DNA of 64,000 nt. It comes from Octopus vulgaris (lineage: Eukaryota). The stretch spans positions 129,208,001 to 129,272,000 of the forward strand of contig OX597819.1 in assembly GCA_951406725.2 (NCBI GenBank), written 5' to 3'. A model generated the notes under the pieces. It was given only the letters and a program-made list of their open reading frames with translations, was not told the origin of the DNA and searched no databases. Shown here piece by piece: positions 1-64,000 of the stretch. Position 1 is the first letter of the stretch. Each line of letters starts with the position of its first letter. The position numbers were made by a program, and so were the translations under genes.

Positions 1-99
1 GCTATTGAAAACTCTACATCATATAAATTTTCTTCTTTCGACTTTAATGCGTAAATTCACAGATCTTCATAACATTGTCTCATTACGTTAAAAGTTCCG

Positions 100-300
100 A
101 AGGCGACGGGCAGCGCGCCAGGCAAAGTACATAGCGGCATTTGGTCTGGCTTTACGTTTTGTGTTCAAATTCCGATGAGGTCGACTTTACCTTTCAACAT
201 TTCGGGGTCGATAAAATAAGTACCAGTCGAGCACTGGAGTCGATGTAATCGGCTTACACCCCTCCCTGAAATTGCTAGCCTTGTGCCAAACTTTGAAACC
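100..300 (+). mobile_element. Degenerate tRNA-derived SINE (family A core, tail type B)
   Basis: B-box-like GTTCAAATTCC, core GTCGACTTTACCTTTCAACATTTCGGGGTCGATAAAATAAGTACC, tail CCTTGTGCCAAACTTTGAAACC; many homologs in the window. Confidence 0.8.
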
Positions 301-459
301 ATTATGTTAAAGGTTGTGTTTATATCTGATGTTATTCAAAGTTTAGGTCATTTAGCACACGAACATACAATCTTATCACAAGAAGAATAATATTTTAGAA
401 AATATTCTTTATTATTTACATTTAATTATATCTAAATATTATAGACACATACGCATGCA

Positions 460-516
<57 letters not shown>

Positions 517-584
517 AAAGACGAAGACAGAGGGTGTAAGCAACAAACAAATGTATTAGTATAACGCTCAGGAATTGAAAAAGT

Positions 585-620
585 CTTTAACGTTTCGAGC
601 CTACGCTCTTCTACAGAAAG
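585..620 (-). ncRNA. Minimal hammerhead-like motif (CUGUAGA core variant) in a short element next to (TA)n
   Basis: Minus strand: cttt CTGTAGA a GAGC gtag GCTC GAAAC GTT aaag; stem I cttt/aaag, stem II GAGC/GCTC, palindromic ACGT stem III; core A6 replaced by U. Confidence 0.55.
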
Positions 621-740
621 GAACACAGAAAGAAACAAGGAGAGAAAATAAAGAATGTGTAGTGGCTAGCGATCTATAATGGCGAATGTCGGACAGAAGG
701 GTCACACAGGAGAGCCAGGGAGAAGGGGAGATAATATATA

Positions 741-1604
741 GTCCCAGACTATTTATATTTAATAAAAAATAACTTATTTGCTTAATTTATAACACCATCT
801 TCGAAATAGTGAACTTGCGCAGCAATACAACGTTCCTAGCGTTCTTGCCACTTTTGGAATCCGGTTTGGGCGTTTACCGTAACTGAGTCGAGGACTTTCT
901 GCGGTTCGCTCTTGATCTTGACAACGGTGTAAAAAAGCGTCGACCTTTGAACTGCATTTTCATCTTGGGAAGAGATGGAAATCCGTAGGTGCTAAGTCTG
1001 GCGAATAAGGTGGGTGCCGAGGCGATAGCATGTTGTTTTTGGCGGGAGACGCACGTGTGAGGAGAGCTCGGTGGCAGGGTTCATTGTCATCGTGAAGAAT
1101 CCAATTCTTTGCACTCCACAGATCCCTTGCTTTCGCCGAATGTCCTCTCTGAAACGCTTCAAAACGTTGCAGTGGAACTCTCGATTGCCGGTCTGGCCCT
1201 GGGAGGCCAATTTGCAGATGTCGAAAAAAAAAGGATGAACATGCTCTTGATTGAGCTGGGGCTCTATCGTGCTGCTTTTGAAACATTGCGTACGACCCAT
1301 TGCCTCGTCGCCTTGAGCTTGCTGAAGCATTTTCAATGTCTTTGTAGCAGACTTCCCAAGTTTAACGCAAAATTTTACGTTTGTTCTTTGTTCCAACTTC
1401 CTGTTCATGACAAAAATCACAGACTACAGCATACAAGGGATCACAAAATCACAAATTTCACAACTTGCAAAGTATACACAGCGATGTCACTCGGCACACT
1501 GCCTCGTGAAGGTCATTGCTAGCTCTCACTGCGCATGCAACCGTGTGCTACCATCTGTTGGCGCGCTAAAGAACTAGCCCGGGAATTTTTTTATACCACC
1601 TAGT
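741..1604 (-). mobile_element. Internally deleted mariner (DD34D-type) transposon remnant
   Basis: Frameshifted fragments EQRTNVKFCVKLGKSATKTLKML, WILHDDNEPCH, HPPYSPDLAPTDFHLFP and FQKWQER*ERCIAAQVHYFE; TIR-like end TACTAGGTGGTATAAAAAAATTCCCGGGCT near 1604; other end truncated. Confidence 0.9.
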
Positions 1605-2401
1605 ATATCGTATTTCGTGTAGCAATGCTACAAATAAATCATCTGCATTTTTCCTTAATTCCTTCTAACAAACATGATCGATATGTGATTGCAACGAAAT
1701 ATTGCTAACGCGTCTCGTTTTTCTTTTTCTTTTTCTTCTTATCTTTCGTTATACGTATTTTGGCATCCAACCTTGATCGTTCAATCGCTTGCATGTTGAA
1801 AAACTTTCCTACTTGATAGAGTCACTGATGTGTTGATGGGTACTTTTCCATTACGAAAATAATACTTTTCTTTTCTCCTCGCATCATATTACCACATCGA
1901 TGACAAGACCCTGCTGCATGTGACGTGTTCAGAAGATTGTTTTCCATCTAAAAATGCAACTGCGGTTTCTTCTATCAATATGAACTTTTATAGAAATCTT
2001 TCATCAACTTTGTAACGGATAAAATATCTTAGACTGATGTTCTGGCCCTGAGCCTTAAGACGATACAAATTCTGTTATTCGTTGATCATTTCTTTTATAA
2101 GGTTAGATCAGATATGATTTTTGTTGACCCGCCTACGACTCGGGTCAGATGGGGTCATAGTTGACAACCCATTACATCCTGTTAAATACCATGTCATGGT
2201 GTAAATTATCCTGATAGAGTGTATGCTGTAGTAACGCGCACGTACACACACATACACACAAATATACATATATAGAAATATATGCACACTTATGTGTGTG
2301 TATATGATCGTATGTGTGTGTACGCATACGTGTATGCATGTGTGATGTGTATGTGTGCATGTGTGTGGGTACATGTGTGTGTGTACATGTGTGTGTCTGT
2401 G

Positions 2402-2458
<57 letters not shown>

Positions 2459-4152
2459 TGCCTCCTACAAAATCTGGCCTCATGCCTTTTTTTTTTATAA
2501 AGAAGATCAATATTTTAGCTTCTGGCAAAACCAGATAGTCTAGGATTGTGTTAATGTTTAATGAGACGATTAGCTAATTACTAAAAATACACAAATAAAG
2601 AAAATAAAAATGGATAATGAAGCATATAATAGTATATAATTAAATAAATAAATAAACAAAATATAATTATCAAACGAAAGAAATTGTTGTCTGATGCAAT
2701 TTAATTTTAATTAATAGATGTCATTAAATTTTTCTCTTTTTATTTGCACCTGAGTCACTGTTAAGCATATTTTTTTCATTTCTGTTTTTCTTCGTTTCAA
2801 ATCTTTTCTTTCGTTGCATAATAAATAATTCATGCTTTAATAAGATATTGTGAGACAAGTGCCACAGGATAAACAGAAATGAAAAATTCTCGGTAAACAA
2901 GTTAAGACTGTGTCCCAGTTTCGATCCCGTGTTGTAACTCGTTGAATCTTTGCCTTTTGTAGTTCACTCTATCCGAGTTTTCTCTATGAACATCACCTAT
3001 TGTCATTTTCTCTATTTTTACCTGTGTTTAATAGAAATACCTAATTGCTCATTGATTAATATATCTAATTACGAAAAATCAATCAGTTGCTATGATTTAT
3101 TACATTTAGGGTAATGAGTTGTTGTAAGTGTTATTTAACCCCAGGTTAGTCCAGATCAGGTAGACTTTTATTAAAGACAATCCAACCGTGACCACCTTAT
3201 TTTTAGACATACTGTATCCCGAACTGCATTATCTACAGCGTCCTTTTCCAAGATGACACGGTTTGCTTTAAGAGAGATATGGTCCCTATTTCTATCGGCT
3301 CCTGCATTGGTTCCAGAGTGGTGAGTTGGTAGAAACGATAGAGGGGTGGACAAAAATACCTTGTCATATTTTGTTATGGCTCGTTGCGTTCTGCTGGGGT
3401 CGAATCAACTTTGTTTTTAGTCTTCTTGTTTTGGGTAACATAAACCACCCAGTCAAGTGATCCACCTCCTTCGACTGGGAATCTATCCACCCCGAAAGGC
3501 TGAAAGGCAAAATTGACTTCAAACAACTGTCACAAGCAATGATTGGCACAATGGAATGTATATAGTCAACTAGATAAACTCCATGTATCTCGCTAAAACA
3601 AGGACACACTGTATAATATAGTCCAAGGTACACTGTGCCAAAAACTCAAGACGGATAAGCATGGCTGATTATTGCCTGCACTAAAATATTTCGTCTTGTA
3701 TCTAAATTGAGGCCTCATGATTATAGTTTTATTTCTATGGTGATCAGATGGAAATATTTACTAACATCTTGTCATGTTCTGAGTTCAAATTCTACCGTAG
3801 TTGACTTTTCCTTTCATTTCTTCAGTTAGGCGAAATTTTAAAGCGTTGAGGAAGATGCCCTAAGCAATCTGCTCTGGTTCTTTGTGTTCGAAGCTCAAAT
3901 TTCACCCAACTTTAATCATTTCCGTATGGTAGAATCCACTTCAATCCGCAATTGACCAGCATGGAAGGCTGACCTGAAATCAATATAGATAAATGGTGTT
4001 GATAGAAGGCCGTGGATTCATCCATCACTGAATCAAAAATCGAATGGATGGAGTTGAGATGAAATAAAATACTGGTTTCTTATGACTTGATGCATTGATT
4101 AAAATAAAAAGGAACCAAATAACTTTACGGCGAAGAATAAATGATGAGGCAA

Positions 4153-4374
4153 TACTCTCTCTTTTACTCTTTTACTTGTTTCAGTCATTTGACTGTGGCC
4201 ATGCCGGAGCACCGCCTTTAGTAGAGCAAATCGACCCCAGGACTTATTCTTTGTAAGCTCAGTACTCATTCTATCGGTCTCCTTTTACCAAACCGCTAAG
4301 TTACGGGAACGCAAACACACCACCATCGGTTGCCAAGCGATGTTGGGGAGGAGGGAACAAACACAGACACACAA

Positions 4375-4469
<95 letters not shown>

Positions 4470-4780
4470 AAGGAGCTTCTACAGGACTAGAACTGTTTCA
4501 TTCAAATGAAATCTTCAGGAAGAAATATATATTAATTTACTCTGCTATGTATTGAGTACCTTATTAACTGTGGTTAACCCCGACTCAACCCGGGACCTAC
4601 ATATATATATATATATATACGACGGGCTTCTTTCAGTTTCCGTCTACCAAATTCACTCACAAGGCTTTGGTCGGCCCAAGGCTATAGTAGAAGACACTTG
4701 CCCAAGGTGCCAAGCAATGGGAATGAACCCGGAACCATGTGGTTGGTAAGCAAGCTACTTACCACACAGCCACTCCTGCG
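4153..4780 (-). mobile_element. tRNA-derived CORE-type SINE (family B; octopus OR-like) with internal microsatellite
   Basis: Head GCAGGAGTGGCTGTGTGGTAAG...GGTTCATTCCC, CORE-like CCTTGGGCAAGTGTCTT, internal (TA)(TG) tract, AAGAGT tail; near-identical copy at 5035-5448. Confidence 0.9.
4476..4522 (-). ncRNA. Type I minimal hammerhead ribozyme, canonical core
   Basis: Minus strand: cttc CTGAAGA tTTCAttTGAAt GAAAC AG ttctagtc CT GTA gaag; all core residues present, GUA cleavage triplet, stem I cttc/gaag. Confidence 0.8.
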
Positions 4781-5034
4781 CAGTCTTGATAATTGAAACT
4801 CAAAAATCACTGTAGTCTCTGTTAATCAGAAAGAAACACCATTTTTCTGTTTTGTCTGTTACAAGATGAAATAGAAACTGGGGAAAGAAAGGAAAGGTGT
4901 TAATTCTTTCCCCAAGGCATAAATGAAAGAAGTGAAATACTTTTACTTTCACTTACAATCTGTATCGCAAAAGCAATCTTGACTTGCCAAGTGCTTTATA
5001 GCTTCTCCACAATGTCCCTTGTGGGGCACTTAAA

Positions 5035-5448
5035 ATACTCTTTTACTTGTTTCAGTCATTTGACTGCGGCCATGCTGGAGCACCGCCTTTAGTCGAGCAA
5101 ATCGACCCCGGGACTTATTCTTTGTAAGACCAGTACTTATTCTATCGGTCTCTTTTGCCGAACCGCTAAGTGACGGGGACGTAAGCATACCAGCATCGGT
5201 TGTCAAGCAATGCTAGGGGGACAAACACAGACACACACACACACACACGCACACACACATATATATATATATATACATATATACGACAGGCTTCTTTCAG
5301 TTTCCGTCTACCAAATCCACTCACAAGGCATTGGTCGGCCCGGGGCTATAGCAGAAGACACTTGCCCAAGATGCCACGCAGTGAGACTGAACCCGGAACC
5401 ATGTGGTTGGTTAGCAAGCTACTTACCACACAGCCACTCCTGCGCCTA
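5035..5448 (-). mobile_element. Full-length CORE-type SINE (family B)
   Basis: Complete tRNA-like head, CORE-like block, microsatellite and tail. Confidence 0.9.
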
Positions 5449-5680
5449 CTGTTGTATTGTTCCTATTTGATTTTGTTCTTTGTGTATTAGAAACTTCAAG
5501 TTATTCAAAATCTTAATATTGAGGCTTTACAGTGTCCATGGCCAAGACCTTAAGCTCTTCAAATGACACAGTTCCTTTTACTGTAACTCTTTAACTAATT
5601 GCTGATAGTCTTCTCACGTCCGAATGTGCTCGGGCGGGGTAAATATGACTTTGCATCAAAAGCATTTCTTCAGTTCTGTT

Positions 5681-5721
<41 letters not shown>

Positions 5722-6472
5722 CTGATAAATCGTGTTATTAAAGTAATTTCAGGTTGTTCATGTCTCTGATAAAAATAAAAAAAACACCAGTTTTATTTAT
5801 TTGTTGGTGGTGGTAGTGATGCTGCTCGCTACCGGTTAAGCTCTAATGGAGAAGACTTACAAGAAAAGGCAATCCACCCTTGACCAGCCCGAGACTTTTT
5901 GTACAGGGGTGGGATTATTTAGTGCTGCACCATTTTCTCGTTGGGCGGTAACACGTTTTTTCGAGGAAGAATAGGCTGTTATGTCGTCCTCGTAGCATAA
6001 CCAATCAACAACCACACACAAAAAAATTTCTATCGAACATGAGTCTCTCAAGGAGCATCTATACCTGGTCACTCGACCTGCTAGTAATAGCAGCCGAATT
6101 TCCTTTCAATTACATATCCTAAATAAAAGAAGTTATTGGTTAATGTATTTCCTAGAAACTCTGTTTGAAAACAAATATTGATCACTCGTTGTACAACAGC
6201 AAAAGAGAAAACGAGAATCAGAATCATTTATATCCTACTGGAGGAAGGTGGTCACGGTAGGAATCAATAAAGAATAAAGGTTCAGTGGAATATGGATATA
6301 TGATTTATTAGAACCAAGAAAAGTCACAGGATCGGCTTTAATGGATTGTTTTTTAAGTTAATGATAATGAGTGAATTTGTTTTGCTCGAAAGTATAATGT
6401 CACTACGTAACGTCAGTTAATAAGACATTTGATGCAGTTATTTTGTTAGGGTTATTTCCACAGAAATTATTA

Positions 6473-6705
6473 TATTTCTTTATTGCACACAAGGGGCTAA
6501 ACATAGAGGGGACAAACAAGGACAGACAAAGGGATTAAGTCAATTATATCGACCCCAGTGCGTAACTAGTACTAAATTTATCCACCCCGAAAGGATGAAA
6601 GGCAAAGTCGACCTCGGCGGAATTTGAACTCAGAACGTAGCGGCAGACGAAATACCGCGAAGCATTTCGTCCGGCGTGCTAGCAATTCTACCAGCTTGCC
6701 GCCTT
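6473..6705 (-). mobile_element. Full-length tRNA-derived SINE family A (Meta/MESC-like core, tail A)
   Basis: AAGGCGGC head, core GCCTTTCATCCTTTCGGGG, end AAAGAAATA; TSD ACAGAAATTATT on both sides. Confidence 0.9.
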
Positions 6706-7214
6706 TTCTACAGAAATTATTGGCCAGCACTGATTTTTTGTTACAACGTTTCGAGACGTCAGATGTAAACAAACAATGAAATCGGAGCCAAAAACGCGCA
6801 ATGAGGGTATAATGGCATATTTCATCAGCACTCATCTAACCCACTCAGCCTTTCGAACACGTTGTTTATACAGCCACCGCATACAGCGGTGTAAAGTTAT
6901 TGGCTGTAATAGTTTACATATTAAACGCATTCCTGGGGATGGTTTGTAAATATTAAAGACTTGTAGACGTGGAATTTTGTTATGCTACTATGATATACTA
7001 TAAAGTATATTAAATGTTTTTTATGAGTCCACACCACATCCTATTGTATTAGCAGTGCTCTTTACATTGTTTTGTTAGGGTTATATCGACAGACATTTTA
7101 GCCAGCTCTGAGGTTTTGCTACAACGTTTCGTATCAAGACGTCAGATGTAAACAGATCGGAGACAGAAATGGTTAATGAATGTATATGCCATATTTCTTT
7201 AAATGTTATTGGTA

Positions 7215-7595
7215 ATGAGCATGCCTGTGTGGTTAAGAAGCTTGCTTAGTATTCACATGTTTCCGGGTTCAGTCCTACTGCGCGGCACTTTGGTTAAATG
7301 CCATTTACTGTATTCCTCGGCCGATCGATTTCTTGTGTGAATTTGATAGATATAGGCTGTATGGAAACTCTTCGCATACGTGTATGCGTGTATGCGTGTG
7401 CCTGTTGCTCACCGCTTGAAAACTGGTGTTGGTTTGTTTACGTCCTCATGATTTAGCGATTCGGCAAAAAAAAAAGAAAAACGAAAAATAAGAACCAGAC
7501 TTAAAATAATATTGCGAGGGATTTGATCGGTTTTAAAACCCTGCAAAGTGATGCAACGACATGGCTGCTGTTCAACAACTGAAACGAATAAAGGA
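7215..7595 (+). mobile_element. Degenerate CORE-type SINE (family B)
   Basis: GTGTGGTTAAGAAGCTTGCTT head and TTTAGCGATTCGGCAAAA 3' block. Confidence 0.7.
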
Positions 7596-7956
7596 GTTCA
7601 AAGGAGTTCCTGAAATTAGCTATTTCATCTTTAAATATGAAAAATTTAATTTATTAGGTTTTCATTATATACAATTATTTATAGAGATTATATTAGATCT
7701 TGATTATAATATTTATATATATTTTCATTGATAATTTATATATATTAGTCATTTTAAATATTTATGTAATTAGATATAGACTAATATTGATATTAGAATA
7801 TGGGTTTTCTACCTTATAAATTAAAGTTAATATTTAACATTATAGTCGATTTCGATATAATCATATTTAATAATAGAGTTTATTATAAGTAAAATTATTA
7901 TATTATATATATTATTTATATCTTAAAAATATTGATTATATTTTAGATATTTAAAC

Positions 7957-8017
7957 CACCTGATGAATGACTGCGACTCAAAAACTTGAAGACAGCAGAC
8001 ATGAAACGATCGTAGTG
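7957..8017 (+). ncRNA. Type I minimal hammerhead ribozyme, canonical core (PLE pseudo-LTR-like element)
   Basis: cac CTGATGA ATGaCTGC...GCAGaCAT GAAAC GATC GTA gtg; palindromic ACGATCGT stem III; downstream tail shared with 31770-32070. Confidence 0.85.
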
Positions 8018-8179
8018 TGATATTAATTATATATTTTTAATAATTTTGTTACATATTTAAATAATATAAATTAATCATATGTATTGGCTTAAGTTTTTCA
8101 TTGTTTGATTTGCCTAATAGTGGTTTTGTCTCTAATTTAATATAATATACATATATATACATTATATATATATATACAT

Positions 8180-8230
<51 letters not shown>

Positions 8231-8440
8231 ATGTATATATGTATGTATGTATGTATGTGTTTCCGTGGTTTTGTTTTTATATTTCGTTTCTCATTCTGTT
8301 CGACATTTTTTTGGTGTCCTGCACCCATACATGCATGGATATATACATATAGATGTAGGTACGTACATATATGTATGTATATATGCATATGTTTTATTTA
8401 TTATTTTGTTATTATAAATATATATATATATATATATATA

Positions 8441-8837
8441 TCTTTATATATAAAAGTGAGGTTGTGTGCTGTCTGTCTCCTATGATTTAGATTCCTAACT
8501 ACTCCCACATTTTGCGGTGCAGTGTAACCAAAAGCGAGTATCTTATAGTCGTGATTCATATCGAGCCCTTCTGGGTATTAGCGCGCGTCTACGATGAGTC
8601 TACGATTTAAAAAAAATTTACCATCAATTTTTCCCATTTTTAATGCATTTTTGGCATATATAAGGGAAGTAACTCTCTAAAAAATTATTATTAAATCTCA
8701 GAACGTAAAAAGCTACAGTAACACCCCCCCCCTTTGTGGTTAGCAATATTGAGATGGCTATTATACTTTACATCTCTAAAAATGCTTATGTAGTTATTTC
8801 CCTTACAAACCCGAGCAACGCCGGGCGATACTGCTAG
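8441..8837 (+). mobile_element. Non-autonomous Helitron
   Basis: 5' TC, 3' CTAG, inserted between A and T, subterminal GC-rich hairpin-like CCCGAGCAACGCCGGG; first ~240 bp homologous to the 5' end of 32281-33112. Confidence 0.9.
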
Positions 8838-9239
8838 TAAGATATATATACCATTATAGCAAAGCAATCCTTCGAGTTTCTCCATCTATTTTAGTAACTT
8901 TGGATGGAAGAAGTCGAACTCATAGAAAAAATGTCACACAAAAAGTTCAATAAATAACTTTGTTTTTCTGTTTTGTAGTTTCATTGCTTTATTTAAAACT
9001 ATAAATAATATCCTTTTTTTTTACATAAGTTCAACGCCATTACACAAATCTAGCTGTTAATATGTACGAATCATGCATTATCAGTAAATAAGTCACTTGA
9101 AATATTATTTACTTAGCTAATTCAACTATATTGTTTACGGTAATGAAATAAAATACGATTTGCCCCTCCATCCCCGTGGCTTTGCTTGCTAACCAAACTT
9201 CTGACTACTTCCGTTCACCGATTTACCAGGAACAAAAGA

Positions 9240-9470
9240 GACTTCATGTGGTCATTCAACCCGTTAGAAATAACTATGAAATCTTCCTCTGGCCACACCT
9301 TACAGTCTTAAATGAAAAAGTAGAGAATCGATAATGCGGTCCTGGATACCAATATAAAAACAAGGAGGGGACACGCGCACACATACATACATGCATAGAG
9401 AGAAAGTGTTAGAATGCTTTTGATCATAGGTCAGTTCGATCAGGGTTGATCTGGAACTAAACAACAAGTG
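9240..9470 (+). mobile_element. Abundant (CAA)n-tailed interspersed repeat (SINE or LINE 3' end); >10 decayed copies in window
   Basis: Consensus blocks TCGACCTGCTAGAAATAGCAGCCAAATC and TTTGATCATAGGTC..GATCAGGG.TGA.C.GG..CTAAACAAC recur at about 3130, 6060, 20350, 41090, 42330, 53205, 53540, 54610, 55390 and 63830. Confidence 0.7.
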
Positions 9471-9644
9471 ATCAAGACTCATTATTCGTGAGAAATTAAT
9501 TATCGATACCAGGAATGAATAATATGACGGAAGATGTGCAGGAAGTGGCAGAATTAATTAAAATATTAAAGGTTCGTGATGTATAAAGGCATCAAGGAGA
9601 AACTATGGAGAATTGAATAAATATGGTTAAATCAAGCAGACCGT

Positions 9645-9691
<47 letters not shown>

Positions 9692-9720
9692 GAGAGAGAG
9701 GGAGAGAGGGAAAGAGAGAG

Positions 9721-9759
<39 letters not shown>

Positions 9760-10190
9760 AACTGAAGAATTATGCGCAATGAACAGAATAGAAAAAGTAA
9801 AAAAAAAAATGAGATTATTAAAGCAATTGCAATGCAATTTTATAGTTTTAATAATAATTTCTTTTGATTAGGTATTTGATTGGCAGAATCTGAAGAGCAT
9901 CTGACCAAATGCTCTGTGGTATTCAATTTTCGCTTGCTCGCATTCTGAGTTCAAATTTCGCTGGGGGGGGTCAACTCTTTGCCTTTCATCGTGTCGGGGG
10001 AGGAGCTCGATAAAATGATGCAACGGTCAGGTACTAGGATCGATTTAATCAATTATACCCATTCCCCCAAATCTGAAGCATTTTGTCTTTTATCAGAAAT
10101 CAATGTTAAATGATATTTTACGATCTCAGTTCAAATCCCGCAATGAAATCTCTCTGTAGTCAATAAAATACAGGATCAATCAAACCCTGG

Positions 10191-10343
<153 letters not shown>

Positions 10344-10557
10344 CACTTATTTTATTCAACAGAGGAGAATAAAAGACAATGTCGACCTGGGCAGGATTTG
10401 AACTCAGAATGCAATACTGACATTTAAATTTTTCTTTTTTTTTTTTTTGCAAATACTAGAGAAGAAATATTTCTAGTTGAGATCTTGACCAAATTCTCGT
10501 TCTTCGTGATATGAGTGATATAAGTAAAGTAAATTTCAATTATATCGCTCAGACCGT

Positions 10558-10790
10558 AAGGCGGCGAGCTGGCAGAATCGTTAGCACGCCAGGCGAAATG
10601 CGTAGTCGTATTTCGTCTGCCGTTACGTTCTGAGTTCAAATTCCGCCGACGTCGACTTTGCCTTTCATCCTTTCGGGGTCGATAAATTAAGTACCACTTA
10701 CGCACTGGGGTTGATGTAATCGACTTAATACCTTTGTTTGTCCTTGTTTGTCCCCTCTATGTTTAACCCCTTGTGGGTAATAAAGAAATA
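10558..10790 (+). mobile_element. Full-length SINE family A (tail A)
   Basis: Complete head, core and tail; imperfect TSD TAT(C/A)GCTCA(G/T)ACC-like on both sides. Confidence 0.9.
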
Positions 10791-11901
10791 TATATAACGC
10801 TCATACCATTAGAAAATGCCTGAATGCCTCAATATTCAAATTCTTATTTATCCTTTAACCAATATTGATGGGTGGTGGTGGAGACTAGGCATAAGGTTAA
10901 CTTTTGCAAGCAGAACTTTGTGGGTCCTCAAAATATCTTGTAGTAAGTTAGGTTTTTTTACAGATTCAAATCCCACTGCAGCCAACTTTATCATCCATCT
11001 TTTCGGGGTCAATGCAATCAACGGTTTCGCCCTATTCCCTACTTGAAATTTCTTGCTTTATGTATATCTAAGAAATCATTCGCACAACTAAACAACGAGG
11101 AACAACCTCAGCTTTGACGAAACTGATAAACAGGGGACACAGGTTTCTAACTTAGGCATAAACCAGCAATTTTGTGAGGGGGTATCGATAATTAATTTCT
11201 CACGAATAATGAGTCTTGATCAGTTGTTGTTTAGTTCCAGATCAACCCTGATCGAACTGACCTATGATCAAACGCATTCTAACACTTCCTCTCTATGTGT
11301 GTGCGTGTCCCCTCCTATGTTAATTGAATAAATTCAGCAACTTGATTGGTACATTATTTTATCGACCCCGAAAGGATGAAAAACAAAGTTAACCTCGGTG
11401 GACGTAAAGATCGGGAAGAAATACCGTCAAACATTTTCTCGAACATTCTAACAATTTTGTCTGTCCACCATCATATTTTCTGAATTTGGCTTTAAACCAG
11501 CAGATTTAGGGTGAAAGTTGATCCCGTCAAACTGAATACTTGATTGGGAGTTTATTTTACCGCCTCCGGGGGGGATGAAAGCAAAGTTTATTAGTGAGAT
11601 ATGAATTCAGACCGCGAAGAGCCGGAACCAATATCACGAGGCATTTTATACGACGCTCGAACGATTCTCCCAACTCGTCGTCTTTGAACAGGCGTTAAAT
11701 AACAAAAATGATAACAACAACAGCTTTATAGTTTCAAAACTAGCATTCATAAAGGAGAAAGATTGAAATTCTAAGGGACATTTTTGACGTTTCTTCAAAA
11801 TATTTTTCGCTTGAGCCAAATGAATTGGCTTGAACCAAGAATTGAAACCAGCCTGGTTGTTGGTTCTAAACACCAGAGATCTTTTCTTGATGTACAATGC
11901 T

Positions 11902-12006
<105 letters not shown>

Positions 12007-12532
12007 CACACACGTACACACACACATACACACACACACGCACGCACACACAGCTAAGATAAAATATAAACCCACAATTCTTACAATTGCAGACGACCGA
12101 CATCGATCGTATTCGCAAGATCGGAGTATAATCAATTAAAACGCGGTCCCTATCTCTTCTCCAGTACATGACTGATACTAAATTTATGCTTCTAAACTGT
12201 CTGATGAACAATTAAATTAACTTTGGACGAATTTGTTCACAGAACCTCCAAGGAAATGAATGGTGTCGGGCATTTAATCCAGCGTTCCAGCCATTCTGTC
12301 AAACAAGCACTACCTTCTTCAGAAATAATCTTAAAAATACTTTTGACAAGAACAACTTTCCTATTAAACTTAATCTGTCCTAATCCATGATTACACGATT
12401 GTTTTACTAAGCCGGCGGATGTTTGCGTTAAGGGAAGGAGCTGTACAGTTCGGCATACGACTAGTATTGGTACTTTGATACTCAAAGACAAAGATAAATG
12501 TTCTTTACTATGTCTTTTGTCTTTAATCTTTA

Positions 12533-13233
12533 ACCTTTTGTCTTTTACTCGCTTTAGTCATCGGATTGCGGCCGTGCTTTGGCATCGCCTTCAAGGGTTC
12601 GATCGAACTAATCGACTCCAGTACATATATTTTTCTCTAATCTTGATACTTATTGTATCGGTCTCTTTCTGTCATACCACCAAGTTACGAGGACGTACAC
12701 AAACCAACACCGGTTGTGAAGCGGTGAGTGTTCAACACTGCATTGGTGAATAAATATTCATTTGTGGTTTAACAAGGATGCCATTGGTTTCATGCCGAAA
12801 GGAATTTCTCTACAATTTCAAAGTTTGCCACATGAAACACTTGGGGGTTTGTCTCCTTCTTCGTACATTCTCAGCCAGGATAGAGATGAGTACAACGTTC
12901 TATGGTGGCAGGTTTAAGAATTGCTGAGAGACTTTTCTCAGCACGAAACCAATGGTAGCCTTGTTAACCCACAAGTGTGTATGTGTGTGTGCATATATGT
13001 GTGTGCGTTTGCATATATATGTGTATGTGTGTGTGTGTGTATGTATTTATGTATGTATAAATTTATATATATATATAAATATATATAAATTTATAGATAT
13101 ATGTATATATAAATTTATGTATATATATATGTATATATATGTGTGTATATATATAAATTTATGTATATATATATATATTTATATATATGTATATAAAAAT
13201 TTATGTATAATTATATATATATATAAATTTATG

Positions 13234-13269
<36 letters not shown>

Positions 13270-13425
13270 CACATACATATATATAAATTTGTGTGTGTGT
13301 GTAAACGGCGAGCCTCTTTCAGTTTCCACTGTCTGGGGCTATAATTGAAGACACTTACCCAAGGTGGGACGCAGTGGCATTGAATCCAGAATCATGTGGT
13401 TGGGAAGCAAACTTCTTACCACCCA
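12533..13425 (-). mobile_element. CORE-type SINE (family B) split by a MITE and an expanded TA/TG tract
   Basis: 3' half at 12533-12730 and head half at 13305-13425, same orientation. Confidence 0.65.
12762..12974. mobile_element. MITE with ~45-bp imperfect TIRs
   Basis: Left TTGTGGTTTAACAAGGATGCCATTGGTTTCATGC; reverse complement of right end TTGTGGGTTAACAAGGCTACCATTGGTTTCGTGC. Confidence 0.75.
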
Positions 13426-13882
13426 CTCAGAATAAATTCAATTAATAAAACCTTTTTTTGACAGAGAATCCCTATTGCAAATATGTTAGTCCTCGCTTAA
13501 CTCTGTACTCTTCGTACATAAGATTTTCCAGGAAAATTTGATATGCCAGGCAGTGTTCATTTCCTTAGTTTTTGTTTATATATTTCTTGGCCGCTGAGGA
13601 TCTGGTAAGACTATAACTCGCTGAGGAGGTCTAATAAGACAAAAACACGTCCGAAGTTATCACTATAATTACTATATATCAGACATACACTCCACTGCAT
13701 AATTTCATTTAATTTTTAATTAATTTTGATTGCGGAGTTGTCTACCTTACTTTCAAGATCAGAATTGGTCATTAAAGCTAATTATTCTTCTCTTCATTAT
13801 AGATGTAATTTTAATTCATTTATGGTTTTGTTCACTGAATTAAATATGTGTGCGTCTGCGCGTGAATTTATTTAAATATGTT

Positions 13883-13930
<48 letters not shown>

Positions 13931-13933
13931 TGG

Positions 13934-13985
<52 letters not shown>

Positions 13986-14051
13986 GTGTTTGTGCGCGTG
14001 TGTGTGTGTGTGTGTGTGAGTGAGTGTGTCAGTGTGTGTGTATGTGTGTGA

Positions 14052-14127
<76 letters not shown>

Positions 14128-14663
14128 GTGTATGTGTACGAAGGTTTCTCTAGTCTGGACAGAAGTGTGTTCTATTTTCTGAGGGTGTGTTACTGTACCT
14201 ATTAGTTTTGGCAACAGATTAATAAAGGGTGGGTTGAACGCCCTTTCTTGTCCCCTTCTATAATTCTAATGTCAAAAGAAGAAACTACTTTAATTAAAGT
14301 TATGTTATTGACATTTTATTTTATTTAAAAAATATTCCTGTATTAATTTTTACTGTAAGAAAATCGATATTTCACAAAAAAAATAATAATTAGAACTGAA
14401 GTTATATTGATTTTTTTTATGAAGCACTCGGCCAATTTTTATATCAAAAGGTGTATAGCCAACTAAATAGAGCCCCGAGCTTGTTGGTACTAATTTCATT
14501 AATAGTTCGGCCGATGGAGTGGCAAAAACAAAAAGTAACTCAACCAAGTGTATGAGAGTGTTCCTGATATTTTATGTTCTATGTTCAAATCCTGTCGAAC
14601 CGAATTTTAGCTCTCAGCCTTCCAGGCCTAAACACTATTGATCATAGGTAGTTGGTTCTTTTA

Positions 14664-14696
<33 letters not shown>

Positions 14697-14715
14697 TTAG
14701 AATACTTTGAATATA

Positions 14716-14948
14716 TATTTCTTTACTACCCTCAAGGGGCTAAACATAGAGTGGACAAACAAGGACAGACAAACGGATTAAGTCGATTACATCGACCCCA
14801 GTGCGTAACTGCTACTTAATTTATCGAGCCCGAAAGGATGAAAGGCAAAGTCGACCTCTGCGGAATTTGAAATCAGAACGTAACGGCAGACGAAATACGA
14901 CTACGCATTTCACCCGGCGTGCTAACGTTTCTGCCAACTCGCCGCCTT
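14716..14948 (-). mobile_element. Full-length SINE family A (tail A)
   Basis: TSD AGAATACTTTGAATATA on both sides. Confidence 0.9.
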
Positions 14949-15149
14949 CAGAATACTTTGAATATAGTTCTGCTCATGCTCAGGGTTAAACATTATCGCC
15001 AACAATAACAATATCAATAACAAATAGGTACCAGTTTTGTACTAGGGTCGATTAAATTGTCTTTATCTTTCCCTTTTCCGCTAAAATTTGTGATACTACG
15101 CTAAAGTTAGAAAGGCCGACGGTGTCTTGGCATCACTCAGCAAGACCTT

Positions 15150-15600
15150 GGTCAGACGCTCTCCAGCTGTATATGGTTATGATGCAGCCACACCTGGAAT
15201 TTGCATCATTAGTCTGGAACCCCTATCTTGCTCAGGACATTGACCTCCTGGAAACTGTTCAGAGACGTGAAACCAAGCGAATACCCTCCATCAGGCATCT
15301 ACCATACTCTGAACGCCTTGCTTCCGTGGGCATAGATACATTGAAGCTCTGACGTCTGGCAACTGACTTGAAAAACACCCACAAAATTATTAACCATTGT
15401 GCCAACAACCATTTTGAGCACCTTTTTGAGCTCCATGTGTCTAGCACATGTGGGCATGTTTACAAATTCAGAAAACAGAACAGCTCTCATGACTTCCGGA
15501 AACATTTTTTCACACTCACAGTTGCTGAAGCATGGAACAAACCACCTGCATCAGTTGTTAGTTGCCGAGATATTGCATCCTTTAAAACCTCCATGCTTTC
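15150..15600 (+). mobile_element. CR1-clade LINE ORF2 C-terminal remnant
   Basis: PHLEFASLVWNPYLAQDIDLLETVQRR, PYSERL and FFTLTVAEAWNK; homologous to 20666-21300. Confidence 0.9.
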
Positions 15601-15723
15601 TTCCGTCTTAGTTCAAATTTCACCTTGATCGACTTAACAGGTACCTGTTTCGTAGACCTCCACCACCATCCCAGAAGGATACGAGGTAGCATTAACCTCG
15701 GCGGTATTTGAGCTCAGATATTT

Positions 15724-15954
15724 AAGGCGGCGAGCTGGCAGAAACGTTAGCACGCTGGGCGAAATGCTTAGCGGTATTTCGTCTGCATTACGTTCTGAGT
15801 TCAAATTCCGCCGAGGTCGACTTTGCTTTCATCCTTTCGGGGTCGATAAATTAAGTACCAGTTAGGCACTGGGGTCGATGTAATTGACTTAATCCCTATG
15901 TCTCTCCTTGTTTGTCCCCTCTGTGTTTAGCCCCTTGTGGGTAGTAAAGAAATA
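15724..15954 (+). mobile_element. Full-length SINE family A inserted into an older opposite-strand SINE remnant
   Basis: TSD TATTTGAGCTCAGATA. Confidence 0.9.
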
Positions 15955-16009
15955 GATATTTGAGCTCAGATAACATAAAAGCGCACGACTAAATATTTCT
16001 TTTTTTTTT

Positions 16010-16446
16010 TCACCTCTAGACACGAGGCCCGAAATTTTGGGAGAGGGTGCCAGTCGATTAGATTGACCCCAGTATGTAACTAGTGCTTAATTTATCGACC
16101 CCCGAAAGGATGAAAGGCAAAGTCGACCTCGGCTGAATTTGAACTCAGAACGTAAAGACAGACGAAATACCGCTAAGCATTTCGCCCGACGTGCTAACGT
16201 TTCTGCCAGCTCGCCACTTTCCCCACAACTAAATATTGGTTCCTGTTTTAGGCACATGGCCAGCAATTTCGAGGGAGGGGTAAATCGATTACATCGACCC
16301 CAGTGTTCAACTGGTACTTATTTAATCGACCCCGAAAGGATGAAAAGTCGGTTCTATCAGAACTTAAATTCAGGACGTAAAGACGAACGAAATGCCACTG
16401 AGCATTTTGCCCGGCGTGCTAACCATTCTGCCAGCTCGCCGCCTTA
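16010..16446 (-). mobile_element. Two head-to-tail SINE family A copies (tail B)
   Basis: Two cores CCCGAAAGGATGAAA at about 16100 and 16330, each ending in CTGCCAGCTCGCC. Confidence 0.85.
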
Positions 16447-17040
16447 TACAAATACCCAAATATCAAAGTACGATATATGTATATGCAATGACAAGGAAAT
16501 TCTAGTAAGCGCAGCGGTGAGCTCCGCCTTATAAGATATGTATCCATCGTAGCCTCGGCATCTCTGAACATTGTCATATCAGCACCCGAGGATACTCAAC
16601 GGTTTCTATTTTATCAATAGGAGCATGAATGAATGAAGTAATTATGGGGACTTCCATTAATTCTGCTTCCGACATGAAACTGGGCATTCGCAACCCAACA
16701 TTCCTCAAAATACTGTTCGATATCTGTCCCAATGTTTGGTGTTAAGATTTATAGATTTTATGACAAAGGTGTTTTGGAAACTTAAGTCTTCTATTTCGAA
16801 AAGACACATCTGTTGGGATGAGTGCAATTCGGAGTATAACTGTATCCTATATTTTAATGTACCCGGGGAAATTATTAGCCTAAATGGCGTACTATTAGCT
16901 CTATAACCATTGGTCTTGCGCCATTGTATAGCCACAGCTGAGATTAAATTTCAGTACGGTCAATATATATACGTATTTATTTGTGCATGCGTGCGTGTGA
17001 GAGAGAGGGAGGGAAAGCGTGTGTGTATGTATAGAATAAA

Positions 17041-17770
17041 TGTACGTATGTATGTATGTATGTATGTATGTATGTATGTATGGATGGATGGATGGATGGA
17101 TGGATGGATGGATGGATGGATGAATGGATGGATGGATGGATGGATGGATGGATGGATGGATGGATGGATGGATGGATGGATGGATGAATGGATGGATGGA
17201 TGGATGGATGGATGGATGGATGGATGGATGGATGGATTGATGGATGGATGGATGGATGGATGGATGGATGGATGGATGGATGGATGTATGGATGGATGGA
17301 TGGATGGATGTATGGATGGATGGATGGATGGATGGATGGATGGATGGATGGATGGATGGATGGATGGATGGATGGATGGATGTATGTATGTATGTATGTA
17401 TGTATGTATGTATGCATGGATGTATGGATGGATGGATGGATGGATGAATGGATGGATGGATGAATGGATGCATGGATGGATGGATGCATGGATGGATGCA
17501 TGGATGTATGGATGGATGGATGGATGGATGGATGGATGGATGAATGGATGGATGGATGGATGCATGGATGCATGGGTGGATGGATGGATGGATGGATGGA
17601 TGGATGCATGGATGGATGGATGCATGGATGGATGGATGGATGGATTGATGGATGGATGGATGGATGTATGGATGGATGGATGGATGGATGGATGGATAGA
17701 ATAAATGTACGTATGTATGTATGTATATATGTATGTATGTATGTGTGGGTATGTATGTATGTGTGCGTGC

Positions 17771-17790
<20 letters not shown>
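17041..17790. repeat. Compound (GGAT)n/(GTAT)n microsatellite
   Basis: Direct inspection; flanked on both sides by TAGAATAAATGTACGTATGTATG. Confidence 0.95.
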
Positions 17791-17806
<16 letters not shown>

Positions 17807-18080
17807 CGTAGCGACTTGGGTGTCGGATTCACAATTGTTAGGTCGCTGGTTCGATTCTAAGACTGGGAAGTTCTTTGTGTCCTTGAACAAGGGACTTTAT
17901 TTCATGGTTCTTGATTCCACTGAGACGAAAAAGAGTTCTCGTTACAGCGGCGAGGTTAACTCTGCGAAAGACTGCCGTACCGTTCGCGGTGGGTGAAGGC
18001 TTCCATATTCTCAGCGGCTTAAATATCATGCGAATCAGGATAAACTCCGGCCTAATGGACCTGCAAGCTTCAGACATATT
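17807..18080 (+). mobile_element. Degenerate tRNA-derived SINE (third family; relative at 28750-28990)
   Basis: B-box GGTTCGATTC, TGTGTCCTTGAACAAGGGACTTT core block, 3' GGATAAACTCCGGCCTAATGG. Confidence 0.6.
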
Positions 18081-18174
18081 TTAGCTTTACGCACACACAC
18101 ACACACACATACTGTATGTATGTATCCATGTCATATTGATTTCATATTTTGGCACAAGGCCTGCAATTTCGGAG

Positions 18175-18443
18175 CACGCTGAGAGTTGCTGAAGCATGGA
18201 ACAAACTGCCGGCATCAGTTGTTAGTTGTTGGAGCACTGCATCCTTCAAAACTTCCATGCTTCCTGAGATTCGCCAACACTACACCTCATTTTCTCCCCT
18301 CCATACACACACAAGCATGTATCTGACTCATACACTGTTCACTTTCCAGACATTTCTACATTACTGCATATGCTTTATACGCACTTTCTGACAAGTTGTG
18401 GTGCACCTGAGCACTGTATACAATCATTTCATTATTATTATTA
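18175..18443 (+). mobile_element. 5'-truncated CR1 LINE 3' end with (ATT)n tail, nested in a SINE remnant
   Basis: LRVAEAWNKLPASVVSC...EIRQHYT; 3' UTR matches 20666-20820. Confidence 0.9.
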
Positions 18444-19247
18444 ATATAAGTGGCCCCCCAGTACTCAATTTGCAGTTATTTTTTGTCGACATCGAAAGGA
18501 TGAAAGACTCAGCGAAATTTGAACTCAGAACGTTAAAACGGACAATCTGTTACTAAGTATTTTGTCCGGCGTGCTAGCGATTCTGCCAGCTCGCCGCCCT
18601 TCTGTTGCCATTTAATACAGTGTATATACTCATATTTATATGTTTACATCAGGATTTTAAAAACCGGTGATATTTAAACAGCTCGGCACGAAGAGATCGA
18701 CCAGATAAGCACTAGACTGAAATAAGTACAGGGATTATTATAATCCATCAAATCTTTGAAAGTGTTGTCCCAGCGTGGTCAGAGTTCAATGAGTGAAACC
18801 AATAAAATTAAAGAAATATGAGAAGAAAATTCTAGATACGCACATGGCGTGCACACGCCCACACGTGTTAATTCCCTGGAATAATGCCACCAGATTTATC
18901 TCCCTTACACCATTCGCTTTCTACGTATATAAATATATATATATATATATATATACTTTTTATTTATATATATTTATATTCGGAGATCGTCCGTTTTTCG
19001 CATAGTTTCGTATACATTCGATCCTTTTTCCAAGAAATCTAATGCTACGGATTAGTTTTTCCTTGGGGCTGGCCAAATCGGAGCAATCTCAAGATTAATC
19101 AGCGAAATTGCGAGGATGATCCGGTTCTTGACAAAGATTAAACTTCGAATGACCCGTGTTTTTTGTATCGTCTATTTGAATGTTTTGCGTTCTTGTCCCA
19201 TTTTGTATTTTTTTACATTTACATATATATATATATATATATATTCC

Positions 19248-19278
<31 letters not shown>

Positions 19279-19541
19279 GGGTAATAAGAATTATAGAAAT
19301 TATTAATACCAGTGGCCTAGCACAAACAAAAAATAGTCAATAGAATATATATTATTCACATAAAAATACATTAGTACATTAGAACACAAACAGAGGCTTT
19401 CAAATTGTGCGATGATAAACGTTTTTAATTTTCAATCCTCTCGAGAACTTATCCATAATTAGTGGTTTGAGTTTTCTACTGCTCTTTCTAGCACAAGGAT
19501 TTCCTATTTGGAAACCTCTTAATGTGTTCTAATCTACACGA

Positions 19542-19590
<49 letters not shown>

Positions 19591-19687
19591 TCCAAACAAG
19601 AAAACACACAAAAAAAAACACGACAACGCAAGGACGTGGAACAAATATAGTATTATTGGACGCTCAGGAAAGAAGGGAAGAAGGAGG

Positions 19688-19722
19688 GTTTGACGTTTCG
19701 AGCGGAGCTCTTCGTCGGAAAC
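19688..19722 (-). ncRNA. Minimal hammerhead motif, CCGACGA core variant
   Basis: Minus strand: gttt CCGACGA a GAGC tcc GCTC GAAAC GTC aaac; element 19585-19840 bounded by (TA)n; second copy at 48554. Confidence 0.7.
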
Positions 19723-20223
19723 ATAGGAGAAAGAAAGATCCCGAAAAGGGAAGACAGAGGAAAAAAATCGCCAACGGTACCCACGAGGTCACATTTTGAA
19801 AGACCGGACGTAGAAAGGTGGAAGAATAATGTTTTTAAAGACATATATATATATATATATGACATACTATGATTATTTGTATTTTGTGCTAAAAATTTCA
19901 TACAAAATTAGAATAAAAATTGAGAATAACATTGCATTGGAATTAAAAGAAGAAAGAAGACTAAAATAAGTCAATGGCTTCCAGGTACAAAAACGGGTAT
20001 CGGGGGGGGGGGTATACATTATATTTGGGGTTACGTATTATGCTCTGGTAAATGCATTCGTCGGCAATCCGTCCATTAATCGATCTATTTATTTATCTAT
20101 CTATCACAATTTAAATCGATTGAATCGGCTGTTTGAAAGATTTATATATCGATCTGAGTTACTTTAACAGGAACACCATAATTCAATATTTAAGAGTCGA
20201 AATTTTATTTATTTATTTAGTTA

Positions 20224-20351
<128 letters not shown>

Positions 20352-20665
20352 GCTTAGCCCAAGTGAAATTTAATCGAATGGGTTTGTAGCCAGTGAAGTT
20401 CCGATTAATTAAACTCATTATATTTTTTTCAGAGATTAAGGGATCACATCATGTAATGCATCCTTCCTTTTTTAAAACAGTAAAATATTATTTTAATACT
20501 ATTTGGCTGTTATTTCTAGCAGCAGTTCGAATGATCGCATTTCGGCTCCCAATTTGTTGTATAGACCGGTAACTAATTTGGCAGTTATAGTCTGCTAACT
20601 GAAAGGTTCACAGTTTGGTTCGCGAGAATAACCTGTAACTGTGTTTGTGATTGAATTCATTTAAA

Positions 20666-21300
20666 AATAATATAATATAATGAAATTATTGTATACAGTG
20701 CTCAGGTGCACCACAACTTGTCAAAAGTGCGTATAAAGCATATGCAGTAATGTAGAAATGTCTGGAAAGCAAACAGTGTATGAGTCAGATAGATGCTTGT
20801 GTGTGTATGGAGGGGAGAAAATCAGGTGTAGTGTTGGCGAATCTCAGGAAGCATGGAAGTTTTGAAGGATGCAGTGCTCCGACAACTAACAACTGATGCC
20901 GGCAGTTTGTTCCATGCTTCAGCAACTCTTAGCGTGAAAAAATGTTTCCAAAAGTCATGGAAGGAGCTGTGCTGTTTTCTGACTTTGTAAACATGTCCAC
21001 TGGTGTTAGACGGGTGGAGTTTGAAAAGGTGCTCAGAGTTATTGTTTGTAAGATGGTTAATAATTTTATGGGTGTCTGCCAAGTCAGCTGCCAGACGTTG
21101 GAGTTTCAATGTATCCATGCCCAGGGAAGTAAGGCGTTCAGAATATGGCAAATGCCTGATGGAGGGTATTCTCTTGGTTGCACGTCGCTGAACGGCTTCC
21201 AGACGATTAATATCCTGGGCAAGATAGGGGTTCCAGACTGGTGATGCAAATTCCAGGTGAGGTCGTACCATAGCTATATAAAGCCGCAGAGAGATAGCCG
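20666..21300 (-). mobile_element. CR1-clade LINE 3' fragment (ORF2 C-terminus plus 3' UTR)
   Basis: ORF 20822-21313: LYIAMVRPHLEFASPVWNPYL...EAVQRRATK...PYSERL...FFTLRVAEAWNKLP. Confidence 0.95.
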
Positions 21301-21899
21301 GAGAGCGGCTCATTGCCGCCTTTATTTCCGCTCCATCCTGTTTTTCTTTCTTTTTCTACTCGCTCCAACACATAGGAAAAGATAAGAAAGAAGTAACCAC
21401 ATATAGATACAATTAATTTCATAGCATTTTCAAACTTGTATTAATTTAACATTAGCATCTGGTGATAAATCTAGCAAATACAGTCCTATTAATAATAAAG
21501 AATTTTTCAAACTAAAATCAATTTTCTGGAATCTCCACAATACAATTTGGAATCTTGAAATTCCATTACCCCCTCGGATTAAGAATTGCTGATTTAATTA
21601 GAGGATAATACCATACGAAAATGTTTGTAAGGTAGCCCTGCTAGCTACATTCTATATATACTTTCATTTCATTTCATTAGCACAATTCCCACACCCTACA
21701 AAATTCATACCTTCTACGAGAGGGTTCCTGATTTGGCCTACCTGCACACCCTGAAATGGCAAGGTGACATTTCAGGGGATGCAACAAAAATAGAAATTAT
21801 ATACTTTCCAGAATAAATGCATAACCTAACTCTTAAAGGATAACTTTATTATATTAAGTACACCTTAATCTCTATCATTCCACATTTATATGGTTTGAT

Positions 21900-22612
21900 T
21901 TTGAAATCTCAAAGAACTTCATCCTCATTTCTTTTGCAATGACAAACGTGTGTGAATCTAGATTCAGTTTTCTTAAGTCAATAAAGACAAACTCTATTCA
22001 AAAACAGACCTGAGGACTGCAATCAACAGGAATGTTCCACGCTTCGGTATAGTCATGAATAAGGCGGCGAGCTGGCAGAAACGTTAGCACACCGGACGAA
22101 ATGCGTAGCCGTATTTCGTCTGCCGTTACGTTCTGAGTTCAAATTCCGCCGAGATCGACTTTGCCTTTCATCCTTTCGGGGTCGATAAATTAAGCACCAG
22201 TTACGCACTGGGGGTCAATATAATCGACTTAATCCCTTTGTCTGTCCTTGTTTGTCCTTTCTGTGTTTAGCCCCTTGTGGGCAGTAAAGAAATAGGTATA
22301 ATCATGAATGAGAACAGTCACGAAAAAAAAAAATCATTGAATTTTCTGTTCATAATTTTTGTTAATTTCACTGTTGACAGTTTTTTCCTTTCGAATTCGT
22401 CAACTTCGCTTTGTATTTTGTACATTGAATCAAAATATTATGTTTTATCTCAATTTGTTCCCCTACAGTAGTGTATATCATTCAACTAGAAAATATATAT
22501 TAGTTATTAGAAAACTTATATTTAAATATGTAATATTATTCTTGTATCTGGTGCAAAAATTAATCAAGCCTTTCTTTAGGGTTGAAGGACAGAAGAAAGT
22601 TGGGAAGCACTA
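21900..22612 (+). mobile_element. hAT (Charlie/Buster-like) transposase C-terminal remnant, interrupted by a SINE
   Basis: ILISFAMTNVCESRFSFLKSIKT and, frameshifted, DLRTAINRNVPRF resemble the hAT dimerization domain; TIR-like AAAGTTGGGAAGCACTA near 22612. Confidence 0.7.
22061..22294 (+). mobile_element. Full-length SINE family A
   Basis: 15-bp TSD GGTATA(G/A)TCATGAAT at 22046-22060 and 22295-22309. Confidence 0.95.
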
Positions 22613-23314
22613 CCCTTTGCAGTCATCCTTTAACATAAGAATACCATATATACTCATAAATTATTAGCACCCGACGTTTTCGTTCGTCCTACCCAGTACC
22701 AACAACTCACACAATCCACAGTGTACTTATTCCATTACCACTCAATAACACAAGCCACAAAGCACATACTCCGAGTAATAACGTATAACGGCTCACATAT
22801 CAACATCCAACCAAAGAGCACAACTCCCCATAGTTCATAAGTACACAATAACAAGGTAACCCCCAACAAAAGTAACTGGAGAAGCAGGGAGATAAACCCC
22901 ATAACAAAGTATTTGAATGTAGATATTCCAGGAAAAACAACGCTGCATAGACACACCTCAAGAACACAAAATGCAGCTGATGGTGCAGCTCGGACGAAAC
23001 TGTTGGAAATATAATACAGTTTCAATCATTTCCTAGTTACAGTCATAGAACTGCAAACATAGAGGTCTGCCTTGAAAGGGTTCTTCTCGATCAATTATTA
23101 TTAATCATCTATTAATTCCATCGATCTTTATTTTAAGCGAGCAGACAAGCAAGTTACAAGTACATAAACGAATAAAATCTAAGACAGAAACACACACTAC
23201 ACATGTGATGACGCGTCAGCATGTATCTAGATATATATATATTTAGAATCATCGATAAATTTATGACTTCAAAGAATTCAATTTCTGCATAAAATTTCCT
23301 CTGAAAAAAAAAAT

Positions 23315-23375
<61 letters not shown>

Positions 23376-24205
23376 AGAGGCAACAATTTTGATAATAGAA
23401 GTATACAGGGAAGTAACTCAATACAGCAAACCATTGACACTAATCATTCTAATAACCACTGTGATTAACAAAAGCGTGATTATCTCCCAAAATTGCTTTT
23501 GTTCAAAGGAGTAATGTCCCTTAGATATATGGGTTTCTGTTTTTTTTAATTTTTATTCGGTTTTGATTTATGAGGTCCACCATAGTGCTAACATTTCTCC
23601 GATAGCATTAAAATAAATTACCTTTAATTACCTGAAAGAAATTAATTGTGTGCTGCTTAATTGTATCCATAATTGATTGTATTCTGTAGTTATTGTCTAC
23701 ATTTTGTATCAAGAGGCAGTATAAGGGAGTGTACAGTTGCTAAATATCTTCTGGGTCCGATTTGTGTATGTGTGTGTGTGTGTGCACGTGTGTGCTCGCG
23801 CGCATATATATGTGTGTTATTCATGCTTGTTATTTTATAATAATTACTGGTATCCTTCTATATTAATACATTATATATCATATATGTAAAACATAATATG
23901 TTATATGTATGTATATTATTGTAATTATCAGTTTAGTAAATAAATAAATAAGTTAATATAATATAATGTCCAAAAGTTGATAAACCTCCTATTGTTCTCC
24001 TCCATTTTCTTATTTGCGATATAAATTAATGGTAAAATAACTCTTTACCTTCACCTATTTAGCACACTCGGTAATGTAATTGCAATGCAATAAAAAAACA
24101 CTTGTGTATTAATAATTGGGTATTCTACCACCAGTATATTGGATAGATATTATCCCTTAGTTGGTTGGATTCACAGCCTCTAACTTTCTTGGAGTTTTAT
24201 ATATA

Positions 24206-24256
<51 letters not shown>

Positions 24257-24283
24257 CACACACACAGAGTATATATATATAAA

Positions 24284-24642
24284 CTGTGACTGAGTGGTAA
24301 GAAGTTTGCTTCCCAGCCACATGGTTCGGAGTTCAGTCCCACTGCGAGGTACCTTAAGCAAGTGTCTTCTATAGCCTCAGGCAAACCAAAGCCTTATGAG
24401 TGGAATTATTAGACGGAAACTGAAAGAAGCCTGGCGTATATGCAGATGTCTATGTGCATGTGTTTTTGCGTGTATTTTTGTCTCCCACCCCCGCTCGACG
24501 ACCGCTATTTGTTTGTTTAGGTCCCTGTAACTTAGCGGTTCGGCAAAAGAGACCAACAGAATAAGGACTGGGTTTTACCAAAAAATAAGTACTGGCTTCG
24601 ATATCTTTCGACTAAAAGTTCTTCAAAGCGGTGCCCCAACAT
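24284..24642 (+). mobile_element. CORE-type SINE (family B)
   Basis: GTGGTAAGAAGTTTGCTTCCC head, CCTTAAGCAAGTGTCTT, TTAGCGGTTCGGCAAAAGAGACC. Confidence 0.85.
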
Positions 24643-24771
<129 letters not shown>

Positions 24772-25554
24772 ATGGCGGCAAAATGAACATGGCAAGAAAT
24801 CGAGTACCGTCTTGATGTGCCTCTCGCAACTAATGATGACCATATTGAGGTCTATTAAATAACTGTTAAAAACACTTTAATAAACAATTATTACAATAAA
24901 ACAAATCTGGTTCAGATATCTTGTCAACTGCCTTTGTAATGAAATTTTAAAATTGTAAAGAGACTTTATGGACACCCTAAGCTCCATATAAGAAAAATAT
25001 AAGCTAAAATACGAGAAACAAAAAAAAATAAGAAGATAAAATAAAGAAGAATAAAAGGTAAATTTATAAAAAGAGTCTATAACAAAAATAGTCCTTAAAT
25101 AACTATAAGCGGAATTCTAAAGACACTAAGGTTTCACAAGAATGAAAGTATTTCCTAAGCCAAATTTAGCCCAGTTGGTGTATATACGTCGATGAAGAGT
25201 GACGCAGAGAAGCTGGGAGAAAGGTGTTTGGTCGAAATACAGGTTATTGATCTGAAGTGATTGGAGCGTATTTATCGATGGTGAAGTTAAAGCTTTTGAA
25301 AAACCAATGCCGGTAGAATGAAATTGTGTCACACCGTTTATTAAGGAGATCCCTGTTCCCACGTAATATTTTCAAGAAATTCATTGCCTCATTGATTATA
25401 TGCTACGTAACCATCTTGTTATGGTCTTCCGGCTCTGATAAAAGACCAGGTGATGCGATAGGATATGTTTGTAGCCCTGAGTTGAAGGCTGTATTTTGCT
25501 AACGAGGTTGAAGTTTTGCGCATTATAATAGAAAAGGAATTGACACACATAAGA

Positions 25555-25638
<84 letters not shown>

Positions 25639-26051
25639 GTGTGTATGAATATGTATATGTATGTACATATATGAATATATCTGTATGTATATGTGTGTGT
25701 GTGTATTGATAAATGTATGCATATATACGTATTATATATAAATATGCATGTACGTGTATGTATATGCGTGTATGTATACGCATGTACGTGTATGTGGGTG
25801 TATACAGACATACAATATATACGATACGTGTGTGCGCGCGCACGTGTGTGTATATGTATGTGTGTGTGTGTCTTCTACACATTCTTTTCTTTTTATTAAT
25901 ACTCACTGTTTACGTCCATGCTGGAGCATCACCAACAAGTTTTGGATAGGTTTTTTCTTTTCTTTTTTGTCAGCTTTATTAAATTTTTACGTCTGGGACT
26001 TCATCAATAGTAAAGTTTGTAGCAGTTTGTACACACACACATACACATACA

Positions 26052-26083
<32 letters not shown>

Positions 26084-26589
26084 TACACACACACACACAT
26101 ACACACATACACACACCACATATATTATTAGGCATGTGTACATATACATATATACATGTGTACATATATACATGTGTACATATATACATGTGTACATATA
26201 TACATGTGTACATATATACATGTGTATATATATATACATGTGTATATATATATGCATGTGTATATATACATATATACATGTGTACATATATACATATGTA
26301 AATATGTTTTTTTTTTATACATTGACGTATATAACATACACACATACACACATACACACACGTACACACACATATATACAGAGCTGCCTTAAGACTTAGC
26401 TACTCATCCGCCTTACAACAGTCTGTCTGTCTGTCTGTCAGTCTGTCTGTGTGTCAGTCTGTCTGTGTGTCTGTCAGTGAGTGCAGCACTTTGTTTAATT
26501 AATCGTTCGGTTTGTATTATCTTCTCTTAAAGTTGCCCAGTTTCCTCGTCAGGCTTTTTAGGTAGTTGCGTGGATGTGTTCACTTACCA

Positions 26590-26948
26590 CTCTCATCATC
26601 ATCATCACCGTCACCATCATCGTCATCATCATCACCACCACGAGCACCCTCATCATCATCATCATCGTCATCATCATCCTCATCGTTGCCCTGTCAACGT
26701 CATCACCAGTATTGTTATCGTTGTTATTTCAGTCCTCGTCGTCATCATCACCACCACCACAACCAATACTACCACTACCACCACTACCACCACCACCATT
26801 ATCATCACCATCATCATCGTTGCCGCGTCGACCTCATTGCCAATATCGTCATCCTTATTATCTTTATCACCATCATTATCACCATCACCATCATCATCAT
26901 CATCATAATCATCATCATCATCATCATCACCATCATTATCACCATCAC

Positions 26949-27012
<64 letters not shown>

Positions 27013-27732
27013 GTCATCACCATCATCGTCATCACCATCGTCGTCGTTGTCGTCACCATCATCCTAATTATTTTATCATGTAATCCCCCATCTCCACCAT
27101 CTCCACTTTGGCTATTTATTTATTTACTTATTTATTTATTTATCTCATACTTCCTCTGTCGCCATCAACTTCCCTCGCATCACCATTAGCATCACCTCAA
27201 CCACCCACACCGCAACCATTGATGCTACAACTGCCATCATTTCTATGGAACTACTTATATTGATCCATTCATTCTAGCTATTCTTCTTCATCATCATCAT
27301 CATCACCATCACCATCACCATCACCATCATCATCATCATCGTCATCATCATCATCATCACCATCACCATCACCATCATCATCATCATCATCATCACCATC
27401 ACTATCACCATCACCATCACCACCACCATCATCATCATCATCATCATCACCATCATCATCAACATCATCACCACCATCACCACCATCACCACCATCGTCA
27501 TCATCATCATCATCACCATCACCATCACCATCATCATCATCATCATCATCATCACCATCACCATCACCATCATCATCATCATCATCATCATCATCACCAT
27601 CATCATCACCACCATCACCATCATCATCATCATCACCACCATCACCATCATCATCACCATCATCATCATCATCACCATCATCATCACCATCACCATCACC
27701 ATCATCATCATCATCATCACCATCACCATCAC

Positions 27733-27815
<83 letters not shown>

Positions 27816-27871
27816 CCACCATCACCATCATCATCATCATCATCATCACCATCACCATCACCATCATCATC

Positions 27872-27903
<32 letters not shown>

Positions 27904-27975
27904 CATCACCACCATCATCATCATCATCATCATCACCATCATCATCATCATCCTCATCATCATCATCATCATCAT
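26590..27975. repeat. (CAT/CAC)n trinucleotide arrays
   Basis: Direct inspection; source of the poly-His/Met/Ile ORFs. Confidence 0.95.
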
Positions 27976-28524
27976 CTTCATAAATTGTGAAAAATTATCG
28001 TCGTCACTTCTGACAAGGGTTGCCGGTAATAATAATAATAAAAAAAACAACAACATTAATTAAAAACAGTAAACAAATAAACAAACTTTAACCGTTTTTT
28101 TTTTTTTACCGGGTATTATTAATTACTATAATGTAATTAAGAAATACCCAGTCAAAATTGTGATTTCTTCACAAACAGTTTAATAAAGAATTCTCTTGAG
28201 AAAGTACAAAGGACAGATTTCATGGTAATGGCTCGCTGTTGCTGCTGCTGCTAGCGTTGTTGTTGTTGTTGTTTGTTGTTGTTGTTGTTGTTGTTTAGCA
28301 ACGGGCCAGCCCTGTTCAAAGGAAGCGATGATCAAAGACATTTGTAGTCAAGCATCGCATTGTCTTTCTCTGGAGCATTGGACCTATCTAGGACCAATAT
28401 ATTATCAAATTGTGTTTGTTGTTCCTGCTCCCTTTGTTTTGGAGCAAATATTAGGCTACCTTAATTGTAGCTGATCCGTGTGAAATGAGGGCCCCTATGT
28501 TTTGCTTTTCGGGACACGCACACA

Positions 28525-28573
<49 letters not shown>

Positions 28574-28704
28574 TTACACAACAGACGGACGGAAAAAACG
28601 GACAGGCAGACAGACAACATGCAGGCAGGGAAACAAGCAGACAGACAGACAGACAGGCAGACAGACAGACAGACTGACTGACTAATTAATTGATTAATTG
28701 ATTA

Positions 28705-28744
<40 letters not shown>

Positions 28745-29346
28745 GTTGATAGCTGTAGTGGATCGTGTGTTGCACTCACGAACTCAAGGTCGTGGTTTCA
28801 CTTCACAGACCGACGGTTCATTGTGTCCTTGAGCAAGACACTTCATTACACATTGCTCCAGGTCGATTCAACTATGAATCGATTGCCGTGCGTCGGAATG
28901 AATGTCCGGTTCAGGCGGAATGTTGATCTGCACACTTCCACCCCCACCCGCTTAGCCAGTGGGGTGGCATCATTCAATAGCTAAAACAATGCGAGGAAGA
29001 GCATCGTAACCCTCGAAAAAATCCCAATATTTTAAAAATTTTCTTTGCGGGAACGACTGTTTTAACGAAGACGCGTCTTGTCCCTACGTTCGAAACACGG
29101 AGTAAATAAAACAGGGGACAACTGATGAAGGGAATGTTCTTTAAGTTGCCCGTCTCGTTTCTCTATTTGTTTCTTAAGTTGTTCGAAAAAAAGTTCGTTT
29201 TCTATGTATTTGTTTTTTATGTCTTCGTTTCTCATTTTATTCACGTATTTTTTTTTACGTCCTGTACCCATATATGCATGTATATATACATATATCTATA
29301 GGCATGTACATATATGTATGTATATATGCATATTTCCTCTCACACC

Positions 29347-29398
29347 GTCTTCGATGAAGGGATATTATTAATTAATATTCTAGAAACAGCTGTAAGAC
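29347..29398 (+). ncRNA. Minimal hammerhead motif, UCGAUGA core variant
   Basis: gtct TCGATGA a GGGATATTA ttaat TAATATTCT a GAAAC AGCT GTA agac; palindromic ACAGCTGT stem III, stem I gtct/agac. Confidence 0.7.
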
Positions 29399-29461
29399 CT
29401 TCTATCAATAAATGCTCTAATATCTATACAGCCTCGGTTTTTTATCTCATTACGCAAAAAA

Positions 29462-29505
<44 letters not shown>

Positions 29506-29519
29506 TGTATGTATGTATA

Positions 29520-29584
<65 letters not shown>

Positions 29585-29599
29585 GGTTTTTTTGCTCAT

Positions 29600-30002
29600 G
29601 TTAACTTGTTTTTTGTTTTAGTGTTAGAGATCGTGTTGGAAGGGAGACAATTGTAAAGGATTAACTAATTTAGTAGAGGTTTCTTGCCTTGTCCCGATTT
29701 TACAAATAAAATTCTCACTCTCTTTGATTTAGTCGATTTTCTGTTCGACTTCATTCTGCAAGGTGTTCATTCGATTGTCGCATATTAAGTTTTTGATCAT
29801 TGCAAATAGTTCATCCTCGACTGGTTGTAATAATAGATTGGATGGTGAGCACTTGGATGTTATGAATCCTTAGTCGTTTGTCGGATTGACATCGTGTTTA
29901 AATTTTCCGTGTTTAATCTCTCGATGAAACTTTCGATTTTTTTTTTTTTTGTAATCGTATCTTCAGGCAATATTTCTTGGCAGATATAGGGGTATTCTTC
30001 GA
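29600..30002 (-). pseudogene. Penelope-like element (Neptune-type) ORF N-terminal remnant
   Basis: Frameshifted SKNTPISAKKYCLK...IESFIERL, GFITSKCSPSNLLLQPVEDELFAMIKNL and IKESENFICK-DKARNLY resemble the PLE pre-RT motifs KNIPIP, ESFIKR, GFKS..PP and ADKTxNxY. Confidence 0.7.
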
Positions 30003-30254
30003 GTGTATAAGATGTTGCTGCATCTTCTTTTATATTCAATCAATGCTAGGAAAGTACTCACTTTAGAAAGAAGCTATTATATTAAATGTTTATAGGCGTG
30101 ATGCAGCCGAGCAAATTTGCGATTTTCTTGTTAGAGTTTTCGATGGATTCACACAAGAGCAAGCATGCAATCACGCAGACAAGAGTAAGAATGTATGGAG
30201 GTGGATATACATTTGCATATGTATTTGAATTAGTATGTGTGTATATATGTATGT

Positions 30255-30313
<59 letters not shown>

Positions 30314-30373
30314 TATATGTTTACATTCATATATGTATGTATTTATACATGTGCGTGTATATGTTTTTATAAT

Positions 30374-30415
<42 letters not shown>

Positions 30416-30488
30416 TATACATATATGTGCAAATATATACATATATATACATATATACATATATATACATGCATATATGCATATATAC

Positions 30489-30522
<34 letters not shown>

Positions 30523-30527
30523 TGACT

Positions 30528-30570
<43 letters not shown>

Positions 30571-30699
30571 TTTCGAAGGTGTATGTTGTACATGTGCATA
30601 TATTTGGATGCATACATGCATGAATTAGCAGTTCCCTACAGGTGTGTGTGTGTGTGTTTATTACGTATGTGTATGTATATACACATACACACACACAAC

Positions 30700-30740
<41 letters not shown>

Positions 30741-31583
30741 AGTGAAAGAGAGACGTGAATATACATATAAAAACCTAAATGTCTCTATGGAAAATTTATA
30801 ACAACCCAATCTCTTTTATTAAACCAGTTGAAATTATATTTTGAAACGAATCCTCAACGGTAACTATTAAATTTGACCTGTCTTTCATTTACGTTCCGTT
30901 ATAAACTGAACCAGTCACATCTATACCAATAAAATATTTTTGCATGAACCCTAAAAATAGCCTGATAGCATAATCTCAAACTTTTTACATTAACAAATCT
31001 ATAGGAAATTTTGAATAGACTTAAGGATATTTTCAGCTAAGATAAGTTGTGATTTATCTGTCACCTGAACTCCTATACAAATCTAACTTTTAGCACCTGG
31101 TTTTACATACGTGTTCGGCTGAATCCAAACAATAGCATACAAACAAAAAATAAACCCAAAAAATCGTATTATGTATTAAAATTTCAGCAGATGTTATCAA
31201 ACGAACACAAACGAGAAAGATTTTCAGGGCCATCCTTTTCTCTCAGCCCTCACCCTATAAATGTATACATTCTTCCTGTCCTCAATTTCCCCTTTTTATA
31301 CAACCACATTATATTTTTTCTCAACAAGCTCACCTACTCTTCACTTAACTAATATACATATCACTTCACCCATCAAGTCCCATACGAAATTTAGACCATA
31401 GTGAATAGGTCCGGAAAACCAAACTAAGCCATAGTCTAATGACGGCAAGTAAATTGAAACCACTATCTAATTTTTCCTTGTAAAAATATTTCTAAAATAT
31501 GTTACTATACTTAAAATTGTTTCATAATTCTTGATTTTAATGTTTGATTGTCTTTTGCATAAAAATACATATAATATAAATTA

Positions 31584-31675
<92 letters not shown>

Positions 31676-31769
31676 TATATATATATATATATAATAAATA
31701 TTAGGGAATAAATCCAAATTTACAAGGAAAAATCAGATTTAAGATTGAATCCAATTTTATAATAAATAT

Positions 31770-32070
31770 TATATTATAATAAATTAGAGACAAAACCACT
31801 ATTATGCAAATCAAACAAAGAAAGACTTAAGCCAATACATAAAAAATTTATATAATTAAAATTTAACAAATGAATAACCACTACGATCGTTTCGTGTCAG
31901 CACATCTTAGACATTCTTCAGGTGGTTTCTAAACCTTCTTAGCGAGTTATAACTCGCTAAGTGGTTATTCATTTGTTAAATTTTAATTATATAAATTTTT
32001 TATGTATTGGCTTAAGTCTTTCTTTGTTTGATTTGCATAATAGTGGTTTTGTCTCTAATTTATTATAATA
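31770..32070. mobile_element. PLE pseudo-LTR-like fold-back element with ~110-bp inverted arms
   Basis: 31770-31882 is the reverse complement of 31960-32070; hammerhead and a 24-bp palindrome lie between the arms. Confidence 0.85.
31877..31926 (-). ncRNA. Type I minimal hammerhead ribozyme, canonical core
   Basis: Minus strand: accac CTGAAGA aTGTCtaagatgtgctGACAc GAAAC GATC GTA gtggt. Confidence 0.85.
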
Positions 32071-32212
32071 TATATATATATAAAACCCATGCTAGCATGG
32101 AAAGTGGGCGTTAAACGATGATGATGCTGATATATATATGCACATACATACAAACACATATGTATATGTATATAAGTATTAAAATATATATATGTATATA
32201 TATATATGTATA

Positions 32213-32280
<68 letters not shown>

Positions 32281-32281
<1 letters not shown>

Positions 32282-33112
32282 TAGCAGAATTGCCCAGCGT
32301 TGCTCGGGGCTGAATTGCTTGAAAGTACTGTTAATGATTGCACTGAATTATGATGATTATTCAGGCAAATATTGATAAAAGTTTACGGTGGGAGATAAGG
32401 ACTTAACGATCAAGCGTGTGCCATTGCATTGTTTTGGGGGAACCAAATTTCTGATGAGCATTATAGGGGCACCAACTTTAAGTTTGAGAAAGTGTGGTGG
32501 TAGTCCGGGGTGCTCAAAGGAATTGAGTACCTCTATTGGATAGTTGATGACGTCCTCTGGGTCAGGAGTTGTATCGATAGACTTCCCCAGGAATGAGTTT
32601 TAGCATTTCATCATTAATATGGTGAACAGTTTTATTCCTCGGGGCCAGTATAGCCTTTTTGCCAATCCAATCCATATTCTGATAATTAGCTTGTAGATCT
32701 GGGAACACTGCATCTCTGAGATCAGAAGGCGTCTTAACAATGTTACAAATGGAATCGATGGCAATATTACCATTTTCATCCCCTGGTATTTTGCCTTCGC
32801 CAAGTGCAATGAGGGTGTGAGGAAATGCTGCTGATGTGATATTACGTCGCATATGAGCACGCATATTGGTGTGAAGTTTGAGAGTTACTTCCCTTAATTT
32901 TTAAAAAATGCATTAAAATGGGAAAAAATGATGGTAAATTATTTGTAAAATCGTAGACTCATCGTAGACGCGCGCTAATACCCAGAAGGGCTCGATATGA
33001 ATCACGACTATAAGATACTCGGTTTTGGTTAAACTGCATCGCAAAATGTGGGAGTAGTTAGGAATCTAAATCGGAGTAGACAGACACACAACCTTTCTTT
33101 TATATATAAAGA
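32281..33112 (-). mobile_element. Internally deleted Helitron carrying a RepHel Pif1-like helicase fragment
   Basis: A|TC...CTAG|T termini with 3' hairpin; peptide KLHTNMRA...AVFPDL...KAILAPRN..VHHIN...[44 protein letters not shown]. Confidence 0.95.
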
Positions 33113-33768
33113 TTTTCGTCCTAAAAAACTTTGTATGGAGTGAATGGTTACCTCTATGGAAATATATACACACACATTATACATACATGTGTGTATAGAT
33201 GAATATATAAATACATTTAAATATCTATATACACTTTTGGACGATCTTTCTGCTTCTTAGAGATAACTTTAGATCTTATTTTCGTCCTAAAAAACTTTGT
33301 ATGGAGTGAATGGTTACCTCTTTGGAAATATATACACACACGTTATACATACATGTGTGCATAGATGAATATATAAATACATTTAAATATCTATATACAC
33401 TTTTGGGCGATCTTTCTGCTTCTTAGAGATAACTTTAGATGTTATTTTCGTCCTAAAAAACTTTGTGCGGAGTGAATGGTTACCTCTATGGAAATATATA
33501 CACACACATTATACATACATGTGTGTATAGATAAATATATAAATACATTTAAATATCTATATACACTTTTGGGCGATCTTTCTGTTTCTTAGAGATAACT
33601 TTAGATCTTATATTCGTCCTAAATAACTTTGTATGGAGTGAATGGTTACCTCTATAGAAATATATACACACACATTATACATACATGTGTGTGTCTATAT
33701 ACACTTTTGGGCGACTGCTACTTAGAGATAACTTTAGATGTTATATTCGTCCTAAATAACTTTGTATG
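33113..33768. repeat. 166-bp tandem repeat, about 4 copies
   Basis: Unit starts at 33113, 33279, 33445, 33611 and 33744; fourth unit internally deleted, fifth partial. Confidence 0.95.
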
Positions 33769-34124
33769 AATTGAAAAAGAAAATGAATTGAAATTCTAAA
33801 AGAAAGGAATTTGTTTACATACATGTGTAAAAGGGCAAATGTTTGTGCAGTTGTCCGATGGAACTGATGTATTATAATGAATAGTCCTCCTTCTTGTGAA
33901 TATTAATTTGATTAATATGAACTGAAAACCAGTGGTGTAGCATAGGTGATCTTCTAGCAAAAAGGATGACCAGTCTGAATGGGTCAAACCTGTCACACAC
34001 ACACACACACGCACCCTCACACACACGCACACACACACACACAGAGAGACACACACGCACACACACACACACACACACACACGTTAGCTTACAATTTTCT
34101 TTCAACAATTGACACTGTCGTATA

Positions 34125-34612
34125 TATTAGCGTGTCTATGTGTCTAACGAGGAAGTGGGAGTAATAGGCAGAGTAAAGGCTTCAAAGTGAAATGTTAAAA
34201 TATTGAGTTTTCTCGAATTTTGTCTTAATTGGGGGTGAAATTGAAAGAAATTTTGTATGGCATGACCCAATGGAAGTTCTTTGAAAAATCATAGGTAAAG
34301 TCTAATTGAAGAAATTGTGTGAGGAGTAAATCGTTATGTATTTATTTGTTTCTGTTTGCTGGTTTTTTTTTTGAGTAGTGTTGTAAGGTAGACTTGCAAA
34401 GAGAAAGTCATTTATTCGTTGCACACTGTGTGTGTGCGTTTGCGTGTGCTGTAAACCAGACTAAGAAAAGCATTTGACATACACACCAGAATGTGAGTTT
34501 TCTGTAAATTTTGCTTAATTGGAGTTTAAATTGTAATTGAAGAAATCCTATATTGTAGATTTCTATAAGTGACAAAGGGAGGCAGATAAAATCTGCCTTT
34601 TATAATAAGAGA
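34125..34612 (-). mobile_element. Possible decayed Helitron
   Basis: Minus-strand start A|TCTCTTATTATAAAAGGCAG resembles Helitron 5' ends; 3' CTAG and hairpin not intact. Confidence 0.35.
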
Positions 34613-34775
34613 TGTATGTATGTACACACACACACATACAGTAGTACCTCGGTTTTCGTACCTAGTCATTCTCCGATGCCTCAGCACCAGAAGACGACTC
34701 GAATTTTGCATTGAGTACAATATATGAAAGTAATCCATTTCCGTTAAACCAATTTCAGCGAAGTAATTACATTAT

Positions 34776-34809
<34 letters not shown>

Positions 34810-35119
34810 CTGATACCCACTCGCACAATAATTATCAATAATTATTCGCAATAGTTTTGTATAGTTTTCCTATTGCAGGGAAAAGGATTTGTGTTCGAGC
34901 CCCACTTGTCGCGGTTGCTTTCTAATCGCTACATTGTGGGGATTAGAAGGCAACCACCACGAAAAAGATAAATGCGATGACAACACTACACAAAAGGGCT
35001 TAAAGCGGCCAATTGTTCGCCATCTAATCCTTTAATACCGTTGCGGATTAACTAGTCACAATGGTCAAAAACTTAACATTTGACCTGTGAATTGCAGAAT
35101 GACCTCAAGCAAGCAGTCT

Positions 35120-35132
35120 AAATACATTCATA

Positions 35133-35166
<34 letters not shown>

Positions 35167-35464
35167 CAGACATACATACATACACACACACACACATACA
35201 TACATACATACATACATACAGACATACATACACACACACATACATACATACATACATACATTCATACATACATTCATACATACATACACACATTCATACA
35301 CACATACATACACACACACACATACATACATACATACACACATACATGCATACATTCATACATACATACATACATACATACATACATACATACATACATA
35401 CATACACACACATACATACAAACATACATACATACATACACACATACACACATACATACATACA

Positions 35465-35496
<32 letters not shown>

Positions 35497-35964
35497 CCTA
35501 AAATACCTTTGCTGAACTATGGAGAAATCTACAGTTATTCTATCCAGATTACAGGTTCAAGTTTATACCTGTAATAATTAGGGCATTGGGATATGTAACA
35601 CACTGCCTAAATACCAATCTTGAGTAATTAGGCTTCTTAAAACCAAAAAGGAGAAAGCTGGTTTGAAGACTGCAAATCCAATCCATCACTGGAACTAAAA
35701 ATATTTGTAAAAGTTTCCAGAAGTTTATCAGTTAAGTATATATAAACATGTCTAGACATGCAACTATATGCATGAGAATGTATATATAAAACAAAACATA
35801 CAAATCTGCACATATACATACGTACATACAAAAATACATACATGCATACATGCATATATACACACACACATACATACATACATACATACATACATTCATA
35901 CATACACACATACATTCATTTATATATGTGAACATATACATATATATATACATATATATATGTA

Positions 35965-36002
<38 letters not shown>

Positions 36003-36222
36003 TTTTGTACATATTTATTATTATTCTTTTGCAAAAAACAATGCAACTTTCTTTTTTCCCCTTTCTCATTTTTAAAAAAACTTTTGTTACATAACTATTC
36101 TTGATAAGTCACACTATGACGAAAACCGGTTTGAATAAATATATATTTATATATTTTTTCAATTTCTCATTTCATTAAAATTTTCTTTCAATCTAGCATT
36201 CTGCATTTTTACAATTTTTCCT

Positions 36223-36257
<35 letters not shown>

Positions 36258-37330
36258 GCTGAGCAAAATTCTTAGCGGCATATCGTCCGCCTTATCTTTC
36301 TGAGTTCAAATTCCGTTGGGGTCGACTTTGCCTTTCATACTTTCGGGGTCGATAAAATAAGTACCGGTTCAGCACTGGGGTTGATGTAACCGACTTTTCA
36401 CCCGCCTCCAAAATTACTGGATTTTTGCCAGAATTTGAAATTAATATATATGCATGAATGTACATATGTGTACATATGTCTGTATATAAATGTGTGTGTG
36501 GGGTGGGGGGTAGACACTGATTTTTTTAGTGGTTCGTTTCATGCCATGGTTTCACAGTAGTGTCGAGGAATTTGGAGGCAGCAACCTTCAGGAGATTTTC
36601 ATAATAGTTGGAGAAGCGAGTTTGCCGAAGTTTCTGGAGAGTAGCGCGAAATCAAGGAGCGGACATAACTATAGACACTATGTATGTATGCATGTATGTA
36701 TGCATGTATGCATGCATGTATGTATGTATGTATGTATGTATGTATGTATGTATGTATGTATGTATGTATGTATGTATGTATGCATGCATGCATGCATGTA
36801 TGTATGTATGTATGTGTGTGTGTTTGTATGTGTGTATGTATGTATGTATGTATGTGTGTATGTATGTATGTATGTATGTATGTATGTATGTATGTGTGTG
36901 TGTTTGTATGTGTGTATGTATGTATGTATGTATGTATGTATGTATGTATGTATGCATGCATGCATGCATGTATGTATGTATGTATGTGTGTGTGTTTGTA
37001 TGTGTGTATGTATGTATGTATGTATGTGTGTATGTATGTATGTATGTATGTATGTGTGTGTGTTTGTATGTGTGTATGTATGTATGTATGTATGTATGTA
37101 TGTATGTATGTATGTATGTATGTATGTATGTATTTATTTATGTATGTATTTATTTATGTATGTATGTATGCTTGTATGTATGTATGTATGTATAGTTGTA
37201 TGTATGTACGTATGAATGTATATATGTATGTTTGTATGTATGTATGTATATATGTATGTATGTATGTATGCATGTATTTATTTATGTATGTATTTATTTA
37301 TGTATGTATGAATGAATGTATGTATGTATG
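35120..37330. repeat. (CATA)n and (GTAT)n tetranucleotide arrays with intervening elements
   Basis: Direct inspection (35120-35495 and 36680-37330). Confidence 0.9.
36096..36137 (+). ncRNA. Minimal hammerhead motif with U3-A8 core pair
   Basis: tattc TTGATAA GTCA cacta TGAC GAAA ACCGGT TT gaata; perfect stems I and II, palindromic AACCGGTT stem III. Confidence 0.75.
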
Positions 37331-37544
37331 ACCTGGAAATTCCCTTACTGGAATGAAATTAATGATCACTTTAATGTATGGAACCTTTCAATTCCAATAA
37401 TATATCTTTACCGAAAGATATATATAACGAGTTCTCACTTTCTTGGCCGTGTTTAATACCTACCTAATACATCCAAATTACTCTGATTGCTGTGCATTGC
37501 TATTCCTACCACCACCGACTCCACCACTGCTACTACTGCTGCTG

Positions 37545-37614
<70 letters not shown>

Positions 37615-38629
37615 CGCCTCTACAAAGAGTCTCCAAAACAGTAAAACAAAATGCAGTTTACTAAGCTACTGTTCAAACTCACACAGAATCATTCTAAATA
37701 AATAATCCTAAATGTCACATCATATTCGTTTCTAATTTAGTCACATGACAGCCAATGTTGAGGGATAGAACTAAGTCGGCAACATCGACCCCTCGACTCT
37801 AATACTTGATAGGTACTTTATTTTATCGACCCACAGAGAGATGAAAAGCGAAGTTGACCTTTGCAGGTTTTGAACTCAGAACGCAAAGATCCGGAGCTCC
37901 AACGTTTCTGCCAATGCACTGCCATCTAAATGCTACCTCATAATACTTTCAAATTTCTGCACAAGGCCAGCAATTCTCAGTAGATTGAGAAATCGATAAC
38001 ATCGAATCCCAATACGCAACTGCTACTTATTTTATCGACCTCGAAAGAATGAAAAAGCCAAAATTGGCCTCGGCGAAATTTGAACTCAGAACGTCAAGAG
38101 CGGGAAGACATGTAAATGCTATATTATCAAAGTTGGTGCTGGTTACTCAATATTTCCTTTCTGTTTTGGCCATATTTGACAATTATGATAAAGATAAGAG
38201 TCAACGAGGAAGTTTTTATGTGGTTGCTTCACCTACACGTAATAGCAGCCAAATCTGCTTCATATGACACCTTACAATCTTAACAATAAAAGGACACATT
38301 CGACAATGTAATACCTGGTGGCAAAAAAACAAAAAAAATCTTTTAATATAATGCATATCCTTTATCTTTTACCTTTTACTGTTCCAGTCACTGGACTGCG
38401 GCCATGCTGGGGCACCAATTTGAATCGAACGCAATAATTATACTTTTTGTTGTTTTTTCTTCGATTTTTTATTTTTTGTTGGCTTTTTTCCAGTCAGTGA
38501 CTTGTTCTATTGGTCTCTTTAGCCGAATTGCTAAGCTACGAGAACATAAATCAATCGGTCCGGTGAAAACAAACACAAAGGCACACATATGCACATATAC
38601 ACACATTTATACAAACGTACATACATTAC

Positions 38630-38712
<83 letters not shown>

Positions 38713-38721
38713 ATGATACAA

Positions 38722-38838
<117 letters not shown>

Positions 38839-39524
38839 AAAGTCAAACATTAAAGTCTTTTAGGTTTAAGTTTAAAATTTAAACTGCGTTTTAGGTATTC
38901 CCTTGTAGTATGCCAACAAATCACGTTTATTGCCTATGGCTACCTGGCGTCATCCACGGTAATTGCCCAATCGTAGCAGGATTTACGTCAGGAATTCCTC
39001 TGTGCGCGTTGAGTATAGCAGCAACAATGGATACGGCAGACAGAGTATACTGGAAACTTTATTTATCACAACAATTGTTTCGACACATGCTGCACCGCTC
39101 CATCGTGGGTGAGAAACTGTAACAATGAATTACAATGCACCACACAGTGCAGATGCATCTCTTCAGATGATGCAATTCAGTTTCGACGAGCTTCCACAGT
39201 TTCCATCTACCAAACACACTCACAAGGCATTGGTCCATCTGAGGCTACAATAGAAGACACTTGCGCAAGGTGCCGCGTGGTTGCAAAGCGAACTTCTTAA
39301 TCACGCAGCCATGCCCGCGTCCAGAACTTTTCCAGATGGTCTTTAGTTTATGGCGGAAATTGAGAATAGGAATGCCAACGGTAAATCTATACGTAACATA
39401 GGCACTGAGCCCCTTCTTTCTTAGAAATATTAGTACGTAGTACACTCAAATTAGTCTGATTGGCTGGCGTTATCTTGGGGTTTTTTTGAATTTTTTTTAA
39501 TTTTTTTTTAAAGAGAACAAGAGC

Positions 39525-39582
<58 letters not shown>

Positions 39583-39589
39583 ATATTGG

Positions 39590-40075
39590 AAATTAACTGA
39601 GAGAATAGTGGAAAATTGTGGAAGCATTAAGAATGGTGGAAAAGGGAGAGAAGAAGAAAAGGGTAGTAGGAGTGAGGAGCAAAGTGGTAGGGACTGAGTG
39701 GAAATATTGGAAAGTGAGGGAGACGTGAGAATGGTGGTAGATGTGAGGGGTAAAGTGGGAGGGACGGAGTGGAAATATCGGAGAGGGCAATGAGTATGGT
39801 AGTAGGGGTGAGAGGCGATGTGATGTGAATGGTGGTAAAAGAGAGGGGTAAAATGGAAGGAAAGGATTGACTGGAAATAAGGGAGAGTGGTGGAAGATGG
39901 GAATGGTGATAAGAGGGGAGGGTAAAGTGGGAGGGACGGAGTGAAAATAACGGGAGGGGAGGTTGGAAATGGTGGTAGGAGTTAGGGGTAAGTGGAGGGA
40001 ATGGATGGAGACAACGGAGAGTGAGGGGATGAAAATGAGGGTAGGAGGGGCAGTGTGATGGTGGTAGGAGCGGGG
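39590..40075. repeat. Degenerate purine-rich minisatellite (~60-70 bp unit)
   Basis: Recurrent GAATGGTGGTAG..GTGAGGGGTAAAGTGGGAGGGACGGAGTGGAAATA. Confidence 0.7.
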
Positions 40076-40078
40076 GAT

Positions 40079-40496
40079 AAGGCGACGAGCAGGCAGAATC
40101 GGTAGCACGCCGGGCAATATGGTTTGTGGTATTTCGTCTGTCTTTACGTTCTGAGTTCAAATTCTGCCGAGGTCGACTTTTGCCTTTCATCCTTTCGGGG
40201 TCGATGAATTAAGTACCAGTTACGCACTGGGGTCGATGTAACCGACTTAATCCGTTTGTCTGTCCTTGTTTGTCCCTTCTGTGTTTAGCCCCTTGTAGGT
40301 AGTAAAGAAATAGGTATTTCGTCTGCTGCTACTTTCTGAGTTCAAATTCCGCCGAGGTCGACTTTGCCTTTCATCCTTTCGGGGTCGATAAATTAAGTAC
40401 CAGTTATGAACTAGGGTCGATGTAATCGACTTAATCCGTTTGTCTGTCCTTGTTTGTCCCCTCTATGTTTAGCCCCTTGTGGGTAGTAAAGAAATA
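40079..40496 (+). mobile_element. SINE family A dimer (full copy plus 5'-truncated copy)
   Basis: Second unit starts at internal GGTATTTCGTCTG (40313); outer TSD GGTGGTAGGAGC. Confidence 0.9.
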
Positions 40497-41196
40497 GGTG
40501 GTAGGAGCAGGTGGGAAAATAGATGGAAATCGAGGTGAATGAAAATGGTTGTGTAAGAGTGAGGAAGGGCGAGATTGATGGCAAAGTGGATGCGGGAATA
40601 ATGAAACAATGGAGTAATAACTAGTTTTATGGACAGAGAAGCTTTTCGACTGGTAATTAGTTTTCGTCGTATTAAACCGACATTCTGCTGAACCAATCCA
40701 TTTATCATTCTATTTCCTATTTCTCAGTCATCTCTCCCTCTTTCTCTCTTCACTTGATAAAATCGTAAAGTATCTAGTGGGAGAAAGGGGTACGTCGAGG
40801 GGTAGAGGGAAGTGGGAATAAATGGTTAGAAAGAAACTGTGGATGGTGGGGAAGTGGGGGAGAGATGGAGAGAGAGAAAGGGACGGAAGAAGCGACAACG
40901 TAATCAAACGAAAACGAAACCGAAACTAGCCAAAGAGGCTCCGGCGGCGGCGGCAGATGCATTTCCACCTGCTTTTAGCAGATTATCACAATCAGCATTA
41001 TCGCAAAGAGCCACCGCCAACACCATCGCTACCATTCCTGCCACCACCACCACCACCAGCAATAACCATCACCAGCTAACCGAGTGGTCTCTATGGAGTC
41101 ATTCGACCTGGTAGAAATAGCAGCCAAATCTCCCTTAAATTCACCTCTAAAGCGTCTTAGAAAATGAAGGACACATTAAACAATGTGCTCATATAC

Positions 41197-41261
<65 letters not shown>

Positions 41262-41589
41262 CGTGCTTACACGCATACATACATGCATAAATGCATTCAT
41301 ATTTGCATACATGCATGAATACACCCGAACACAAACACACGTACATCGCGCACGTGCACACACATACACACACAAACACACGCACATATACACACACACA
41401 CACATATACACATACACACACATACACACACATACACACGCACATACACGCACATACACACACGCACACGCGCACACACACATACACTGTCATGAAAATA
41501 CTACAGATATTCAAACAAACCGGATCGCCACGGTTAGAAAGTCTTTGATCATAGCTTAGCTCAAACAGGATTGACCTAGGAATAGTAAC

Positions 41590-41596
41590 ATATTAT

Positions 41597-41631
<35 letters not shown>

Positions 41632-41706
41632 AACAAACTATCGCCGTAGCTCAACCGGCTAGAAATACCAGTCAAATAATTTTGAAAGCACACTATACCG
41701 CCTTAA

Positions 41707-41741
<35 letters not shown>

Positions 41742-41795
41742 AGAAGAAGAAGAAGAAGAAGAAGAAGAAGAAGAAGAAGAAGATATAGAAGATGT

Positions 41796-41835
<40 letters not shown>

Positions 41836-41908
41836 GAAGAAGAAGAAGAAGAAGAAGAAGAAGAACAACAACAACAACAACAACAACAACAATTAAAATC
41901 AGAATGCT

Positions 41909-41946
<38 letters not shown>

Positions 41947-43090
41947 AATCATCATCGTCGTCATCATCATCATCACCAACAACAGATCCACCGGCTCCAT
42001 TCCCAACGTTGTCACATTGAACAAGCACCGCTAACACCACAACTGCTGCTGCTGCTGCTACTACTACTACTACTACTACTACTACTATAATTACAACCCA
42101 ACCATGACCAACACAAACTACTGTCACCACTACTGAAACCCGACCATGGCTACCATCACCACCTCCCCATCACCCCCTCAATCACCACTACCATCACCTC
42201 CACCACCGCCACTAAGAGCATCATAACCACCACCTCTAACACCATCACCACCATTAACGCCACCATCCATCCATCCATCCTTCAATCCATCCATTCATCA
42301 CTATTACCGAACCAGCGAAGGAGCTTCTAGATAATCACTTGCTCTGCTGGAAATAGCAGTCGAATCTCCCGCAAATCACAGTATGCTTCCTTGGGAAAAG
42401 AAACGTTAGATAATGTGGTGCTGGGTTCCCTGCGTTTTGGATTTTAAAAATACAGGATGGTCGCGGTTGGCTTGCCTTTGATCAGATCTGCTCGAACAGG
42501 GCTTACTTGGCACTCTAACCAACGACAACAGCTTCACCACTACCACCAAAACTTTAAGCACATCCTCCACTGCCATCACCACTTCAACTACCACCACCAC
42601 CACTATCATCACCACCACTATCATCACTACCTTTATCATCATCATCATCATCACCAACACCATTACCACCACCACCACTATCATCATCAACACTACCTTT
42701 ATCATCATCATCATCATCATTATCATCACCAACACTATCACCATCACCACCACCACCATCACCACCACCACCACCACCATTACCACCACCACAACAACAA
42801 CAACCACATCTACTTCCACCCTCGTCAACATCACCATCGCCACACCTACTGCTTCTATCACCACCATTACTTATCCACCACCACCCACAACCACCACTAC
42901 CGGTGCCGCCGCCACCGTCGCCACCATGTCTATACCAACCACAACCTCCACCGTCACCATTATTCTTATTCTTCTTATTATTATCAGTTCCACCATTTCA
43001 ATCTCGCTGACTACCATCAATCTTGTTTCTTCATTTCGCAGAAGAGCGCCGGCGGCGGCGGTGAAAAGCGGCGGCGAAGGTGTTGCAGGC

Positions 43091-43123
<33 letters not shown>

Positions 43124-43893
43124 GGTGGTACGGCGGTGGTGGTGGTGGCGGTGGTTGTGGTGGTGGTGATAATGATGATGATGATGATGATGTTGATGAT
43201 GGTAGTGGTGGTGGTGGTGATGGTGGTGATGATGGTGATGACGATGATGATGGTGGTGGTGGTGGTGGTGGTGGTGGTGGTGGTGGTGGTGATGACGATG
43301 GTGCTGACGATGATGATAGTGGTGGTGGTGGTGGTGGTGGTGATGATGGTGATGATGATGATGTTGATGACGGTGATGGTGGTGGTGTTGGTGGTGTTGT
43401 TGTTGTTGGTGGTGGTGGTGGTGGTAGTATTGCCGGTAGTGGGTGGGGAGGGAGGGAAAGAGCGATGGTAGGTTGCATTGACGGCAGTGTGGGGGTGGGG
43501 TGGCGGCACTGTTGGTGGTGGAGACGTTGTGTGAGAAGAGGTGGGGGGGTGATAGTGGTAACGTGGGTGGGGGGGGGGGGGGAGCTGCACAAAACCTGAT
43601 ACAAAAACTATGTAAGATTTCCACCGCTTTTTTCTCTCTCTATAAATACTGCACACGTTCACCGATACGACGACATAGTGAAACAGTTATTCATCATTCC
43701 CGGCAGAATCGTCGCCGTTGCTCCTGCTGCTGCCACCGCCGCCGACGCCGTCGTCGTGGTAGTCATCGTCATCATCATTATCATCATCGTCATCATCATC
43801 ATCATCATCATCATCATCGTAATCATCATCATCACCATCGTTATCATCATCATCATCATCATCATTATCATCATCGTCATCATCATCATCATC

Positions 43894-43924
<31 letters not shown>

Positions 43925-43953
43925 TCATCGTCATCATCATCGTCATCATCATC

Positions 43954-43985
<32 letters not shown>

Positions 43986-44264
43986 CATCATCGTCATCAT
44001 CTTATTGGCCAAATGTACACAAGACGGCACAAAGGCGGAATACGTGAAAGTGGAGGGGAGGGGTGGGGGGGTAATAAACAACAACAAATGAAAAACTGTG
44101 TGGGGGGTGGGGGGTTACATCGAGAAACGGTAAACAAGCAATAACGGTAAACACACATTAACGAAGAGGTGGTAGTAATAAATAACAACAAAAAAAACTA
44201 CGAAATAATAATAATAATAATAATAATAATAGTAATAATAATAATATTAATATTAATAATAATA

Positions 44265-44317
<53 letters not shown>

Positions 44318-44395
44318 TAATAATAATGATGATAATGATAATAATAATGATGATAATGATATAATGATAATAATAATGATGATGATGATGATGAT
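41590..44395. repeat. Mixed trinucleotide repeat field (CAA, GAA, GAT, CAT, CAC, GGT, AAT)
   Basis: Direct inspection. Confidence 0.9.
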
Positions 44396-45008
44396 ATGTG
44401 CCCTGTTGCAGTACCAATGCACTGATGCAGTGCCTAAATGCCCTGATGCAGTGCCAGGCAATGGCTCTCATGGCTTCTGATCTTGACTGATTGGAAGTGT
44501 TATCATGTACATTGTTTTGTCTTGGTATAAAAGATGGGCTACAGCAAATATCTTGCTCAATACCACAGATTTGCTTGTCAGTTGTTTGACCTTAACCAGT
44601 TGAGCATGTCCCTTAGTGACTGACGATATGTGCATCTCTGATCATGAGCAGAAGTAGTGGGGGAGCATCATAGCCATGTGTTGAGAGGTATTCTTTGGGG
44701 TCTGAATAATTCACCTTTGGAAACATGGGTGTTTCGTTCAACATCCTTAAACAAACCTTATCCAGGGACCTTTTGAGCGGGATGGGCTACTCAACCTGAA
44801 GAAAATTCTAACTGGGCCTCACCTGCAAGGTCATGTGCTGTTTATCTTGATATGAGATCACCATGTCACACACATATGGTTGTGATGCATGTGCCTGGTG
44901 TACCCTTATCAGACGGGTAGTCATGATGGGTATACTGGGCTTCGTATATTTTACACCAGTGTCACTTTGATGGCATGCACTGCTCTCTCACTCAATAATA
45001 ATAATAAT
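44396..45008 (+). mobile_element. Probable non-LTR retrotransposon 3' end inserted in an (AAT)n tract
   Basis: Complex ~600-bp block between GAT/AAT repeats ending CTCTCTCACTC(AAT)n; no ORF; R4/Dong-like targeting is inference only. Confidence 0.45.
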
Positions 45009-45009
45009 A

Positions 45010-46552
45010 GTTTCAAATTTTACCACAAGGGCAGCAATTTTGTGGAAGTGGTTAAGTCGATTACATCGCCTCCAGTGTATAACTGGTAATTATTTTATCG
45101 ATCTCGAAAGGATGAAAGGCTAAGTCGACCTCGGCAGAATTTGAACTCTGAACGTAAAGACATACAAAATATCGCTAAGTATTTCGCCCGGCGTGCTAAC
45201 ATTTCTGTCAATTCACCAATTTTAAGCTTTCAAAGTTTGGAACAAGGTCAGCAAATTTGTGGTGGGGAGTTGTTAATCGATTAGATCGACCCAAAAGCCC
45301 AACTGGTACTTATTTTATCCACCTCGAAAGGATGAAAGTAAAGTCAACCTCGATGGAACTTCAGCTCAGCACATAGCCGGAAGAAATTCTGCTAAAGTTT
45401 GTCCGGTGCGCTTACGATTTTACCAACTCGAAAACGATAATAATTACCTTCACCTTAGCGAACGCAGAGATATTGTTTCAGTCGTGTTTGTTTGTCTGTT
45501 TGTTTGTCCGTGTACAAGATATCTCAAGAACCGCCGGATGAATTCAGATGAAACTTTCAAGGATGTTTGGCCTCGTGACTAGCACGAACTGATTAGATTT
45601 TGGGATCGATCCAGTACCGGACAAGGATTCTGGATTATTTTCCGTTTTTTTACTTAATTTTTGTGTTCATTTTTCGTATTCTCGTTCGTGAGATCAGTCG
45701 AGTTTATTTCAAATATTCACATTTTAAAAATCATCTCTGGCTAATCGTTGAGAGGACATTGGTGTTGCCTTGGCGGAAGCTTACGCTCTCTGAGTGCTCA
45801 TGCTATTTTTAATCTTGGTACAAGGTCAGCAATTTGAGGGAAGGGGCAAGTCGACTACATCAATGCCAGTGCTCACCTAAAGTCGACCTCGGCGGAATTT
45901 GAATTTTGAACATGGGGAGTCGGAAGAAATTCCGTTAATCCTTTTATTCCATGCGATGACGATTCTGTTTGCTCCCGGCTAATCTAGACAAAAGGCCAGT
46001 AGTTTTGAGTGATAGAGATTTTCCGATTCCATCAACACAAATACTTTATTTCGTTAATCACACAGGAGATAAAACGCAAAGATTTCGGCAGGATGTGAAC
46101 TCAAAACAAAGAAGCAGGAGAAATTCTACAAGACATTTTTGCCCCAACGCTCGAGCGATTCTGTCAGCTCGCCATCTGATGGTGATAGCTTCTGAATAAG
46201 ACACGAGGCCATCGATTTTGAAGGGAACGGTTAGTACTTGACTTCAGAAGTATGAAAGTCAAAGTTAAACTCGGCGGAATTTGAACCCAGAAAGTAAAGA
46301 GCCAGAGGAAACATCTAACGATTCTGCTAATCCACCGACTAAATTGTTTCTAGCATAGCCCCAAATTTTGAAGCCCCAAATTTTGAAATTTGGGGTAGGG
46401 TAAAAGATGAATTATCAACCCTAGTGCCTGACTGGTACTGTATTTTCCTTAACTCTGGAGGAGTGAAAGGTTAGATAGATCTCGGCGAGATTTGAACGCA
46501 GAACGTCAAGAGCTGGAACAAAGGAACAAATACCGCTATGATAATTTTGTCA

Positions 46553-46607
<55 letters not shown>

Positions 46608-46800
46608 GTTTCAACTTTTCGGTACAAAGCCACTAATTTGAAGAAGAAGTGAGGCAGTCAATTACATAGACCCCAATATTTGACTGGTACTTAATTTTTT
46701 CGACCCTGAAAAGATGGAAGGCAAGGTTGACCTCGGCAGGATTTGAACACGCAATGTAAAAAAGCGGAGACAGATGCCACGAGACATTTTGTAGGACACT
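45010..46800 (-). mobile_element. Cluster of about 7 head-to-tail decayed SINE family A copies (tail B)
   Basis: Cores GTCGACCTCGGC.GAATTTGAAC or variants at about 45125, 45340, 45880, 46085, 46265, 46480 and 46725. Confidence 0.8.
45443..45806 (+). mobile_element. Non-autonomous Helentron (DINE-1/HINE-like)
   Basis: Subterminal inverted repeat ACCTTCACC / GGCGGAAGCT, internal (GTYT)n tract, ATGAAACTTT core, 3' stem-loop CGCTCTCTGAGTG, T-rich flanks. Confidence 0.75.
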
Positions 46801-46963
46801 AATAATAATAATAATAACCGATTTCAGCGTTACCAAAATGCTCCGTTTCCCCATCATCATCATCATCGTCGTCGTCGCTGCTGGTGTCATCGCCAGCACC
46901 ATCTCCATCATCAACATTATCATCATCATCATCATCATCATCACCATCTCCATCATCAACATT

Positions 46964-46996
<33 letters not shown>

Positions 46997-47720
46997 GCCA
47001 TCATTATCATCATCGTTGTACTTGTCCTCATGTACTCATTTATGATTACCAGCACCGTTATCATCATTACCATCATCATAAGAACTACTACTACCACCAC
47101 CACCACCACTACTACTACTACTACCACCACCACTACCACTACCACCACCATCACCACTACTACTACTACTACTAATTAAACGAAATCTTTTCTGGCACTC
47201 TCATAGATAGTCAATGATATATAATGTAAGGTGTGTGTATGCGTGCACATGTGCGCATATAAACATACACACACACACACACACTTGCACAATCATACAC
47301 ACACACACACACTTACACAATCATACACACACACGCACACACACAGCTGTACTCAGTTCAAGGATATATAATATTGTAGTGTGTGTGTGTATGTATTTGA
47401 GTGTGTTTGCGTATTGTATATATATATATATATATATTATACATTCATGCACACATACACACACATACACACACATACACACACACTCACACACACACAC
47501 TCACACACACGCACACACATGTTACAGTGATGCCCAGTTCGACAGACGCATTAGTGGTGGATATAAATATTTGCTGTAGACAACAAATGAAGTCACAGCG
47601 TGAAGTAATACCTTGGCATTATCACTCACAACAAAGCTGGATTAAGTTGTTACATTTATCTATTTATTTTCAGAGAGACTCTCTGTCTGTGCATGTGTGT
47701 GTGTGCGCGCGAGAGAGAGC

Positions 47721-47755
<35 letters not shown>

Positions 47756-48553
47756 AGGCAGCAAGTGTGTGTGTGTGTGCCACAGTATGCTTGTTCGGTG
47801 GAGGAGACGTAAAGAAAGCGAGAGAAATAGAGAAAGAGAGAGTGCGAGTGTGTGTGCCAACATTAAGTGTGTTATGTAATTTATCTCCCTGCACTTTATG
47901 TGTATGTGTGTGCGTATGTGTATAAATGTGCAGGTGCTCTTATGTATGTGTGTATGTATGTATGTATGTATGTATGTATGTATGTATGTATGTGTGTGTG
48001 TGTATAAGTAAATATATCAAAGAGGGTTTCCTCTCGAGTGTTAGTTGCGTAAGTTACAGCTAGGTACTATTACTCCGTGAAATGTTGTCCGTAACTAATA
48101 AGTTTAGCAATAAAGAGATAAGTAAATAAATAAATAAATATATAAGTAAATAGATATATAAATAAATAAATACTGTGATTTAGAACAGTGGAACAATGCC
48201 AAAATTTATTGGGAGAGGTCACAAGAGACGCCAGTATTTGATTGATATGCCTCGTATTGTTCTCTGAAAGGCAGAGTTGGTCCTGATGGGATTTGACCCC
48301 AGGACACAGTGGTTCAATTAAAACTGACATATAAAATGTGCTGGTGCTAGATCTTGTCTTTTGGTCCCAGGCTGGCCTTGAACCACTTTGACCAAGAATC
48401 GATGGTGTTCAAGTCATGACCAGCCTTTTATTCTTTTTATATAGTTTATATATATTTATATATATATACATATATATAGTATGTGACTTCGTGAAGACTA
48501 CCTGCAATTTTTTTTCCTCTGTCCTCCCGTCTCGGGATCTTTCCTTCTCCTAT

Positions 48554-48588
48554 GTTTCCGACGAAGAGCTCCGCCCGAAACGTCATAC
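48554..48588 (+). ncRNA. Minimal hammerhead motif, CCGACGA core (second copy, slightly decayed)
   Basis: gttt CCGACGA a GAGC tcc GCCC GAAAC GTC atac; element 48481-48690 between (TA)n tracts. Confidence 0.6.
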
Positions 48589-48685
48589 CCTCCTTCTTCC
48601 CTTCTTTCCTGAGCGTCCAATAATACTTTATTTGTTGCACATCCTCGCGTTGTTGTGTTTTTGTTTTCTTGTTTGGATTAACTTT

Positions 48686-48762
<77 letters not shown>

Positions 48763-49259
48763 TATTAGATTATTAAATGTGGAAATTTGTGTAAGGCAGG
48801 GAGCTGGTAGAATCGTGAGAGCTTCGGACACAATGCATTTCTTCTAGCCCCTTACCTTTCTGATTTCAAATGCCACCGAAGTCAACCTTGATCGACAAAG
48901 GTACTGGGACTCCGGCGATATTGGGTTTTTTTCCCCTCCGCACAAAATTAGTGACCTTGTGCTAAAATCAAGAAAGAAAAAAAATAAATGTGTGTCTTTT
49001 AAGAGAGCAAAGTGCTATTTTGAGGAGGTGTGTTTAATTGCAATTTTTTTGTATGCCGTGTGACAACGTTGGGGGTCCTCAGAGGTGATGGAATTTGTTG
49101 TGTTGGGTTGGATTGCTTCATAGAAAGATTAGGAACTCTTACAAGGAACATTCTGATGTTTTCTTTATATTTTATATAAATACTTGTATATTGTAAGAGA
49201 GACTAACAGAAACTATATTGGCTTAAATATAACAACACGGGAAAAATTGGGGTGTTCAA

Positions 49260-49309
<50 letters not shown>

Positions 49310-49395
49310 TATGAGGGTGTGTGTGTGTGCATATATATGTGAAGGGAGGGGCGAGAGATGAAGAATGCATGGTTTAAATAACTACACTTTACTAT

Positions 49396-49447
<52 letters not shown>

Positions 49448-49489
49448 TTGTATATATATATTTTGTATTTTTATTGCTAGCTAGCAAGC

Positions 49490-49712
<223 letters not shown>

Positions 49713-49814
49713 GCGAAGAGAAAGAGATTATGAATTAATTATTGTTTTTGTGCGTGTGTTCGCGCACAGGCATGTGTGTGTGTGTGCGCGTGAATGAGTG
49801 AGTGAATGTGTGTG

Positions 49815-49876
<62 letters not shown>

Positions 49877-50020
49877 TGTGAAGTGCAGAGACTGTGGGAC
49901 ATACACACACACGTACATTCCCCCCACTTATTCATGTTTACATTCTGAATTACCTCCCTTCGCTATCAACACTTGCGTGTTCGCTAAACGTCACTTAACG
50001 AACAAACAGTGCGCGTCGGA

Positions 50021-50026
50021 TCAGTC
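50021..50026 (+). promoter_or_regulatory. Possible initiator (TCAGTC)
   Basis: Invertebrate Inr-like motif 46 bp upstream of the ATG at 50067, no intervening ATG, in non-repetitive CpG-containing sequence. Confidence 0.3.
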
Positions 50027-50066
50027 CGCGCAAAATTCTTTGGGAAGTCAATAAACAAGCCTCGTA

Positions 50067-50127
50067 ATGAAACTCTTCTATAGTGTACTACTACTGCTGT
50101 TTTTCTGCTATATTTCGTTTTCGGAAG
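50067..50127 (+). CDS. Probable first coding exon of a secreted or membrane protein (signal peptide)
   Basis: MKLFYSVLLLLFFCYISFSE plus one base (phase 1), followed by consensus donor AG|GTAAGA; basic n-region, hydrophobic h-region, small polar c-region. Confidence 0.55.
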
Positions 50128-51189
50128 GTAAGAGCATTGAATTCTTTCAATCCCCAAGCGATATTTTTCCATCTTATTTTGGGGTGATACTGCAGGAGAG
50201 GATCGTTATCTAAATTTTTTCTCCACCGAAATGAAAAGAAAAATTGCTGCTCGTACACAGAGCGTTATTGATGCTGATACTATTGTGAAATTTGGTAATA
50301 ATGTTTCGCTGCTGTTTTGTTTTCTGTCGTGTTTTCGTTTTCTTTTTTCTATCGTTTTCTTACGAATCTCCTACAGAGTTTAAATCATGAATGATTTAAC
50401 TAATTTCATTATCTCTTTATAAGAGGAAAAAAGCAGACGTCTCCCAAAGCGATTTCCCCGTTGACTGACTGTGAGCGGTTCGCTTGTTAATCATACAGTG
50501 TCCCGATTGCCTATAGTAGTGTTGTTGCATGCCTTTACCCATTTTACCAAAACATGTAATTCTAACTACACCAGTGGCAGTTACATGGTTTAGATACGGA
50601 TAAATTACAGTGGCCGTCGTATGCTGCGAACTTACGACCATCGGGCTTTGTAATGTCACACACTTTTGGTTCTATCCAACACGATGCTCACGTACATACA
50701 TACATACATACATACATACATACATACATACATACATACATACATACATACATACATACATACATACATGATTGTATATCGTCGAGAAACAGGCTCCAAA
50801 TGTATAGTAGGAGTGTATAAGAGTGCTTGATTTGAGCATCGTAAGAAAAACGAAATTAGACACAATCGGGAATCGAAACTCGGACGGAATCGGTCGGGTT
50901 TCTTTTTTTGTATTTTCTTTTTTGTCATTTTTTTTTTCTTTTGTTTTTTTTTTTTCAATCACATCCGCACCAATTAAGATGATCAGATTGATGTTCTCTT
51001 TTGAGTAATATTCGTAAGGCACAGTGGATAATCGACCAGTTATAGTAGAGATGTATGTATGTATGTATGTATGTATGTATGTATGTATGTATGTATGTAT
51101 GTATGTATGTATGCATGCATATATATATGTATGTATGTATGTATGTATATATGTATGCATGCATGCATGTATGTATGTATGTATGTATG

Positions 51190-51221
<32 letters not shown>

Positions 51222-52085
51222 CAGGTATGCATGCTTACAAATTTGTATGTATGTATGTATGTATGTATGTAGTCCTATAGAAATACGCAGGAAAGCATTT
51301 GGACTATAAGCAAAGGCGAACATAACAGCTGACAGGCAAAATCGATTCCAGTGTGAATTGAACTCGAAACCTAGATAGAAGGAACTGCATCGTAAAACAC
51401 CTTTAATCTAGGGTTTCTTCTGTCTCTTATTTCCCTGCCACATTTATTAGATCTAAAATTACCATTAACCGATTCCAAAGCTGGTTTAGATTAAAGAAAT
51501 ATTTTGGCTGCATCGTAAGCGACCCGCTACCTGTAAGGGCCTCCACATACAACAGAAACAAAAGCTAATCAGCTTGATGTACATCGGCAACAGAAAGAAG
51601 AAGAAGATACACCTACGAATGTACACACTAACTGCCAACGAAGACACCACCACTGCTTTTTTTTTTTTTTTTTTTTTTTTTTTGTCCTATTTATTTTATA
51701 AATGTATAAATAACATGACTGAATGAACGGTAGGATTAAATTCGGGCCTCTTTGAATCGAACGAGATCTTCTACTCAAACACTTCCAGAAAACATTTACA
51801 TTTAGCGTGATTACAGATTTAATATCTTTTCAGGGGCCTAGCCTTTTTTTTTTGTTTTCTTTTTTTTTTTTTTTAAGGGAAAGCGTATATTTCATTGAAT
51901 CGACTCCAGTAATAATTTTAACAATCCTAAAGGCATTTTTAGCCACCAAGGGAAGCTTTATATGTGCTTTAAAGGAACCTTCTACCGAGTCAATAAGGAG
52001 CTTCTATGCGATCACATAAGCTGCAAAAAATAACAGCAAACTCATTTATATTACATTATACAGCCTTAAATAACTAAAGGACGCT

Positions 52086-52118
<33 letters not shown>

Positions 52119-53717
52119 GGAATGAAAATTTATATATAAAGAACGTGAAATACACGAAGGGACGAACACAGAAAACAGACGGGTCATTCGAAGCCTTCAA
52201 TCTTCAGTCAGAAACCGAATCATCATGGCAAATTTCGGCTGATTAATTCTGATATTTGCTCCAACTCGGCCAGCCCCAATATATATATGAAATGATGAGA
52301 TGGTCATAGTTAGTTATAGACAGTTATGCTCAATCTGGTTTGACTCTGGGCAAACCAACCGTAAAGAGATTTAGACTATGCGTGCAAAGGGTGTATCAGA
52401 CTACCCCAAAGCATTTGATTCCGTACTCTACCGTTTGAGACACTCCTCACCACTCCTCAATAGTATAAAATAATATTGGACACGCTGTACGACAGAGAAT
52501 TAGCGGGATTAGTAATTAGAGTGTCGATAGTAATATCATGTAGTATTAGTTTCAGCACGCTTCACTCTGAGTTCAAATCCCACCTAAGTCAACCTGGTCT
52601 TTCATCCTCTTGGGGCTGATAAATAAAGCGCCAGTCCACCAGTGCAGAACAGTGTATTGAGGGAGTCGTTACAACGTTGTTTGAAATGTTTTTATGTTAC
52701 CCTACTTTGCGTTTGGAGTTCAAATTTTAAGTCATTATTTCTCACCAGCTTTTGGTGATTGGCTAATGGGGATAGGCTTCCATTGTTGGATAGAGCGATT
52801 GGGTAATTGGAACAACATCTCCGTTGTGTCCATATGTTTGAATGAAAAAATGCGAACCTTGCACCAGAGAGGGGCAGAATGCATATTGGGTCAGTAAAAG
52901 AAAAAGCAAACTGGAATTCAATCCTTCTTGTGATGCGTACAAGCAAACATGAATAAGCGGTAATATTTAAATTTCGTCCACGTCTAAATTTGAAACCATC
53001 CCCAGATGAAACCCTTAAAAGTTCAAATAAAAACAAAAACAATGAAACCAAAACGGTTTTTAAATATGCTTCATACTTATGAACATGTACCAAAAGGTAC
53101 TCTTTTTTTTTTTTTTTGCAGTAGAGATGAGGGCCTCCACAGGATCTTTTACACTTACGATTGCTTCTGGTACTAAAAAATGTTTCCCCCCACCAGGCTC
53201 TACGTTGTCGCTATAATCTGCTAGAAATAGCAGTCAAATCTCACGCTTAAAATACCCTGCTGTTTTTACTTTATGAAAAATAAGAATACTGGGTAGTGCA
53301 GTGTTATGTAAACTCTGTCGGCAGAGACGAGATGGTCATGGCTGGAACGTCTTTGGTCATAGGTTTGCTCTATCAAGACATGACGTGGAGCTAAATAGCA
53401 ACAGACAGCTACAACAACAATAAGCAAAACATGCTACCAAAGCTGACCTTAATAGGATTCGGCCCACTGGGGGTCAGGTTTTGTACTACAGGTGCTGTGT
53501 GATATGTAATTGTTATGGCTGGGGGAGATGATGACGTTGTTGCATTTATATGACCCCAGGTCAATCCTCGTACAAAACTTATGACCAAATGCATTCCAGC
53601 CATGACTATCCCGTCTTTTCAGACAGTTATTTAGGACATTTATTTTTTTAAGGACCTATCGAATAATACATTATTCAATGTCCTTTCTCATTTTTGCAAG
53701 ACGATATTGTTTGATTT

Positions 53718-53950
53718 AAGGTGGTGAGCTGGCAGAAACGTTAGCAAGCCGGGCGAAATGCGTAGCCGTATTTCGTCTGCGGTTACGTTCTGAGTTCAAA
53801 TTCCGCCGAGGTCGACTTTGTCTTCAATCCTTTCGGGGTCGATAAATTAAGTACCAGTTACGCACTGGGGTCGATATAATCGACTTTATACCTATGTCTG
53901 TCTTTGTTTGTCCTCTCGGTGTTTAACCCCTTGTGGGTAGTAAAGAAATA
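53718..53950 (+). mobile_element. Full-length SINE family A inserted into a (CAA)-tailed repeat
   Basis: TSD G(A/G)TA(T/C)TGTTTGATTT. Confidence 0.9.
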
Positions 53951-55878
53951 GGTACTGTTTGATTTGAGGGAGATTTGGCTATTGTTCCTAGCAGACTGGA
54001 GACGGATGTGCGCTTCGAGCCATAGAAGCTCGGTTTTGGGGCCTCTATGGAATTTGCTCTGACACTACGTGCTACTCATTTCTGCTCTTCAAATGCTCTT
54101 CCCCCGACCACGCTAACAGATACGCTACGTTGAGTGTTGCAGCGGCCTCGACAGCGGGAACTAAAGTGAAGAGATAATCTGAGAGAATGGAAAACGGTTG
54201 AGTAAAACAACAGTAATATACTAACTAGTAGTACATGCTCTCTGTTGTAACTTACGAAATATCTGACTTTTTGTGTAGCTTAGGTAAATAGCTTGCGTCT
54301 GTGTCTTTACACCCGTAATCCTGAATCCGTGGGAAATTTTAGGGTTCCACAATGAAATTTGGGTTATCGTACTGATTTTGATGGTCTTATTTTCTTTCTA
54401 CGTTGATTTCTAAATATGCTGAGTGCTAATTTATTTACAAGGCTGTTAATGTTATGAAATAGGTAATAAAGATTAATTTTTTTTTTCTTAACATGTATGG
54501 GGGTGACTGTGGGAAATGGAGACGGTGAACCGTTAAAAGAGAAATACCGTAAAACGTTTAAGAAACACTGATTTACATAGACGTGTATCTAAGACCAGTC
54601 AATGAGGTAGACTCTACATAGTAGCTCGACCTGCTAGAAATAGCAGCCAAATATCCATTAAATCATAACTACTGTCTCGAAAAAAATATGTAAGGAACGA
54701 TGCATTCGGTAATGTATTCTCTCGATCCCTCATTCCTTTATAGACAGTCTGTTCGATCAGGGTTGAATTGGGCCAAACAACAAAACAGCCTACCGTGCTT
54801 TTAATTCAGGAAAGGTAGGAGAGAGATAAATAACTGATACGCGTATAATTTCCTTGTAGCATTAGGCTCAATATTTCTCCGAGGGGTGGGGCAAATGGGG
54901 ATTGAAAAGGTGCCGGACAAATTAATATGATTAATAAAATTATGACTATTTCAGACTTTTTTAACCTTGTCAGACATCATAGAGAAGAAAGAAGAATTAT
55001 ATGGATCCAAACAATAATTTGTCTTCTAGATTACTAGAGGAGGGGCTGCAAATAATTGCCCCCTTTTTTTTTTTTGCGTTGGGGTTGTATTTGTTAGGGT
55101 GTGGCCCACTGCATCAGCAGATACGTCAGTGTGCAGGAATGGGAAACATGTTGCGAATTCGACTTTTCTCTCAAGAATGTACAATTGCAAAAGAAAGCCT
55201 TGCACTCGCCATGCATACACACATACACACGTATGCACAAGCACACACAAGCACACACACACACACGTACACGAACGCACACACATGCAAGCACACACAC
55301 ACACACATGCAGACAAACACGTAAGGGCAAACGCATACATACAACTAAACACACATGGAAACAAACCAATGACGAAGCGTCTGCGCCTTCCCTCGACCTG
55401 GTAGAAATAGCAGCTAAATCTCTCAGAACTTACCCTTCGTCTTAAACAGAGAATGATATTTGTTCCAAGTAATAGTACCTAATATACAAAAGGCATGTTT
55501 TTGGATTGTCACGGGTGGAACGCCTTTGATCATAAGTCTGCAAGATCGGGGCTGACCCGGGGCTAAACAATACTTATGATACCATAATGCTTAACATATA
55601 TACGTGTGTGGCAGTGAAGTTAAAGAAAAATTGTAGTCATGTAGATTTGGGTTCAACCCCACTGAACGACATTTGGGGTTTGACCAATGCCTTAAGGGTG
55701 AATTTGATAGGCGAAAACTATGTGAAAGTCCGTCATAGATAGATAGATAGATACATACATACATACATACATACATACATACATACATACATACATACAT
55801 ACATACATACAGACATACAGACAGACAGACAGACATATGTGTGAGAGAGTGCGTTTATATATTTATGTGTGTGTGTGT

Positions 55879-56026
55879 GTGTGGTAAGTAGCTTGCTTAC
55901 CAACCACATGGTTTCGGGTTCGGTCCCACTGCTTGGCACCTTGGGCAAGTGTCTTCTACTATAGCCTCGGGCCAACCAAAGTCTTGTGAGTGGACTTGGT
56001 AGACGGAAACTGAAAGAAGCCCGTCG

Positions 56027-56088
<62 letters not shown>

Positions 56089-56271
56089 TGTGTGTCTGTG
56101 TTTGTCCCCCTAGCATTGCTTGACAACCGATGCTGGTGTGTTTATGTCCCCGTAATTTAGCGGTTCGGCAAAAGAGACCGATAAAATAAGTACTAGGCAT
56201 ACAACGAATAAGTCCTGGGGTCGATTTGCTCGACTAAAGGCGGTGCGCCAGCATGGCCACAGTCACATGGC

Positions 56272-56272
<1 letters not shown>
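55879..56272 (+). mobile_element. CORE-type SINE (family B)
   Basis: Reverse complement of 5035-5448. Confidence 0.9.
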
Positions 56273-56345
<73 letters not shown>

Positions 56346-56348
<3 letters not shown>

Positions 56349-56940
56349 GGTTGGCCAAAAGTCATCCGACAGTAAATCAAAATTCCATAAAAGCTTAATA
56401 ATCAATTTTATTTATTTACTATCAGTATCGCCCGGCGTTGCTCGGGTTTGTTTCGACCCTTTAGAATTGGAATTTATGAAAAGTAAAGATTTTGCATTAT
56501 GTAGCTTGTTATTCTCTTTAAATGAACATTTTTCTGGTTGAAATATACCGAAAAATGGCGACACAGCAGTCAAAACATCGTAAAAGATAGGGATTTTCAT
56601 AGAAAAAAAAGCACCTTTTTGATGTAAATAATTTTTGGTGTTAACATGGTCCGATTTGAATTTCTTTTCTTCTACGGAAGGAAGAGCAAACCTTCTATCA
56701 TACTCTCAATTTTGGTCAACTTGCGCCGCAGGGTCTCGGAGGAGATATTGTTAGTTGAAGACTACCAAACCTGCCATAGATTTTGAAAAATGGTATCGCT
56801 CAAGAAGGACTTCAGTTTGGACAATTTTCATGATGTTTCCTATTTAGATGCTTTTATTAAATTCATTCAGTCGTTAAACAAAATAAATCTTGAAATTAAA
56901 TGGTTTTGATTTACTGTCAGGTAACTTTTGGACAACCTTG
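56346..56940. mobile_element. Tc1/mariner-type non-autonomous element with ~37-bp TIRs
   Basis: Left CATGGTTGGCCAAAAGTCATCCGACAGTAAATCAAAA; reverse complement of right end CAAGGTTGTCCAAAAGTTACCTGACAGTAAATCAAAA. Confidence 0.8.
56418..56780 (-). mobile_element. Helitron 3' portion nested in the Tc1/mariner element
   Basis: CAGTATCGCCCGGCGTTGCTCGGGTTTGT is the reverse complement of the 3' end of Helitron 8441-8837; internal body differs. Confidence 0.75.
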
Positions 56941-56949
56941 TCGATATGT

Positions 56950-57008
<59 letters not shown>

Positions 57009-57011
<3 letters not shown>

Positions 57012-57185
57012 GGTCCCGGGTTGAGTCGAGGTTAACCACAGTAAATAAGGTACTCAATACATAGCAGAGTAAATTAATTTATTTTATAGAAGGAGCTTCT
57101 ACAGGACTAGAACTGTTTCATTCAAATGATGATTTCATTTGAATGAAACAGTTCTAGTCCTGTAGAGGCTCCTTCTATAAAATAA

Positions 57186-57187
<2 letters not shown>
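57009..57187. mobile_element. Fold-back copy of the hammerhead element at 4465-4600
   Basis: 53-bp inverted arms 57077-57129 and 57135-57187 with one mismatch; (TA)n on both sides. Confidence 0.85.
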
Positions 57188-57223
<36 letters not shown>

Positions 57224-57395
57224 GCATACATTCTCTTCTGTCCCGCTTGACAACCGGTGTTGCTTTGTTTACGTTCCCGTATCTTAACGATTCGGCAAAA
57301 TGTGCGATATAATATATACCAGAAAAACACACCTGAACAAATATATATACATACGTACATACATGACATGACGTTAACAGATACACGTACAAACG

Positions 57396-57458
<63 letters not shown>

Positions 57459-57727
57459 GCACACATACAAATATACTAAGTCTACTATTCCTTGTAGTAA
57501 GAATATGAGTAGAGAAAGAATCTAGACAATGTTGCTATAAAAACAAATGCTGTGTGTGTTGGCGCGCTCCAAGTTGAAAACTGAGTAATGGGGCGGCAAA
57601 GTCGCTTTATCTCACTGAAAAACACATTTTTGTCATTCCATTAAAGTAGCCTCTACGTGGTTGCTCGACATCCTAGAAATAGCAATCAAATCTTGCTCAA
57701 CTCTCAATACCTCCGTCTTTACAGAAA

Positions 57728-57959
57728 TGGCGGCGAGCGGGCAGAATTGTTAGCACACCGGGTGAAATGCTACGCGGTATTTCGTCGGCCGCTACGTTCT
57801 GAGTTCATATTCCGCCGAGGTCGACTTTGCCTTTCATCCTTTCGGGGTCGATAAATTAAGTACCAGTTACGCACTGGGGTCGATGTAATCGACTCAATCT
57901 GTTTGTATGTCCTTGTTTGTCCTCTCTGTGTGTAGCCCCTTCTGGGTAATAAAGAAATA
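57728..57959 (+). mobile_element. Full-length SINE family A
   Basis: Head, core and tail A intact. Confidence 0.9.
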
Positions 57960-58219
57960 GGTACGTTGTGGGGTGGGGAATCACATATTGAATAATATGG
58001 TCCGAGCAATGTTCCAAACAGTCTATGTTGGATCCAGCTATGAAAGGTGGTGGAAGCAGTGGCGAAGGTGACAGCGACGGTGACAGCGGTGGGGGGGGTT
58101 AAAACAATAGGACCTACATATTAGATAATATGGCTTTAAATAAACTATGACAATAGCCCACCACTACCAAAAACAAAACAAAAACGTCATTACATCCATG
58201 GATTGAGCGTTTTTAACCA

Positions 58220-58515
58220 TAGATCACCTGGATCAGTGCTGATCTGATCATAAGTCCCCTGGTTTAGAGTTAATCTGATCAGCGGTCTCCTGGATCGGAG
58301 ATGTTATCATGTCTTCTGGATCGGGGCTGATGTGGTCTTAGATCTGCTGAGTCGTAGTTGTTCTGTTTAAAGATCTTGTGGATCAGGATTGATCTATTCA
58401 TAATTTTCAAGATCAGGTTTGATTTTGACCTCGTGGAACAAGGTTGATCTGGTCATAGGTTTCCTGAATTAAGGTTGATCTGGACTTAGGTTTCCTGCAT
58501 CAGGGCTGTTCCGGG
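58220..58515. repeat. Degenerate ~31-bp minisatellite
   Basis: About 9 units resembling TCATAGGTYTCCTGGATCAGGGTTGATCTGG. Confidence 0.65.
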
Positions 58516-59604
58516 GTAAATAACACCAGCAGTTCAATTTTGTTTCGTTTATTTCAGATCTCATTTATGTCAATTTAAAGCATCACTAACCAAACAATTC
58601 TAAAGATTATATGACTTATAGTTTGATATTCGAAGGAAAGCAATCTTAAGCCGATGCTCTAACGTCTCCCATGAATATTCCATGCCAAATGCTTTGTGTT
58701 TGACAAGGAAATCATCAGGATTCATTCGTTGATATGATAGCTCTGAAAGAAAGGCAGATTTAGTTTGATGTTTAATCGCATATTTTCTGGGTTCAGATTT
58801 CTTCGGCTCCATGAGACGGTATCAGTGCAAAATGTGGAAAAGAAAAATTACAACGCGGAATCGAAACCAGATTGTGGTCTGAAAACTCTGTTCTACTCCA
58901 AGAATTTTTTCTTTTTCTGCTACTCCAAGATTTATTTTTTTTCGCTACACCATGATCTTACCTTAACTTAGGCGTTGTCAAATTGGCAGAAGTCTTAGAC
59001 CATCGAACGAACTGCTTTTGCATTATTTATTCTGGTCTTTGCGCTCTGAGTTCAGTTTCCGCCTTGGGCAACTCTGTCTTTTATCTTCCTGGAGTCGTTA
59101 AATAGACGGTGGACTGACGAAACCGTTGGAACATCGAACGAGAAATTTTGCAATATTTGTTCGGCACATATGCAGCATCGTAAAGGAGGAAAATACTTAC
59201 TCGGTACCTATATGTTGGACGAAATATCGGATTTTATTAGAAGCTACAAATGTTTACAAATCGTTACACCGAGTTTCATGCTTCCGATCTTCGGACGAAA
59301 AAGGGGGTAAATAGAACATCAGGACAATATTTCGTGTGTTGTAATTTCGATCGAAGCAAATTTTCGCCTAACCGTTTATTAGGCGAAAACTTTCCTCGCC
59401 TTTATAAATAAAGGGATATTTTCAATGAATCATATATGGGTGTTAGCGCGAGCGCAGACTTTTCAAAAAAACAAATTAGTAAATAAATAATCTGGAAATA
59501 GAGAGGCAGAAAGAGAAGAAGAAGAAGAAGAAGAAGAAGAAGAAGAAGAAGAAGAAGAAGAAGAAGAAGAAGAAGAAGAACGAGAAGAAGAAGAAGAAGA
59601 AGAA

Positions 59605-59636
<32 letters not shown>

Positions 59637-59820
59637 AGAACAACAACAGCAACAAGAAGAACAACAACAACAGCAACAACAACAATAACAACAACAATAA
59701 CAACAAAATATATGCAAAGCTAGAGAATATGAAAAGTTAAGGATGGTAAAAAGTAATTCATCAATACCAATAAATAAAGAAATTGTAAAAACAACAAACA
59801 CAATGTTCAAACAGTCTGAA

Positions 59821-59859
<39 letters not shown>

Positions 59860-60205
59860 ACACACACACACATAAGCAAAAAGGCAAGCCTCTATACTCA
59901 CGAGAGAGAGAGGTGGGAGGAGAGGAGGTGAGAGAAACCATCGAAACACTCAAAGAATACAAAAGGCAAGAAGCGTAACGATTACACGGATGCACATGCA
60001 AATGCACATATATGCATGAACATGCACACATACACCCTCATTCACACAAGAGAGGCAGAGACGGAGACGGGGACGGGGGGAGATGAGCGCACACTTACAG
60101 AATTAAGTAGGGAGCGCACGTTAAATGTTTACGGGGAAAAATACAAAAACCTTCACAGAACTGAACACAAAGACGTGCACATCGACATACGAACTAACCC
60201 ATACC

Positions 60206-60252
<47 letters not shown>

Positions 60253-60838
60253 CACGGGTGAAATCACATGCAGATCACAAAAATGATGCGAGATCACCGA
60301 AAGAGAAATAGAAAAATCGTTATCGCGTAATAAAAAGAACCTAATGGAACCAAAACGGAACAAAACGGTAATATCGAATTCAAGCACTGGAAAACACCCG
60401 TTGCAGAACAGCCACTTTTTAGTCAGAAAAGACTGGATAAACAGTGGAAAATTCCGAAAGAACGAAAATAAGTAGCTTGAAAATCCAAAGCATTCCGATT
60501 TCCACGGGAGTAGATCAAAATTTGACATTGTACTTCTATTTGGTAGGAATCATTTAGAAACCAAATATTTAGATGTGCGCCTGTAAGAGTTTAATAATTC
60601 CGACTTAAGAATTTCTCGTTCAAGTACAACAACGGAGAGCTTGTGAAATTGCGGAATGAGCTGAGTTGACATGGATTCACTCGTTTTAAATTGAATAATA
60701 TCTGCATACATATTTATGGAAATGTAAACGAGACGACTAATGAGGGATCCGTTTTCATAACTGACAATCAATCTTCCTAGTCGAAATCGTGACTTCCCGC
60801 GTGATACACACACACACACACACATATATGTATGTATG

Positions 60839-60905
<67 letters not shown>

Positions 60906-60913
60906 CAATTGCA

Positions 60914-61221
60914 GCGTGGGAGGTGTTTATAAGCCATTTAAGAAACACACAAAAGCCGTTCGATTCACTCCAACATTTAAGTTTAATTTGTCAAAATATT
61001 TTCGTCGCTAAAATCCGCGACCTGTTCACTGACAAAGTCCGTGCTGAGATGCAGCACGGACTTTGTCAGTGAACAGGTCTGCGACCAAATTAAACTTAAA
61101 TGTTGGAGTGAATCAGGCTTTTGTGTGTTTCTTAAATGGCTTATAAACACCTCCCACGCAGTTTTTTTCGTTTCAGCACACGATCTCAGATCAAATTACT
61201 TGCTATGCGAGTACATCTCCG

Positions 61222-61225
<4 letters not shown>
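60914..61225. mobile_element. Fold-back hammerhead-bearing element between (TA)n tracts
   Basis: Inverted arms 60914-61046 and 61052-61159, 5-nt loop AGATG. Confidence 0.85.
60987..61036 (-). ncRNA. Minimal hammerhead motif with G3-C8 core pair
   Basis: Minus strand: tttgtca GTGAACA g GTCGC ggatttta GCGAC GAAA ATAT TT tgacaaa; 7-bp stem I, 5-bp stem II, palindromic AATATT stem III. Confidence 0.75.
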
Positions 61226-61276
<51 letters not shown>

Positions 61277-61278
<2 letters not shown>

Positions 61279-61567
61279 ATCTTTTCACTCTGACCGGCAG
61301 ATTTTTAAAATATTTTCTTTGTAACTAAACACTTTTAAAATTCGTAGAATGTGTTTATAAAATTGGTAGAATGTGTTACATAAAACACCTTTTTCTTGGC
61401 TTTCTTGAGAAAATTCTGTAGTTTGTAAGCTATTTGTTGTTTGATTTCTTGCATTTCGGCAATTTCAACCAATCAATGACGTCTATTGAGGTGAATTCCA
61501 TTTCTGCCGTAGTGTTTAGTTACAAAGAAATTATTTTTAAAATCTGCCGGTCAAAGTGAAAAGATCC
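61277..61567. mobile_element. MITE with ~57-bp TIRs in a TA target
   Basis: GGATCTTTTCACT(C/T)TGACCGGCAGATTTT...CTTTGTAACTAAACACT inverted at both ends; TATA on both flanks. Confidence 0.85.
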
Positions 61568-61625
61568 TATATGGCGGTGCCCCAGCATGGCCACAGCTCG
61601 TGAGCTGAAACTAGATAAAATATAA

Positions 61626-61729
<104 letters not shown>

Positions 61730-62214
61730 AGGTAAATTGGGATGGTGGCAATCTGAAATTTAAAAGTTTTCCCAAGACGCCACCGCACGAATAATCCGAA
61801 AATCCACAAAGCATGCATAAAAATTTACATCAAAAGAATGGAATTACCTGACTGTGTTTGTTGATTGGTTTCCACGTGTTTCGTTAGCCTCAGTCAAGCA
61901 GTCTCGCATAATGCCATTTCCTCGCTAACAACTGCTGACCTATTTTATGTACTGTAGAGATCTTCCTTGAGAGGCAAACTTGTCCGGACATAACAACAAG
62001 CAATGAACCGAGTGAGAACCGACGCTGGGTTGTTTACGCCCCCTTAACTTAGCGGTTCAACAAAAGAACCCGATAGTATAAGTACCAGACTCTGAAAAAT
62101 AAGTACTGGGATCGATTAAATCCATCGATGCGGTGCCCCAGCGTGGCTGCAGTCCAATGACTAAAACAATGTGTGTGTGTGTGTGTGTTTGCATGTATAC
62201 ATACACACACATAC

Positions 62215-62245
<31 letters not shown>

Positions 62246-62310
62246 TGTATGTATGTATGTATGTATGTATGTGTGTGTATGTATGTAATGTATGTATGTA
62301 TGTGTGTATG

Positions 62311-62341
<31 letters not shown>

Positions 62342-62499
62342 TGTATGTATGTATGTATGTATGCATGTATGTATGTATGTATGTATGTATGTATGTATAT
62401 GATGGACTCTCCCGTCGGTTTCGACGTATGAGGATCCGCCAACGATTTGCAATAAAGCCCTCAGATCCTGCAATTATAAGGATAACAGGGCAGTGCAGC

Positions 62500-63617
62500 T
62501 AGTATATTTGCGGCCGCTTCTCTCCTTTGCCTTGCACTGCGAAGCCTGTTAATGCTGGTTGCAACAAAGTTTCTCCACGATCTTGAGCCATACAAAAGAG
62601 TCGTAAGAATGGCAGCTTTATAAACCTGTACTTTAGTGTCAAGTTTGATTCCCCTTTCATTTCATAGGCGAGAACAGAATTTGCAAAACGGTTGGCGATT
62701 TCATCTAGAGAAGCGCCCGAATTCACTTTACTACTTCACATAATTTAGGTTTTTCCTATCAACCTGTATAGAAGTACCAGGAAAATTATGAACCGGTGGC
62801 TTCTGCCGGACACCTCAAATTTCTTTAGGAGTAGGGCAAGGTTGGTGGATTACCTCCTTCTTCTTGATACTGATGGTGATGTTGATGTTGAGCGAAGCGG
62901 TCTTCTGTTGTGAGAGAAGTCCGAAACGTGGTCCTTTGCTATTCGTAAGACCCGCAGAAGAGAAAGCGGGTCAACCCCCGACACCGAGAGCATCGATGGA
63001 TGGATGAATGCGCATCCAGGCTCAGCGGTTGCGTAGGAAGTCGGGGACAAGAAACAGGAAGAAAGAGTGAGAGAAAGTTGGAGCGAAAGAGTACAACAGG
63101 GGTTGCCACCACCCCCTGCCGGAGCCTCGTGGAGCTTTAGGTGTTTTCGCTCAATAAACACACACAACGCCCGGTCTGGGAATCGAAACCGCGATCCTCC
63201 GACCGCTAGTCCGCTGCCCTAACCATTGGGCCATTGCGCCTCCACTGATACTGTTGGTCAAATTAAAGGCTTTGCATGCAGTAGAAAACCGGTCTAGAAA
63301 TTGCTGAACTTCCTCTAAGGAGGTCCTTACTAGTGCAGCATCATCTGCAAAAAGTTTGATCACGAATGATACTGGTGCGTAGCAGTGTTCTGGCTTTGAT
63401 ACGCTGATGACTGACCACCACTTGTTCGAAACTGATACCACCTCAGCATGGCTGAAAAGAAGGGTGCAAACAAAACAGGGGGCATAACACAACCTTGCTT
63501 TGTGTCGTTTGTAACGTCGAGGGAAGCCGAAGATTCTTCACCGGACACGACAGCAGTCTTCATTCCTTTATGAAAGATAACATTCAACATCTTGTCAGGT
63601 ATACCAAGCTTTTTCAA
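62500..63617 (-). mobile_element. RTE-clade LINE reverse transcriptase remnant
   Basis: LGIPDKML, TKQGCVMPPVLF, KLFADDAAL, LDRFSTACKAFNL, SIKKKEVIHQP, GIKLDTKVQVYKAAILTTLLYGS; frameshifted. Confidence 0.9.
62880..63243 (-). mobile_element. tRNA-derived SINE (fourth family) inserted into the RTE remnant
   Basis: Head GGAGGCGCAATGGCCCAATGGTTAGGG...GGTTTCGATTCCC (A and B boxes), CAACAT tail, TSD TGATACTG(A/T)TGGT. Confidence 0.85.
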
Positions 63618-63645
63618 AACTTCCTATAGTGCTTGCCGGCTAAAA

Positions 63646-63713
<68 letters not shown>

Positions 63714-64000
63714 TTCTCGTAAAGTATTAGACAACTTGAGACAATGACAGGAATATTTGTCCAAAGTTTCGCCCACTGAGATTGACCATGAAACAACGTG
63801 GCTTCAAAGTGAACTTCTTAATTACATACCTGTGCTGATAACTGTTAGAAAAAGCAGCCAATTATCCTCGGAGTCTAAAAGCAGGAACGAAGGTCACTTC
63901 AAATAACATAGTCCTTGACTGGAATTGTGCTTTAACGAAGATACTGGATGGTCAATAGTTGAATGCCTTTGATCATAGGTCCATGGAATTAAGGCTGAGC

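What the first reader, a model, noticed from the sequence alone, without database searches (positions are those of the whole stretch)
60914..61159. G3-C8 swapped hammerhead within a 246-bp fold-back
The core GUGAACA is the exact compensatory swap of CUGANGA and is flanked by a 7-bp stem I and 5-bp stem II, so chance is unlikely. The mirrored arm repeats stem I and the core but lacks GAAA and stem III, resuming at CAAATT about 3 nt after the predicted UUU cleavage site. Standard hammerhead descriptors would miss this motif.
Basis: partly seen in the sequence, partly recalled or inferred. Interest (0 to 1): 0.72.

Follow-up and report, generated by a model that had tools for sequence, protein, structure and literature searches.

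The report
Swapped-core hammerhead in Penelope retroelement leader
This hairpin is two short head-to-head copies of the front end of a very common Penelope-type jumping gene, and that front end carries a hammerhead-shaped RNA motif whose central C-G pair is reversed to G-C in thousands of copies; it likely still cuts itself weakly, but cutting has not been shown.

Summary
The motif and the fold-back are real, and both belong to a Penelope-like element (PLE; RT plus C-terminal GIY-YIG) of an octopus genome. The insertion (60904-61224, in (TA)n) is two head-to-head copies of the element's leader, with the PLE tail on one arm. The minus strand at 61036-60987 is a PLE-type type I hammerhead with an extra base after A9, a palindromic stem III and G3-C8 in place of C3-G8. 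G3-C8 holds in 1000 of 1018 young copies; G3 holds in 3599 of 3746 older ones. Sister PLE families in the same genome have the homologous motif with C3-G8, so this is a natural compensatory swap. The mirror arm's gap is unique to this locus and is not a designed feature or a shown cleavage mark. The fold-back itself is predicted to bury the hammerhead. Cleavage is untested; a genomic footprint of cleavage was inconclusive. Natural U3-A8 and engineered G3-C8 are published; my library searches found no natural G3-C8. This scan noted similar swaps in two other genomes. New variant of a known kind.

The parts
60904..61046 (-). Left arm: tail-less copy of the PLE leader (sense on minus strand)
   Evidence: 60914-61046 is 100% identical to the ends of RT/EN-bearing copies L031-L037; end shape
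60987..61036 (-). Type I hammerhead motif: stem I 7 bp, G3-C8 core, extra G, stem II 5 bp with 8-nt loop, GAAA, palindromic stem III, U17; predicted cut between 60994 and 60993
61023..61029 (-). Core positions 3-9 with G3 (61029) and C8 (61024)
   Evidence: no other letter at 5% or more at these two places in four public runs
60935..60937 (-). First ATG of the element's ORF, 92 nt downstream of G3
   Evidence: In tandem copy L099 this ATG opens the frame that is 39% identical over 122 aa to the sister family's N-terminus
61046..61057 (+). Apex: recurrent 5' end of short copies with one extra G, likely a copied cap at the transcript start
   Evidence: 16 of 55 arms end at this base, 14 of those 16 with a G the element lacks there
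61047..61164 (+). Right arm: second leader copy (sense on plus strand) with four small lesions; hammerhead remnant at 61062-61085 lacks GAAA and stem III
   Evidence: alignment; junction unique in the genome
61165..61224 (+). PLE tail (about 60 nt, the start of the ORF), on this arm only
   Evidence: same tail on many copies; continues into the ORF in tandem copies L098, L099
60826..60904 (.). (TA)n target, left
   Evidence: same flank type in most copies
61223..61276 (.). (TA)n target, right

Best explanation
The fold-back is two head-to-head copies of the 5' leader of a Penelope-like retroelement, and that leader carries a PLE-type hammerhead motif whose 3-8 pair is G-C throughout the family, which likely still cleaves weakly as a dimer or with help from the element's protein. 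Shown: element identity, tandem pLTR-ORF-pLTR layout, motif upstream of the first ATG, family-wide G3-C8, C3-G8 in sister families. Inferred: a promoter in the upstream repeat starts a capped RNA about 15 nt before stem I; reverse transcription begins inside the start of the ORF at either of two sites (with or without tail) and runs to the cap; two such cDNAs, or one that snaps back, join head to head and insert into (TA)n. The template was uncleaved, because the copies run through the cut site. In the tandem parent RNA two palindromic stems III would pair to give a slow, conditional ribozyme. At this locus a read-through RNA is predicted to fold as one hairpin and not to cleave. The mirror arm's lesions are local damage or assembly error.
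For: GIY-YIG hit above Pfam cut-off; homologues named reverse transcriptase; tandem layout; 1000 of 1018 G3-C8; 3599 of 3746 older copies G3; 21 of 25 old copies collected by a flank outside the motif are G3-C8, none C3-G8; 1604 matches to a C3-G8 sister pattern, with homologous leaders; on 10 natural rows 98% of cells pair and 5 of 11 pairs change on both sides, 3-8 among them; subfamily differences 0 of 42 structured against 4 of 8 loop II columns; stems I and II form in the leader (pair probability 0.71-1.0) but not in the fold-back (0.08 or less, 28 kcal/mol penalty). PMC11167929: the C3G/G8C double mutant of a PLE hammerhead partly restores cleavage, cleavage needs the protein, and unprocessed RNA is the main substrate.
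Against: No cleavage data. The 6-nt palindrome duplex is only -0.2 kcal/mol and G3 is predicted to wobble-pair with U17. The extra base is G, outside the published H consensus. The young sister family B has long open frames yet carries C at position 9, so an intact core may not be needed for spread. Fixation among copies reflects few source elements, and the subfamily test is partly circular because my patterns fixed some core letters. 4641 copies run unbroken through the cut site and no sharp excess of ends there was shown. The 10 aligned rows are related, so the shuffle control is not a probability. The 5' hot spot also looks like a 3' splice site.
Confidence: 0.72

Rival explanations
1. The motif is a hammerhead relic or a protein-binding fold: the shape is kept, but it no longer cuts.
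For: Copies derive from uncut RNA; sister family B tolerates C9; PMC11167929 found cleavage unnecessary for insertion in vitro and no reads ending at the site; PMC8557442 reports PLE clades without canonical hammerheads.
Against: All other core letters are kept across subfamilies while loop II drifts; a double change that restores exactly the catalytic 3-8 pair is hard to get without selection on that pair.
Confidence: 0.22
2. The fold-back is a functional unit in which the mirror arm was copied from a cleaved RNA, or regulates the ribozyme.
For: The mirror arm resumes 3 nt after the cut site; L059 has a different lesion resuming 2 nt after it; 24 of 30 fetched copies with a break at the cut site are true junctions, against 5 of 30 at +3.
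Against: The arm still holds sequence upstream of the cut site, which a cDNA of the 3' product would lack; the junction is unique; the arm has three other lesions; 12 of 21 two-armed loci keep both motifs whole.
Confidence: 0.04
3. The element is a miniature inverted-repeat DNA transposon and the hammerhead likeness is chance.
For: Short, abundant, palindromic.
Against: Arms are the ends of an RT/GIY-YIG element, apex positions vary, only one arm has the tail; 0 descriptor hits in 200 shuffles.
Confidence: 0.02

Closest known systems
Minimal type I hammerheads of metazoan Penelope-like elements (Cervera and de la Pena 2014, PMC4209133)
   Same: In the pLTR; extra base between 9 and 10.1; G10.1-C11.1; short palindromic stem III; scattered single copies and opposite-strand pairs
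   Different: G3-C8 rather than C3-G8 or the reported U3-A8; extra base G rather than H; 7-bp stem I. No core in the Fig. S3 alignment text I read begins with G
PAc (Poseidon, Anolis) hammerhead and its engineered C3G/G8C double mutant (Frangieh et al. 2024, PMC11167929)
   Same: Same swap; motif at the pLTR-ORF junction; tail defined by two internal RT start sites
   Different: There the swap was engineered; here it is natural and family-wide, and the motif lies wholly upstream of the ATG
Natural U3-A8 hammerheads (Perreault et al. 2011, PMC3088659)
   Same: Natural covariation of the 3-8 pair
   Different: Pyrimidine-purine order kept there, reversed here
Canonical C-terminal-endonuclease PLEs, Neptune-like (as described in PMC8557442)
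   Same: RT then cysteine linker then GIY-YIG; partial tandems; inverted truncated copy; tail at one end; (TA)n targets
   Different: Tail about 60 nt rather than 30-40; clade not tested by a tree

Membership tests
PLE minimal type I hammerhead | Stems I and II around the core | tested here: met
   7 and 5 Watson-Crick pairs; covariation across families
PLE minimal type I hammerhead | Core with C3-G8 (or reported U3-A8) | tested here: not met
   G3-C8 in 1000 of 1018; the pair is kept but reversed, so filed as a variant
PLE minimal type I hammerhead | GAAA, A15.1-U16.1, H17 | tested here: met
   61003-61000, 60995, U17 at 60994
PLE minimal type I hammerhead | One extra base after A9 and a G10.1-C11.1 pair | tested here: met
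   extra G at 61022 (published consensus H), shared with the C3-G8 sisters
PLE minimal type I hammerhead | Palindromic stem III for dimer folding | tested here: met
   6-nt perfect palindrome; predicted duplex weak
PLE minimal type I hammerhead | Located in the pLTR of a PLE | tested here: met
   both repeats of tandem copy L099
PLE minimal type I hammerhead | Self-cleavage after N17 | not testable with these tools
   only contigs were available for the organism's runs; genomic footprint inconclusive
Rfam hammerhead families | Score at gathering threshold | tested here: not met
   0 matches in the window
Penelope-like element | One ORF with RT and C-terminal GIY-YIG | tested here: met
   GIY-YIG 24.2 bits over cut-off 22.6; YVDD motif; RT-named homologues; Pfam itself gave no RT hit
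Penelope-like element | Partial tandem with pLTR, inverted truncated copy, tail at one end | tested here: met
Neptune clade | Cysteine linker between RT and endonuclease, and placement on an RT tree | tested here: inconclusive
   cysteine motif seen; no tree with reference PLEs was built
Non-LTR retrozyme | Head-to-tail tandem units with a hammerhead in each, no ORF | tested here: not met
   copies are dispersed or head-to-head and are ends of a coding element

The most novel reading that the evidence does not exclude
This is an active natural G3-C8 hammerhead, fixed in a PLE lineage with thousands of copies and kept across several related species, and a small share of copies that begin exactly at the cut site record its cleavage in vivo, which would be direct genomic evidence that PLE hammerheads cut their RNA in cells.
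Probability: 0.2. Interest if true: 0.68.

Novelty: new variant of a known kind. Interest (0 to 1): 0.45.

Why it matters
Hammerhead searches usually fix C3-G8, so families like this one (at least 4,700 matches in one genome) are invisible to them; some PLEs scored as hammerhead-free may carry swapped cores. Sister families with C3-G8 and G3-C8 in one genome give a ready natural pair for asking whether PLE hammerheads cut and what for, an open question in PMC8557442 and PMC11167929. The sharp 5' ends with an extra G also support copying from capped, uncleaved RNA.

Tried and rejected
Rfam: no match. Pfam found no RT family on 4 frames. A loose canonical pattern was mostly noise (109 matches against 79 for the reversed control), though it gave leads. 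Of 87 C3 matches in this family, 86 lack G8; of 7 inspected, 2 lacked an intact stem I strand, 1 was a 40-bp tandem array and 4 were single changes. My first descriptor missed family B because of C9 and a bulged stem I. Public runs: no RNA holder listed; contigs cannot show RNA ends and no piece spanned the stretch, so whether the mirror-arm lesions are real or assembly error is open. Cleavage footprint: raw counts of copies with a non-family base at offsets -4 to +4 were 45, 61, 70, 67, 48, 76, 92, 101, 148, with no raw peak at 0; only offsets 0 and +3 were sorted into junctions and point changes, so the question is left open. The all-column test (p 2e-6) was discarded because tail-less copies confound the tail columns; it was redone without them. 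L168 was dropped from the pair count because it misaligned. Lunse et al. (PMC5785218), the most relevant paper on small PLE hammerhead variants, is not held and may already show G3-C8. Supplement file 1 of PMC4209133 was not searchable.

Full report
Observation. The stretch folds as one long hairpin on either strand. The minus strand at 61036-60987 reads as a type I hammerhead: 7-bp stem I, core G3 to A9, one extra G, 5-bp stem II with an 8-nt loop, GAAA, a 2-bp stem III inside a 6-nt palindrome, and U17. A descriptor allowing any Watson-Crick 3-8 pair hit once in the window and 0 times in 200 shuffles. Rfam gave nothing. The mirror arm lacks GAAA and stem III as described, and has three further small lesions.

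What the fold-back is. The left arm is 100% identical to many places in a 2.8-Gb genome. [quoted passage not shown] Homologues are named reverse transcriptase, the best one from Octopus vulgaris, and that protein is encoded at 100% in this genome. L099 shows the repeat-ORF-repeat tandem with a whole motif in both repeats, and the roughly 60-nt tail continues into the ORF in L098 and L099. The first ATG lies 92 nt after G3. So the window's unit is the element's leader plus the first codons. The whole insertion is 60904-61224 between (TA)n tracts, with the tail on one arm. These are the PLE traits listed in PMC8557442 (passages read). Among 40 loci taken in listing order from contig C1 (three matches already held as L033 skipped), 21 have the element's end on both strands and 12 of these keep both motifs whole; L080 has the window's apex with both arms intact. 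The window's deletion junction occurs once in the genome, allowing one mismatch.

Is G3-C8 fixed? With positions 3, 7 and 8 free, 1018 young copies match; 6 lack G3 and 12 lack C8, with no overlap and no C3-G8, leaving 1000 of 1018. Older subfamilies with other loop II sequences give 3746 matches, 147 without G3; C8 was not counted genome-wide for them. Of 30 old loci collected by a flank outside the motif (one is the query's own copy), 25 reach it and 21 are G3-C8, none C3-G8. Four public runs under four organism labels and three studies show no other letter at 5% or more at either position. Three old copies do carry C3-G8; they differ in subfamily marks and one has a G3-C8 mirror arm, so I read them as independent changes, without proof.

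Is the swap compensatory? Family B (57% identical protein) and further families have a homologous motif at the same place in a homologous leader, with the same extra G and C3-G8 (1604 pattern matches, control 0). A metagenome relative at 42% identity also has C3-G8. On 10 natural rows, 98.2% of 110 cells pair, and 5 of 11 pairs change on both sides; the 3-8 pair is C-G in 6 and G-C in 4. This is one event seen in related rows, not four. Across three subfamilies 0 of 42 structured columns differ against 4 of 8 in loop II (p 3e-4) and 11 of 96 loop and flank columns (p 0.015; tail columns dropped); my patterns fixed some core letters, so this is partly circular.

How it likely works. Of 55 arms, 26 start within three bases just upstream of stem I, and 14 of the 16 at the main position carry a G the element lacks there (p 3e-7 against 1 in 4). 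I infer a transcript start with a copied cap; that an RT can copy a cap as an extra G is recalled knowledge, and one search found no PLE paper on it. The site also resembles a 3' splice site, but no shared upstream exon is seen. PMC11167929 (parts 1-2 of 4 read) shows RT starting at two sites inside the ORF start, which defines the tail, with uncleaved RNA as main substrate and cleavage only in the presence of protein. That accounts for short leader-only copies that run through the cut site. In the leader, stems I and II are predicted to form (0.71-1.0); in the fold-back they do not (0.08 or less; 28 kcal/mol), so this locus would be silent as a ribozyme. PMC3884650 (passages) notes that a G3-C8 variant was more active with G17 than with C17; this family has U17, which may avoid a G3-C17 trap (inference).

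Against activity. No cleavage was measured. The dimer palindrome is weak and G3 can wobble with U17. Young family B copies with open frames up to 1312 codons have C9, where older B copies have A9. 4641 copies cross the cut site unbroken. Of 48 with a break there, 24 of 30 fetched are junctions (a few are internal deletions), against 5 of 30 of 101 at +3, about 38 against 17. Raw counts at the other seven offsets show no peak and were not sorted, so the footprint is inconclusive.

Prior knowledge. PMC4209133 (parts 1-2 of 4 and supplement file 2 parts 1-2 of 3 read) defines PLE minimal hammerheads and reports U3-A8; PMC3088659 (passages) reports natural U3-A8; PMC8495972 (passage) and PMC11167929 report partial rescue by the engineered double change. 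Searches found no natural G3-C8; the library is partial and Lunse et al. is not held. PMC6765202, PMC6155905 and PMC6962438 were seen as passages, the 2026 retrozyme preprint as part 1 of 5. Two earlier notes of this scan describe G3-C8 motifs with an extra base behind PLE RTs in other genomes; I did not test them.

Verdict. A real, family-wide, probably compensatory core variant of a known PLE hammerhead inside an ordinary PLE insertion shape. New variant of a known kind; interest 0.45.

Noticed in passing
L058-L097; window 61046-61057: Short copies share a sharp 5' end just upstream of stem I, 14 of 16 with one extra G, likely a copied cap; the site also looks like a branch point plus 3' splice site.
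   Followed up: partly
L143:57-66, L160, L151: Young PLE family B (open frames up to 1312 codons, tandem array on C19) has C at hammerhead position 9, where older B copies have A.
   Followed up: partly
L251-L280: 24 of 30 copies with a break at the predicted cut site begin there, often joined to (TA)n or to an inverted arm; possible trace of cleaved RNA, controls unfinished.
   Followed up: partly
L538, L539, L540: Three old copies of this family carry C3-G8; L538 has a G3-C8 mirror arm.
   Followed up: partly
L032:1660-6981: A 5.3-kb palindrome, 99.9% identical between arms, made of two 5'-truncated copies head to head; L031, L034 and L035 are similar.
   Followed up: partly
L113-L136 (G000:C3:11220651-11222008): A roughly 40-bp tandem array derived from the core, stem II and stem III of this hammerhead.
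   Followed up: no
L168:1673-1730: Canonical C3-G8 minimal hammerhead behind a related RT/GIY-YIG gene on a metagenome contig.
   Followed up: partly
L171-L200: At least two further PLE-like leader families with canonical cores, one with a bulged stem I.
   Followed up: partly
window 61280-61570: Sequence near 61280-61310 and 61530-61570 appears to form inverted ends of another repeat beside the insertion (seen by eye).
   Followed up: no
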